From IMG/VR virus record IMGVR_UViG_3300035152_000011: a stretch of 15,385 nucleotides of DNA. One strand, given 5' to 3'. Below, one piece after another: positions 1 to 15,385 of this stretch. Positions within the stretch are counted from its first letter, which is position 1. Each line of letters starts with the position of its first letter. Source of the stretch: a virus. The translations under genes and the position numbers were made by a program. The notes beneath the pieces were generated by a model. It was not told the origin of the DNA and did no database searches. It saw only the letters and a program-made list of their open reading frames with translations.

Positions 1-351
1 CAGCGAGTCGATCATGTTCGGGTTGTTCTCCATGCACAAATGGAAGTAGTCCACGATGTTGTAGATCGCCAGGTCGTACATCTTGCCGGCCTCGGGATCA
101 TCGACGTGGTGCTTCTGCCACTGGTTGAAGCGTTGCTTCTGGCGGCCGAAGCCGTCGATCTCGCCGCGCAGATGACGGAAGATTTCATCCTTGGGCGGGA
201 TACAGAACCCGTAGATGTCCACGTCGCTGGCGTCGGTCGAGACGCCGTAGGCGATAGAGCCCATCATCGTCTCGTAGTGGACGTTCGAGGGCAGAAACCC
301 GGGTGGCGTGATCAGTCCGCGTTCGGTGAGCCGTTGTACTGTGCTAGCCAT
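1..351 (-). CDS. nucleotidyltransferase, Pol-beta superfamily (RlaP/MNT-like), N-terminal ~117 aa only; gene continues beyond window start
   Basis: Minus-strand ATG at 351..349 (cat on plus). Not in the supplied ORF track because the ORF runs off the edge without a stop. Hand translation: MASTVQRLTERGLITPPGFLPSNVHYETMMGSIAYGVSTDASDVDIYGFCIPPKDEIFRHLRGEIDGFGRQKQRFNQWQKHHVDDPEAGKMYDLAIYNIVDYFHLCMENNPNMIDSL. GS-x9-SDVD is the canonical G[SG]...[DE]h[DE]h nucleotidyltransferase signature. Start overlaps the TAG stop (346..344) of the upstream gene by 8 nt. Confidence 0.7.
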   Translation of the reverse strand, partial: MASTVQRLTERGLITPPGFLPSNVHYETMMGSIAYGVSTDASDVDIYGFCIPPKDEIFRHLRGEIDGFGRQKQRFNQWQKHHVDDPEAGKMYDLAIYNIVDYFHLCMENNPNMIDSL

Positions 352-1237
352 CTTGCGGCTCCGTACCTGCAACCTCAGCGCGATCCTTAGATAGTTCATC
401 GCGGGCGCGTTCGACGACGGTCATATCTTGACGCAATACCGTCTCGTCAGTTGGAATCGCCACCTGAACTACGTATTTTCCCCACTCAAACCGGGTCTTC
501 CCCCGTAGATGCTGTCGCACGAATATGCGCGCATCTTCGTCATCCTTCCGCGACTTCCGGTAGTGGTCAGCTACCCAATGCACGAGCGGTGCCCGTCGTC
601 CACCAGCCGATTCTCGTTTACGGAACAGCTCGCGAATCCCGGTAGGATCGGTCGGCACACCGATACTGACGCCTTTCGGACGACCGACGATAGCACGCCA
701 CTGCATCGGGCGATCAAACTGTTGTGTGACAGCCGCGCCGAGTCGAAATCGCGTTTCCCCATCGGGGAATTGTGCCTCGACGTCTTTACCAAGCATCCCC
801 GGGCGGCTCGTATCTACGACGAGCATCCGCGTGCCCTTGACCGAAGCGTAGATGCGGCCCGACGTGAAAACACTCTGATGAGGAAATAGTCCGTGTGAAA
901 ACTCGACTATACGACCGCCGAAGATAGCGTGCCGAGGGCTGATGCGTCCTCTGGCAACGCGCGTTGAGACAGTGCGGATTCGCCAGAGGTACACTCCCTC
1001 TGAGCTATCAGTTAAGGACGACACGAACGAAGCGTCGAGCACGCCGTCAACGTCTGCAAGCGTCGCGGTAGGATCGTAAAGGCTGTCCTCGTTGCCAACG
1101 CTCAGCTTATGCGTAAGAACATCACAGTTGTGGAACGCCGAGGGTGGCACCTCTGCCGACTGTTTCTTGAATACCGCGGTGCGGGTCAAGACTCTGTCAA
1201 TCGCCGACGCTACTTTTTCCGCTTCGCTCATAGCCAT
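344..1237 (-). CDS. hypothetical protein, 297 aa
   Basis: Track ORF 344..1405 trimmed to ATG at 1237 (MAMSEAEKVASAIDRV...), which has AAAGGA 7 nt upstream. The first 56 codons of the track ORF are S/T/R-rich, look out-of-frame, and overlap a real-looking ORF in another frame. No motif I can name. The 3' end overlaps the NTase start. Confidence 0.65.
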   Translation of the reverse strand: MAMSEAEKVASAIDRVLTRTAVFKKQSAEVPPSAFHNCDVLTHKLSVGNEDSLYDPTATLADVDGVLDASFVSSLTDSSEGVYLWRIRTVSTRVARGRISPRHAIFGGRIVEFSHGLFPHQSVFTSGRIYASVKGTRMLVVDTSRPGMLGKDVEAQFPDGETRFRLGAAVTQQFDRPMQWRAIVGRPKGVSIGVPTDPTGIRELFRKRESAGGRRAPLVHWVADHYRKSRKDDEDARIFVRQHLRGKTRFEWGKYVVQVAIPTDETVLRQDMTVVERARDELSKDRAEVAGTEPQDG

Positions 1238-1448
1238 TTGCCAGTCCTTTCTCGGGGAACCAGTTCGGGTGGCAGCCGAAGCGCTTCTTTGCCTGGTCCT
1301 CGATCTTTTCCATCTCGGCGCAGACAATTCGCGGGTAGAGAGAGCCGACCATCTGCCCGAGCAGTTCCTTACGGACTTTGTACTGGTCGTAGAGCTGCTG
1401 CGCATTCCAGCTCGCGACCTCTCCGATCTTTTTCATTCGTCCATCCAT
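1197..1448 (-). CDS. hypothetical small protein, 83 aa (or 79 aa from MKKIGE)
   Basis: Hydrophilic, real-looking ORF (MDGRMKKIGEVASWNAQQLYDQYKVRKELLGQMVGSLYPRIVCAEMEKIEDQAKKRFGCHPNWFPEKGLANG...). Start lies 2 nt after the stop of the upstream 87-aa gene. C-terminus overlaps the next start (1237) by 41 nt. Confidence 0.5.
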   Translation of the reverse strand: MDGRMKKIGEVASWNAQQLYDQYKVRKELLGQMVGSLYPRIVCAEMEKIEDQAKKRFGCHPNWFPEKGLANGYERSGKSSVGD

Positions 1449-1450
1449 GC

Positions 1451-1714
1451 TCAGAGTCCTAACTTGTTGCGGACGTCGTTCTTGGTGTCCTCGATGCCCT
1501 TGTTGTAGTACCGCTCCGTCACGCGACGGATGAGGCAGTGCGCGACCCGCTGCAAGAAGTCCATGTCGCCTGTGTCACCGGCCGCGCGGATCTCGTAGAC
1601 GTAATCCTCGACGGTGTAATAGGAGTGAGGCTCAACGTTGTCGCCGAACATCGAGCTGCGACCGAATACACGCAGGCTGATAGCCTCCTTCGAGTAATAC
1701 TCTGGGTCGCTCAC
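1451..1714 (-). CDS. hypothetical protein, 87 aa
   Basis: GTG start at 1714 preceded by GAGGAGG with 7-nt spacer. GTGA start/stop overlap with the upstream gene. Tyr/Glu-rich, real-looking composition. Confidence 0.65.
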   Translation of the reverse strand: MSDPEYYSKEAISLRVFGRSSMFGDNVEPHSYYTVEDYVYEIRAAGDTGDMDFLQRVAHCLIRRVTERYYNKGIEDTKNDVRNKLGL

Positions 1715-2043
1715 AAGTCTTCCTCCTCACGAGAGTTGTCGAAGTGGAAATTCCCTGCGTAGTCGCGGATCGATGGCCGGCGTCCCCCGCCCATCTGGAC
1801 TCGCGCTTGCCGCAGGAGATTGTCCCCAGTGACATACACGCAGTCATGGCAGATGGTAAGGCGGTGCCCGCGGAACAGGACCGTGAACGTGCGAGCGCGG
1901 GCCGCAGCGCCAATACCCAACGGGCCGAAGCAAACAACACAGTGGAGAAGACCGTGTGCGTCGAACATCTGCTGGACGACGTGGAAAGCGCCCACGTCGC
2001 TGGCAGCTTTTGCTGCGTCGAGGATGTCACCGAGCTGACTCAT
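1711..2043 (-). CDS. hypothetical protein, 110 aa, Cys/His-containing (possible zinc binding)
   Basis: ATG at 2043; ATGA overlap with the upstream stop (2040..2042). Contains HCVVC...CHDC. Confidence 0.6.
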   Translation of the reverse strand: MSQLGDILDAAKAASDVGAFHVVQQMFDAHGLLHCVVCFGPLGIGAAARARTFTVLFRGHRLTICHDCVYVTGDNLLRQARVQMGGGRRPSIRDYAGNFHFDNSREEEDL

Positions 2044-2513
2044 TCATACTGCCCGACGACTGTCTCGACGGTCGTCCGCTCTACACAACGGATGCCTACG
2101 AACGGGATCGACCCGTCGCGGGACTTCGCGCAGAACGTCTTGGCCCGAGCGATGATGAGATCCATGATCTCGGCCGGGGGCCACTCGTTAACGACCATCG
2201 CGACCGAGAGATAGGCTGGATACTTCGGATCGGTGTTTGGGTTCTTGAGCCTCCGGTGCGCTCCCATTCCGTTGTTGTACCAGCCTGGTGTCGGCGCGAG
2301 ACTTGCCGGTCGGAGGCAGCCGTGCTCGTCGGCGGTGTGCTCGACGTGGTTCTCGAACCAGGTCAGCACTTCGGGTGGCAGCTCAGATGCAGCGGCCTGC
2401 GCGGCCTCGTAGCCGACGTTGCACTCACCGACCTGGCCAGTGACGTAGGCGACCAGCTCGCGCTCGAAGTTGCCTGCGTACGCAGTCGTGTCGATGATGA
2501 TGACCTTGGTCAT
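2040..2513 (-). CDS. hypothetical protein, 157 aa
   Basis: Track ORF 2040..2555 trimmed to ATG at 2513 (MTKVIIIDTTAYAGNFERE...) with GAGGA upstream. This ATG overlaps (ATGA) the stop of a 58-aa ORF that I found by hand. Confidence 0.65.
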   Translation of the reverse strand: MTKVIIIDTTAYAGNFERELVAYVTGQVGECNVGYEAAQAAASELPPEVLTWFENHVEHTADEHGCLRPASLAPTPGWYNNGMGAHRRLKNPNTDPKYPAYLSVAMVVNEWPPAEIMDLIIARAKTFCAKSRDGSIPFVGIRCVERTTVETVVGQYE

Positions 2514-2686
2514 GGAATCCTCATCGGGTCGATGGGTTTGCCAGAGCCCTGACACGTCTCGGCCGTGTAACTCTTACGTCCCGTCTTGATGATGATCGGG
2601 TGCTCGACGAAGCGGCCATCCTCGGTGCGTGTCAACTCCTTGCACCAAGGGCATTTCCGCAAGATCGACGTGGGGCCGGTGCTCAT
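2510..2686 (-). CDS. small CxxC protein, 58 aa (absent from supplied track, below its length cut-off)
   Basis: Hand translation of minus strand: MSTGPTSILRKCPWCKELTRTEDGRFVEHPIIIKTGRKSYTAETCQGSGKPIDPMRIP. GC3 about 79%. Its ATG (2686..2684) overlaps the TGA stop of the upstream 305-aa gene, and its TGA overlaps the ATG of the downstream gene (ATGA at both ends). It fills an otherwise unexplained 170-nt gap. Confidence 0.55.
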   Translation of the reverse strand: MSTGPTSILRKCPWCKELTRTEDGRFVEHPIIIKTGRKSYTAETCQGSGKPIDPMRIP

Positions 2687-3600
2687 TCCTCAGTCTCGTG
2701 AAGAATGCGGTTGACGGCGCGACGGACCGCGACCGACACAACCTCATCGGGCTCCTCGTAGGTAACGCACATCCCGGGCTCCTGATAGACGACCACGCCG
2801 TCGGTGTCGTAGATATCACCGTCGTAGAAGATGTCGCCCGGGAACGAACGCAGGAACCGCTCACCGCCCGGGATTTGGAGGTAGATGTGCAGCGCGAGCA
2901 TCTCCTCCGCGGCCGGGATGTCCCAGTCGTGGGTGCAGATCGACCGCGAGTCGTCCACGTCGTAGAGCACCGAACGCCGCAGTGCCAACTCGTCGTTCGC
3001 GTGCCGGCTAGTGATGAGATACCGGTGGCCCGTCGTCTGGCCCAGACTGAGGAAGCGGTTGTAGCACCGGAAGTCTTCGAGCTGGCCCGCGTCGAGGAAC
3101 GCGGTCAGGACACGTCGGGCCTGAATCTCAGCACTATCGAAGTCCGGGAACGGGCATCCACGCGTCGGCGCGGCCACGCTGGTCGCGGCCTTCGGCTTCT
3201 TCGCCGGGATGATCTTGTCCGGCGTCACAGCTTCCCGATATGGGCCGCCGTTGGCCTCATCCTTGGTCCACGCGTCCTCGAAGTCCGCAGTGCGGATCTC
3301 CTCGATGCTGCCGTCAGCGAACTTGACTGCGGAAACGACCTTACGCTCCGGTTTCAGGAAGCGTGCAATGACGCCGGCAACCTTGTCGATGGGCGCTCCC
3401 ACTTTCGTCGTGCCCGTCCAGTCCAGGTTCTCCTTCGCAGCAAGCCAGCCCTTCTTCGTGGCCGTCTTGCGCAGCCGATCCAACGCCGCCGTTTCCTGGG
3501 CGCTCAGATTCTCCGCGGTCACCTTGCAGCTCTCCGGGCCGGTCGGCACTACCTTGATGTCCCCGTAGAAGCTCGGGATGTACCAGATTGGGATCTGCAT
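2683..3600 (-). CDS. hypothetical protein, 305 aa
   Basis: ATG at 3600 preceded by AAAGGAGGAG with 4-nt spacer, a very strong SD. In-frame TAA just upstream. High GC3 throughout. No motif recognised. Confidence 0.75.
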   Translation of the reverse strand: MQIPIWYIPSFYGDIKVVPTGPESCKVTAENLSAQETAALDRLRKTATKKGWLAAKENLDWTGTTKVGAPIDKVAGVIARFLKPERKVVSAVKFADGSIEEIRTADFEDAWTKDEANGGPYREAVTPDKIIPAKKPKAATSVAAPTRGCPFPDFDSAEIQARRVLTAFLDAGQLEDFRCYNRFLSLGQTTGHRYLITSRHANDELALRRSVLYDVDDSRSICTHDWDIPAAEEMLALHIYLQIPGGERFLRSFPGDIFYDGDIYDTDGVVVYQEPGMCVTYEEPDEVVSVAVRRAVNRILHETEE

Positions 3601-4045
3601 GCTGCTCCTCCTTTAGATCAGCGATCAGTTTCGAGATTCGCTCATCGACCACCGTACTGTCCTGTTCGGCTGCGATGATTCGTTCACGCAGGTCGAAGAG
3701 CTTGTTCAGCCGCGTTTCCTGCTCGCGCTCCATGTAGATACGGATGATCGGATGGAACGCGCCGACTACCTCGCGGATGACATCGTTTTGGTGAGGGACC
3801 CGCCCACCCAGACCACCGGCGTTCAGGATGTAACCACCTTCCGGGTCGTCATCGACGTGCACGATGCCTGGCTCACGGCCGATCTTCATTTCGCCGACGC
3901 GCATCGCAGTTTGCTGGTGCAACTGGTGCGCGAGCTTGGCAATGCGGACGATACGCTCGAAGCGCAGCCGGTCGTCGCTGTCGAGCAGGTCGCGGATGAT
4001 CTCAGCGTAGCCGCTGAGGATATTGTCGATCAGCTCAGTCTTCAT
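3341..4045 (-). CDS. hypothetical protein. Start ATG 4045. The frame has no stop until 3341, about 260 nt inside the downstream gene, so the true C-terminus is uncertain
   Basis: Track ORF 3341..4072 (TTG at 4072, no SD) trimmed to ATG 4045 (MKTELIDNILSGYAEIIRDLL...). The sequence looks real through ...ISKLIADLKEEQHADPN at about 3600. After that the translation turns G/R/E-rich, as expected for the +1 frame of a strongly coding gene. See findings. Confidence 0.5.
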   Translation of the reverse strand: MKTELIDNILSGYAEIIRDLLDSDDRLRFERIVRIAKLAHQLHQQTAMRVGEMKIGREPGIVHVDDDPEGGYILNAGGLGGRVPHQNDVIREVVGAFHPIIRIYMEREQETRLNKLFDLRERIIAAEQDSTVVDERISKLIADLKEEQHADPNLVHPELLRGHQGSADRPGELQGDRGESERPGNGGVGSAAQDGHEEGLACCEGEPGLDGHDESGSAHRQGCRRHCTLPETGA

Positions 4046-4220
4046 CCGGCTTGTCCTGGGTAAACACCTCAATGCCGAGCGCTTCGAGCGCGTTCACGAG
4101 CTGGGTGTCCGCGCCCTCGCCAGAGAGCTGGTCACAGGCCTCTCGCCAGTTCTCGGCCGGCACGAGGTAGGGGATTTGGGTCTCGTCATCCATCTCGAAC
4201 AGCAGTAGCTTGTTGGGCAT
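4035..4220 (-). CDS. small highly acidic protein, 61 aa
   Basis: ATG 4220 with AGGAG 7 nt upstream. MPNKLLLFEMDDETQIPYLVPAENWREACDQLSGEGADTQLVNALEALGIEVFTQDKPDED has about 16 acidic and 3 basic residues. Overlaps the downstream start by 11 nt. Confidence 0.6.
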   Translation of the reverse strand: MPNKLLLFEMDDETQIPYLVPAENWREACDQLSGEGADTQLVNALEALGIEVFTQDKPDED

Positions 4221-4229
4221 GTCGTTCTC

Positions 4230-4508
4230 CTAGTCGGTTCGGGGTTTGTCGTCATCGAACACGGGAAACAGCTCGAAGGCGTCCACACCGTGCTCCATCA
4301 CTTCGATGCTGTCGGCTTTGACCAGCTCGGAGATCGGGTGTGGCGAGCCCATGATCTCTCGACCATTCGCGTTGAATGCACACCAGCTCCAAGCGCCGGC
4401 TGCGCGCTGCCAGTGGCCCGGGTAGAGCCGTCGGTAATCGACGTCGTCCGGGATGTCCAGGCCGAGCTGGCGGATACGCTCAGTGAGCTTTTGTTGGAGT
4501 TTCGTCAC
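4230..4508 (-). CDS. hypothetical protein, about 92 aa; start uncertain
   Basis: The track ORF 4230..4679 overlaps the real-looking upstream gene (ending 4480) for 200 nt. The most plausible start is GTG 4508 (VTKLQQKLTERIRQLGLDIPDD...) with AGAGG upstream. Alternatives: upstream M at about 4622. Confidence 0.45.
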   Translation of the reverse strand: MTKLQQKLTERIRQLGLDIPDDVDYRRLYPGHWQRAAGAWSWCAFNANGREIMGSPHPISELVKADSIEVMEHGVDAFELFPVFDDDKPRTD

Positions 4509-4851
4509 CTGACCTCTGGTAGCGGAGTCTATGGGTTGCGACCACGTTGCCGGCGTGCATACACGGCGTACCGACTGGAGCACCGCACGCAGGGCATTCG
4601 ATTGCGTACGCCCGGCGCTCATCTTCACCGGCAAGCTCGACCGGCACACCGCCAGGGTGTTTGGGGCAGTAGACGCCACCGACGTAGCCGGTTGTCCAGC
4701 GCGGCGGCATCTTCATGAGGACGCCCTTGACCGTCGTCGGCGTCCCATACTCGTTGATGTCCGGGCCTGGGCGCAGCTCGACCTCGATCTGGTCTTCAGC
4801 GCTACAGCCGAGGAAATCACATCGCGCGGTCATCGTGCAGACTAGCGGCAT
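4480..4851 (-). CDS. Cys-rich putative zinc-binding protein, 123 aa
   Basis: ATG 4851 with GAGGAGG at 7-nt spacing. Seven Cys including CPACGAPVGTPC. Confidence 0.7.
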   Translation of the reverse strand: MPLVCTMTARCDFLGCSAEDQIEVELRPGPDINEYGTPTTVKGVLMKMPPRWTTGYVGGVYCPKHPGGVPVELAGEDERRAYAIECPACGAPVGTPCMHAGNVVATHRLRYQRSGDETPTKAH

Positions 4852-5044
4852 GAGCTACCTCCTCTTGTTTGCGGGATGCTTCGACGAACGCGGGACCACC
4901 AGCTCGATGGCGCCTGTCTTTGCCGAAACGGACGTACTTGTACCAGCGCTGCTGGCCGTCAGCGTAGACGTGATAGTGGACTCCGTTCGCGTCGCTGTGG
5001 GTGCGCATGGACACTCTGGCCGAGATCGCGTAGTCGATGTCCAT
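4817..5044 (-). CDS. hypothetical protein, 75 aa
   Basis: ATG 5044 with GAGGAA upstream. TGATG 1-nt overlap with the upstream stop. Overlaps the downstream start by 35 nt. Confidence 0.55.
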   Translation of the reverse strand: MDIDYAISARVSMRTHSDANGVHYHVYADGQQRWYKYVRFGKDRRHRAGGPAFVEASRKQEEVAHAASLHDDRAM

Positions 5045-5511
5045 CAGTTCGCTTCCTCGATCCAGTTCCAGTGCACGGGTCGCATCTCCTGGAGCAGCTC
5101 CGGGTTCTCGACGAGCTTCCGGCCTTCACCGCCAGGTTCGATGAAGGGTTCCTTCGGCGCACCGAGATACGCCGCCATCGTCTGGAGCCAACGGCGATCC
5201 GACTCGTTGGGCATTCGGCCCTGCGGGAACGGGCTGGCAGAGAGATGCCAGTGGATTGTTCCGTCGCGCTCCTCGTACCGAGACATGATAAAGAACCAGC
5301 CGCGTACGACGTGTGCTGCCTGCGTCGTCTGCATCGCGGCCGCCTTCTCGGGCTTGACGCGAAGGCTGAGCCGACCGTCGGCCATCGGCGTCACGTCATA
5401 GCCGTCCAGAATCTTGTCGAGGCTGCGGAGCTTACGTGCCGACGAGCGGTCGGTCTTCATCGCGGCCTCGGCCTTCAGGTCGTCGAGAGCTGTCTGCCAT
5501 CGTTTAGTCAT
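5044..5511 (-). CDS. hypothetical protein, 155 aa
   Basis: ATG 5511. Real-looking composition (MTKRWQTALDDLKAEAAMKTDRSSARKL...HWNWIEEAN). 8-nt overlap with upstream stop. Confidence 0.7.
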   Translation of the reverse strand: MTKRWQTALDDLKAEAAMKTDRSSARKLRSLDKILDGYDVTPMADGRLSLRVKPEKAAAMQTTQAAHVVRGWFFIMSRYEERDGTIHWHLSASPFPQGRMPNESDRRWLQTMAAYLGAPKEPFIEPGGEGRKLVENPELLQEMRPVHWNWIEEAN

Positions 5512-5812
5512 CGAGCTTGTGCTCCTGGGCCTTCAGAAATTCGCGCTCTAGGCCGACAGTCGCAGCGGCCTCGAACGCAGCTCGAAACTCCGGGTCACGG
5601 GCAGCGCGACGGAGCGCGCGACGTAACAACCCCCGCCAGTTCTTATCGCAGCGGCGGAGATGGTTGAGGTAGAAGGTGCGTGCCCAGGTCGGCACGCGAT
5701 AGATGTAGTCGCAGCGCTCACGATCCCACGAACGCTTCATGCGGACACCGTGATCGTGGAGGAGCGCCGCGATCTCCGGCGACGTCTCCTGCCAGTCCGC
5801 AGTTGGCCTCAC
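5504..5812 (-). CDS. hypothetical protein, 102 aa
   Basis: GTG 5812 in a GTGA overlap with the upstream stop. GGAGG upstream. Confidence 0.6.
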   Translation of the reverse strand: MRPTADWQETSPEIAALLHDHGVRMKRSWDRERCDYIYRVPTWARTFYLNHLRRCDKNWRGLLRRALRRAARDPEFRAAFEAAATVGLEREFLKAQEHKLDD

Positions 5813-6198
5813 CGCTCCTCCAGGACGTCGAGAATGTCACGGGCCAGCTCACCGTCGGCGCCAAACGGATCGTGCTCACGCGCGAGCCGCTCGATGCGCA
5901 ATAGCGCCTCCGCGAAGCGCGACGTTCGGATGGCCGGATCACCGTCTTCTTCGCCTTTGACGACACGACGGGCAGCGCCAAGCAATGACCGGCAGTAGTG
6001 ATCGACCAGGCAGTCATTCCACGTTTCGCCGCAGTGCGGGCAGGTCTTCGTCTGGTTCAGGAATTCGTGCGCGTAACGATCCCAGCCGCAAATGCTGCAC
6101 TTGGCCTCACCGAGCCCGAAGACGTGGTAGTTGTAGCCACGGCACAGCGGGATCGTAGCTGTGATCGGGACGCGTTCCTGTCTCGGCTTACCACCCAT
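5809..6198 (-). CDS. zinc-finger protein, 129 aa (CSIC...CPHC)
   Basis: ATG 6198 with GAGAGGTGA upstream. Two CxxC pairs (CSICGW...CPHCGETW) suggest a zinc ribbon. Confidence 0.7.
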   Translation of the reverse strand: MGGKPRQERVPITATIPLCRGYNYHVFGLGEAKCSICGWDRYAHEFLNQTKTCPHCGETWNDCLVDHYCRSLLGAARRVVKGEEDGDPAIRTSRFAEALLRIERLAREHDPFGADGELARDILDVLEER

Positions 6199-6407
6199 CA
6201 GTCACCTCTCGTGTCCCTCGTGCAGTTGCACTGACGAAGCGCCAGGTAGGCGTGCTTCAACCGCAGGCCGTCCTTGTTAAGCGCCGCATCGGGTTCCAGC
6301 GCCAGGTACTTCAGGTTGGGTCGATGGATCGCTTCGAGCGCGTCGAGAAACTCGCGTACGACCACGCTCCGAATCGCCGGCAGGCCATCGACGTTCAGCT
6401 CAGGCAT
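6198..6407 (-). CDS. hypothetical protein, 69 aa
   Basis: Track ORF 6198..6452 trimmed to ATG 6407 (MPELNVDGLPAIRS...). This ATG overlaps (TGATG) the stop of the upstream HTH gene. Confidence 0.5.
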   Translation of the reverse strand: MPELNVDGLPAIRSVVVREFLDALEAIHRPNLKYLALEPDAALNKDGLRLKHAYLALRQCNCTRDTRGD

Positions 6408-6592
6408 CACCACGGCCTCCCCCGCTTGCGGATCACACCCGCATCGCGGCAAATCTGACAGATACGCTCCTTGCTAAGCCCAAACGCTTCGGCCAACTCG
6501 GCGGCTGACGCGCCGGCCACGTAACGCTCGACGATCTTCTCGTTGCGCTCGGGCCGGCTGCGCCAACCGACCTTCCTCCCCCGCTTTGCCAT
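6407..6592 (-). CDS. helix-turn-helix DNA-binding protein, 61 aa
   Basis: Track ORF 6407..6673 trimmed to ATG 6592 (MAKRGRKVGWRSRPERNEKIVERYVAGASAAELAEAFGLSKERICQICRDAGVIRKRGRPW) with GGAGAA 7 nt upstream. The segment SAAELAEAFGLSKERICQI is a classic HTH. Basic N- and C-terminal tails. First gene after a 77-nt gap. Confidence 0.7.
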   Translation of the reverse strand: MAKRGRKVGWRSRPERNEKIVERYVAGASAAELAEAFGLSKERICQICRDAGVIRKRGRPW

Positions 6593-6669
6593 CGTTGTTC
6601 TCCAAGGAAACCAGGGCATGTACCGCATGCTCAGGTTCTCACGCCAGTGTACGGGCACGACGAGTTGAA
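6593..6669 (-). promoter_or_regulatory. 77-nt intergenic gap between ARH stop and HTH gene start; candidate terminator/promoter boundary
   Basis: One of only three non-coding gaps. Contains the short inverted repeat GCATG-n5-CATGC (about 6617..6631) and the RBS for the HTH gene. I could not assign a clean -35/-10. Confidence 0.3.
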
Positions 6670-7602
6670 TCACCGCGGGCCCTCCATGAGTGCTACGTCG
6701 ATCTTGTGCAGCGTCTCGAATTCGCGCAGGCCGGTCTGGTAGCGCTCGGGGATACCTTCCAGCCCGAACCGGGCGCCGAGGATCGCGCCTGTGATCGCGC
6801 CGCGAGTATCGGTGTCCCCACCGCCCCGGATGGCCGCCACGACGCCTTGCTCGAAGTCAGCTGCCCAGGCTGCACAGAAGAGCGCCGTGGCCACGGTCTG
6901 GCTGACGTTCCCGAAGCGGCCGATCTTGCGGATGACCTCGGGCGGCGGCGTAAGACCTTGCATCAGGTAGTAGACCTGCTCGACCAGCTCGAAGACGCGC
7001 GTGCCCACGTAGGTCTCGCCGTACTGGGGCGCCAGGGCTTCCAGAACGGCCTCCAGCAGCCCGTAGCCGCGGACGCCTTCCAGGCTCCGCTTGACCGCCC
7101 AGGCCACTGCGAGTGAGCCTGCGGCCGCCTCGGGGCCCTGGTGCGTGATCGCTGCGTCCTCGACCGACCGTACGACGAGCAGGTCTGGGCTATCGCGGTA
7201 CCAAACGCCCAGAGGCGCGACCCGCATCGCGGTTCCATTGCCGACCGTGAGCGGGTCCTCGAACACGACCCCGGACTGGTTTGGCGGAGTACCAGCGGCC
7301 AGCGCAGCCATCGCTTTCCTGGTCGTCCCGCCCATACCGTGCGGGGTGTCCTGTGCCCAGGCCAGGTAGCGCTGAGCTGCGTCCTCGACCACGTAGCCCT
7401 CATGAGCGATCAGCGACTCAGCCAGAGCCATCGCCATCTCGGTGTCGTCGGTCCAGTGTCCGGCCGGCAGCTTGTGGTGCGTACCCGGCCGGTAGTTACC
7501 TGCCCACGTCGGTAGGTCTTTGTGAACCGCGTCGCCGCGTCGCTCGAAGGGCATTCCGAGCGCGTCCCCGACCGCGAGGCCGACCATGACTGCCGAGGTC
7601 AT
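6670..7602 (-). CDS. ADP-ribosylglycohydrolase (ARH/DraG family), 310 aa
   Basis: Track ORF 6670..7686 trimmed to ATG 7602 (MTSAVMVGLAVGDALGMPFE...) with AAAGGAG 6 nt upstream and an ATGA overlap with the upstream gene. N-terminal GxxxGDALGxPxE motif plus C-terminal GGDTDTRGAITGAILGARFG motif are the two hallmark metal-site segments of the ADP-ribosylglycohydrolase fold (PF03747). Confidence 0.9.
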   Translation of the reverse strand: MTSAVMVGLAVGDALGMPFERRGDAVHKDLPTWAGNYRPGTHHKLPAGHWTDDTEMAMALAESLIAHEGYVVEDAAQRYLAWAQDTPHGMGGTTRKAMAALAAGTPPNQSGVVFEDPLTVGNGTAMRVAPLGVWYRDSPDLLVVRSVEDAAITHQGPEAAAGSLAVAWAVKRSLEGVRGYGLLEAVLEALAPQYGETYVGTRVFELVEQVYYLMQGLTPPPEVIRKIGRFGNVSQTVATALFCAAWAADFEQGVVAAIRGGGDTDTRGAITGAILGARFGLEGIPERYQTGLREFETLHKIDVALMEGPR

Positions 7603-7790
7603 TCCGGCTCCTTTCCGCTGCCCCGACAGCGAACGCAGACGTGCATCATTCCATCGCCGTGGAGACGTTCTCCGCGGCCGTCGCACCAGATGCAGTCGCG
7701 CCGCTCCAAGGCCTTGACCCTGCGCTGGAGATCAGCGACCTGTGCTTCCAGGTCGGTGAAGCGCTTGGAATCGAGCAGTCCGTTAGCCAT
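7599..7790 (-). CDS. small zinc-ribbon protein, 63 aa
   Basis: ATG 7790 (second Met of the track ORF; GAGGGTGA upstream). CIWCDG...CVRCRGSG gives two CxxC pairs. N-terminal coiled-coil-like DLEAQVADLQRRVKALERR. Confidence 0.65.
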   Translation of the reverse strand: MANGLLDSKRFTDLEAQVADLQRRVKALERRDCIWCDGRGERLHGDGMMHVCVRCRGSGKEPE

Positions 7791-7995
7791 CACTCACCCT
7801 CGCGTCCTGCTTGGTAGCCTTCAGTCGGCTGCCGTCCAGGTTCCAACAGTAGCCGTGACGGTCGCGGTGTGGTCCCTCATGACCTGGTGACCGAACGCAC
7901 GGGAAGTCGGCCAGGACCGGGAAGTGTCCCGAGTACTTGCCGCATGATTCCGGCTCGGGCCGAAGGTTCGGATACCTTTCATAGAGCGGGTCCAT
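7783..7995 (-). CDS. small Cys/His-containing protein, 70 aa
   Basis: Track ORF 7783..8349 is mostly S/R/T-rich out-of-frame overlap with the HAD gene. Trimmed to ATG 7995 (MDPLYERYPNLRPEPESCGKYSGHFPVLADFPCVRSPGHEGPHRDRHGYCWNLDG...) with AAAGGA upstream. GC3 about 71%. Overlaps the HAD stop by 17 nt. Confidence 0.5.
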   Translation of the reverse strand: MDPLYERYPNLRPEPESCGKYSGHFPVLADFPCVRSPGHEGPHRDRHGYCWNLDGSRLKATKQDARVSDG

Positions 7996-8605
7996 CTGGT
8001 CCTTTCTGTGCCGACGCGCGAGCCTTGAACATGCGCTCACGAACCTGGCCGAGGTTGTGGCCGTCGTAGATGACGAGGTTCGGATGCGTGATGTCACTGT
8101 TCCACCGCTGCTTGATCGCGACGACCAGCCCGCGCGGCCGGACTTCGAGCCAGGGGAGAAAGTAGGGCGGCCAGTCATCGACCAACACCTTGCCGTAGAC
8201 CAACGACTTCTTCTGGCCGATGGTGACGTGTAGATCGGGGACGTGCTCCTGGCACCACTCGACCTTCTCCATCCAAGCGCGAGGATTCCACGGCCCCTTG
8301 GTAAGCGCGTGGTTCTCGAAGCCCAGACCGCGGGCAACCTCCAGGACATGGAACCCGTGTTCGAGCCGTTGCAAGTTACGCCAGAACCCGACCTGGTTCT
8401 TGATCAACGTGCGCCGCTCGGCAAGGTAGCGGGCCTTGCCGTACCACCAGGGCTCGGCGCCTAAAGGCGTTGTACGGGTCGCGATCTCAGCAGGCGATAC
8501 CAGCCGCTCCATCCCCTCGGCCATCGCAGTATCGTAATCAGCGAGCGTGCCGTCGAGATCGAATAGACAGACCGCATCATGCGGTGTCGGATCGGGCTTC
8601 GCCAT
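7979..8605 (-). CDS. HAD-superfamily phosphatase, NT5C-like 5'(3')-deoxyribonucleotidase family, 208 aa
   Basis: ATG 8605 with AAGGAGG at 7-nt spacing. Motif I FDLDGTLADY (DxDGT) and a motif-IV-like LVDDWP. Size and motif spacing resemble the small capless NT5C nucleotidases. Confidence 0.8.
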   Translation of the reverse strand: MAKPDPTPHDAVCLFDLDGTLADYDTAMAEGMERLVSPAEIATRTTPLGAEPWWYGKARYLAERRTLIKNQVGFWRNLQRLEHGFHVLEVARGLGFENHALTKGPWNPRAWMEKVEWCQEHVPDLHVTIGQKKSLVYGKVLVDDWPPYFLPWLEVRPRGLVVAIKQRWNSDITHPNLVIYDGHNLGQVRERMFKARASAQKGPDGPAL

Positions 8606-9033
8606 CAGTTGTCCTCCTTGTCCTCGGCTATCACGGTCAACGCTGCATCACTCAACGTCCGGCCGAACTGCGCATACAGCTCTCGGACATTGTCCTGGCA
8701 GTGCGCGAAGTCGCCGTGGGGATCGTCGCCGAAGTGCTCGGCCCACGTCTTGACCATCGACCAGTCGCCCTCGATCACTTCCATAACTGCGCTCTCAGCG
8801 AGCGCCGTCGCGAAGTTGGTCGCGCGCTTGATGGCGTCGAGCTGGTGCATCAGCTCAACAACGAAGTGGAGTCGCCGACGGCGCTCGTCGAGCGTCTGCT
8901 GCCCGAACGAGCGCCGAAAGCGCTCCGCGAAGCCGAGGACGAGAAACTCCTGGACCGTCAGCCCGCTGCCGAAGAAGTTGCGTGTTCCCTTAGCGAACCA
9001 CTCGTGGAATTTCTCTTCTCTGTCTTTGCTCAT
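8605..9033 (-). CDS. hypothetical protein, 142 aa
   Basis: ATG 9033 with GAGGAA 5 nt upstream. TGATG overlap with HAD start. Real-looking (MSKDREEKFHEWFAKGTRNFFGSG...). Confidence 0.7.
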   Translation of the reverse strand: MSKDREEKFHEWFAKGTRNFFGSGLTVQEFLVLGFAERFRRSFGQQTLDERRRRLHFVVELMHQLDAIKRATNFATALAESAVMEVIEGDWSMVKTWAEHFGDDPHGDFAHCQDNVRELYAQFGRTLSDAALTVIAEDKEDN

Positions 9034-9035
9034 CT

Positions 9036-9065
9036 GGTTCCTCTTGCTCCGGTGTCCCGGGAACC
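9036..9065 (-). promoter_or_regulatory. small hairpin (GGTTCC-n18-GGAACC, with internal TCCCGGGA palindrome) whose 3' arm overlaps the SD of the 8605..9033 gene
   Basis: Seen directly in the 38-nt spacer between the trx stop and the next start. Could modulate translation or act as a processing site. Weak. Confidence 0.25.
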
Positions 9066-9071
9066 GCCTGC

Positions 9072-9404
9072 TTACGCTTCGGGGAGAAACTTCTTCAGCT
9101 CCTCTTCGATCTCTTTCTTCGGCAACGCGCCGACGAGCTGTGCGACGACTTCCTCACCCTGGAAGATGAGCAGCGTCGGTACGGCCTGGATGCCGTAGCG
9201 GTCGGTGACCTTCGAGGCTTCGTCCACGTTGACCTTGCCGACGCTGAGCTTCCCGTCGTATTGCTTCGCGAGCTGGGCGACGATGGGCCCGATGACTTTG
9301 CAGGGCCCACACCACTCCGCCGTGAAGTCCACGAGCGTGACCTTCGATGCGGTCAAGAAGGCGTCGAAGGTGTCGTCGGTCAGGTCGGTTACTTGCTTGC
9401 TCAT
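9072..9404 (-). CDS. trxA: thioredoxin, 110 aa
   Basis: Track ORF trimmed to ATG 9404 (MSKQVTDLTDDTFDAFL...) with GAGGAA upstream. Active-site WCGPC in the DFTAEWCGPCK context. Full thioredoxin-fold length. First gene downstream of the AT-rich control region. Confidence 0.9.
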   Translation of the reverse strand: MSKQVTDLTDDTFDAFLTASKVTLVDFTAEWCGPCKVIGPIVAQLAKQYDGKLSVGKVNVDEASKVTDRYGIQAVPTLLIFQGEEVVAQLVGALPKKEIEEELKKFLPEA

Positions 9405-9446
9405 GATTTCCTCACGAAAAAAAGTTGGTGGCCGCGCGGTCACGCT

Positions 9447-9490
9447 CTAGCTGCGGGAATTCGGCCGTTCTGTTTTCGAGATGCAGCTAG
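9447..9490. repeat. inverted repeat CTAGCTGC (9447-9454) / GCAGCTAG (9483-9490), 28-nt spacer containing GAATTC and a T-run
   Basis: Seen directly; 8-bp perfect arms. Confidence 0.45.
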
Positions 9491-9501
9491 TGCGATGCGA
9501 T
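9491..9501. repeat. direct repeat copy 1, TGCGATGCGAT (tandem GCGAT)
   Basis: Identical 11-mer recurs at 9570..9580, 79 bp away. Both copies are flanked by CTAG-containing sequence. Confidence 0.5.
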
Positions 9502-9506
9502 TGGCA

Positions 9507-9518
9507 CTTGTATACAAG
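9507..9518. promoter_or_regulatory. perfect 12-bp palindrome CTTGTATACAAG; operator candidate
   Basis: Its reverse complement equals itself. Lies in the divergent control region. Also contains TATACA, a possible -10 for the leftward trx unit. Confidence 0.4.
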
Positions 9519-9569
9519 CACCAAGAACTTTTTTCAGCGACACAGATCGACTTCTCCTTCGAGAATCCC

Positions 9570-9580
9570 TGCGATGCGAT
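9570..9580. repeat. direct repeat copy 2, TGCGATGCGAT
   Basis: See copy 1. Confidence 0.5.
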
Positions 9581-9621
9581 CACTAGATCGGACGTGAGCG
9601 ACGAGTTGCGAAGATCACGTT

Positions 9622-9630
9622 TGGTAGAAT
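9622..9630 (+). promoter_or_regulatory. extended -10 element TGgTAGAAT for the rightward gene
   Basis: TGnTANNNT-type extended -10 sits 52 nt upstream of the 9683 ATG. Only a weak -35 (TTGCGA at 13-nt spacing). Extended -10 promoters are common in actinobacteria. Confidence 0.4.
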
Positions 9631-9682
9631 AGGACATGAAGTCGAACAGTGACGGCCCCGAGGGGCGCAACGGAGATCGAGG

Positions 9683-9982
9683 ATGGCAAAGCGCAAACTG
9701 AATGGTGTCCCCGTGAAGCGCGGGCAGACGTACCGCGTGCGGCGGTCGGGGAAGGCTCCGATCTACGTTCGCGTCGCCCGCGTCACGAACGGGCAGCAGC
9801 CCAAAGCGTTCCTGTATCGAGTGACCCGCAGCGGCCGGCGCGTCGGTCCGCGGCGCATTGTTGCCAGCACCAAGCTGGAGAACAACGAGCTGAAGAAGAC
9901 CTACGCGGTCAACACCATCGCGCACTGGCTCACCTGGCGCGACGACGCCTGGCGCATGCCTGAGAGCTGGGAGCTGGTATAG
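9683..9982 (+). CDS. highly basic 99-aa protein with internal duplication; function unknown (nucleic-acid binding suspected)
   Basis: ATG 9683 preceded by GGAGATCGAGG. GC3 about 86%. Sequence: MAKRKLNGVPVKRGQTYRVRRSGKAPIYVRVARVTNGQQPKAFLYRVTRSGRRVGPRRIVAS... Two YRVxRSGxx(V/I) repeat units. Only plus-strand gene in the window. Confidence 0.75.
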   Translation: MAKRKLNGVPVKRGQTYRVRRSGKAPIYVRVARVTNGQQPKAFLYRVTRSGRRVGPRRIVASTKLENNELKKTYAVNTIAHWLTWRDDAWRMPESWELV

Positions 9983-9984
9983 CG

Positions 9985-10446
9985 TCACGGCTTCCTCCAG
10001 GTAGGCGGAGGCGGCAGCTCGGCCTGGATGCGATCCAGAAACGCAAACAGCTCGGCGTTCGGCACGTCCACCACAGACAGGTCGGCCCCTGCGACCTCTC
10101 CGGTATCGACGTAGCGCCACCAACCTCGTTTCCCATCCGGGTAGTGCGGGTTAGCGGCTTCAGCGTCGTACTTTACCAGTCGGTCGGTGTTCTTGTCGGA
10201 CGTGCCGAGGCTCTCGACGACCTCGATGTCGTCGGGGACGTCGATCTCCATATCGACTGCCCCTGCCACTGTGCCGAATGGTGGACCTTGCTCCCAGTGA
10301 TACTCCGTGAATAGGAAGCGCTGGCTGAACTTCACGCGGATTCCGATAAAGCCATCCTTGCCGTCGAAGACACCGACACGCAGGTTGCGACACCGCAGTC
10401 GGTAGACGCGACCCTTGACGCATTCCTTGAGTGGTGTCAGTTCCAT
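9985..10446 (-). CDS. hypothetical protein, 153 aa
   Basis: Track ORF 9985..10725 trimmed to ATG 10446 (MELTPLKECVKGRVYRLRCRNLRVGVFDG...LPPPPTWRKP), which overlaps (TGATG) the upstream stop. The upstream 93 codons of the track ORF look out-of-frame. Confidence 0.65.
   Translation of the reverse strand: MELTPLKECVKGRVYRLRCRNLRVGVFDGKDGFIGIRVKFSQRFLFTEYHWEQGPPFGTVAGAVDMEIDVPDDIEVVESLGTSDKNTDRLVKYDAEAANPHYPDGKRGWWRYVDTGEVAGADLSVVDVPNAELFAFLDRIQAELPPPPTWRKP
9990..10015. terminator. candidate bidirectional hairpin (GCTTCCTCC-n8-GGAGGCGGC) just past the convergent gene ends
   Basis: 9-bp stem with one mismatch and one G.U pair. No U-tract. Lies inside the C-terminal codons of the minus-strand gene. 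Weak. Confidence 0.25.
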
Positions 10447-10643
10447 CACTGCTGCTTCTTCCAGTACGGGTCTAACGGGTTCAGCGACGCACGAGCAAAG
10501 TCGTCCTGCTCCGCTTTCAGCTTCTTGTACCGCTCGGGGTCCTTGTTCAGCGCTTCCCAGCAGAGCTTCATTTCCTCTTCGGTCAGGTCCCCCCTGGCCT
10601 TGCCCCGGTACATCAGCCGCGCGATGTGATCCCAGTTGATCAT
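10446..10643 (-). CDS. hypothetical small protein, 65 aa
   Basis: ATG 10643 in an ATGA overlap with the upstream stop. Real-looking charged sequence (MINWDHIARLMYRGKARGDLTEEEMKLCWEALNKDPERYKKLKAEQ...). Confidence 0.65.
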   Translation of the reverse strand: MINWDHIARLMYRGKARGDLTEEEMKLCWEALNKDPERYKKLKAEQDDFARASLNPLDPYWKKQQ

Positions 10644-11371
10644 CGGTCTTCCAGTTCGGCTTTGGCTTGTGCGAGCAGTTTATCGACGTCGAGGCGGGCC
10701 TTCTCCTCGGCCCATGACTTCGCACGGTCCTTGATGTAATCGCGAGCAGCGCGGTCGTAGGCGTCTCGAATCTCCTGCCGGGCCTTGACCGCTATCCGCT
10801 CTGTGAGATCCGAGAAGTCAACCGCGGCTAGCGCTCTCTCTACCGCGGGTGCGGCAGCCTTCTCGACGCGGGCACGGATCGCGGTCATGACGGTAGTAGT
10901 CCGATTGTGACTGTCAAACCGAACGCGGCTGAAGCCGTCGTCTTGCACTCCGATCACGAGATCAATGACGGCCGAGATGCGATTCTTCACCCAGCTAGTT
11001 ACCGCCGCATCAATAGCGCCGTTGCTCAGCAGCTTCGAGGCGACCAGCACTGTTCGGTCGTTGAGCAGCTGCACGAGCTGGCCCGCGTTCACGGGCGGGA
11101 CCAGCTTGGGAAGCTCCGGCTCTAGCTTATGCCCGTGTGGATTGCGCTTCGGTACCAGCGGCTCGAAGTGTCCATAGGCAAGCGTCTCGATGGACTTCGG
11201 GTCCTTGGTCATGACCGCAGCCGCGACCGCATCGCGGAAGTCGGGGTCACCGTCGATGCGCGCGATCACGCGCAGCGCGACATCCGCGTGCTTGATACCC
11301 GCTTCGAGCACAGCGCGTTTCAGGTCTTCGTGTACGATGTCCATTTTCCAAGTCCCGTGGATGTGTGCCAT
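10640..11371 (-). CDS. hypothetical protein, 243 aa, coiled-coil-like C-terminus
   Basis: ATG 11371 directly after the upstream TAG (TAGATG). Alternative internal ATG at 11344. High GC3. Confidence 0.7.
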   Translation of the reverse strand: MAHIHGTWKMDIVHEDLKRAVLEAGIKHADVALRVIARIDGDPDFRDAVAAAVMTKDPKSIETLAYGHFEPLVPKRNPHGHKLEPELPKLVPPVNAGQLVQLLNDRTVLVASKLLSNGAIDAAVTSWVKNRISAVIDLVIGVQDDGFSRVRFDSHNRTTTVMTAIRARVEKAAAPAVERALAAVDFSDLTERIAVKARQEIRDAYDRAARDYIKDRAKSWAEEKARLDVDKLLAQAKAELEDR

Positions 11372-12040
11372 CTATTCGTCGTCTTCTGCCCCGCGGCCTT
11401 CGAGCATTGCGCGGGCCTCGGGGCGGTTCTTCAGTACGTGCAGTCCGGTCTTGTTGATCGCGTTCTGGATGAATGCCTCGACCTCGGCCTTCGCTGCGGC
11501 GACTACCTTATCGGTCGCACGCTGAAACTGCGTGACTGCGAATGGCATGTCTGCTGTGATGGCCTGATGAAGGAGCTGGACCGCCTTCTCGACTTCCTCG
11601 CGCGTCTTCTTCGAGCTGCGCTTGAGCGCCTTCACGACAACATCGGTCAGCTCTTGATAGCGGTCGCTGATCTCCTGGGTGTACTCCTCGAATCCGTTGT
11701 GGACGCGCTCGACCTCCGTCTCGTCATCGGGCGGGTCGTCGATGTTTCCCTGGCCACGCACGAACCGAATCGTGCACGGTACGCCGCCGCCGTAGTTCAG
11801 CGACGTGAGCATCTCAGCGAATTGGACCGCCGACATCTCGACCTCGATGAACTGCCCAGTCGGGTGGTACCACTCCTTGCTCAGATCGAAGTGGACCTCG
11901 CCCTCGCTGATCGTCAGCCGAACGGTCGCATGGTGGTCTTTGATCGAGCTGCCGAACAGCCGGCCACTACGCCCGCTACAGCGCGCGCACGAAATCATCC
12001 CGTAGGACGGATGTGTGCGGCTGTCGCCTCGCTTCTTCAT
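11372..12040 (-). CDS. hypothetical protein, 222 aa
   Basis: Track ORF 11372..12469 trimmed to ATG 12040 (MKKRGDSRTHPSYGMISCARCSG...) with AGGAGA upstream, 7 nt after the PRP gene stop. The upstream 143 codons of the track ORF are S/T/R-rich out-of-frame overlap with the PRP gene. Confidence 0.7.
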   Translation of the reverse strand: MKKRGDSRTHPSYGMISCARCSGRSGRLFGSSIKDHHATVRLTISEGEVHFDLSKEWYHPTGQFIEVEMSAVQFAEMLTSLNYGGGVPCTIRFVRGQGNIDDPPDDETEVERVHNGFEEYTQEISDRYQELTDVVVKALKRSSKKTREEVEKAVQLLHQAITADMPFAVTQFQRATDKVVAAAKAEVEAFIQNAINKTGLHVLKNRPEARAMLEGRGAEDDE

Positions 12041-12047
12041 GACTCTC

Positions 12048-13025
12048 CTAGTACCGTGATTTGGGCCGTTGCGCGGCAATCGCAATCGCCATCGCGTAGG
12101 CCGCGTCCATGAGCTTGTCGAGCGGTTCGAGCAAGAAGTCGCTGCCAGTCGCTGCACGGTCGAGCCACAGCTTACGGAGCGCGACCTCCATATCCGGCTG
12201 GGTGACGTTTCCGCCCTTGGGTATCTGATAATCAGCGCGCCGCAGGAGCGGCCCCAGCTCGTCCAGCCTACCCCAGTTGCAGAGGTCTGTGGGGACGTGG
12301 CTCGCGTCGGTGAGCTGCATGCCGGTGAAGTCGCAGCGGTTGTGCCCCTCGTGAGAAATGCCTTGAAGGCTTGCCCCGGACAGATCGGCATTGGCCAAGG
12401 TCGTACCCCGCAGGACGGCCTTATCCAAAGACGCTCCGCGTAGCGACGCACCAGTGAAATTGGCGTCATCGAGCTTCGCGCCTCGAAGGTCAGCGCCGTC
12501 GAGGCACGCTCCAGAGAAGTCAGCGTCGTTCAACGCGGCCCCGCGCAGGTCGGCACCTTCGAGTGAAGTGGACGCGAACCGCGGCTTGCTGTGAAACACA
12601 GCCTTGCGGAGATCGGCTTTGTCGAACACAGCGCCGAGCGCATTGCAGTTACTGAACACCGCCTCACGCATCTTCGCAGCGCTGAAGTCGGTGTCCGGGA
12701 CGTTCGCGCCTGTCAGATCCACGCCCGGCATACTCGCACCCACGAAGATCGCGCCATCGGCGTTGGCCCCTTCCAGGACTGCCCTAGCGAAATCTGCCTT
12801 TGACAGATCGCACGCGGTCAGGTTGACGTGCTTCAAGGTGAGTCCTGCGAAGTCGAAGCCAACGTAGTCGCGCCGCTGGAAGTCAGCGCGTTCGAGCGGC
12901 ACGCGGGCGAGCAGCGCCCAGCTCTCGCGGGGCGTCATGTCCTCGAACGTGACTTTGCGGCCGTCGAACAGCATGATCTCTGGATCGCTAGACTCTTCTG
13001 CGGTGTGCTCGGGTTCCTTGGTCAT
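12048..13025 (-). CDS. pentapeptide-repeat protein, 325 aa
   Basis: ATG 13025 in an ATGA overlap with the upstream stop. Residues about 55-225 are tandem A(D/N)LxG-type pentapeptides (...ADLRGAALNDADFSGACLDGADLRGAKLDDANFTGASLRGASLDKAVLRGTTLANADLSGASLQG...), predicting a right-handed quadrilateral beta-helix. Non-repeat N- and C-terminal extensions. Confidence 0.85.
   Translation of the reverse strand: MTKEPEHTAEESSDPEIMLFDGRKVTFEDMTPRESWALLARVPLERADFQRRDYVGFDFAGLTLKHVNLTACDLSKADFARAVLEGANADGAIFVGASMPGVDLTGANVPDTDFSAAKMREAVFSNCNALGAVFDKADLRKAVFHSKPRFASTSLEGADLRGAALNDADFSGACLDGADLRGAKLDDANFTGASLRGASLDKAVLRGTTLANADLSGASLQGISHEGHNRCDFTGMQLTDASHVPTDLCNWGRLDELGPLLRRADYQIPKGGNVTQPDMEVALRKLWLDRAATGSDFLLEPLDKLMDAAYAMAIAIAAQRPKSRY
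12350..12860. repeat. tandem 15-nt periodic DNA repeats = coding repeats of the pentapeptide-repeat gene
   Basis: Periodicity is visible even in the antisense track ORFs (APRRSAPS recurring). Fully explained by the PRP coding sequence. Approximate bounds. Confidence 0.6.
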
Positions 13026-13327
13026 CCCGTAGTGGTATCACTCGGGGCTGACAGAAGTGGCTCAGGGGCCAGCTCGTCGTAGGCCTGCATCAACATCTCG
13101 TGAGCCTTCGAGATCGCAACGATGGCCGCGCCACCGAGCAACATCTCCATCTCACAGAGCTGCTGGTACGAAGCCGCAGCTTCTTCGCGCTCAGTATGTT
13201 GGCCGGTCTGCGCCAGCATGACGACCTTCTCACCCATGTCCATCCGCTGCTCGTTGTTTCTCGACCACTGGCGCATCGCGTCCAGTGCGTTGGTGTAGGC
13301 GTCTCGGGCAGCTTGTAGATTGCTCAT
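13022..13327 (-). CDS. hypothetical acidic protein, 101 aa
   Basis: ATG 13327 with GGAGGAA at 7-nt spacing. TGATG overlap with upstream stop. ATGA overlap with the PRP start. Confidence 0.7.
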   Translation of the reverse strand: MSNLQAARDAYTNALDAMRQWSRNNEQRMDMGEKVVMLAQTGQHTEREEAAASYQQLCEMEMLLGGAAIVAISKAHEMLMQAYDELAPEPLLSAPSDTTTG

Positions 13328-13878
13328 CAGAAATTCCTCCGGCCTGATCGCGTGAGCGATCCGCGTTTGTCAAAAAGCGGGCGCAAGATCCGCTTGACGT
13401 GCTCGGCGACGTCTTGCCATTGCTCCGCGCGCTTCAGTTCCTCTGGGTCCTTGACGGTCAGTCCACGACGGAAGCCACGACCGTACCAGTCCTCCATCTT
13501 CGGCCTATCGTCACCGGCTACAGCGCGTCGCACATCATCTGCAATCAAATCGACAGCCGCATACTCTGCACAGTCCGTCATCTCGCCCGTTCCGCTCCAG
13601 AGCAAATCCGACGGCGCCAAGCCCTGAATGAAGAGCTGGTTGATCAGGTGCTCAACAAATCGAGTAGCGAAGCCGTCTAGCCTGCCGCGAAAGAGTTGCG
13701 GCTCGTGCGCGGTCATGTACGCGATAGCCCCTCCAACCTGGCCAACAGCTTCCAAATGCCGTGCGCGCTCCTCGTCACCGACGACAGCCTCGACGGCTTC
13801 ACGATACTCGTTGAGGCACTTCTCGTTCAGGACGAGAAGGAGCGCATCGGCAAACAGCTGGCGATCCCCACGATTCAT
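13327..13878 (-). CDS. hypothetical protein, 183 aa
   Basis: ATG 13878 in an ATGA overlap with the upstream stop. Real-looking composition. Confidence 0.7.
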   Translation of the reverse strand: MNRGDRQLFADALLLVLNEKCLNEYREAVEAVVGDEERARHLEAVGQVGGAIAYMTAHEPQLFRGRLDGFATRFVEHLINQLFIQGLAPSDLLWSGTGEMTDCAEYAAVDLIADDVRRAVAGDDRPKMEDWYGRGFRRGLTVKDPEELKRAEQWQDVAEHVKRILRPLFDKRGSLTRSGRRNF

Positions 13879-14414
13879 ACTTTGTCGCCCGTCAACAGCC
13901 TCATCGCGTTCAGAGACAGCTCACGCAGCGCTGCATACCGATCCCGTGCCTTGTCAGCGTAGGCCACCGTACGTGGCACGATGTCGATCAGCGTACGCAG
14001 GAGATTCTCTAGGTCTTCGGTCGTGATGTCCTCGTCGGCTGCGTCCCGCAACTCGATGTCGTACATGTCCCCGCGTTCATCGGTACGGCAGACTGCGACC
14101 TGAAGTTTGCCCTTCGGGGACAGTACCAGCGTGTCCGTGGAGGTCATTGGCGTGTCGGGCCACTTCACCCGTCCGTCCGGCTTGCCGCGAATGCGAGCCG
14201 CGTACAACGGGTCACGGTTATGACCAAGGTTCTTCAAGCCGCGGAGCGTGCCGCCGTCGAGGCGTTCTTGCAGAGCGGTTTCGAGCGCGCGGACTGCTTC
14301 GACGACAGAAGTCCTAGCTCCATCCCGAGACTTCTCTGCGCTCTTCGTAGCGGCGGAAACCTCGTCCAATAGGGATTGGAGCGCGGATTGTTTTGACAAC
14401 TCTTGTTTTTCCAT
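13875..14414 (-). CDS. hypothetical protein, 179 aa
   Basis: Track ORF 13875..15098 trimmed to ATG 14414 (MEKQELSKQSALQSLLDEV...) with GAGGAG 6 nt upstream. The first 228 codons of the track ORF are S/R/A-rich out-of-frame overlap with upstream genes. Confidence 0.65.
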   Translation of the reverse strand: MEKQELSKQSALQSLLDEVSAATKSAEKSRDGARTSVVEAVRALETALQERLDGGTLRGLKNLGHNRDPLYAARIRGKPDGRVKWPDTPMTSTDTLVLSPKGKLQVAVCRTDERGDMYDIELRDAADEDITTEDLENLLRTLIDIVPRTVAYADKARDRYAALRELSLNAMRLLTGDKV

Positions 14415-14538
14415 CGGATCTCCTCTGGAGCACCCACGCGTAGTGGGGAGAGCAGGCCTCACACCGCTTCTGCGGATAGACGCCAAAGTAGATGAAGGGC
14501 TCGCCGCAGACGATGCACGTTGCCTCAGAAGCGACCAT
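14314..14538 (-). CDS. small zinc-ribbon protein, 74 aa (CIVCG...CEAC)
   Basis: ATG 14538, one nt after the upstream TAG. GC3 about 80% over the first 41 codons. The last 33 codons overlap the start of the next gene, and there GC3 drops to about 42%. Confidence 0.6.
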   Translation of the reverse strand: MVASEATCIVCGEPFIYFGVYPQKRCEACSPHYAWVLQRRSDGKTRVVKTIRAPIPIGRGFRRYEERREVSGWS

Positions 14539-14539
14539 G

Positions 14540-14650
14540 CTAGAACCCCTTGGGCCATACGTTGAAAGCTGCGTGTTCGCTCTGGACAGCCTCCAGGAGC
14601 ACGGTCATTTCCTCGTCGCTGGCGCCGGTACGATCCCTGGCAGCGTACAC
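14540..14650 (-). CDS. hypothetical small protein; 5' boundary unresolved (coding signal extends to 14706 without a canonical start)
   Basis: Track ORF 14540..14845 overlaps the upstream CxxCxxCC gene for 139 nt. In the overlap, its frame has GC3 about 52%, against about 75% for the other gene, so it is not coding there. Downstream of 14707 its frame is clearly coding (GC3 about 78%). The only in-frame candidates are GTG 14650 (no SD) or ATG 14608 (SD abutting). Confidence 0.35.
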   Translation of the reverse strand: MYAARDRTGASDEEMTVLLEAVQSEHAAFNVWPKGF

Positions 14651-14706
14651 TGCGAGTGCCAGCGCGTCGCGCGAGAGCGTGTTGTGGACGAGCTGCCGCG
14701 CGAATT

Positions 14707-15150
14707 CTAGGATGACTTCGAGGCGGATCGGAGCACCGTCTCTCTGTCGTCGTTGAATAGCGGACTGCAACACCCCTGGCCGATTGCCAGTTCGTGCTCG
14801 AACCGAGAGCGCTGGTCGCCGCTCGATTGCGTGATGCGTTCGCACAAATACCTCCCCTTCTGATCTGGGTCCTCGGCCAGAAACCTACAGGGTACACCCT
14901 CGCCGAGGTGACAGGGCGCCTGTTTACAGCAGAAGCCGCAGCGGACGCACGGGCGTCGCGGCTGCCTCTTGTGGACGTAGCGGAGCTGGTCGCCATCATG
15001 AACGACGTAGCCCTTGCGGATGAAATGATCGAGCAGCTTGTCGTCGGCCGCTTTACAGCCTGCGAAGAGCTGCTCGCGTGTGAACGGTGCGCCGTCAAGC
15101 GCTTCGAGCCACCAGGCGATCTCCTCGTGGATGTGCAGCACGTACGGCAT
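14707..15150 (-). CDS. CxxCxxCC zinc/iron-chelating domain protein (YkgJ/UPF0153-like), 147 aa
   Basis: ATG 15150 (second Met of the track ORF) with GAGGGGA upstream and a TGATG overlap with the upstream stop. CVRCGFCC plus downstream Cys residues fits the CxxCGxCC signature of PF03692. Confidence 0.7.
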   Translation of the reverse strand: MPYVLHIHEEIAWWLEALDGAPFTREQLFAGCKAADDKLLDHFIRKGYVVHDGDQLRYVHKRQPRRPCVRCGFCCKQAPCHLGEGVPCRFLAEDPDQKGRYLCERITQSSGDQRSRFEHELAIGQGCCSPLFNDDRETVLRSASKSS

Positions 15151-15344
15151 CAAATCCCCTCGATCACGACGTCGAGCTTTGCTTGCGCTTTGGTCTGTCG
15201 CCAGAAGCGGATCTTCGAGGTGTCGCCGCCGGCCAATGCGATCTCGATCAGTTGCCGTGGTAGGTCGCTCCGTTTGAGCTTCTTGAAGACCGTACCCAGC
15301 TCGCCTTCTTCATACTCGATCAGGATCTCTTCGTTCGGGCTCAC
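15150..15344 (-). CDS. hypothetical small protein, 64 aa
   Basis: GTG 15344 with GGAGA 6 nt upstream. GC3 about 77%. Sequence: VSPNEEILIEYEEGELGTVFKKLKRSDLPRQLIEIALAGGDTSKIRFWRQTKAQAKLDVVIEGI. Confidence 0.65.
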   Translation of the reverse strand: MSPNEEILIEYEEGELGTVFKKLKRSDLPRQLIEIALAGGDTSKIRFWRQTKAQAKLDVVIEGI

Positions 15345-15385
15345 GTCTGTCTCCGTCGTCTGCGGGGCCTTGGACTCTTTCTGAT

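Follow-up and report, generated by a model that had tools for sequence, protein, structure and literature searches.

The phage enzymes closest to the subject of this study are AdfN, a NADAR protein active against DarTG1 (PMC11825919), and AdfM/Tk.4, a macrodomain protein active against DarTG2 (bioRxiv 10.1101/2025.11.20.689424), both proven orphan erasers with a counter-defence function. Each is a stand-alone ADP-ribose-removing hydrolase from a lytic-type phage, has no adjacent transferase, and is found sporadically among relatives in an accessory gene region. The ADP-ribosylglycohydrolase (ARH) described here shares these traits, whereas its fold is that of the ARH/DraG superfamily (PF03747) rather than NADAR or Macro, and its hydrolase activity is a prediction. 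ARG domains occur in ~5% of jumbo phages, and viral ARGs have been argued to favour macromolecular adducts rather than soluble signals (PMC9503650).

A second point of reference is provided by the ARG-centric conflict systems of bacteria (Iyer, Burroughs, Aravind et al. 2022, PMC9503650, section 3.8), in which an ARG that lacks a coupled transferase lies beside a phosphatase, small putative binding proteins and an HTH gene. In some of these systems the phosphatase is a HAD 5'-nucleotidase. The locus studied here has the same general composition, including the nucleotidase, but the described systems are cellular, and we found no counterpart of their Nudix- or WYL-sensor transcription factors, rhodanese-type phosphatases or TY/vWA chaperones in our window, the 15,385-nucleotide stretch of viral DNA that was analysed. 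Furthermore, the phage lineage to which the window belongs does not conserve the HAD link. The features of the locus are as follows.

6407..6592, minus strand: HTH61, a small Sigma70_r4-like helix-turn-helix protein (PF04545, 4e-6)
6593..6669, no strand: a 77-nt gap, or a 5' extension of the next gene; weak downstream boundary
6670..7602, minus strand: ARH, ADP-ribosylglycohydrolase of the ARH/DraG superfamily, 310 aa (PF03747)
7599..7790, minus strand: s62, 63 aa, called by JGI, with a coiled-coil segment at its N-terminus and a pair of CxxCxGxG motifs
7783..7995, minus strand: s70, a 70-aa Cys/His mini-protein of apparent zinc-knuckle type, in an indel of ~190 nt
7979..8605, minus strand: HAD, an NT5C-type 5'(3')-deoxyribonucleotidase of 208 aa with DLDGT and VDD motifs (PF06941 (NT5C), phrog_420)
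8605..9033, minus strand: p142, a four-helix-bundle protein of 142 aa from an unannotated phage family with repeated occurrences close to ARH and Macro genes
9072..9404, minus strand: trx, a 110-aa thioredoxin with a WCGPC active site (PF00085, 1e-27; TIGR01068)
9405..9682, no strand: a divergent intergenic region of 278 nt between plus99 (plus) and trx (minus)
9683..9982, plus strand: plus99, a 99-aa basic protein of unknown family, the lone opposite-strand gene, which marks the upstream boundary

All six ORFs of the block at 6593-9682, from trx to ARH, lie on the minus strand and are genuine genes; JGI, an independent gene caller, reports five of them and omits s70. Matches to Pfam, TIGR01068 and PHROG models bear out the thioredoxin, HAD nucleotidase and ARH assignments made in the preliminary description. 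Specifically, the ARH matches PF03747 at 2e-73 over profile positions 2-287 of 287 and phrog_6572 at 4e-43. Full-length agreement with this family and the GDALG..E, TDDT and DTDT motifs are shared with DraG, Tri1, ARH1, ARH3, MJ1187 and T. thermophilus 2cwc, and the segments GDALGMPFE, WTDDT and GGDTDT align with their counterparts in 2cwc (3e-30) and MJ1187 (2e-26), the closest solved relatives, both of which are uncharacterised. The metal-site and catalytic motifs being intact, the protein is predicted to be catalytically intact, and it is reasonable to label it a putative ADP-ribose eraser because these motifs are kept. It falls far under the equivalog cut-offs for DraG (113 versus 337 bits) and Tri1 (85 versus 490 bits), its best matches are uncharacterised proteins, and its cellular relatives reach no more than 42% identity.

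The thioredoxin passes its equivalog model (TIGR01068, 106.4 bits; cut-off 96.8), and the HAD protein exceeds the cut-off for PF06941 (29.3 versus 24.8 bits) and matches phrog_420 at 1e-13. HAD homologs number 1498 at E≤1e-10, many of them from large phage contigs. Both proteins resemble accessory genes for nucleotide metabolism in phages, namely thioredoxin/NrdC-type reductants and 5'-deoxyribonucleotidases (phrog_2643/phrog_420), although the window has neither a ribonucleotide reductase nor any other visible nucleotide-metabolism gene. Judged only by family membership, the most likely roles of trx and HAD are in redox chemistry and in the deoxynucleotide pool.

The block had been described as bounded by the only real intergenic regions in a window where nearly every junction is a stop/start overlap. 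Among the 35 junctions, 26 overlap or abut and nine are spaced, four by 1-10 nt and five by more (278, 77, 77, 38 and 27 nt). Within the block, four junctions overlap (by 1, 17, 8 and 4 nt) and a 38-nt gap separates trx from p142. Thus, the upstream region is the largest gap in the window as claimed, but the downstream gap at 6593-6669 is equalled by another 77-nt gap at 14415-14491, and one of the longer gaps lies inside the block itself. From the stop/start overlaps, genes within a sub-block may be coupled in their translation.

The upstream boundary fits the control-type region proposed for it: the divergent region is conserved in relatives, with a length of 273-278 nt in three phages. It had been called AT-rich, and its GC content is indeed below that of the window, if only mildly so (53% versus 62%). 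Compared with the relative L104, it shows ~72-87% identity, matching the level of the flanking coding DNA, and the fully conserved blocks take in a perfect 12-bp palindrome, CTTGTATACAAG, at 9507-9518. Searches of the region for Rfam families, tRNAs and a sigma-70 consensus all came back empty. Terminator-like and sigma-70-like sites are absent from both block boundaries, as is unusually good folding (z = -1.45 upstream and 0.24 for 6593-6669). On its far side, and missed previously, is plus99, which faces away from trx, is called by JGI, has codon-position GC values of 0.62/0.53/0.85 and has a homolog in L104 with 87% identity; it yields no match in Pfam, PHROG, NCBIfam or PADLOC. The intergenic region presumably carries the promoter or operator for both plus99 and trx. 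Because the block begins at this conserved divergent control region, the six genes are probably co-transcribed from it, judging from geometry and conservation.

The downstream boundary is weak because the gap depends on the start codon chosen, and because of the equal gap elsewhere. JGI places the start of the HTH gene at ATG 6592, which leaves the 77 nt, whereas with the GTG 6673 start chosen by the Logan caller the gene overlaps the ARH stop and the gap is gone. With HTH61 the variable stretch gives way to conserved backbone; its homolog in the relative L105 (79% identity) lies two genes past the ARH and is followed by a g6198 homolog.

Conservation as a unit was the test that the preliminary description had set for its self-contained cassette of thioredoxin, nucleotidase and ARH, and the relatives split that cassette. 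About five were compared, several on short contigs, and ARH presence is unreadable in L104 and in the sister contig because these end. In L104, plus99 and a 276-nt intergenic region precede trx-p142-HAD-s62, and an unrelated ORF comes next; in a sister contig of the same sample, a 99-aa gene on the (-) strand and 273 nt lead to trx, which is joined directly to HAD without p142. Trx has homologs at an equivalent place in the backbone of L104 (82% identity) and of L016/L017 (67%). In the latter two, the flanking backbone is 64-90% identical; trx and HAD both remain but are separated by 3.6 kb and nine other ORFs, and all of ARH, p142, s62, the HTH gene and plus99 are absent. Trx and HAD are therefore found in relatives without an ARH, and trx, HAD and ARH do not travel as a block across these relatives. 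In L105, the order is HAD, ten genes, s62-ARH, two genes, and HTH-g6198, with 4.5 kb between HAD and ARH. Related phages break the block apart, and therefore it is probably a patchwork of accessory genes, not a dedicated six-gene machine.

Two lesser links hold up. One is the s62-ARH pair with its ATGA overlap between the s62 stop and the ARH start; it recurs in two relatives. The s62 homologs in L104 and L105 have 76% and 65% identity, and in L105 there is likewise a 4-nt overlap between this gene and the ARH start. No s62-like partner precedes the other 81 ARH genes with at least 400 nt of upstream sequence. The two CxxCxGxG motifs of s62 follow the DnaJ-type zinc-finger pattern. Its neighbour s70 (motif CG..FPCV..GH..PH.D..G..W; codon-position GC 0.65/0.49/0.70) has small-protein homologs in P0217 (61% identity, E=3e-19), P0218 and P0224, and lies in an indel specific to the window: the segment is missing in L104, where HAD adjoins s62.

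A survey of 88 non-identical viral or metagenomic and 80 cellular ARH loci shows this HAD sharing a locus with ARH only in the window and L105; it adjoins the ARH in none of the ~170 other loci, viral or cellular, and a thioredoxin occurs near ARH once only, 10 kb off. Among clustered neighbours at the 88 loci, the Macro domain is present in nine and p142 in eight, with no recurrence of the window-type trx or HAD. This is the second link: the p142 family (96 clusters) lies within 5 kb of ARH at those eight loci, from two deep lineages and often with a Macro domain. When p142 is taken as the centre, ARH is within 10 kb at four of ten loci and absent from six. The association is partial, and is partly due to shared synteny in one jumbo-phage clade. 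A jumbo-phage neighbourhood at loci L031, L045, L107, L108 and L110 combines ARH, an SCO6735/ALC1-like Macro domain, p142, PTH2 and Ro60/vWA. The window resembles these loci in having a p142-family gene within 0.5-5 kb of its ARH, but it lacks Macro, PTH2 and Ro60, and its ARH and p142 form a separate, deeply diverged sub-lineage (37-42% and 24-28% identity).

Could all six genes nevertheless form one counter-defence or signal-erasing module, in which the ARH strips ADP-ribose from targets or immune signals, HAD processes the nucleotide thus released and trx gives support? The genes are contiguous, overlap-coupled and behind one control region, L105 also has ARH and HAD in one region, and some bacterial ARG-centric systems are coupled to a HAD 5'-nucleotidase (PMC9503650). 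We consider this very unlikely, given a block that is not conserved, trx and HAD that are kept without ARH in L016/L017, the absence of this HAD and of a nearby trx from the 88 viral or metagenomic and 80 cellular ARH loci outside the lineage of the window, the substrates annotated for the NT5C family, which are deoxynucleoside monophosphates and not ADP-ribose, and the adduct preference argued for viral ARGs. Comparative data thus lend no support to a nucleotidase that processes the ARH product, although a local functional link between HAD and ARH may exist, with both in one region here and more loosely so in L105. Scarcely more credible is a metabolic ARH, possibly acting with HAD, that hydrolyses free ADP-ribose derivatives, O-acetyl-ADP-ribose or ADPr-1''-phosphate for example, thereby recycling NAD-derived nucleotides in the infected cell. 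ARH3-type enzymes do hydrolyse O-acetyl-ADP-ribose (cited in PMC9503650), and jumbo-phage ARH neighbourhoods contain Macro, Nudix, PTH2 and phosphatase genes, but the window has no NAD-salvage genes, its ARH groups more closely with the uncharacterised MJ1187/TTHA proteins than with ARH3, and sporadic occurrence among close relatives better fits an accessory or conflict gene than core metabolism.

Still unlikely, if less so, is an ARH that undoes the work of an ADP-ribosyltransferase (ART) from another part of the same phage genome, the two forming a DraT/DraG-like or toxin-antitoxin-like pair. Such an ARH would set the level or timing of the ADP-ribosylation that the phage directs at host or phage proteins rather than counter a host defence. 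Some phages have ART-ARG pairs, ARTs are frequent in large phages (PMC9503650), and the window makes visible just 15 kb of a ~143-kb genome. However, known ART-ARG pairs are adjacent, the window, L105 and L106 have no adjoining partner, and Pfam and PHROG searches find no ART-like domain in any window ORF.

The reading we favour, and hold to be likely, is that 6593-9682 is a compact part of a variable accessory-gene region in an uncultivated phage of ~143 kb, assembled from pieces with separate evolutionary histories. Its trx and NT5C-type HAD would be backbone genes, kept with or without ARH; s62-ARH would be a translationally coupled unit that is gained and lost; p142 would belong to a four-helix-bundle family that large phages repeatedly carry close to ARH and Macro genes; and s70 would be a small gene of zinc-knuckle type within an indel specific to the window. 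With no transferase partner in the window, the ARH most probably removes ADP-ribose from a macromolecular target during infection, perhaps with s62, p142 or both as accessory or targeting partners. By analogy with the NADAR and macrodomain enzymes AdfN and AdfM, it is plausible that this ARH is another orphan eraser, and its role in the phage may be one of counter-defence.

The six minus-strand open reading frames that the preliminary description placed at 6593-9682 are present in the ORF map, and its thioredoxin (trx), HAD nucleotidase (HAD) and ADP-ribosylglycohydrolase (ARH) assignments are upheld by matches to PF00085 and TIGR01068, to NT5C and phrog_420, and to PF03747, respectively. Five of the six were called independently by the JGI gene caller, which omitted only the small protein s70. 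The window has a GC content of 61.6% and is coded almost wholly on the minus strand. An identical ARH protein is recorded on JGI and Logan contigs, and an identical HAD protein lies on a contig with a length of up to 143,385 bp. The full window found no counterpart by megablast among 50,697 phage records, and PADLOC matched none of the eight proteins submitted to it.

Features of the block and the adjoining opposite-strand gene
9683-9982, plus strand: plus99, lone opposite-strand gene, GC3 0.85
9404..9072, minus strand: trx, thioredoxin; PF00085, TIGR01068, WCGPC
9033..8605, minus strand: p142, member of an unannotated family
8605..7979, minus strand: HAD, NT5C-type; PF06941, phrog_420
7995..7783, minus strand: s70, small-protein family; no JGI call
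7790..7599, minus strand: s62, two CxxCxGxG motifs
7602..6670, minus strand: ARH; PF03747, phrog_6572

Counted on the JGI map with s70 added, the window contains 35 gene junctions, of which 26 overlap or abut, 4 are separated by 1-10 nt and 5 are longer (278, 77, 77, 38 and 27 nt). The two gaps flanking the block had been taken for the only real intergenic regions of the window. The upstream region at 9405-9682 stands as a boundary and, at 278 nt, is the largest gap. The downstream 77-nt gap (6593-6669) is present on the JGI map but is weak as a boundary, because a second gap of equal size lies at 14415-14491, a 38-nt gap is located within the block itself, and a second gene caller begins the next gene, the small helix-turn-helix gene HTH61, at GTG 6673, where it overlaps the ARH stop and leaves no gap. 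Two starts compete for HTH61 in the 6593-6673 region: GGAG lies 7 nt before ATG 6592, and GTG 6673 is preceded by GGAGGG. The 27-codon extension created by the latter has a GC3 of about 0.70 and is missing from the homolog on the related contig L105.

The upstream region is divergent, a feature missed by the preliminary description, with plus99 pointing away from trx. Two relatives share this layout, in which an opposite-strand 99-aa gene is followed by a gap of 273-276 nt, and the region is 72-87% identical to that of the related contig L104, on par with the flanking coding DNA. Among its fully conserved blocks is CTTGTATACAAG (9507-9518), a perfect palindrome of 12 bp. Its single occurrence in the window and its identity in L104 make the palindrome a candidate operator, either for plus99 or for the small HTH protein. 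The conservation and divergent arrangement of the region argue for a transcription start there, from which the block would probably be read as one transcript. A sigma-70 and terminator scan found no consensus promoter or terminator at either block boundary, searching the window for Rfam families and tRNAs gave no match, and folding of both intergenic regions yielded unremarkable z-scores.

A 10-mer, CAACTCGTCG, is found exactly in both flanking intergenic regions (6658-6667 and 9599-9608, on the minus, coding strand) and again at 2986-2995 on the plus strand. We rejected it as a common promoter or operator, given that only 7 of its 10 bases are kept in L104 and that 3 of 200 shuffles equalled its count when up to one mismatch was allowed. 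Separately, the ribosome binding sites and first codons of HTH61 (6582-6603, minus strand) and plus99 (9672-9693, plus strand) are 86% similar across 22 nt, and both proteins start with MAKR; this likeness may reflect chance or a common translation-initiation context.

Several other features of the window were observed. A second lone plus-strand ORF (14492-14710, 72 aa, coding-like GC) adjoins a 77-nt gap and mirrors the layout of plus99, although its call is uncertain because the gene caller places a same-strand 62-aa gene there in L104. A 325-aa pentapeptide-repeat protein is encoded at 12048-13025 (PF00805, 1.5e-39) and is 54-74% conserved in relatives. Proteins of this type can mimic DNA (Qnr/MfpA-like), and by analogy this one may counter restriction or protect gyrase. 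As annotated by JGI on the source contig, positions 1-351 hold a gene of the RlaP family (PF10127) that extends past the left edge.

Relatives located through the HAD protein and backbone proteins provide four informative comparisons, and the six genes, proposed to be a self-contained module, are broken up in all of them. On L104 (Logan SRR33469041) the order is plus99, intergenic region, trx (82% identity), p142 (76%), HAD (73%) and s62 (76%). This contig lacks s70, at which point the window has an insertion of about 190 nt, and s62 is followed by an unrelated ORF rather than ARH, after which the contig stops. Another contig, a sister from the same JGI sample, lacks p142: beyond the 99-aa gene on the opposite strand and a gap of 273 nt, HAD comes immediately after trx. 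On the IMG/VR contigs L016 and L017 (about 147-150 kb), the flanking backbone is kept at 64-90% identity and trx begins 62 nt after the backbone gene g10640, but the trx-HAD interval spans 3.6 kb with nine different ORFs, two other ORFs then lead to the backbone gene g6198, and ARH, p142, s62, HTH61 and plus99 are lacking. Finally, on L105 (JGI 3300009506) HAD (69%) is followed by ten other genes (4.5 kb) and then by s62 and ARH, both at 65% identity and overlapping by 4 nt, with two other genes, the HTH gene (79%) and g6198 (84%) beyond. The block is therefore not conserved as a unit, an outcome that the preliminary description had itself named as refuting its module; the stretch from trx/HAD to the HTH gene is a gene-turnover hot spot, and the best-supported reading is that the block genes form no single pathway. 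Tight packing and a common upstream region in a phage genome need not mean a functional cassette.

With respect to the L104 ORF that follows s62 (10850-11076), its Cys-rich N-terminus (FGQLTV..YLCDCSCG..SCGC) is reminiscent of homing-endonuclease-associated zinc ribbons, and a mobile insertion between s62 and ARH may account for this ORF.

The thioredoxin and the nucleotidase are backbone genes, retained in relatives without ARH and inherited independently of it. The thioredoxin passes the TIGR01068 equivalog cut-off (106.4 bits versus 96.8), matches PF00085 at 1e-27 and has the WCGPC active site. Similarly, the HAD protein passes the gathering cut-off of PF06941 (NT5C; 29.3 bits versus 24.8), matches phrog_420 at 1e-13 and carries both motif I (FDLDGTL, DxDxT) and motif IV (LVDDW, DD). 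Judging from family membership, the two proteins most likely provide thiol redox support and dNMP dephosphorylation, respectively, as in other large phages.

The ARH matches PF03747 over profile positions 2-287 of 287 (247.8 bits, cut-off 26.2; 2e-73) and phrog_6572 at 4e-43. Its motifs GDALGMPFE, HWTDDTE and GGGDTDT are all intact and line up with their counterparts in its closest solved relatives, Thermus thermophilus 2cwc (3e-30) and MJ1187 (2e-26), both uncharacterised structural-genomics proteins; DraG, ARH3, Tri1 and ARH1 come next. In ARH3 and DraG, the GD..G...E, TDDT and D.D[TS] motifs form the binuclear metal-site and catalytic elements. The protein falls far below the equivalog cut-offs for DraG (TIGR02662; 113 bits versus 337) and Tri1 (NF041672; 85 bits versus 490), and both matches are confined to its N-terminal half. 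Identity reaches at most 42% with cellular homologs, versus 49-65% with homologs on phage-like contigs, which rules out recent capture from a host and points to an old phage-associated lineage.

Unlike DraT/DraG or the ADP-ribosyltransferase (ART)-ADP-ribosylglycohydrolase (ARG) toxin-antitoxin pairs, this ARH has no adjacent ART gene. Searches of the window ORFs with Pfam and PHROGs detected no ART domain, though divergent ARTs could evade HMMs, and no ART gene is annotated as adjoining ARH on L105, L106 or L110. Among more than 20 flanking ORFs searched with the same libraries, nearly all are ORFans, and ART, Nudix, Macro and NAD-salvage genes are absent. Reversal of ADP-ribosylation is an established front of phage-host conflict, as seen for DarTG, CmdTAC and the phage proteins AdfN and AdfM, and to our knowledge the proven phage ADP-ribose erasers are all NADAR or macrodomain proteins. 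In the literature searched, ARH-fold phage enzymes appear as annotation only, with no experimental work. The window enzyme is likewise an orphan but has the ARH fold, whereas AdfN (NADAR) and AdfM (macrodomain) do not. The proposal that it is a candidate ADP-ribose eraser stands on this orphan status and on motif integrity: it is probably an intact orphan eraser that strips ADP-ribose from a macromolecular target.

This interpretation fits a survey of viral NAD/ADPr systems, which recorded ARG domains in about 5% of jumbo phages and made the case that viral ARG domains favour macromolecular adducts (PMC9503650), and it fits the precedents of AdfN (PMC11825919) and AdfM (bioRxiv 10.1101/2025.11.20.689424), both proven to reverse DarT DNA ADP-ribosylation. 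Rival explanations are that the ARH regulates a phage-encoded ART sited outside the window, or that it recycles soluble ADPr derivatives. The ARG-centric conflict systems of the survey differ in having a Nudix- or WYL-sensor transcription factor and a peptide-binding chaperone (PMC9503650), whereas the window's only regulator-like gene is the 61-aa Sigma70_r4-type HTH, which has no sensor domain, and no vWA, SseB or TY chaperone was found in the window. A local functional link between HAD and ARH, as originally proposed, may exist, because some bacterial ARG-centred systems come with a coupled HAD 5′-nucleotidase (PMC9503650). However, it finds zero support in the window's phage lineage. In scans that covered 14 viral, 80 metagenomic and 80 cellular-genome ARH loci, the window-type HAD accompanied ARH only in the window and L105 among 88 non-identical viral and metagenomic loci, which speaks against the joint pathway; trx occurred near ARH once among the 88, 10 kb away. 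HAD, s62, p142 and a convincing trx were absent from all 80 cellular loci. An independent adjacency, unrelated to the window's NT5C-type HAD, occurs on two apparently cellular contigs (L037 10831-11613 and L043 1726-2418), where ARH is directly followed by another HAD-family hydrolase (N-terminus KAVFFDAGNT) and an SDR-type reductase.

When ORFs within 5 kb of ARH were clustered, the top recurrent neighbours were Macro (9 loci; an SCO6735/ALC1-like family, PDB 5e3b, E=1e-41) and p142 (8 loci). In one jumbo-phage clade (L031, L036, L038, L039, L045, L107, L108 and L110), ARH lies within 5 kb of Macro, p142, PTH2 peptidyl-tRNA hydrolase, Ro60/vWA and DprA/SLOG-like genes, and in some of these loci also near a DSP-type phosphatase; this neighbourhood looks like an ADP-ribose/RNA-repair island.

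The p142 family comprises about 96 clusters of four-helix-bundle proteins of about 125-145 aa with an invariant R...L...GDW signature. Its members were found on viral and metagenomic contigs only, and a pattern scan across 185,579 species genomes yielded none. Searches of viral contigs started from p142 alone, or from g10640, gave no matches. At p142-centred loci, ARH lies within 10 kb in four of ten evaluable cases (L106, L107, L108 and L110) and is absent from the others (L109 and L111-L115). The linkage spans two deeply diverged lineages, in varied orders, at 0.5-5 kb and on either side, sometimes as ARH-Macro-p142. It is real but partial, and synteny shared among members of one jumbo-phage clade explains some of it.

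The s62 protein, which is conserved at 76% identity in one relative and 65% in another, has two CxxCxGxG motifs that bear only a resemblance to DnaJ zinc fingers. Upstream of the 81 other ARH genes for which 400 nt or more of preceding sequence is available, no s62-like CxxCxGxG protein was found (0/81), so s62 is paired with ARH only in the window's lineage. As for s70, homologs of 48-61 aa were recovered by an exhaustive HMMER search at 56-61% identity (E=3e-19 and 2.5e-10), with CG..FPCV..GH..PH.D..G..W as a common motif, and s70 is a real small-protein family despite the missing JGI call. The motif, as C..FPCV..GH..PH.D..G..W, marks proteins P0217, P0218, P0224, P0226 and P0221, and in proteins of up to about 2,500 aa it is repeated 3-8 times in tandem. 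It is named by no HMM library and defines a small zinc-knuckle-like unit.

The window ARH adds to a known kind, the phage ADP-ribose erasers, and the locus offers a test case in the form of an intact orphan ARH in a non-model phage of about 143 kb. It also highlights two candidate ARH partners, s62 and the p142 family. We consider it rather unlikely that p142 is a dedicated partner of phage erasers which, with s62 as an accessory, forms a new multi-component ARH-based counter-defence module of large phages. If true, p142 might be a targeting subunit, toxin-binding inhibitor or ligand sponge acting with ARH and/or Macro hydrolases, and in the window's lineage s62 would serve ARH as a second accessory factor, linked to it by translational coupling. 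Together, the recurrent ARH/Macro link of the p142 family and the translationally coupled s62-ARH pair constitute a modest new lead.

Follow-up and report, generated by a model that had tools for sequence, protein, structure and literature searches.

The window analysed here, a stretch of viral DNA of 15,385 nt, carries a gene for an ADP-ribosylglycohydrolase (ARH) of 310 aa, which is read from an ATG at 7602–7600 to a stop at 6672–6670. It is encoded on the minus strand; the original prediction had not given the strand. The gene sits in a long run of small, closely packed accessory genes that all point the same way, and it has a Shine-Dalgarno sequence of its own (Table 1). A longer ORF of 338 aa with a GTG start can be read at 6670–7686; the ATG start is favoured by the Shine-Dalgarno sequence, by two independent gene calls that both give 310 aa and by where homologous proteins begin.

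Table 1. Positions of the ARH gene, its sequence motifs and its neighbours in the window.
Feature	Position	Strand	Basis or correspondence
ARH gene, 310 aa	6670–7602	−	Pfam PF03747, PHROG 6572, AlphaFold2, Foldseek
Shine-Dalgarno sequence AAGGAG	7608–7613	−	Read from sequence; 5 nt 5′ of the ARH ATG, within the 3′ end of the upstream ORF
N-terminal active-site segment GLAVGDALGMPFE, residues 8–20	7543–7581	−	E20 = ARH3 Glu41 = DraG Glu28
Metal-ligand motif WTDDTE, residues 50–55	7438–7455	−	T51/D52/D53 = ARH3 T76/D77/D78
PHGMGGTTR loop, residues 87–95	7318–7344	−	G89 = position of DraG Asp97, Gly in ARH3
ADP-ribose-binding motif GNGTAMR, residues 121–127	7222–7242	−	Aligned with ARH3 GNGGAMR
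ITHQ, residues 152–155, conserved Thr-His motif of the superfamily	7138–7149	−	H154 = ARH3 H182
C-terminal metal-site segment GGDTDTRGAITGAILGA, residues 261–277	6772–6822	−	D263/D265/T266 = ARH3 D314/D316/T317
Small HTH protein, sigma-70 region-4-like, downstream of ARH	6407–6673	−	Pfam Sigma70_r4, E = 6.3e-6
63-aa ORF, upstream of ARH	7599–7790	−	Coiled-coil-like N-terminal helix and a single DnaJ-type zinc finger with two CxxCxGxG motifs
HAD-family 5′(3′)-deoxyribonucleotidase-like phosphatase (NT5C), two genes upstream	7979–8605	−	Pfam NT5C, E = 9.7e-7

Residues 5–287 of the protein match positions 2–287 of the 287 positions of PF03747 (ADP_ribosyl_GH) (E = 2.3e-73; 247.8 bits, the curated cut-off being 26.2 bits). 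This lies well past chance level and, as a full-length match above threshold, places the protein in the ARH/DraG superfamily, bearing out its earlier description as a full-length ARH. The phage profile PHROG 6572 is matched as well (E = 3.7e-43, positions 11–287 of 325). The AlphaFold2 model (pLDDT 97.4, pTM 0.95) is all-helical, and both the model and its matches in the PDB show the all-alpha ARH fold: Foldseek recovered MJ1187, the Thermus thermophilus ARH, DraG, Tri1 and ARH3 at TM scores of 0.77–0.85, and every one of the best 50 PDB matches is an ARH structure.

Both metal-site segments quoted in the original prediction are present exactly, at the residues listed in Table 1. In the alignment of 83 relatives E20, D52, D53, H154, D263 and D265 never vary, and at least 90% of the relatives keep T51 and T266. 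G121, M126 and R127 of the GNGTAMR motif are likewise invariant, as are T153 and H154 of ITHQ, the form taken here by a Thr-His motif described for the superfamily (PMC9503650), and, across the clade, G89 and G91 of the PHGMGGTTR loop. The active site was mapped to ARH3 and DraG at the level of sequence, with an ARH3 sequence checked against PDB 6d36. hhalign aligned the two proteins at a probability of 99.7%, and E41, T76/D77/D78, H182 and D314/D316/T317 of ARH3 all have counterparts, so that the residue set typical of ARH3 (Glu41, Asp77/Asp78, Asp314/Asp316/Thr317) is found in full. Read in this way, the active site is ARH3-like. Substitution of the Asp/Thr metal ligands would have pointed to a pseudo-enzyme; the metal ligands and the catalytic Glu and His are instead all in place, and the earlier wording “apparently catalytically intact” stands. 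As predicted from these residues, the protein is apparently competent for catalysis, as a metal-dependent ADP-ribosyl-acceptor hydrolase within the ARH/DraG superfamily.

Human ARH3 (ADPRS/ADPRHL2) is a serine-ADP-ribose and poly(ADP-ribose) hydrolase. Its catalytic and metal-binding set aligns fully with that of the phage ARH, both proteins have Gly at the position of DraG D97, and the folds superimpose at TM 0.76–0.84. However, human ARH3 has 363 aa, whereas the prokaryotic-viral protein is shorter, and the identity of about 22–24% makes it unsafe to transfer the substrate of one to the other. The top solved matches, by sequence as well as by structure, are the T. thermophilus ARH-related protein (2cwc/2yzv) and Methanocaldococcus MJ1187 (1t5j), which are of similar length and 26–33% identical to the phage ARH (E = 3.4e-30 and 1.9e-26; TM 0.78–0.87). 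As these are structural-genomics proteins without an assigned biological substrate, they permit no functional transfer.

Dinitrogenase reductase-activating glycohydrolase (DraG) has in common with the phage ARH the fold, the metal ligands and the GDALG...E, TDDTE and GGDxDT motifs. However, its Asp97 (Rhodospirillum rubrum numbering, in a P-x-D-x-G loop) is replaced by the invariant Gly89, which stands opposite D97 in alignments with both 2woe (D97N) and 2woc (wild type). Membership of the DraG family itself was rejected on this replacement and on a TIGR02662 score of 113 bits against an equivalog cut-off of 337.05. No pairing with DraT or nitrogenase was seen in the Pfam scans of the window or in the annotation of the source contig, of which roughly 33 kb was covered. 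The ARHs that confer immunity to ADP-ribosyltransferase (ART) toxins, Tri1 and Lmo0067, have the same fold (TM 0.78–0.80) and likewise belong to a conflict setting, but they are longer (332–366 aa), and the phage ARH has neither their N-terminal toxin-binding extension nor an adjacent ART toxin gene. Assignment as a Tri1-type immunity protein (NF041672) was also rejected, with 85.3 bits against a cut-off of 490 and no ART neighbour.

The original prediction regarded an ARH among phage genes as unusual, which is not supported. By tblastn, 40 deposited phage records contain an ARH, 23–48% identical to the window ARH; 11 of them are Streptomyces phages and many are jumbo phages. Phage ARHs form a family of their own (PHROG 6572) and are also among the BFVD viral structures. 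According to a survey from 2022, about 5% of jumbo phages carry an ARH, and actinophages do so sporadically (PMC9503650). Examples of this phage family (PHROG 6572) come from Serratia phage BF, Erwinia and Salmonella jumbo phages, Bacillus phage G (gp234), the Streptomyces phage “hydrolase” gp73–78 group and the uncultured huge phage LR745208.1. Like the window ARH, these are stand-alone, single-domain members of the superfamily, encoded among large-phage accessory genes. In the literature searched, no phage ARH has an experimentally assigned substrate or role.

The origin of the gene can be judged from its relatives. Positions 6000–8700 have no nucleotide match among 50,697 phage records, and thus no close sequenced relative among them. 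The relatives that are 47–82% identical to the ARH lie on phage-like metagenomic contigs (184–502 kb) or on contigs that share synteny with the window, whereas the top cellular match, the best of 510 confirmed in a scan of 185,579 species genomes, reaches 40%. We conclude that the ARH is not recent host cargo, and that the main carriers of its lineage are large and huge tailed phages. The cluster-member names of relatives from NCBI bear no annotation. The abundance of bacterial ARHs in that scan might suggest that the phage took up its ARH recently from a host, or that the copy is decaying or catalytically dead and has no dedicated role in infection. These readings are nonetheless highly improbable given the identities above, the invariance of all catalytic residues, the synteny of the gene across related phages that have diverged to 65% identity, and a G+C content that rises only slightly over the gene (0.66–0.67 versus about 0.58–0.64 elsewhere in the window).

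The surroundings are phage-like, as originally described, and not host-like, as they would be around recent host-derived cargo: there are matches to phrog_23621, phrog_3740 and phrog_6452, and relatives of the neighbouring genes occur in phages of 130–500 kb (tblastn). That the phage is an actinophage, as had been assumed, is not confirmed. The ARHs of Streptomyces phages are just 25–29% identical to this one, and the best relatives of the neighbouring genes are found in phages of Alpha- and Gammaproteobacteria (tblastn). Other window genes resemble those of large phages with hosts among the Proteobacteria, Microbacterium and Bacillus. The HTH gene next to ARH, whose GTG start (6673) overlaps the ARH stop as GTGA, is syntenic at the related loci L008 and L009, and an NT5C homologue recurs near ARH at L002, L009 and L025. 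RlaP is found 6.3 kb downstream of ARH on the source contig. Between positions 6000 and 10000 no promoters or terminators rise above shuffled expectation, and the window contains no tRNAs.

The 63-aa protein encoded immediately upstream carries the motifs CIWCDGRG (from residue 33) and CVRCRGSG (from residue 52), two CxxCxGxG motifs of the kind that make up one DnaJ-type zinc centre. Both are kept in its L009 homologue (CRQCEGRG and CGHCDGTG), and they are visible in part at L025 (CTRCRGTG). No Pfam family matches at E ≤ 0.01, and the match to NCBIfam DnaJ is weak (E = 0.0046; 16.4 bits, below the curated cut-off of 377). A database of 5.8 billion proteins returned only two matches, the protein itself and one relative, and IMG/VR holds no relatives; the family thus has too few members to test co-occurrence outside this lineage. 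To judge by these sequence searches, the protein is confined to this phage lineage.

This protein had been proposed as a specificity or partner subunit translationally coupled to the ARH. The ATGA overlap at 7599–7602 is real, but overlaps of 1 or 4 nt are the default in the window (17 of 32 gene junctions). A two-subunit enzyme, in which the zinc-finger protein would give substrate specificity or targeting, could draw on this overlap and on its retention, again as 4 nt, at L009/L010, where the ARH and the zinc-finger protein are each 65% identical to those of the window. Beyond these loci and L001, which has the same sequence as the window, the two genes do not stand side by side (L002, L006–L008, L011–L024 and L110). 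L008, which has the closest ARH (82%), carries an unrelated 125-aa ORF in the zinc-finger slot, and L002 and L110 carry other unrelated ORFs, in each case with a 4-nt overlap. At 15 other ARH loci there is no zinc-finger homologue at all, while at L025 a zinc-finger gene that is 75% identical is followed by an ORF other than the one in the window. Furthermore, the solved ARHs among the structure matches are stand-alone catalytic chains. A two-subunit enzyme is thus very unlikely, and an obligate partner subunit was rejected on the lack of co-occurrence across independent lineages. A functional link to ARH is not supported, and we treat the zinc-finger protein as an unrelated, lineage-specific gene.

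Pfam detected no ART domain in the window ORFs, and none is annotated among the precomputed gene calls for the remainder of the 24-kb contig and for its 9-kb L107 extension. Together these searches took in about 33 kb, the contig being at least 143 kb long, and divergent ARTs escape Pfam. Nor was an ART found by Pfam within 3 kb on either side of ARH at 17 of 18 related loci. Among the 136 neighbours at the 18 loci there is one PARP-like protein only, a PARP-catalytic-domain protein (L021:1514–3100) on a 373-kb phage contig, 2.9 kb from the most distant ARH (26% identity). The lack of a detected ART in the window, in the inspected parts of the contig and at 17 of 18 related loci favours an external, host-encoded writer of the mark.

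The ARH might instead act on the phage's own ADP-ribosylation, tempering or timing the marks of a phage ART, as with T4 Alt, ModA and ModB or a phage PARP, or serving as the antidote in an ART-ARH pair of the toxin-antitoxin kind. The PARP-domain protein at L021 fits such a role, as do the ART-ARG pairs described for Aeromonas phages, the many ARTs that jumbo phages carry (PMC9503650, PMC7824862) and the presence of the ART-immunity ARHs Tri1 (6dre) and Lmo0067 (8za7) among the solved relatives. However, Pfam and the gene-call annotation show no ART in the roughly 33 kb inspected, nor does one lie beside an ARH from the same clade as the window ARH, the L021 protein accompanies the most distant ARH, and the Tri1 model score is far below its cut-off. 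We consider a phage-encoded writer rather unlikely.

We favour a counter-defence role, in which the ARH would erase ADP-ribose placed by a host ART on phage or essential host macromolecules during infection, and put its probability at about 0.45, the highest of the roles considered but short of even odds. The enzyme would bind the ADP-ribose moiety on the modified macromolecule, and its two-metal centre (E20, T51/D52/D53 and D263/D265/T266, with H154) would cut the C1″ glycosidic bond by hydrolysis, so that ADP-ribose is set free and the target returns to its unmodified state. The substrate may be O-linked or phosphate-linked ADP-ribose (ADPr), for example Ser-ADPr-like marks on proteins or ADP-ribosylated phosphate ends of RNA or DNA. 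The ARH3-like site and the lack of an equivalent of DraG Asp97 point in this direction and speak against an arginine hydrolase strictly of the DraG type, although the step from one Gly/Asp position to a substrate class is a weak one.

A parallel for the proposed role is offered by the T4 erasers AdfN (NADAR) and AdfM (macrodomain), orphan erasers of a lytic phage that undo host ADP-ribosylation, although their folds are unrelated to ARH and their substrate is base-linked ADP-ribose on DNA. The best-known anti-phage ARTs, DarT1 and DarT2, make base-linked ADPr, which is reversed by NADAR or macrodomains. Tested ARH-like enzymes are inactive on guanine-linked and 2′-OH-linked ADPr (PMC11833690), and this, together with the kind of linkage made by the DarT enzymes, weighs against counter-defence. 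On the other hand, phage-encoded erasers overcome DarT defence (PMC11825919; bioRxiv 10.1101/2025.11.20.689424), phage ARG domains are predicted to favour macromolecular ADPr conjugates (PMC9503650), and the ARH-like SCO5809 strips phosphate-end ADPr from RNA and DNA (PMC11833690).

The ARH could also act on soluble or RNA-end derivatives of ADP-ribose and not on modified proteins. ARH3, with which the catalytic set is shared, cleaves the ribose-ribose O-glycosidic bonds of poly(ADP-ribose) and hydrolyses O-acetyl-ADP-ribose. Candidate substrates would be the 2′cADPR or 3′cADPR of TIR/Thoeris systems, which have ribose-ribose O-glycosidic bonds, O-acetyl-ADP-ribose, ADP-ribose-1″-phosphate, and ADP-ribosylated RNA ends arising from RNA damage and repair. 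Several huge-phage ARH loci have RNA-repair or NAD-related genes nearby (PTH2 five times, Ro60/TROVE three times, RtcB, Thg1, NAPRTase and YpsA-SLOG), RlaP on the source contig is in keeping with them, and the phage glycosidase RyDEP, which cleaves cADPR isomers, demonstrates that such enzymes exist (PMC13232231). However, these neighbours often run in the opposite direction to ARH, as in the Ro60(−)/ARH(+)/PTH2(−) arrangement of L012 and L014, and the association is weak, as most of the loci come from one related phage group. In addition, the 2022 survey argued that phage ARGs favour macromolecular conjugates (PMC9503650), and no ARH that cleaves cADPR isomers is reported in the literature searched. 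Taken together, a soluble or RNA-end substrate seems comparatively improbable. More doubtful still is that the ARH lineage of large and huge phages constitutes a dedicated viral enzyme class whose substrate is a non-protein ADP-ribose linkage used in immunity; if true, this would mean a new enzymatic activity of the ARH fold, in anti-defence or RNA repair.

The ARH belongs to a type already catalogued in phages, and its annotation is correct and comes as no surprise; partnership with a zinc finger would have been the novel element. ADP-ribosylation is a major currency of the conflict between phages and bacteria, as seen with DarT, CmdT, Thoeris and phage Alt/Mod. Phage macrodomain and NADAR erasers have been shown to beat defence systems, and ARH is a third eraser fold catalogued in phages. 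A clean, intact ARH, from a lineage apparently largely confined to large phages, is thus a reasonable candidate for biochemical testing.

The window carries an intact ADP-ribosylglycohydrolase (ARH)-fold hydrolase that belongs to a phage-borne lineage and is expressed within a polycistronic accessory block. The ORF lies on the minus strand, with its ATG at 7602 and its stop codon at 6670–6672, and encodes 310 aa. An alternative, longer reading begins at a GTG, extends to 7686 and gives 338 aa; the ATG, however, was the choice of both independent gene callers, has an AAGGAG 5 nt ahead of it, and agrees in alignment with the N-termini of 82 homologues. The product matches PF03747 end to end (Pfam, E=2.3e-73, profile positions 2–287 of 287), confirming the original prediction of a full-length enzyme, and both motifs quoted in that prediction are exact, at residues 8–20 and 261–277.

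The enzyme was also proposed to be catalytically intact, and conservation patterns support this. In an alignment of 82 relatives (39–82% identity), E20, D52, D53, T153, H154, D263 and D265 are invariant, and T51, T54 and T266 are kept in at least 90%. Profile alignment with human ARH3 (the ARH3 sequence used has four differences from PDB 6d36, all outside the motifs) maps E20 to Glu41, T51/D52/D53 to T76/D77/D78, H154 to H182, and D263/D265/T266 to D314/D316/T317. As the metal-site and catalytic residues are unsubstituted, we reject a pseudo-enzyme. An AlphaFold2 model built from the same 82-relative alignment (pLDDT 97.4, pTM 0.95) retrieves only ARH folds as its top Foldseek matches in the PDB, namely MJ1187 (TM 0.85), the Thermus thermophilus ARH-related protein, DraG, Tri1, Lmo0067 and ARH3; the match list includes ARH3 structures mutated at E41, D77 and D314.

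Identity with DraG or Tri1 was rejected on score (113 bits against an equivalog cut-off of 337, and 85 against 490, respectively). The position of DraG Asp97, which we located through the sole residue differing between PDB 2woe (D97N) and 2woc (wild type), is occupied by Gly89 in the window ARH. Gly89 is invariant in its clade and ARH3 likewise has Gly, so that here the active site resembles that of ARH3 and not that of DraG. The closest solved relatives by sequence, 2cwc and 1t5j, are structural-genomics proteins of unknown function.

The ATGA overlap (7599–7602) of the ARH gene with the upstream 63-aa ORF is real, but the idea that the small protein is a specificity or partner subunit finds no support when related loci are compared. 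The N-terminus of this protein is helical and coiled-coil-like, and its two CxxCxGxG motifs are the signature of a DnaJ-type zinc finger, with a weak DnaJ profile match (E=0.0046). In the syntenic contigs L009/L010, a 65%-identical zinc-finger copy precedes a 65%-identical ARH, again with a 4-nt overlap, as a heteromeric enzyme would allow. Unrelated ORFs replace it at other loci: one of 125 aa beside the closest ARH relative (82%, contig L008), and a Cys-poor 66-aa ORF (L002) and a 179-aa ORF (L110) that each overlap ARH by 4 nt. No zinc-finger homologue occurs at 15 further ARH loci. L025, another contig syntenic with the window, also has a zinc-finger gene (75% identical); the next ORF is a different, Cys-rich one that may be a homing-endonuclease-like insertion, and the contig stops after it. 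A search of 5.8 billion proteins gave two matches to the family, IMG/VR gave none, and paired CxxC motifs occur in 3 of the 33 window ORFs. Because the neighbour is swapped elsewhere and 1- or 4-nt overlaps are found at 17 of the window's 32 same-strand junctions, the overlap and adjacency are as predicted by chance and lineage synteny, and a heteromeric enzyme finds no support.

All credible window genes but one lie on the minus strand. Most ORFs lack a Pfam match; those matched besides ARH are a thioredoxin, an NT5C-type phosphatase, a pentapeptide-repeat protein, a phage zinc-binding domain and a small HTH protein. Three ORFs have strong PHROG matches (phrog_23621, phrog_3740 and phrog_6452) and tblastn relatives in 130–500 kb phages, including Mesorhizobium, Sphingobium and Erythrobacter phages, Yersinia phiR1-37, Cronobacter GAP31-like phages and Bacillus phage G. 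An identical ARH protein is also found on a 143-kb contig. On these grounds together, the window derives from a large phage; the phage-like setting thus holds, while the assumption of an actinophage is unsupported. Nor are phage ARHs unusual, as had been supposed: by tblastn they turn up in 40 deposited phage records (11 are Streptomyces phages and many are jumbo phages), they constitute PHROG 6572, and they are present among BFVD viral structures. In a systematic survey, ~5% of jumbo phages carried ARH, with sporadic cases in phages of actinobacteria, and the enzymes were predicted to act on ADP-ribose conjugates of macromolecules (PMC9503650).

Relatives of 47–82% identity are found on metagenomic contigs, some syntenic with the window (L008, L009/L010) and others of 184–502 kb with long arrays of small unannotated ORFs (L002, L006, L007, L011, L109, L110). 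A pattern scan of 185,579 prokaryotic species (one genome per species) gave at least 510 cellular relatives; among the matches listed, the highest identity is 40%, to a protein of an unclassified MAG, and the majority reach 33% or less. Cellular genomes probably lack a closer copy, and we reject recent host cargo. The L009/L010 ARH has a ~60-aa C-terminal extension that is missing from the window ARH.

Features of the window and of related loci (L-numbers denote related contigs)
Feature	Location	Strand	Remarks
142-aa ORF just upstream of NT5C	8605-9033	-	No Pfam or PHROG match
Homologues of 142-aa ORF	L016:9208-9582; L019:11804-12190; L025:6939-7373		
Basic 99-aa ORF, sole plus-strand gene	9683-9982	+	Conserved in L025
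Pentapeptide-repeat protein, 325 aa	12048-13025	-	Pfam Pentapeptide E=1.5e-39; kept in L025
ARH, 65% identical, 370 aa	L009:5455-6567		
ORF after zinc-finger gene	L025:8219-8448		CDCSCG...SCGC; contig stops before ARH position visible
PARP-like protein, 529 aa	L021:1514-3100	+	Pfam best E=1.8e-21; phmmer vs PARP1 catalytic domain E=8.7e-16
Ro60/TROVE-vWA protein	L012:4151-5857; L014:4213-5847; L016:2129-3826	-	
PTH2 peptidyl-tRNA hydrolase	L012:7186-7503	-	
Helicase with intein-like segment / TnpB/Cas12f-like ORF	L022:9078-11444; L012:9412-10818		Huge-phage contigs

Within the block, the pentapeptide-repeat protein is weakly similar to MfpA/Qnr-type DNA mimics and might, through DNA mimicry, inhibit a host enzyme that binds DNA. 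The 142-aa ORF, with homologues a few kb from ARH on huge-phage contigs of 407 and 448 kb (L016 and L019), is a recurrent neighbour at ARH loci. A 278-nt non-coding gap (9405–9682) separates the thioredoxin gene from the plus-strand ORF, and 9405–9985 may be a divergent regulatory region. A scan of window 6000–10000 gave no promoter- or terminator-like sites above background.

The two-metal site is predicted to hydrolyse the C1'' linkage of an ADP-ribosylated target, and its role would most likely be counter-defence against a host ADP-ribosyltransferase (ART), by analogy with T4 AdfN (PMC11825919) and AdfM (bioRxiv 10.1101/2025.11.20.689424). ARH-like enzymes remove phosphate-end ADP-ribose but not guanine-linked or 2'-OH-linked ADP-ribose (PMC11833690), which by analogy argues against a base-linked nucleic-acid substrate and favours a protein- or phosphate-linked one. 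Alternatively, ARH might reverse ADP-ribosylation by an ART of the phage itself. A search for ART domains in the window ORFs and in the annotated rest of ~33 kb of source contig detected none; on a 373-kb IMG/VR contig (L021), a PARP-like gene lies 2.9 kb upstream of the most distant ARH (26% identity), and the two could be a phage writer–eraser pair.

A further alternative is that the enzyme hydrolyses soluble signals derived from ADP-ribose, or intermediates of RNA repair. A recently found phage glycosidase for cADPR isomers has a different fold from ARH (PMC13232231). Pfam matches of the 136 ORFs that lie up to 3 kb from ARH relatives at 18 huge-phage loci show PTH2 (5 ORFs), dual-specificity phosphatase (4), Ro60/TROVE (3) and UvrD-type helicase (3) recurring; RtcB, Thg1, NAPRTase and a PARP catalytic domain each occur once. 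A YpsA-SLOG protein is close to ARH in L002, and BLAST clustering places one near it in L012, L014, L016 and L019 as well; NT5C is near ARH in four loci. On the source contig, 6.3 kb downstream and immediately beyond the window's low-coordinate end, is the gene of an RlaP RNA-repair nucleotidyltransferase. Loosely, these families suggest NAD/ADP-ribose and RNA-repair themes. The hints are weak; several loci are mutually related, and the genes flanking ARH often run on the other strand. In a huge-phage group, Ro60/TROVE-vWA lies on one side of ARH (directly abutting it in L012 and L014) and PTH2 on the other, with dual-specificity phosphatase close by, a grouping that looks like an RNA-quality-control cluster. 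A few kb from ARHs we also observed a TnpB/Cas12f-like ORF and a UvrD-type helicase into which an intein-like segment (Intein_splicing E=6.6e-7) is inserted. Outside the window, the source contig (JGI 3300042731, 24-kb contig; L107) further encodes, upstream, a DUF2201 (vWA/metallopeptidase-like) protein.

Our literature search found no paper assigning a substrate to any phage ARH. The ARH annotation is correct and strengthened, and the enzyme belongs to an already known kind of phage accessory enzyme; its interest is modest and lies mainly in offering a clean candidate with which a phage ARH could be characterised biochemically for the first time.

What the first reader, a model, noticed from the sequence alone, without database searches (positions are those of the whole stretch)
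9405..9682. Divergent control region with a perfect 12-bp palindrome, an 8-bp inverted repeat pair and a duplicated 11-mer, ahead of the only rightward gene
Elements seen directly: CTTGTATACAAG (9507-9518, perfect palindrome, typical dimeric-repressor operator geometry); CTAGCTGC / GCAGCTAG (9447-9454 / 9483-9490); TGCGATGCGAT twice (9491-9501 and 9570-9580, 79 bp apart, about 7.5 helical turns); an extended -10 TGgTAGAAT (9622-9630). Such a density of symmetric and repeated sites in the single large intergenic region suggests a genetic switch. The leftward trx cassette and the rightward basic-protein gene would be controlled from here, possibly by the 61-aa HTH protein encoded 3 kb downstream or by the basic protein itself.
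Basis: seen in the sequence. Interest (0 to 1): 0.6.

Follow-up and report, generated by a model that had tools for sequence, protein, structure and literature searches.

The report
Portable phage gene cassette control region
The repeat-rich spacer is a real, conserved control region, but it looks like the promoter, leader and upstream hairpin module of a small self-contained phage gene cassette rather than a lambda-style repressor/operator switch.

Summary
All four sequence elements are at the stated coordinates. Comparison with three diverged relatives of this uncultured phage, and with three more distant lineages carrying the same small-protein family, sorts them.

- The extended -10 (TTTGGTAGAAT) is a real promoter signal. 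It recurs in front of every family member except L011 and varies only at its least critical base.
- An ATG 6-7 nt after the -10 (leaderless geometry) opens a short upstream ORF that ends at or near the main start codon.
- The 8-bp inverted repeat is a hairpin stem with compensatory changes.
- The 12-bp palindrome is the tip of a second hairpin. Its right arm lies in a 27-nt invariant block, while its left arm drifts, mostly through changes that keep G-U pairs on the trx-sense strand. A distant lineage has a different hairpin there. That pattern fits structure, not a dimeric operator.
- The duplicated 11-mer is not conserved.

The two hairpins lie in a ~118-nt module bracketed by the only A7/T6 runs in 15 kb, at a fixed 85-86 nt from the promoter. 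The module's function is unresolved; it may be a terminator or insulator. The 99-aa protein is a basic beta-barrel, not an HTH. Sister phages lack the whole unit.

The parts
9402..9413 (-). trx start codon (CAT 9402-9404 on +) and its Shine-Dalgarno (GAGG; CCTC 9410-9413 on +)
   Evidence: sequence; Pfam Thioredoxin 1.1e-27; gene call 9072-9404
9417..9534 (.). Structured upstream module (~118 nt): A7-GTTGG ... hairpins ... ACCAAGAAC-T6. Both ends are conserved across lineages and the length is conserved (116-118 nt).
   Evidence: These are the only A6+/T6+ runs in the 15.4-kb window. The ends are inverted repeats (I4). They are conserved in L013 and L129. The folds give a closing helix plus 2-3 hairpins.
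9443..9494 (.). The loop holds the invariant GGAATTCGGCC.
   Evidence: 3 of 10 pairs have changes on both sides and 92-95% of cells are paired. GAATTC also sits in a hairpin loop in L013.
9430..9467 (-). Alternative GC stem on the trx-sense strand: GGCCG 9430-9434 with CGGCC 9462-9466. It ends 4-7 nt before the U7 run and crosses hairpin 1.
   Evidence: Predicted in all four window-clade lineages although the left segment differs in sequence. L013 has an 8-bp hairpin flush against its U-rich run.
9491..9501 (+). 11-mer copy 1 (TGCGATGCGAT). Lineage-specific.
   Evidence: Not conserved in L001, L002 or L003
9501..9524 (.). Hairpin 2, a 24-nt dyad whose core is the 12-bp palindrome 9507-9518
   Evidence: The right arm is invariant and the left arm is variable. 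L001 has a perfect 18-bp version. It is more stable on the minus strand in 4 of 4 lineages. There are five G-U wobbles on minus against mismatches on plus.
9520..9535 (+). T-block ACCAAGAAC-TTTTTT-C, the most conserved non-coding element across lineages
   Evidence: Invariant in the clade. ACCAAGGAATTTTTTC in L013 and CCACCAAGCGTTTTTTTC in L129. In L129 it is the 3' arm and U-tract of a canonical-looking terminator.
9535..9620 (.). 86-nt spacer with conserved length and unconserved sequence. It holds 11-mer copy 2 (9570-9580), four GATC sites, the invariant CGAGTT (9602-9607) and the inverted repeat ACGTGA/TCACGT (9591-9596 / 9615-9620).
   Evidence: The gap is 85-86 nt in all six versions. 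GATC enrichment P=0.003. The exact 10-mer CAACTCGTCG (minus strand) is shared with the gap at 6658-6667.
9620..9630 (+). Extended -10 promoter TTTGGTAGAAT (TG 9622-9623, hexamer 9625-9630), with no -35
   Evidence: TA[G/C/A/T]AAT with TGn is conserved in the four clade lineages and in L012, L013 and L129. It is the only TGnTAnAAT in the window.
9636..9701 (+). ATG 6 nt after the -10 (presumed 5'-terminal AUG) opening a 21-codon upstream ORF that overlaps the main start
   Evidence: An ATG lies at +6/+7 after the -10 in window, L001-3, L012 and L129. In L012 it is the start of the family protein itself. The uORF stop falls from -3 to +18 of the main start in all versions.
9655..9666 (+). Invariant GC leader hairpin GCCC-CGAG-GGGC
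   Evidence: 4 of 4 pairs are invariant. L013 has a much larger GC hairpin in the same place.
9672..9982 (+). Shine-Dalgarno GGAG (9672-9675) and the 99-aa ORF (9683-9982): a basic all-beta protein of an uncharacterised family

Best explanation
The 278-bp spacer is the 5' control region of a self-contained, portable gene cassette (moron-like) encoding a small basic beta-barrel protein. The cassette lies in reverse orientation inside a leftward phage gene array.

Shown by comparison: the cassette is present or absent as a unit between sister phages. The same architecture accompanies the protein family in lineages with different neighbours and orientations. In order it is:
1. an A-rich end;
2. 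about 90 nt of hairpins;
3. ACCAAG-N2-3-T6-7-C;
4. a spacer of fixed length (85-86 nt);
5. an extended -10 promoter, TTTGrTAnAATrGG;
6. an ATG 6-7 nt after the -10;
7. a GC hairpin;
8. a Shine-Dalgarno sequence;
9. the ORF.

Inferred mechanism:
- Host sigma70 RNA polymerase starts at or next to A9636 without needing a -35.
- The transcript carries a 5'-terminal AUG that can load ribosomes directly.
- Translation of the short upstream ORF runs through the leader hairpin and stops at or just past the main start codon, coupling or tuning translation of the 99-aa protein.
The module most likely acts at the RNA level as a terminator-like insulator. It would stop read-in towards the promoter on the + strand (hairpin 2 plus T6) and attenuate or structure the trx-sense transcript on the - strand (GC stem plus U7 just before the trx ribosome-binding site).
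- The 11-mer duplication is incidental.
For: - Unit presence and absence. L007-L010 (trx 67% identical) run 235-aa gene, 62 bp, trx on one strand, with no family ORF. They retain only the left ~55 bp of the module, up to GGAATTCGGC.
- Same cassette, other contexts. L013/L014 have a lone reversed gene next to a Lar-like gene. L129 is co-directional. L012 is co-directional.
- Promoter. TGnTAnAAT is conserved with only hexamer position 3 varying, and it is unique in each locus.
- ATG at +6/+7 after the -10. In L012 that ATG starts the protein itself.
- uORF stop overlaps or adjoins the main start: ATGA in L002, TGATG in L003, GTGA in L129, 2 nt before in L013, +18 in window and L001.
- Known precedent for 5'-terminal uAUGs that bind 70S ribosomes and affect the downstream cistron (PMC4965119).
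- Hairpin 1 covaries.
- Hairpin 2 keeps pairing with G-U wobbles on the minus strand and is replaced by a different hairpin in L013.
- The invariant blocks far exceed the 33% neutral invariance.
- The module ends are the only A7/T6 runs in 15 kb.
- In L129 the T-block forms a flush hairpin plus U7 after a co-directional gene.
- In L013 the gene is followed by a clean hairpin plus T5.
Against: - No transcript ends are mapped, so the start site, and hence the leaderless status, is inferred from geometry only.
- In L013 the in-frame ATG lies 2 nt after the -10, too close to be 5'-terminal, so the uORF logic is not uniform.
- As a + strand terminator the window's hairpin 2 is weak (-6.2 kcal/mol) and ends 4 nt before the T-run (4-7 nt in five of six lineages). 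That is non-canonical.
- Nothing obvious needs terminating rightward in the inverted context.
- A full terminator on the trx-sense strand would silence trx.
- Strand evidence is mixed: hairpin 2 favours minus and hairpin 1 favours plus in 3 of 4 lineages.
- The conserved ACCAAG sequence and the fixed 85-86 nt spacing are not explained by a simple terminator.
- Only four distinct clade sequences are available.
Confidence: 0.5

Rival explanations
1. Genetic switch. The 12-bp palindrome is an operator for a dimeric repressor, either the 61-aa HTH protein or the 99-aa protein, controlling divergent trx and 99-aa promoters.
For: The dyad is conserved within the clade, and L001 has a perfect 18-bp version. 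It lies between divergent genes. A sigma-r4-like HTH protein is encoded 3 kb away. The 99-aa protein is very basic.
Against: The half-sites are unequally constrained and the drift is wobble-compatible on one strand. There is a single site with no second operator. It is centred about 123 nt upstream of the presumed rightward start, so it does not overlap the promoter. L013 and L129 keep the cassette but not the palindrome. No leftward sigma70-type promoter is detectable. The 99-aa protein is a beta-barrel without an HTH.
Confidence: 0.12
2. The module is a structured RNA element of the leftward (trx-sense) transcript: a 5'-UTR or intercistronic domain. It would have a closing A-run:U-run helix, hairpin 2, hairpin 1, and a GGCCG/CGGCC pseudoknot or alternative stem. 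Its role would be to control processing, stability or translation of trx mRNA after the transcript has crossed the cassette in antisense.
For: Hairpin 2 wobbles and energies favour the minus strand in 4 of 4 lineages. The GC stem before U7 and the Shine-Dalgarno sequence is conserved with different sequences. The window minus-strand fold has z = -2.4 and L013 has z = -3.0. The left part persists next to trx in L009 after loss of the cassette.
Against: The module also accompanies the family gene in L129, where there is no leftward gene to serve. In L013 it sits next to an unrelated leftward gene. No Rfam family matches. Hairpin 1 is more stable on the plus strand in 3 of 4 lineages.
Confidence: 0.2
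3. DNA-architectural upstream site. ACCAA-N4-TTT(TTT), about 110 bp upstream of the start, binds a bending protein (IHF-like) or the cassette's own protein. It would act on the promoter through helical phasing, which would explain the fixed 85-86 bp spacer.
For: The spacer length is conserved at 85-86 nt in six versions although the sequences cannot be aligned between lineages. The core sequence is conserved across lineages. It resembles the IHF core WATCAA-N4-TTR; this is from my own knowledge, not a tested match.
Against: The match to the IHF consensus is imperfect (C for T, T for R). The host is unknown. L012 and L011 carry the family gene without the block. No binding data exist.
Confidence: 0.13
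4. Replication origin or another DNA-level site, suggested by the AT-runs, inverted repeats and GATC cluster in the only sizeable non-coding region.
For: A/T runs flank inverted repeats. GATC is enriched in the spacer in 4 of 6 lineages.
Against: There are no iterons, since the 11-mer is not conserved. The unit is absent from sister phages. It moves with a small gene into different contexts. GATC is common genome-wide at 7.2 per kb.
Confidence: 0.03

Closest known systems
Phage morons (independently transcribed extra genes flanked by their own promoter and terminator; concept of Hendrix/Juhala, own knowledge)
   Same: The gene is present in some syntenic phages and absent from others. It has its own sigma70-type promoter. 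It has its own intrinsic terminator in L013. It is often opposite in orientation to its neighbours.
   Different: The genome is a ~143-kb phage with no evidence of lysogeny. No terminator follows the gene in the window, where it abuts a convergent gene at 9985. The cassette also carries a conserved upstream structured module at fixed spacing, which is not part of the moron definition.
5'-terminal uAUG / leaderless upstream ORFs on SD-leadered mRNAs (E. coli; PMC4965119), and the leaderless lambda cI mRNA
   Same: An ATG lies 6-7 nt after the -10, followed by a normal leader with a Shine-Dalgarno sequence and the main ORF. In L012 the same ATG starts the protein itself.
   Different: Here the arrangement is conserved across phage lineages, with the uORF stop placed at the main start, which suggests coupling. 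Neither the start site nor uORF translation has been demonstrated.
Lambda-type OR/OL operator switch and Cluster A mycobacteriophage stoperators
   Same: A dyad-symmetric sequence lies between divergent genes.
   Different: There is a single site, with asymmetric half-site conservation, no adjacent HTH repressor, no overlap with the promoter, and no dispersed copies.
Bidirectional intrinsic terminators (A-tract, hairpin, T-tract)
   Same: An A7 ... T6 bracket surrounds hairpins, and these are the only homopolymer runs in 15 kb. The L129 version is canonical on the + strand.
   Different: The 'hairpin' is a ~90-nt branched domain. The stems end 4-7 nt before the U-runs in most lineages. The element sits between divergent genes rather than convergent ones in the window.
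Extended -10 (TGn) sigma70 promoters
   Same: TGnTAnAAT with no recognisable -35, and position 3 of the hexamer free to vary.
   Different: Nothing unusual, apart from the conserved G-rich discriminator and the start codon at +1.

Membership tests
Repressor/operator genetic switch (lambda-like) | Both half-sites of the dyad equally constrained in relatives | tested here: not met
   The right arm is invariant and the left arm varies in 4 of 4 lineages; 8 of 40 cells are unpaired on the + strand
Repressor/operator genetic switch (lambda-like) | Multiple related operators, or an operator overlapping a promoter | tested here: not met
   Only one site with 3 or fewer mismatches, at the chance level. 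The dyad centre is about 112 nt upstream of the -10.
Repressor/operator genetic switch (lambda-like) | Adjacent gene encodes an HTH or RHH DNA-binding repressor | tested here: not met
Repressor/operator genetic switch (lambda-like) | Specific protein binding to the dyad | not testable with these tools
   Needs EMSA or footprinting
Stoperator-like dispersed operator | Many copies of the motif across the genome | tested here: not met
   No further copies of the 12-mer, 11-mer or 8-mer above chance in 15.4 kb. The rest of the ~143-kb genome could not be retrieved.
Moron-like autonomous cassette | Present or absent between otherwise syntenic relatives | tested here: met
   L007-L010 lack the gene and the right ~220 bp of the spacer
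Moron-like autonomous cassette | Own promoter | tested here: met
   A conserved extended -10 lies upstream of family members in four lineages. This is sequence-level evidence only.
Moron-like autonomous cassette | Own downstream terminator | tested here: inconclusive
   A clean hairpin plus T5 follows the gene in L013. None follows it in the window, where a convergent ORF starts 2 nt after the stop.
Leaderless / 5'-uAUG mRNA | AUG at the mapped 5' end of the transcript | not testable with these tools
   The geometry fits, with the ATG 6-7 nt after the -10 in 5 of 6 distinct versions. No start-site data exist.
Leaderless / 5'-uAUG mRNA | Downstream SD-led cistron on the same transcript | tested here: met
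   GGAG lies 7 nt before ATG 9683, and the equivalent is present in L013 and L129
Canonical intrinsic terminator | Stable GC-rich stem followed within about 0-3 nt by a U-tract | tested here: inconclusive
   Met in L129 on the + strand (0 nt) and in L013 on the - strand (0 nt). The window has 4 nt on + with a -6.2 kcal/mol stem, and 6 nt on -.
Known RNA family (Rfam) or tRNA-like gene | Match to a curated covariance model, or an ARAGORN call | tested here: not met
   No hit at E up to 10 in window 9000-10300. None at gathering score in L001, L003, L013 or L129. No tRNA or tmRNA.

The most novel reading that the evidence does not exclude
The A-run/T-run-bracketed ~118-nt hairpin module, held exactly 85-86 nt upstream of a -35-less promoter with a 5'-terminal uAUG, is an undescribed cis-regulatory element. 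It would co-evolve with, and perhaps be read by, a new family of small basic beta-barrel proteins: a portable, non-HTH autoregulated expression unit used by large phages in their early, anti-defence gene regions.
Probability: 0.2. Interest if true: 0.65.

Novelty: new variant of a known kind. Interest (0 to 1): 0.5.

Why it matters
The analysis shows that a dense cluster of symmetric motifs, read as a 'switch', is better explained as the conserved regulatory front end of a mobile single-gene expression cassette. That cassette carries the only host-type promoter signal in a ~35-gene stretch of a large uncultured phage.

It gives a directly testable case of a conserved 5'-terminal uAUG and upstream ORF coupled to a main ORF in phages. 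It also defines an uncharacterised small beta-barrel protein family that sits among host-takeover and anti-defence genes: Acb2/Acb5-like, Lar-like, ADP-ribosylglycohydrolase and pentapeptide-repeat genes.

Finally, it flags an upstream structured module with fixed spacing whose mechanism is not covered by standard terminator or operator models.

Tried and rejected
- Nucleotide searches of deposited phages, near and distant, and tblastn of the 99-aa protein: no match.
- Viral-contig search with the protein, and exact scans of viral, metagenome and genome collections with the invariant block: no match.
- Composite pattern CCAAGnAnT6-N75-95-TTGGTAnAAT: 2, 77 and 35 hits. All are in loci without a family ORF by HMM search, and nearly all are AT-rich. 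I discarded them as chance.
- The search for related loci with the family alignment failed because the alignment was too diverse.
- Sigma70 two-hexamer and simple terminator scans found nothing in window 9000-10300.
- Rfam and tRNA searches were negative.
- GATC cluster as a special signal: GATC is common genome-wide. The spacer enrichment is real in 4 of 6 lineages but absent in L129, so I left it as an observation.
- A minus-strand small ORF over the invariant block (MKKVLGACI..., with an ATG only in L003), read by eye: rejected. The start codon is not conserved, the frame is not shared with L013, and all three codon positions are invariant.
- Sigma54 reading of TGGCAC in the window: rejected because it is not conserved.
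- A leftward promoter: none could be identified. The shared 10-mer CAACTCGTCG is logged as a lead only.

Full report
**Observation.**
All four elements are at the stated coordinates. The palindrome extends to a 24-nt imperfect dyad, TTGGcaCTTGTA|TACAAGcaCCAA (9501-9524). The 8-bp inverted repeat extends to 12 nt with one mismatch. In 5000 dinucleotide shuffles of the spacer:

| Element | Shuffles reaching it |
|---|---|
| perfect palindrome of 12 or more | 7.5% |
| direct repeat of 11 or more | 1% |
| 8-bp inverted repeat within 60 nt | 18% |
| all three together | 0 of 5000 |

None of the motifs recurs elsewhere in the window above chance.

**Context.**
The window has no nucleotide relative among deposited phages. 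Its genes are phage-like: phrog_6452, phrog_3740, thioredoxin, NT5C, a pentapeptide-repeat protein and an ADP-ribosylglycohydrolase. The most similar cultured phages at the protein level infect alphaproteobacteria, at about 33% identity. The parent contig is about 143 kb. Almost all genes run leftward. The 99-aa gene (9683-9982) runs rightward and abuts a convergent gene.

**Relatives.**
The 99-aa protein has three close homologues at 76-87% identity. Their contigs share the synteny trx(-) | ~275 bp | 99-aa(+). L004 equals the window and L005 equals L003, so there are four distinct versions. Only 33% of four-fold degenerate sites in the two flanking genes are invariant across the four. That makes the invariant non-coding runs strong footprints.

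**What the alignment says about each element.**
- *11-mer.* Neither copy is conserved, so it is lineage-specific or chance.
- *8-bp inverted repeat.* CTAGCTGC/GCAGCTAG becomes CTAGCCGC/GCGGCTAG in L002, and L003 has ACTGCAC/GTGCAGT. Three of 10 pairs change on both sides and 92-95% of cells pair. It is a hairpin stem, with the invariant GGAATTCGGCC in its loop.
- *Palindrome.* The right arm lies in a 27-nt block (TATACAAGCACCAAGAAnTTTTTTCAG) that is invariant except at one position. The left arm varies. L001 has a perfect 18-bp version, and L003 has two inner mismatches.
- *Palindrome, strand comparison.* Five of the eight deviating cells are G-U wobbles on the trx-sense (minus) strand and A-C mismatches on the plus strand. 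Pairing is 92.5% on minus against 80% on plus. The hairpin is more stable on the minus strand in 4 of 4 lineages. A dimeric operator would constrain both half-sites alike.
- *Extended -10.* TTTG[G/A]TA[G/C/A/T]AAT varies at the hexamer's third position. That is the signature of a real -10.

**The unit is dispensable and portable.**
More distant relatives (L007-L010, trx 67% identical) have pentapeptide gene, 222-aa gene, 235-aa gene, 62 bp, then trx, all on one strand. They have no family ORF. Their 62-bp spacer is homologous to the left ~55 bp of the window spacer and ends exactly after GGAATTCGGC. So roughly 9467-9984 is present or absent as a block.

The 99-aa protein belongs to an uncharacterised family with about 20 representatives. 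It has no Pfam, PHROG, NCBIfam or PDB sequence match. The contexts of distant members are:

| Locus | Orientation and neighbours | Upstream features |
|---|---|---|
| L013/L014 (38% identity) | lone reversed gene beside a Lar-like gene | GAAAATAATTTGG, GAATTC in a hairpin loop, a different second hairpin, ACCAAGGAATTTTTTC, 85 nt, TTGGTATAAT, a strong GC leader hairpin and AGGAG; a hairpin plus T5 after the stop |
| L129 | co-directional | CCACCAAGCGTTTTTTTC, 85 nt, TTTGATATAATGGGGTT-ATG; a 9-codon uORF whose TGA overlaps the GTG start |
| L012 | co-directional, near Acb2/Acb5-like and SSB genes | TTGGTAAAATGGGTC-ATG, where the ATG is the protein's own start; no T-block |
| L011 | 675-bp contig, upstream neighbour not called | none of these features in the 206 nt available |

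**Architecture.**
- The T-block-to-promoter gap is 86, 86, 86, 85, 85 and 85 nt.
- The module is 116-118 nt long.
- The ATG sits 6 or 7 nt after the -10 in five of six distinct versions.
- The uORF stop lies between 3 nt before and 18 nt after the main start.
- The two module ends are the only A/T runs of 6 nt or more in the 15.4-kb window, and the promoter is the only TGnTAnAAT. The same holds in L001, L013 and L129.

**The protein.**

**The module's function is unresolved.**
- Every lineage folds into a closing A-run:U-run helix around 2-3 hairpins, on either strand.
- On the + strand, L129 looks like a canonical terminator after a co-directional gene. In the other lineages the hairpin ends 4-7 nt before the T-run, and the window's stem is weak.
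- On the trx-sense strand, a GC stem (GGCCG/CGGCC) that crosses hairpin 1 precedes U7 and the trx Shine-Dalgarno sequence in all four clade members. L013 has a flush hairpin plus a U-rich run.
- The conserved ACCAAG core and the fixed spacing suggest an added DNA-level or phasing constraint.
- There is no Rfam or tRNA match.

**Verdict.**
The 'genetic switch' reading is only partly supported. The best reading is a moron-like cassette with three parts: an extended -10 promoter, a probable 5'-terminal uAUG with a coupled uORF (precedent in PMC4965119), and an upstream hairpin module of terminator- or insulator-like character. The palindrome and the 8-bp repeat are stems in that module, and the 11-mer is incidental.

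Noticed in passing
window 9599-9608 (-) and 6658-6667 (-); also 2986-2995 (+): The exact 10-mer CAACTCGTCG, with an extended match CAACTCGTCGnnCnCGTnC, lies on the trx-sense strand in the spacer, where it overlaps the invariant CGAGTT. It also lies 66 nt upstream of the 61-aa sigma-r4-like HTH gene. It could be a leftward phage promoter or processing motif. Relaxed matches are not enriched.
   Followed up: partly
window 9535-9620; L013 4765-4849: GATC is enriched in the 86-nt spacer: 4 sites in the window (P=0.003) and 5 in L013 (P=0.0003). L001 and L003 are also enriched, but L129 has none. GATC is already frequent genome-wide at about 7 per kb.
   Followed up: partly
L007 350-421; L009 2586-2647: Sister phages that lack the 99-aa gene keep a 'scar' of the module's left end (A8 run, GATCATGC, CTAGCCGCAGGAATTCGGC) fused to the stop codon of the 235-aa gene. 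There the GAAUUCC segment again sits in a small hairpin loop (UAGCCG/CGGCUA). This points to deletion of the cassette rather than insertion in the window clade.
   Followed up: partly
L012 3493-4598; L013 4450-4638; window 6670-7602 and 12048-13025: Family members sit among host-takeover or anti-defence-type genes: Acb2/Tad1-like and Acb5-like domains plus SSB in L012, a Lar-like restriction-alleviation gene in L013/L014, and an ADP-ribosylglycohydrolase and a pentapeptide-repeat protein in the window. This hints that the 99-aa beta-barrel is an early or host-interaction protein.
   Followed up: no
window 14492-14710 (+): A second possible rightward ORF (72 aa, no family hit) was called in the parent JGI contig. 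The equivalent region in L001 is called on the other strand instead, so 'only rightward gene' is not certain.
   Followed up: partly
L012 4898-4911: A perfect 14-bp palindrome, CTTTGAGCTCAAAG, lies 74 nt upstream of that lineage's TTGGTAAAAT promoter block. Its half-sites loosely resemble the window's CTTG...CAAG. L012 has no T-block.
   Followed up: no
window 9591-9596 / 9615-9620: The inverted repeat ACGTGA-N18-TCACGT ends right against the promoter's TTTGG. L003 has the compensated version ACGCGA/TCGCGT, L001 has a G-U-compatible version, and L002 lacks it.
   Followed up: partly
window 9985-10643: The window and L001 carry two extra leftward genes (153 aa, phrog_3740; and 65 aa) between the 99-aa gene and the 234/243-aa gene. 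These are missing in L002 and L003, so this neighbourhood holds a second indel.
   Followed up: no

Follow-up and report, generated by a model that had tools for sequence, protein, structure and literature searches.

A phage-only pentapeptide-repeat protein encoded beside a conserved small partner gene

The window analysed here is a 15,385-nt stretch of viral DNA (IMG/VR record IMGVR_UViG_3300035152_000011). It carries a 325-codon ORF with an ATG start, 12048..13025, that encodes a pentapeptide-repeat protein (PRP). A preliminary description had claimed a 325-aa PRP at these positions; the ORF list with its translation and Pfam bear this out and place the gene on the minus strand, which had been left unstated. 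The Pfam Pentapeptide model PF00805 matched at E = 1.5e-39 (133.6 bits, cutoff 20.2), and the assignment therefore lies far outside chance; the Pentapeptide_4 and Pentapeptide_3 models likewise scored above cutoff. An identical 325-aa protein is found on two public contigs, where independent gene calls give the same boundaries. Against its ortholog in lineage L001 the gene shows dN/dS = 0.15, indicating that the reading frame is truly coding. Reading out the sequence also recovered two further claimed features: an ATGA at 13022–13025 where the ORF overlaps the upstream 101-aa gene, and a spacer of 7 nt before the next gene, where TAG-GAGAGTC-ATG, containing GGAG, precedes a 222-aa ORF. No promoters or terminators were detected, and searching the 15-kb window for tRNAs, Rfam families and tandem repeats gave nothing relevant. 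Feature coordinates are collected in Table 1.

Table 1. Positions of the PRP gene, its parts and its immediate neighbours in the window
Feature	Position	Strand	Evidence and remarks
Partner CDS, 101 aa, acidic, probably helical	13022..13327	-	TGA stop overlaps PRP start (ATGA)
PRP CDS, 325 aa	12048..13025	-	Stop TAG 12048-12050; ORF list, Pfam, public gene calls, dN/dS
Acidic disordered N-terminal tail, aa 1-15	12981..13025	-	AlphaFold2 pLDDT 38; poorly conserved
N-cap, subfamily-specific, aa 16-41: beta-hairpin (16-18, 24-26) and helix (32-40)	12903..12980	-	AlphaFold2 pLDDT 76-87
Repeat block 1, aa 42-146, 21 pentapeptides sharing one register	12588..12902	-	Register analysis; pLDDT >90
KPRFAS bulge, one extra residue, +1 register, aa 147-152	12570..12587	-	Present in close group, absent from distant members
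Repeat block 2, 14 pentapeptides, most canonical part, aa 153-222	12360..12569	-	Register; top Pfam stretch 183-222
Degenerate last coil(s), ..CDFTGMQL..VP, aa 223-245	12291..12359	-	Strands to aa ~242, pLDDT 88-91
C-terminal helical module, aa 246-325; helices 255-265, 276-293, 302-317	12051..12290	-	Defines subfamily; AlphaFold2 and profile searches
Spacer GAGAGTC, 7 nt, PRP stop to next ATG	12041..12047	-	GGAG Shine-Dalgarno-like element across stop codon; sequence read-out
Downstream 222-aa gene, phrog_6452	11372..12040	-	PHROG E=7.8e-47; adjoins PRP here, outside the module

Register analysis resolved 35 in-register pentapeptides in two blocks of 21 and 14, between which the six-residue unit KPRFAS moves the register by +1. 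About 34 consecutive A(D/N)LxG repeats had been proposed: the count holds, but the register shift keeps the repeats from being strictly consecutive, and the literal motif is in the minority (A[DN][LF]xx in 8 of 35, A[DN][LF]xG in 5 of 35). Of the 35 units, 32 have a hydrophobic centre, 32 a small residue at i-2 and 18 a G at position 5. AlphaFold2 modelled aa ~45–245 as a right-handed quadrilateral beta-helix of about 10 coils with pLDDT >90, in agreement with the quadrilateral beta-helix that had been predicted from the repeats. Tandem repeats and four pentapeptides per coil of such a helix identify the protein as a member of the pentapeptide-repeat family (PF00805; Rfr fold). Across the subfamily described below, G235 and P245 are invariant and the number of coils is kept without indels. 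Conservation of outward-facing residues differs between the faces of the solenoid, at 0.86/0.77 for faces 2–3 and 0.54/0.61 for faces 1 and 4.

Outside the repeats lie about 41 residues at the N-terminus and about 80 at the C-terminus. The first 41 residues carry a net charge of -5, and the N-cap motif L.DGR.V...W..LAR is common to the window protein and the distant members P0122–P0124. The C-terminal module, with the motif LRKLWLDRA..G.D.LLEP...L.DAA.A.AIAIA, contains the most conserved segment of the protein (aa 282–318) and shares 89, 81 and 70% identity with close relatives and 41–54% with distant ones. The strongest constraint thus falls on the C-terminal helices, not on the repeats. A profile search of 1.84 billion representatives located this module only at the C-terminus of ~300–350-aa PRPs, and a remote-homology search of solved structures found no PDB homolog for it. 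It also has the lowest pLDDT in the monomer model (52–76). We considered whether the module is what remains of the 'H..W..S.G..G' linker that joins the domains of cellular two-domain PRPs and rejected this at an hhalign probability of 14%.

The window protein ends in the subfamily motif KLW(L/F)D..(x)GG/S.D.L.EP...(V/L).DAA.A.A.AI, which closes a ~300–350-aa PRP and is common to P0001, P0002/L006, L012, L013, L015 and P0122–P0126. Together these proteins define a distinct, phage-only PRP subfamily with an N-cap, repeats, a three-helix C-terminal module and an upstream partner of ~100 aa. The subfamily is rare, with about nine lineages confined to phage-like contigs. No true member was found among 185,579 species-representative bacterial and archaeal genomes, prophages included; the sole match there (L009) proved to be a motif occurring by chance within a GC-rich membrane protein. 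Scans of JGI metagenome contigs yielded no further members. Viral sequences scanned with flanking genes as seeds, or with the C-terminal profile of the distant branch (A5), gave nothing or only the same two IMG/VR contigs, and a word-indexed search with the C-terminal profile returned two fragments only. Near-identical DNA was not found among GenBank phages, and the conserved DUF2201 neighbour shares at most 30% identity with any phage. Family PRPs lie on IMG/VR contigs of 147 and 150 kb, and the partner occurs on a 143-kb contig, which carries P0128; the ~145-kb genomes concerned include this contig and IMGVR_UViG_3300034782_000041. The carrier is a rare uncultured lineage of ~145–150-kb phages. 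The best cellular PRP matches and the relatives of phrog_6452 weakly suggest an alphaproteobacterial host.

Immediately upstream of the PRP lies the 101-aa gene, whose product, as had been noted, is acidic (net charge -8, pI 4.5). The partner has no homolog that we could find in Pfam, PHROG, NCBIfam or the PDB. Homologous genes of ~100 aa precede the PRP in the window and in seven further lineages. In L001, L006, L012, L013/L014 and L015 the two genes overlap by 4 nt, and in the distant L004 and L010 they are separated by a gap of 4–5 nt; in the close group the PRP is translationally coupled to the partner. All eight partner clusters in a 5.8-billion-protein collection adjoin a family PRP (8/8). 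The two proteins have diverged in parallel, to about 32–33% identity for the partner and about 33–35% for the PRP. In L010 the pair is kept and the surrounding genes are not: the 183-aa gene upstream and the 222-, 243- and 152-aa genes downstream are missing or replaced. Hence the ~100-aa protein and the PRP form a conserved two-gene module whose pairing survives replacement of both flanks. The linkage is drawn from few independent lineages, about nine, and shared ancestry could account for part of the adjacency in phages with a common backbone.

Among the assessable lineages, L005 alone has the PRP without a partner gene. The long N-terminal extension of the L005 PRP gave no HMM match, and we rejected it as a fused partner. 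We also considered whether the 319–322-aa proteins that follow the partner in L012–L014 are non-PRP replacements of the slot, since they carried the entry '-'; this entry denotes no stored Pfam record, not an absence of repeats, and translation identified all of them as family PRPs with 55–64% identity.

The preliminary description had suggested that both flanking proteins may act with the PRP. Conserved adjacency links the 101-aa gene to it, but not the 222-aa gene, which belongs to a group (phrog_6452) found in 98 phage records with no PRP beside it; Mesorhizobium phage Cp1R7A-A1 is one of these. In L001 and in one JGI contig a 99–108-aa gene is inserted between the PRP and the 222-aa gene, and the latter is absent from the distant loci L003, L004, L005 and L010. 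Because it is widespread without a PRP, split off by insertions in close relatives and missing from distant loci, we rejected the 222-aa gene as a functional partner. The wider neighbourhood encodes a thioredoxin, an NT5C-like nucleotidase, an ADP-ribosylglycohydrolase and many ORFans; neither the 15-kb window nor the relatives' flanks showed a recognisable structural, packaging or replication gene. None of the PRP, the partner and four neighbouring proteins matched a defence or candidate defence model of PADLOC-DB, and no anti-defence family was hit. The position directly after the PRP is an insertion hot-spot, which carries a lipoprotein-like moron.

The PRP is under purifying selection. Gene-wide positive selection was seen neither in the PRP (for its ratio see above) nor in the partner (dN/dS = 0.28), and dS was near saturation, which makes these ratios uninformative about an arms race rather than negative. 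All recovered relatives have the pair except L005, which lacks the partner, and in this the pair looks more like a conserved lineage function than a fast-evolving arms-race gene. The relatives were sought with the PRP or the partner as seed (neighbour-gene seeds led to the same two contigs), and 'always present' is biased for that reason.

The PRP contains no catalytic domain and is predicted to be a rigid, mildly acidic beta-helix rod, a fold that serves as a general protein-binding scaffold. We tentatively favour the reading that it and its partner make up a two-gene accessory module of the phage, with the PRP as the larger subunit, and that this module binds a host protein non-catalytically during infection. 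This reading draws on the pairing with the partner, the putative docking role of the C-terminal helices, the conservation of faces 2–3, the accessory-gene neighbourhood and the precedent of a Vibrio phage PRP (24_60, below). The PRP and its ~100-aa partner would be made together and work together. The C-terminal helices, conserved and poorly self-packed, may be where the partner, a second PRP chain or both dock or oligomerise, and the better-conserved outward residues of solenoid faces 2–3 would provide the target-binding surface. Bound in this way, a host protein would be occluded or sequestered, either for host takeover or for counter-defence. That the bound protein is a DNA-handling enzyme, as the DNA-mimic idea has it, is a minority possibility.

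The PRP has a net charge of -12 and a pI of 5.0, with 48 acidic and 36 basic residues; its acidity exceeds that of 91% of 118 generic PRPs and is similar to that of verified MfpA and QnrB1 sequences. The generic motif Asp at i-1 contributes most of this charge, which was computed from sequence. In the middle coils, the basic residues K136, R140, K141, K147 and R149 are invariant in the window PRP, P0001 and P0002.

Topoisomerase-interacting PRPs such as Qnr and MfpA dimerise by way of a C-terminal helix, and the homodimer is a rod of about 100 Å that matches DNA in size. By analogy, an acidic, DNA-shaped PRP dimer might bind host DNA gyrase or topoisomerase IV and either shield it from poisons, such as gyrase-targeting abortive-infection or TA toxins, or modulate supercoiling for the phage. 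We consider this unlikely. The preliminary description had called the repeats Qnr/MfpA-like, and in any specific sense they are not: the protein scored 56.1 bits against a cutoff of 240 for the Qnr family (NF033086), 35–53 bits against cutoffs of 425–500 for the QnrA/B/C/D/E/S/VC models, and 58.2 bits against a cutoff of 360 for the MfpA family (NF000349). Among NCBIfam models, HetL, Alr5209 and PipB score above both Qnr and MfpA. In fold searches Qnr, MfpA and AlbG came after synthetic solenoids, Np275/276 and Rfr proteins; the fold matches all PRPs equally. Gyrase protection by Qnr needs surface loops A and B, which protrude from the solenoid (PMC10886550). These loops are not present in the PRP, whose sole repeat interruption is the one extra residue in KPRFAS and whose model coils are uninterrupted.

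A role within the phage itself, with no host target, appears somewhat less probable still. Here the PRP would act as a rigid spacer in an assembly or scaffolding factor, in a virion or ejected protein, or in the phage's own replication machinery. The constancy of the pair in the recovered contigs fits such a role, as does purifying selection like that on the neighbours, more core-like than accessory-like, and PRP domains do exist within large phage proteins (phrog_923, 990 aa). The seed bias noted above weakens the argument from constancy, however, and the gene's surroundings, with their thioredoxin, nucleotidase, ADP-ribosylglycohydrolase and ORFans, offer no recognisable structural, packaging or replication gene. 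Of similarly low probability is a previously undescribed two-component counter-defence or host-takeover system in which the ~100-aa partner, acting on the conserved C-terminal helices, would regulate or assemble a DNA-like acidic beta-helix that blocks either an infection sensor or a DNA-processing enzyme of the host.

The least probable of these readings is an Ocr/ArdA-like mimic that would imitate B-DNA and titrate type I/III R-M, BREX or other nucleases. The acidity of the PRP, its rod shape and its location among phage accessory genes would suit this reading, and Zavilgelsky and colleagues reportedly found weak anti-EcoKI activity for Qnr/MfpA-type PRPs. Ocr/ArdA-type mimics have a pI of about 4, few basic residues and carboxylates that mirror the phosphates of DNA; such extreme acidity is not found in the PRP, and the conserved basic residues in the middle coils would break a continuous anionic surface. 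DNA mimicry has been discussed for PRPs (PMC7261183), but McbG and QnrB did not inhibit BREX, from which the authors concluded that DNA mimicry alone is insufficient. The face-specific conservation of the solenoid, moreover, suits a protein–protein interface better than a cylindrical mimic.

PRPs are among the commonest 'hypothetical' phage proteins, and a function is known for almost none. The present analysis sets a small phage-only subfamily apart from the Qnr/MfpA group, with which such PRPs are routinely lumped. The conserved two-gene module with its small partner is a new result. Testing the PRP without this partner, as the preliminary description had proposed, could give a false negative. 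If the pair does bind a host enzyme or defence sensor, a two-subunit PRP effector would join the counter-defence repertoire; if it acts as the two-component system outlined above, no PRP effector before it is known to depend on a dedicated partner subunit.

Compared with known systems, the PRP shares with the topoisomerase-interacting PRPs (MfpA, QnrB1/AhQnr/EfsQnr, AlbG and McbG) a right-handed quadrilateral beta-helix of 8–10 coils, the last of which is followed by a helix, and a comparable net charge per 100 aa (-3.7, against -2.7 to -2.8). Identity to them in structural alignments is 15–24%. The window protein is about 110–140 residues longer and has its own hairpin-and-helix N-cap and three-helix C-terminal module; unlike them it is phage-encoded, adjoins a ~100-aa partner and lacks the gyrase-poison or mfp-conservon context. 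Np275/Np276, Rfr32/Rfr23, HetL, Alr5209 and the synthetic Beta1 solenoids have neither the C-terminal module nor the partner and are all cellular, not viral; for all of them the window protein scores below the family cutoff (HetL 82 bits, cutoff 260; Alr5209 81 bits, cutoff 125).

Among phage PRPs, only 24_60 of Vibrio phage '24' has genetic evidence of counter-defence, and it stands as a single precedent. It counters Sucellos, a RexAB-like abortive-infection system and not a nuclease, and its escape mutations fall inside the repeats (bioRxiv 10.1101/2024.07.02.601686), implying a binding-surface mechanism. The likeness to the window protein, compared by description and not by sequence, is that both are phage-encoded PRPs; 24_60 has no reported partner gene, and its target is an abortive-infection system, not a DNA-targeting enzyme. 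At E<=1e-3 the window protein matched 400 INPHARED records, none spanning >=80% of its length, and 35 BFVD models, with TM-scores normalised to the query of at most 0.51. Phage PRPs such as phrog_15350, 923, 7713 and 31265 and those of Caulobacter phages RW/RLK/KcrB, Microcystis phage MaMV-DC and the Rheinheimera Barba phages share the repeat core (aa ~35–250) at 35–44% identity; the N-cap, the C-terminal module and the partner gene belong only to the small subfamily of the window protein.

The window has 61% GC and carries nearly all of its plausible genes head to tail on the minus strand. One of them encodes a pentapeptide-repeat protein (PRP) that matches Pfam Pentapeptide (PF00805) at E=1.5e-39, with Pentapeptide_4 and Pentapeptide_3 likewise above their cutoffs. 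The preliminary description of a repeat array coupled on both sides holds: in the ATGA at 13022-13025 the TGA of a 101-aa gene overlaps the PRP's ATG, a 222-aa gene starts (ATG) 7 nt, including GGAG, after the PRP's TAG, and the PRP boundaries match public gene calls on two contigs encoding an identical protein. The array, now placed on the minus strand, is less regular than first described: its register breaks once and its units follow the motif loosely. The literal A(D/N)(L/F)xG/xx motif fits only 5-8 of 35 units, while the fold-defining hydrophobic centre and small i-2 residue are each present in 32 of 35. No DNA-level tandem repeat was found in the array. AlphaFold2, given an eight-sequence family alignment, modelled the protein at mean pLDDT 85 and pTM 0.79. 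The PRP is a rigid, non-enzymatic, mildly acidic beta-helix with family-specific caps.

Features of the PRP, its gene neighbourhood and the insertion site (window nucleotides unless stated)
Feature	Position	Strand	Detail
PRP ORF	12048-13025	-	ATG start, 325 aa
Disordered acidic tail	PRP aa 1-15		AlphaFold2 model
Beta-hairpin and helix cap	PRP aa 16-40		pLDDT 76-87
Repeat block 1	PRP aa 42-146		21 pentapeptides in register
Regular beta-helix	PRP aa ~45-245		about 10 coils, pLDDT >90
Register break	PRP aa 147-152		six-residue unit KPRFAS, shift of one
Repeat block 2	PRP aa 153-222		14 further pentapeptides
Three helices	PRP aa 255-265, 276-293, 302-317		confidence drops from 78 to 52
222-aa gene	11372-12040	-	phrog_6452
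Insert exactly between PRP and 222-aa gene	L001 9697-10023; JGI 3300042731 11-kb contig 7269-7568		99-108 aa
Cys-rich 148-aa protein	14707-15153	-	CxxC-type motifs, 89% conserved in L001
99-aa very basic protein	9683-9982	+	pI 11.6, region's only convincing plus-strand gene
Thioredoxin	9072-9443	-	PF00085, E=1.6e-27
NT5C-like 5'-deoxynucleotidase	7979-8605	-	E=1e-6
ADP-ribosylglycohydrolase	6670-7686	-	PF03747, E=3e-73
Small ORF, about 59 aa	7605-7781	-	homolog in L005
Small ORF, about 54 aa	2525-2686	-	homolog in L005

Against 5.8 billion proteins, the PRP has 2,471 matches at E<=1e-5, only via its repeat core, with one close full-length relative (P0001, 74%) and one partial (P0002). A profile of its non-repeat C-terminus found eight proteins among 1.84 billion cluster representatives: seven are C-termini of 306-350-aa PRPs or fragments of such PRPs, and P0127 (E 9.8e-4) was set aside as an unrelated repetitive protein. 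The relatives share the N-cap L.DGR.V ... W..LAR and the C-terminal motifs KLW(L/F)D... and EP...(V/L).DAA.A.A.AI. Their contigs form a close group (L001, L006/L007, L012, L013/L014, L015) and a distant group (L003, L004, L005, L010); L001 (14.7 kb) is syntenic with the window at 72-94% amino-acid identity, and L006/L007 are IMG/VR contigs 147 and 150 kb long. Phage PRPs are generally very common, 400 records and 35 BFVD models being matched by this one, none with at least 80% coverage of it. No true family member occurs in 185,579 prokaryotic species (one genome each), GenBank phages hold no near DNA match to the window, and a search through a conserved neighbour gene found no close cultured relative. 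This is therefore a rare PRP subfamily found on phage-like contigs only, of an uncultured ~145-150-kb phage lineage.

On L015, an ENA contig, two ORFs stand in place of the PRP gene, a 63-aa N-terminal one (583-774) and a separate one for the remainder (889-1494), 61-78% identical to the window PRP; the split could be a frameshift, pseudogene or assembly error. Outside the family, the repeat core is best matched by two-domain PRPs of ~420 aa from Alphaproteobacteria (Brevundimonas, Caulobacter, Phenylobacterium, Maricaulis); among cultured phages, the 222-aa gene has its closest homologs in those of Mesorhizobium, Sphingobium, Erythrobacter and Brevundimonas. Along with the GC content, these weakly hint at an alphaproteobacterial host.

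Both flanking proteins had been proposed as co-actors; gene linkage across lineages favours the 101-aa protein and not the 222-aa one. The former is acidic (net -8) and probably helical, and no library searched places it in a family. Its homologs lie directly upstream of the PRP, each with a 4-nt overlap, in L001, L006, L012, L013/L014 and L015, and at 4-5-nt gaps in the distant L004 and L010. There they retain 32-33% identity (E 1e-10 to 1e-13; profile E 1e-26), paralleling the 33-35% identity of the PRPs. A search with the partner profile only returned eight clusters, all adjoining a family PRP. L010 keeps the pair without the upstream 183-aa gene and with the downstream 222-, 243- and 152-aa genes swapped for unrelated ones. 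Only L005 has a PRP without the partner, and the long N-terminal extension of that PRP, considered as a fused partner, is not partner-like. The 222-aa gene was rejected as a partner: it occurs in 98 phage records without a neighbouring PRP (e.g. Mesorhizobium phage Cp1R7A-A1), is parted from the PRP by an inserted gene in L001 and the JGI contig and by 62 nt in L013, and is missing from distant loci. Its product is the block's most conserved (92-94% identity to L001/L002, dN/dS 0.09) and is found widely, both in Microbacterium phages and in large phages infecting Alpha- and Gammaproteobacteria. Comparative genomics therefore suggests that partner and PRP form a functional unit.

The pair sits in an accessory-gene region, among a thioredoxin, an NT5C-like nucleotidase, an ADP-ribosylglycohydrolase, ORFans and, right after the PRP, a moron insertion site that looks like a hot-spot. 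The L001 insert has a signal peptide and a lipobox-like LAISC motif, features typical of a putative lipoprotein moron or superinfection-exclusion gene. The ADP-ribosylglycohydrolase, 4.4 kb downstream of the PRP, has partial similarity to DraG and to the Tri1 ADP-ribosylarginine hydrolase. The two most distant lineages, L005 (3973-4947) and L010 (3831-4775), encode homologs of 47-55% identity, with the gene 1.3-2.5 kb downstream of their PRP. The enzyme could counter ADP-ribosylating host toxins or merely reflect shared phage-backbone ancestry. Homologs of the two small ORFs in L005 (1100-1357 and 3265-3432, 49-55% identity) are ordered differently relative to PRP and ADP-ribosylglycohydrolase, which shows gene shuffling inside a shared accessory pool. 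The basic 99-aa protein, 76-87% conserved in L001/L013/L014 and 36% in L010, is always antiparallel to its neighbours beside the longest intergenic gaps, and may bind DNA as the regulator of a divergent control region. Further upstream, relatives carry an AAA_5/MoxR-like ATPase and a DUF2201 (VWA-type) protein (L001 1200-3525).

Within the PRP, conservation peaks in the last two helices (aa 282-318), at 89/81/70% identity in close and 41-54% in distant relatives, compared with about 24-42% in the repeats. The aa 264-281 linker is hypervariable, and coil number is constant among relatives, without indels. Because aa 282-318 are strongly conserved and have no confident placement in the monomer model, they are a candidate interface element. 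Among outward residues, faces 2 and 3 show the higher conservation, 0.86 and 0.77, against 0.54 and 0.61 for faces 1 and 4. Encoded in a tight gene chain, the PRP and its small acidic partner would be made together and function as a complex, with the C-terminal helices mediating partner binding and/or dimerisation and solenoid faces 2-3 binding the target. We tentatively favour, at somewhat less than an even chance, a complex that occludes or sequesters a host protein.

A version in which that target is gyrase or topoisomerase is unlikely. Topoisomerase-interacting PRPs (TiPRPs) dimerise through a C-terminal helix and have anionic surfaces (PMC10886550). The window PRP is indeed negative (net -12, pI 5.0, -3.7 per 100 aa), as are all family members (-2.1 to -5.4), compared with -2.7 for MfpA, -2.8 for QnrB1 (both sequences verified at every residue with PDB chains 2BM4 and 2XTW) and -2.8 for M. 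smegmatis MfpA (from the 6ZT4 alignment). The 118 generic PRPs taken from the homolog search have a median of -0.9, and just 9% of them exceed the window PRP in acidity. The proposed negativity is borne out as net charge, which is weak evidence for DNA mimicry: most of the charge is contributed by the canonical Asp at motif position i-1 (net -10 there); other exposed positions are neutral to positive, and several basic middle-coil residues are conserved within the close group. The proposed Qnr/MfpA likeness fails: curated NCBIfam models score 56 bits for Qnr (cutoff 240) and 58 for MfpA (cutoff 360), below HetL (82), Alr5209 (81) and PipB (70), each under its own cutoff, and the PRP has no Qnr-type loops.

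A purely phage-internal role is quite unlikely. Somewhat in its favour are the occurrence of the pair in every relative recovered (L005 alone lacks the partner), although with biased sampling, and the lack of an arms-race signature, although with dS between window and L001 near saturation. In that comparison every gene is under purifying selection (dN/dS 0.04-0.28; PRP 0.15, partner highest at 0.28), and PRP and partner are among the block's least conserved (~73-75% identity), with the NT5C-like protein (73.6%) and a 142-aa protein (75.4%). An Ocr-like anti-restriction mimic, for which the acidity is modest, is improbable. A PADLOC search gave no match. BREX is not inhibited by McbG or QnrB, DNA mimicry alone being insufficient according to those authors (PMC7261183).

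Phage PRPs are mostly annotated by analogy only in the literature. The sole genetic result is for Vibrio phage 24, where deletion of the PRP 24_60 gives sensitivity to the RexAB-like Sucellos system and escape mutations fall in the repeats (bioRxiv 10.1101/2024.07.02.601686); this is counter-defence, though not against a DNA-cutting enzyme. In practice, functional tests should use the PRP and partner genes together. The novelty is limited: it lies in a subfamily confined to phages and recognisable by its caps, in a C-terminal module that is more constrained than any other part, and in a partner gene of its own. The window protein belongs to the broad PRP family, outside Qnr and MfpA; it acts, as other PRPs do, as a rigid scaffold for binding, perhaps in the manner of TiPRPs.
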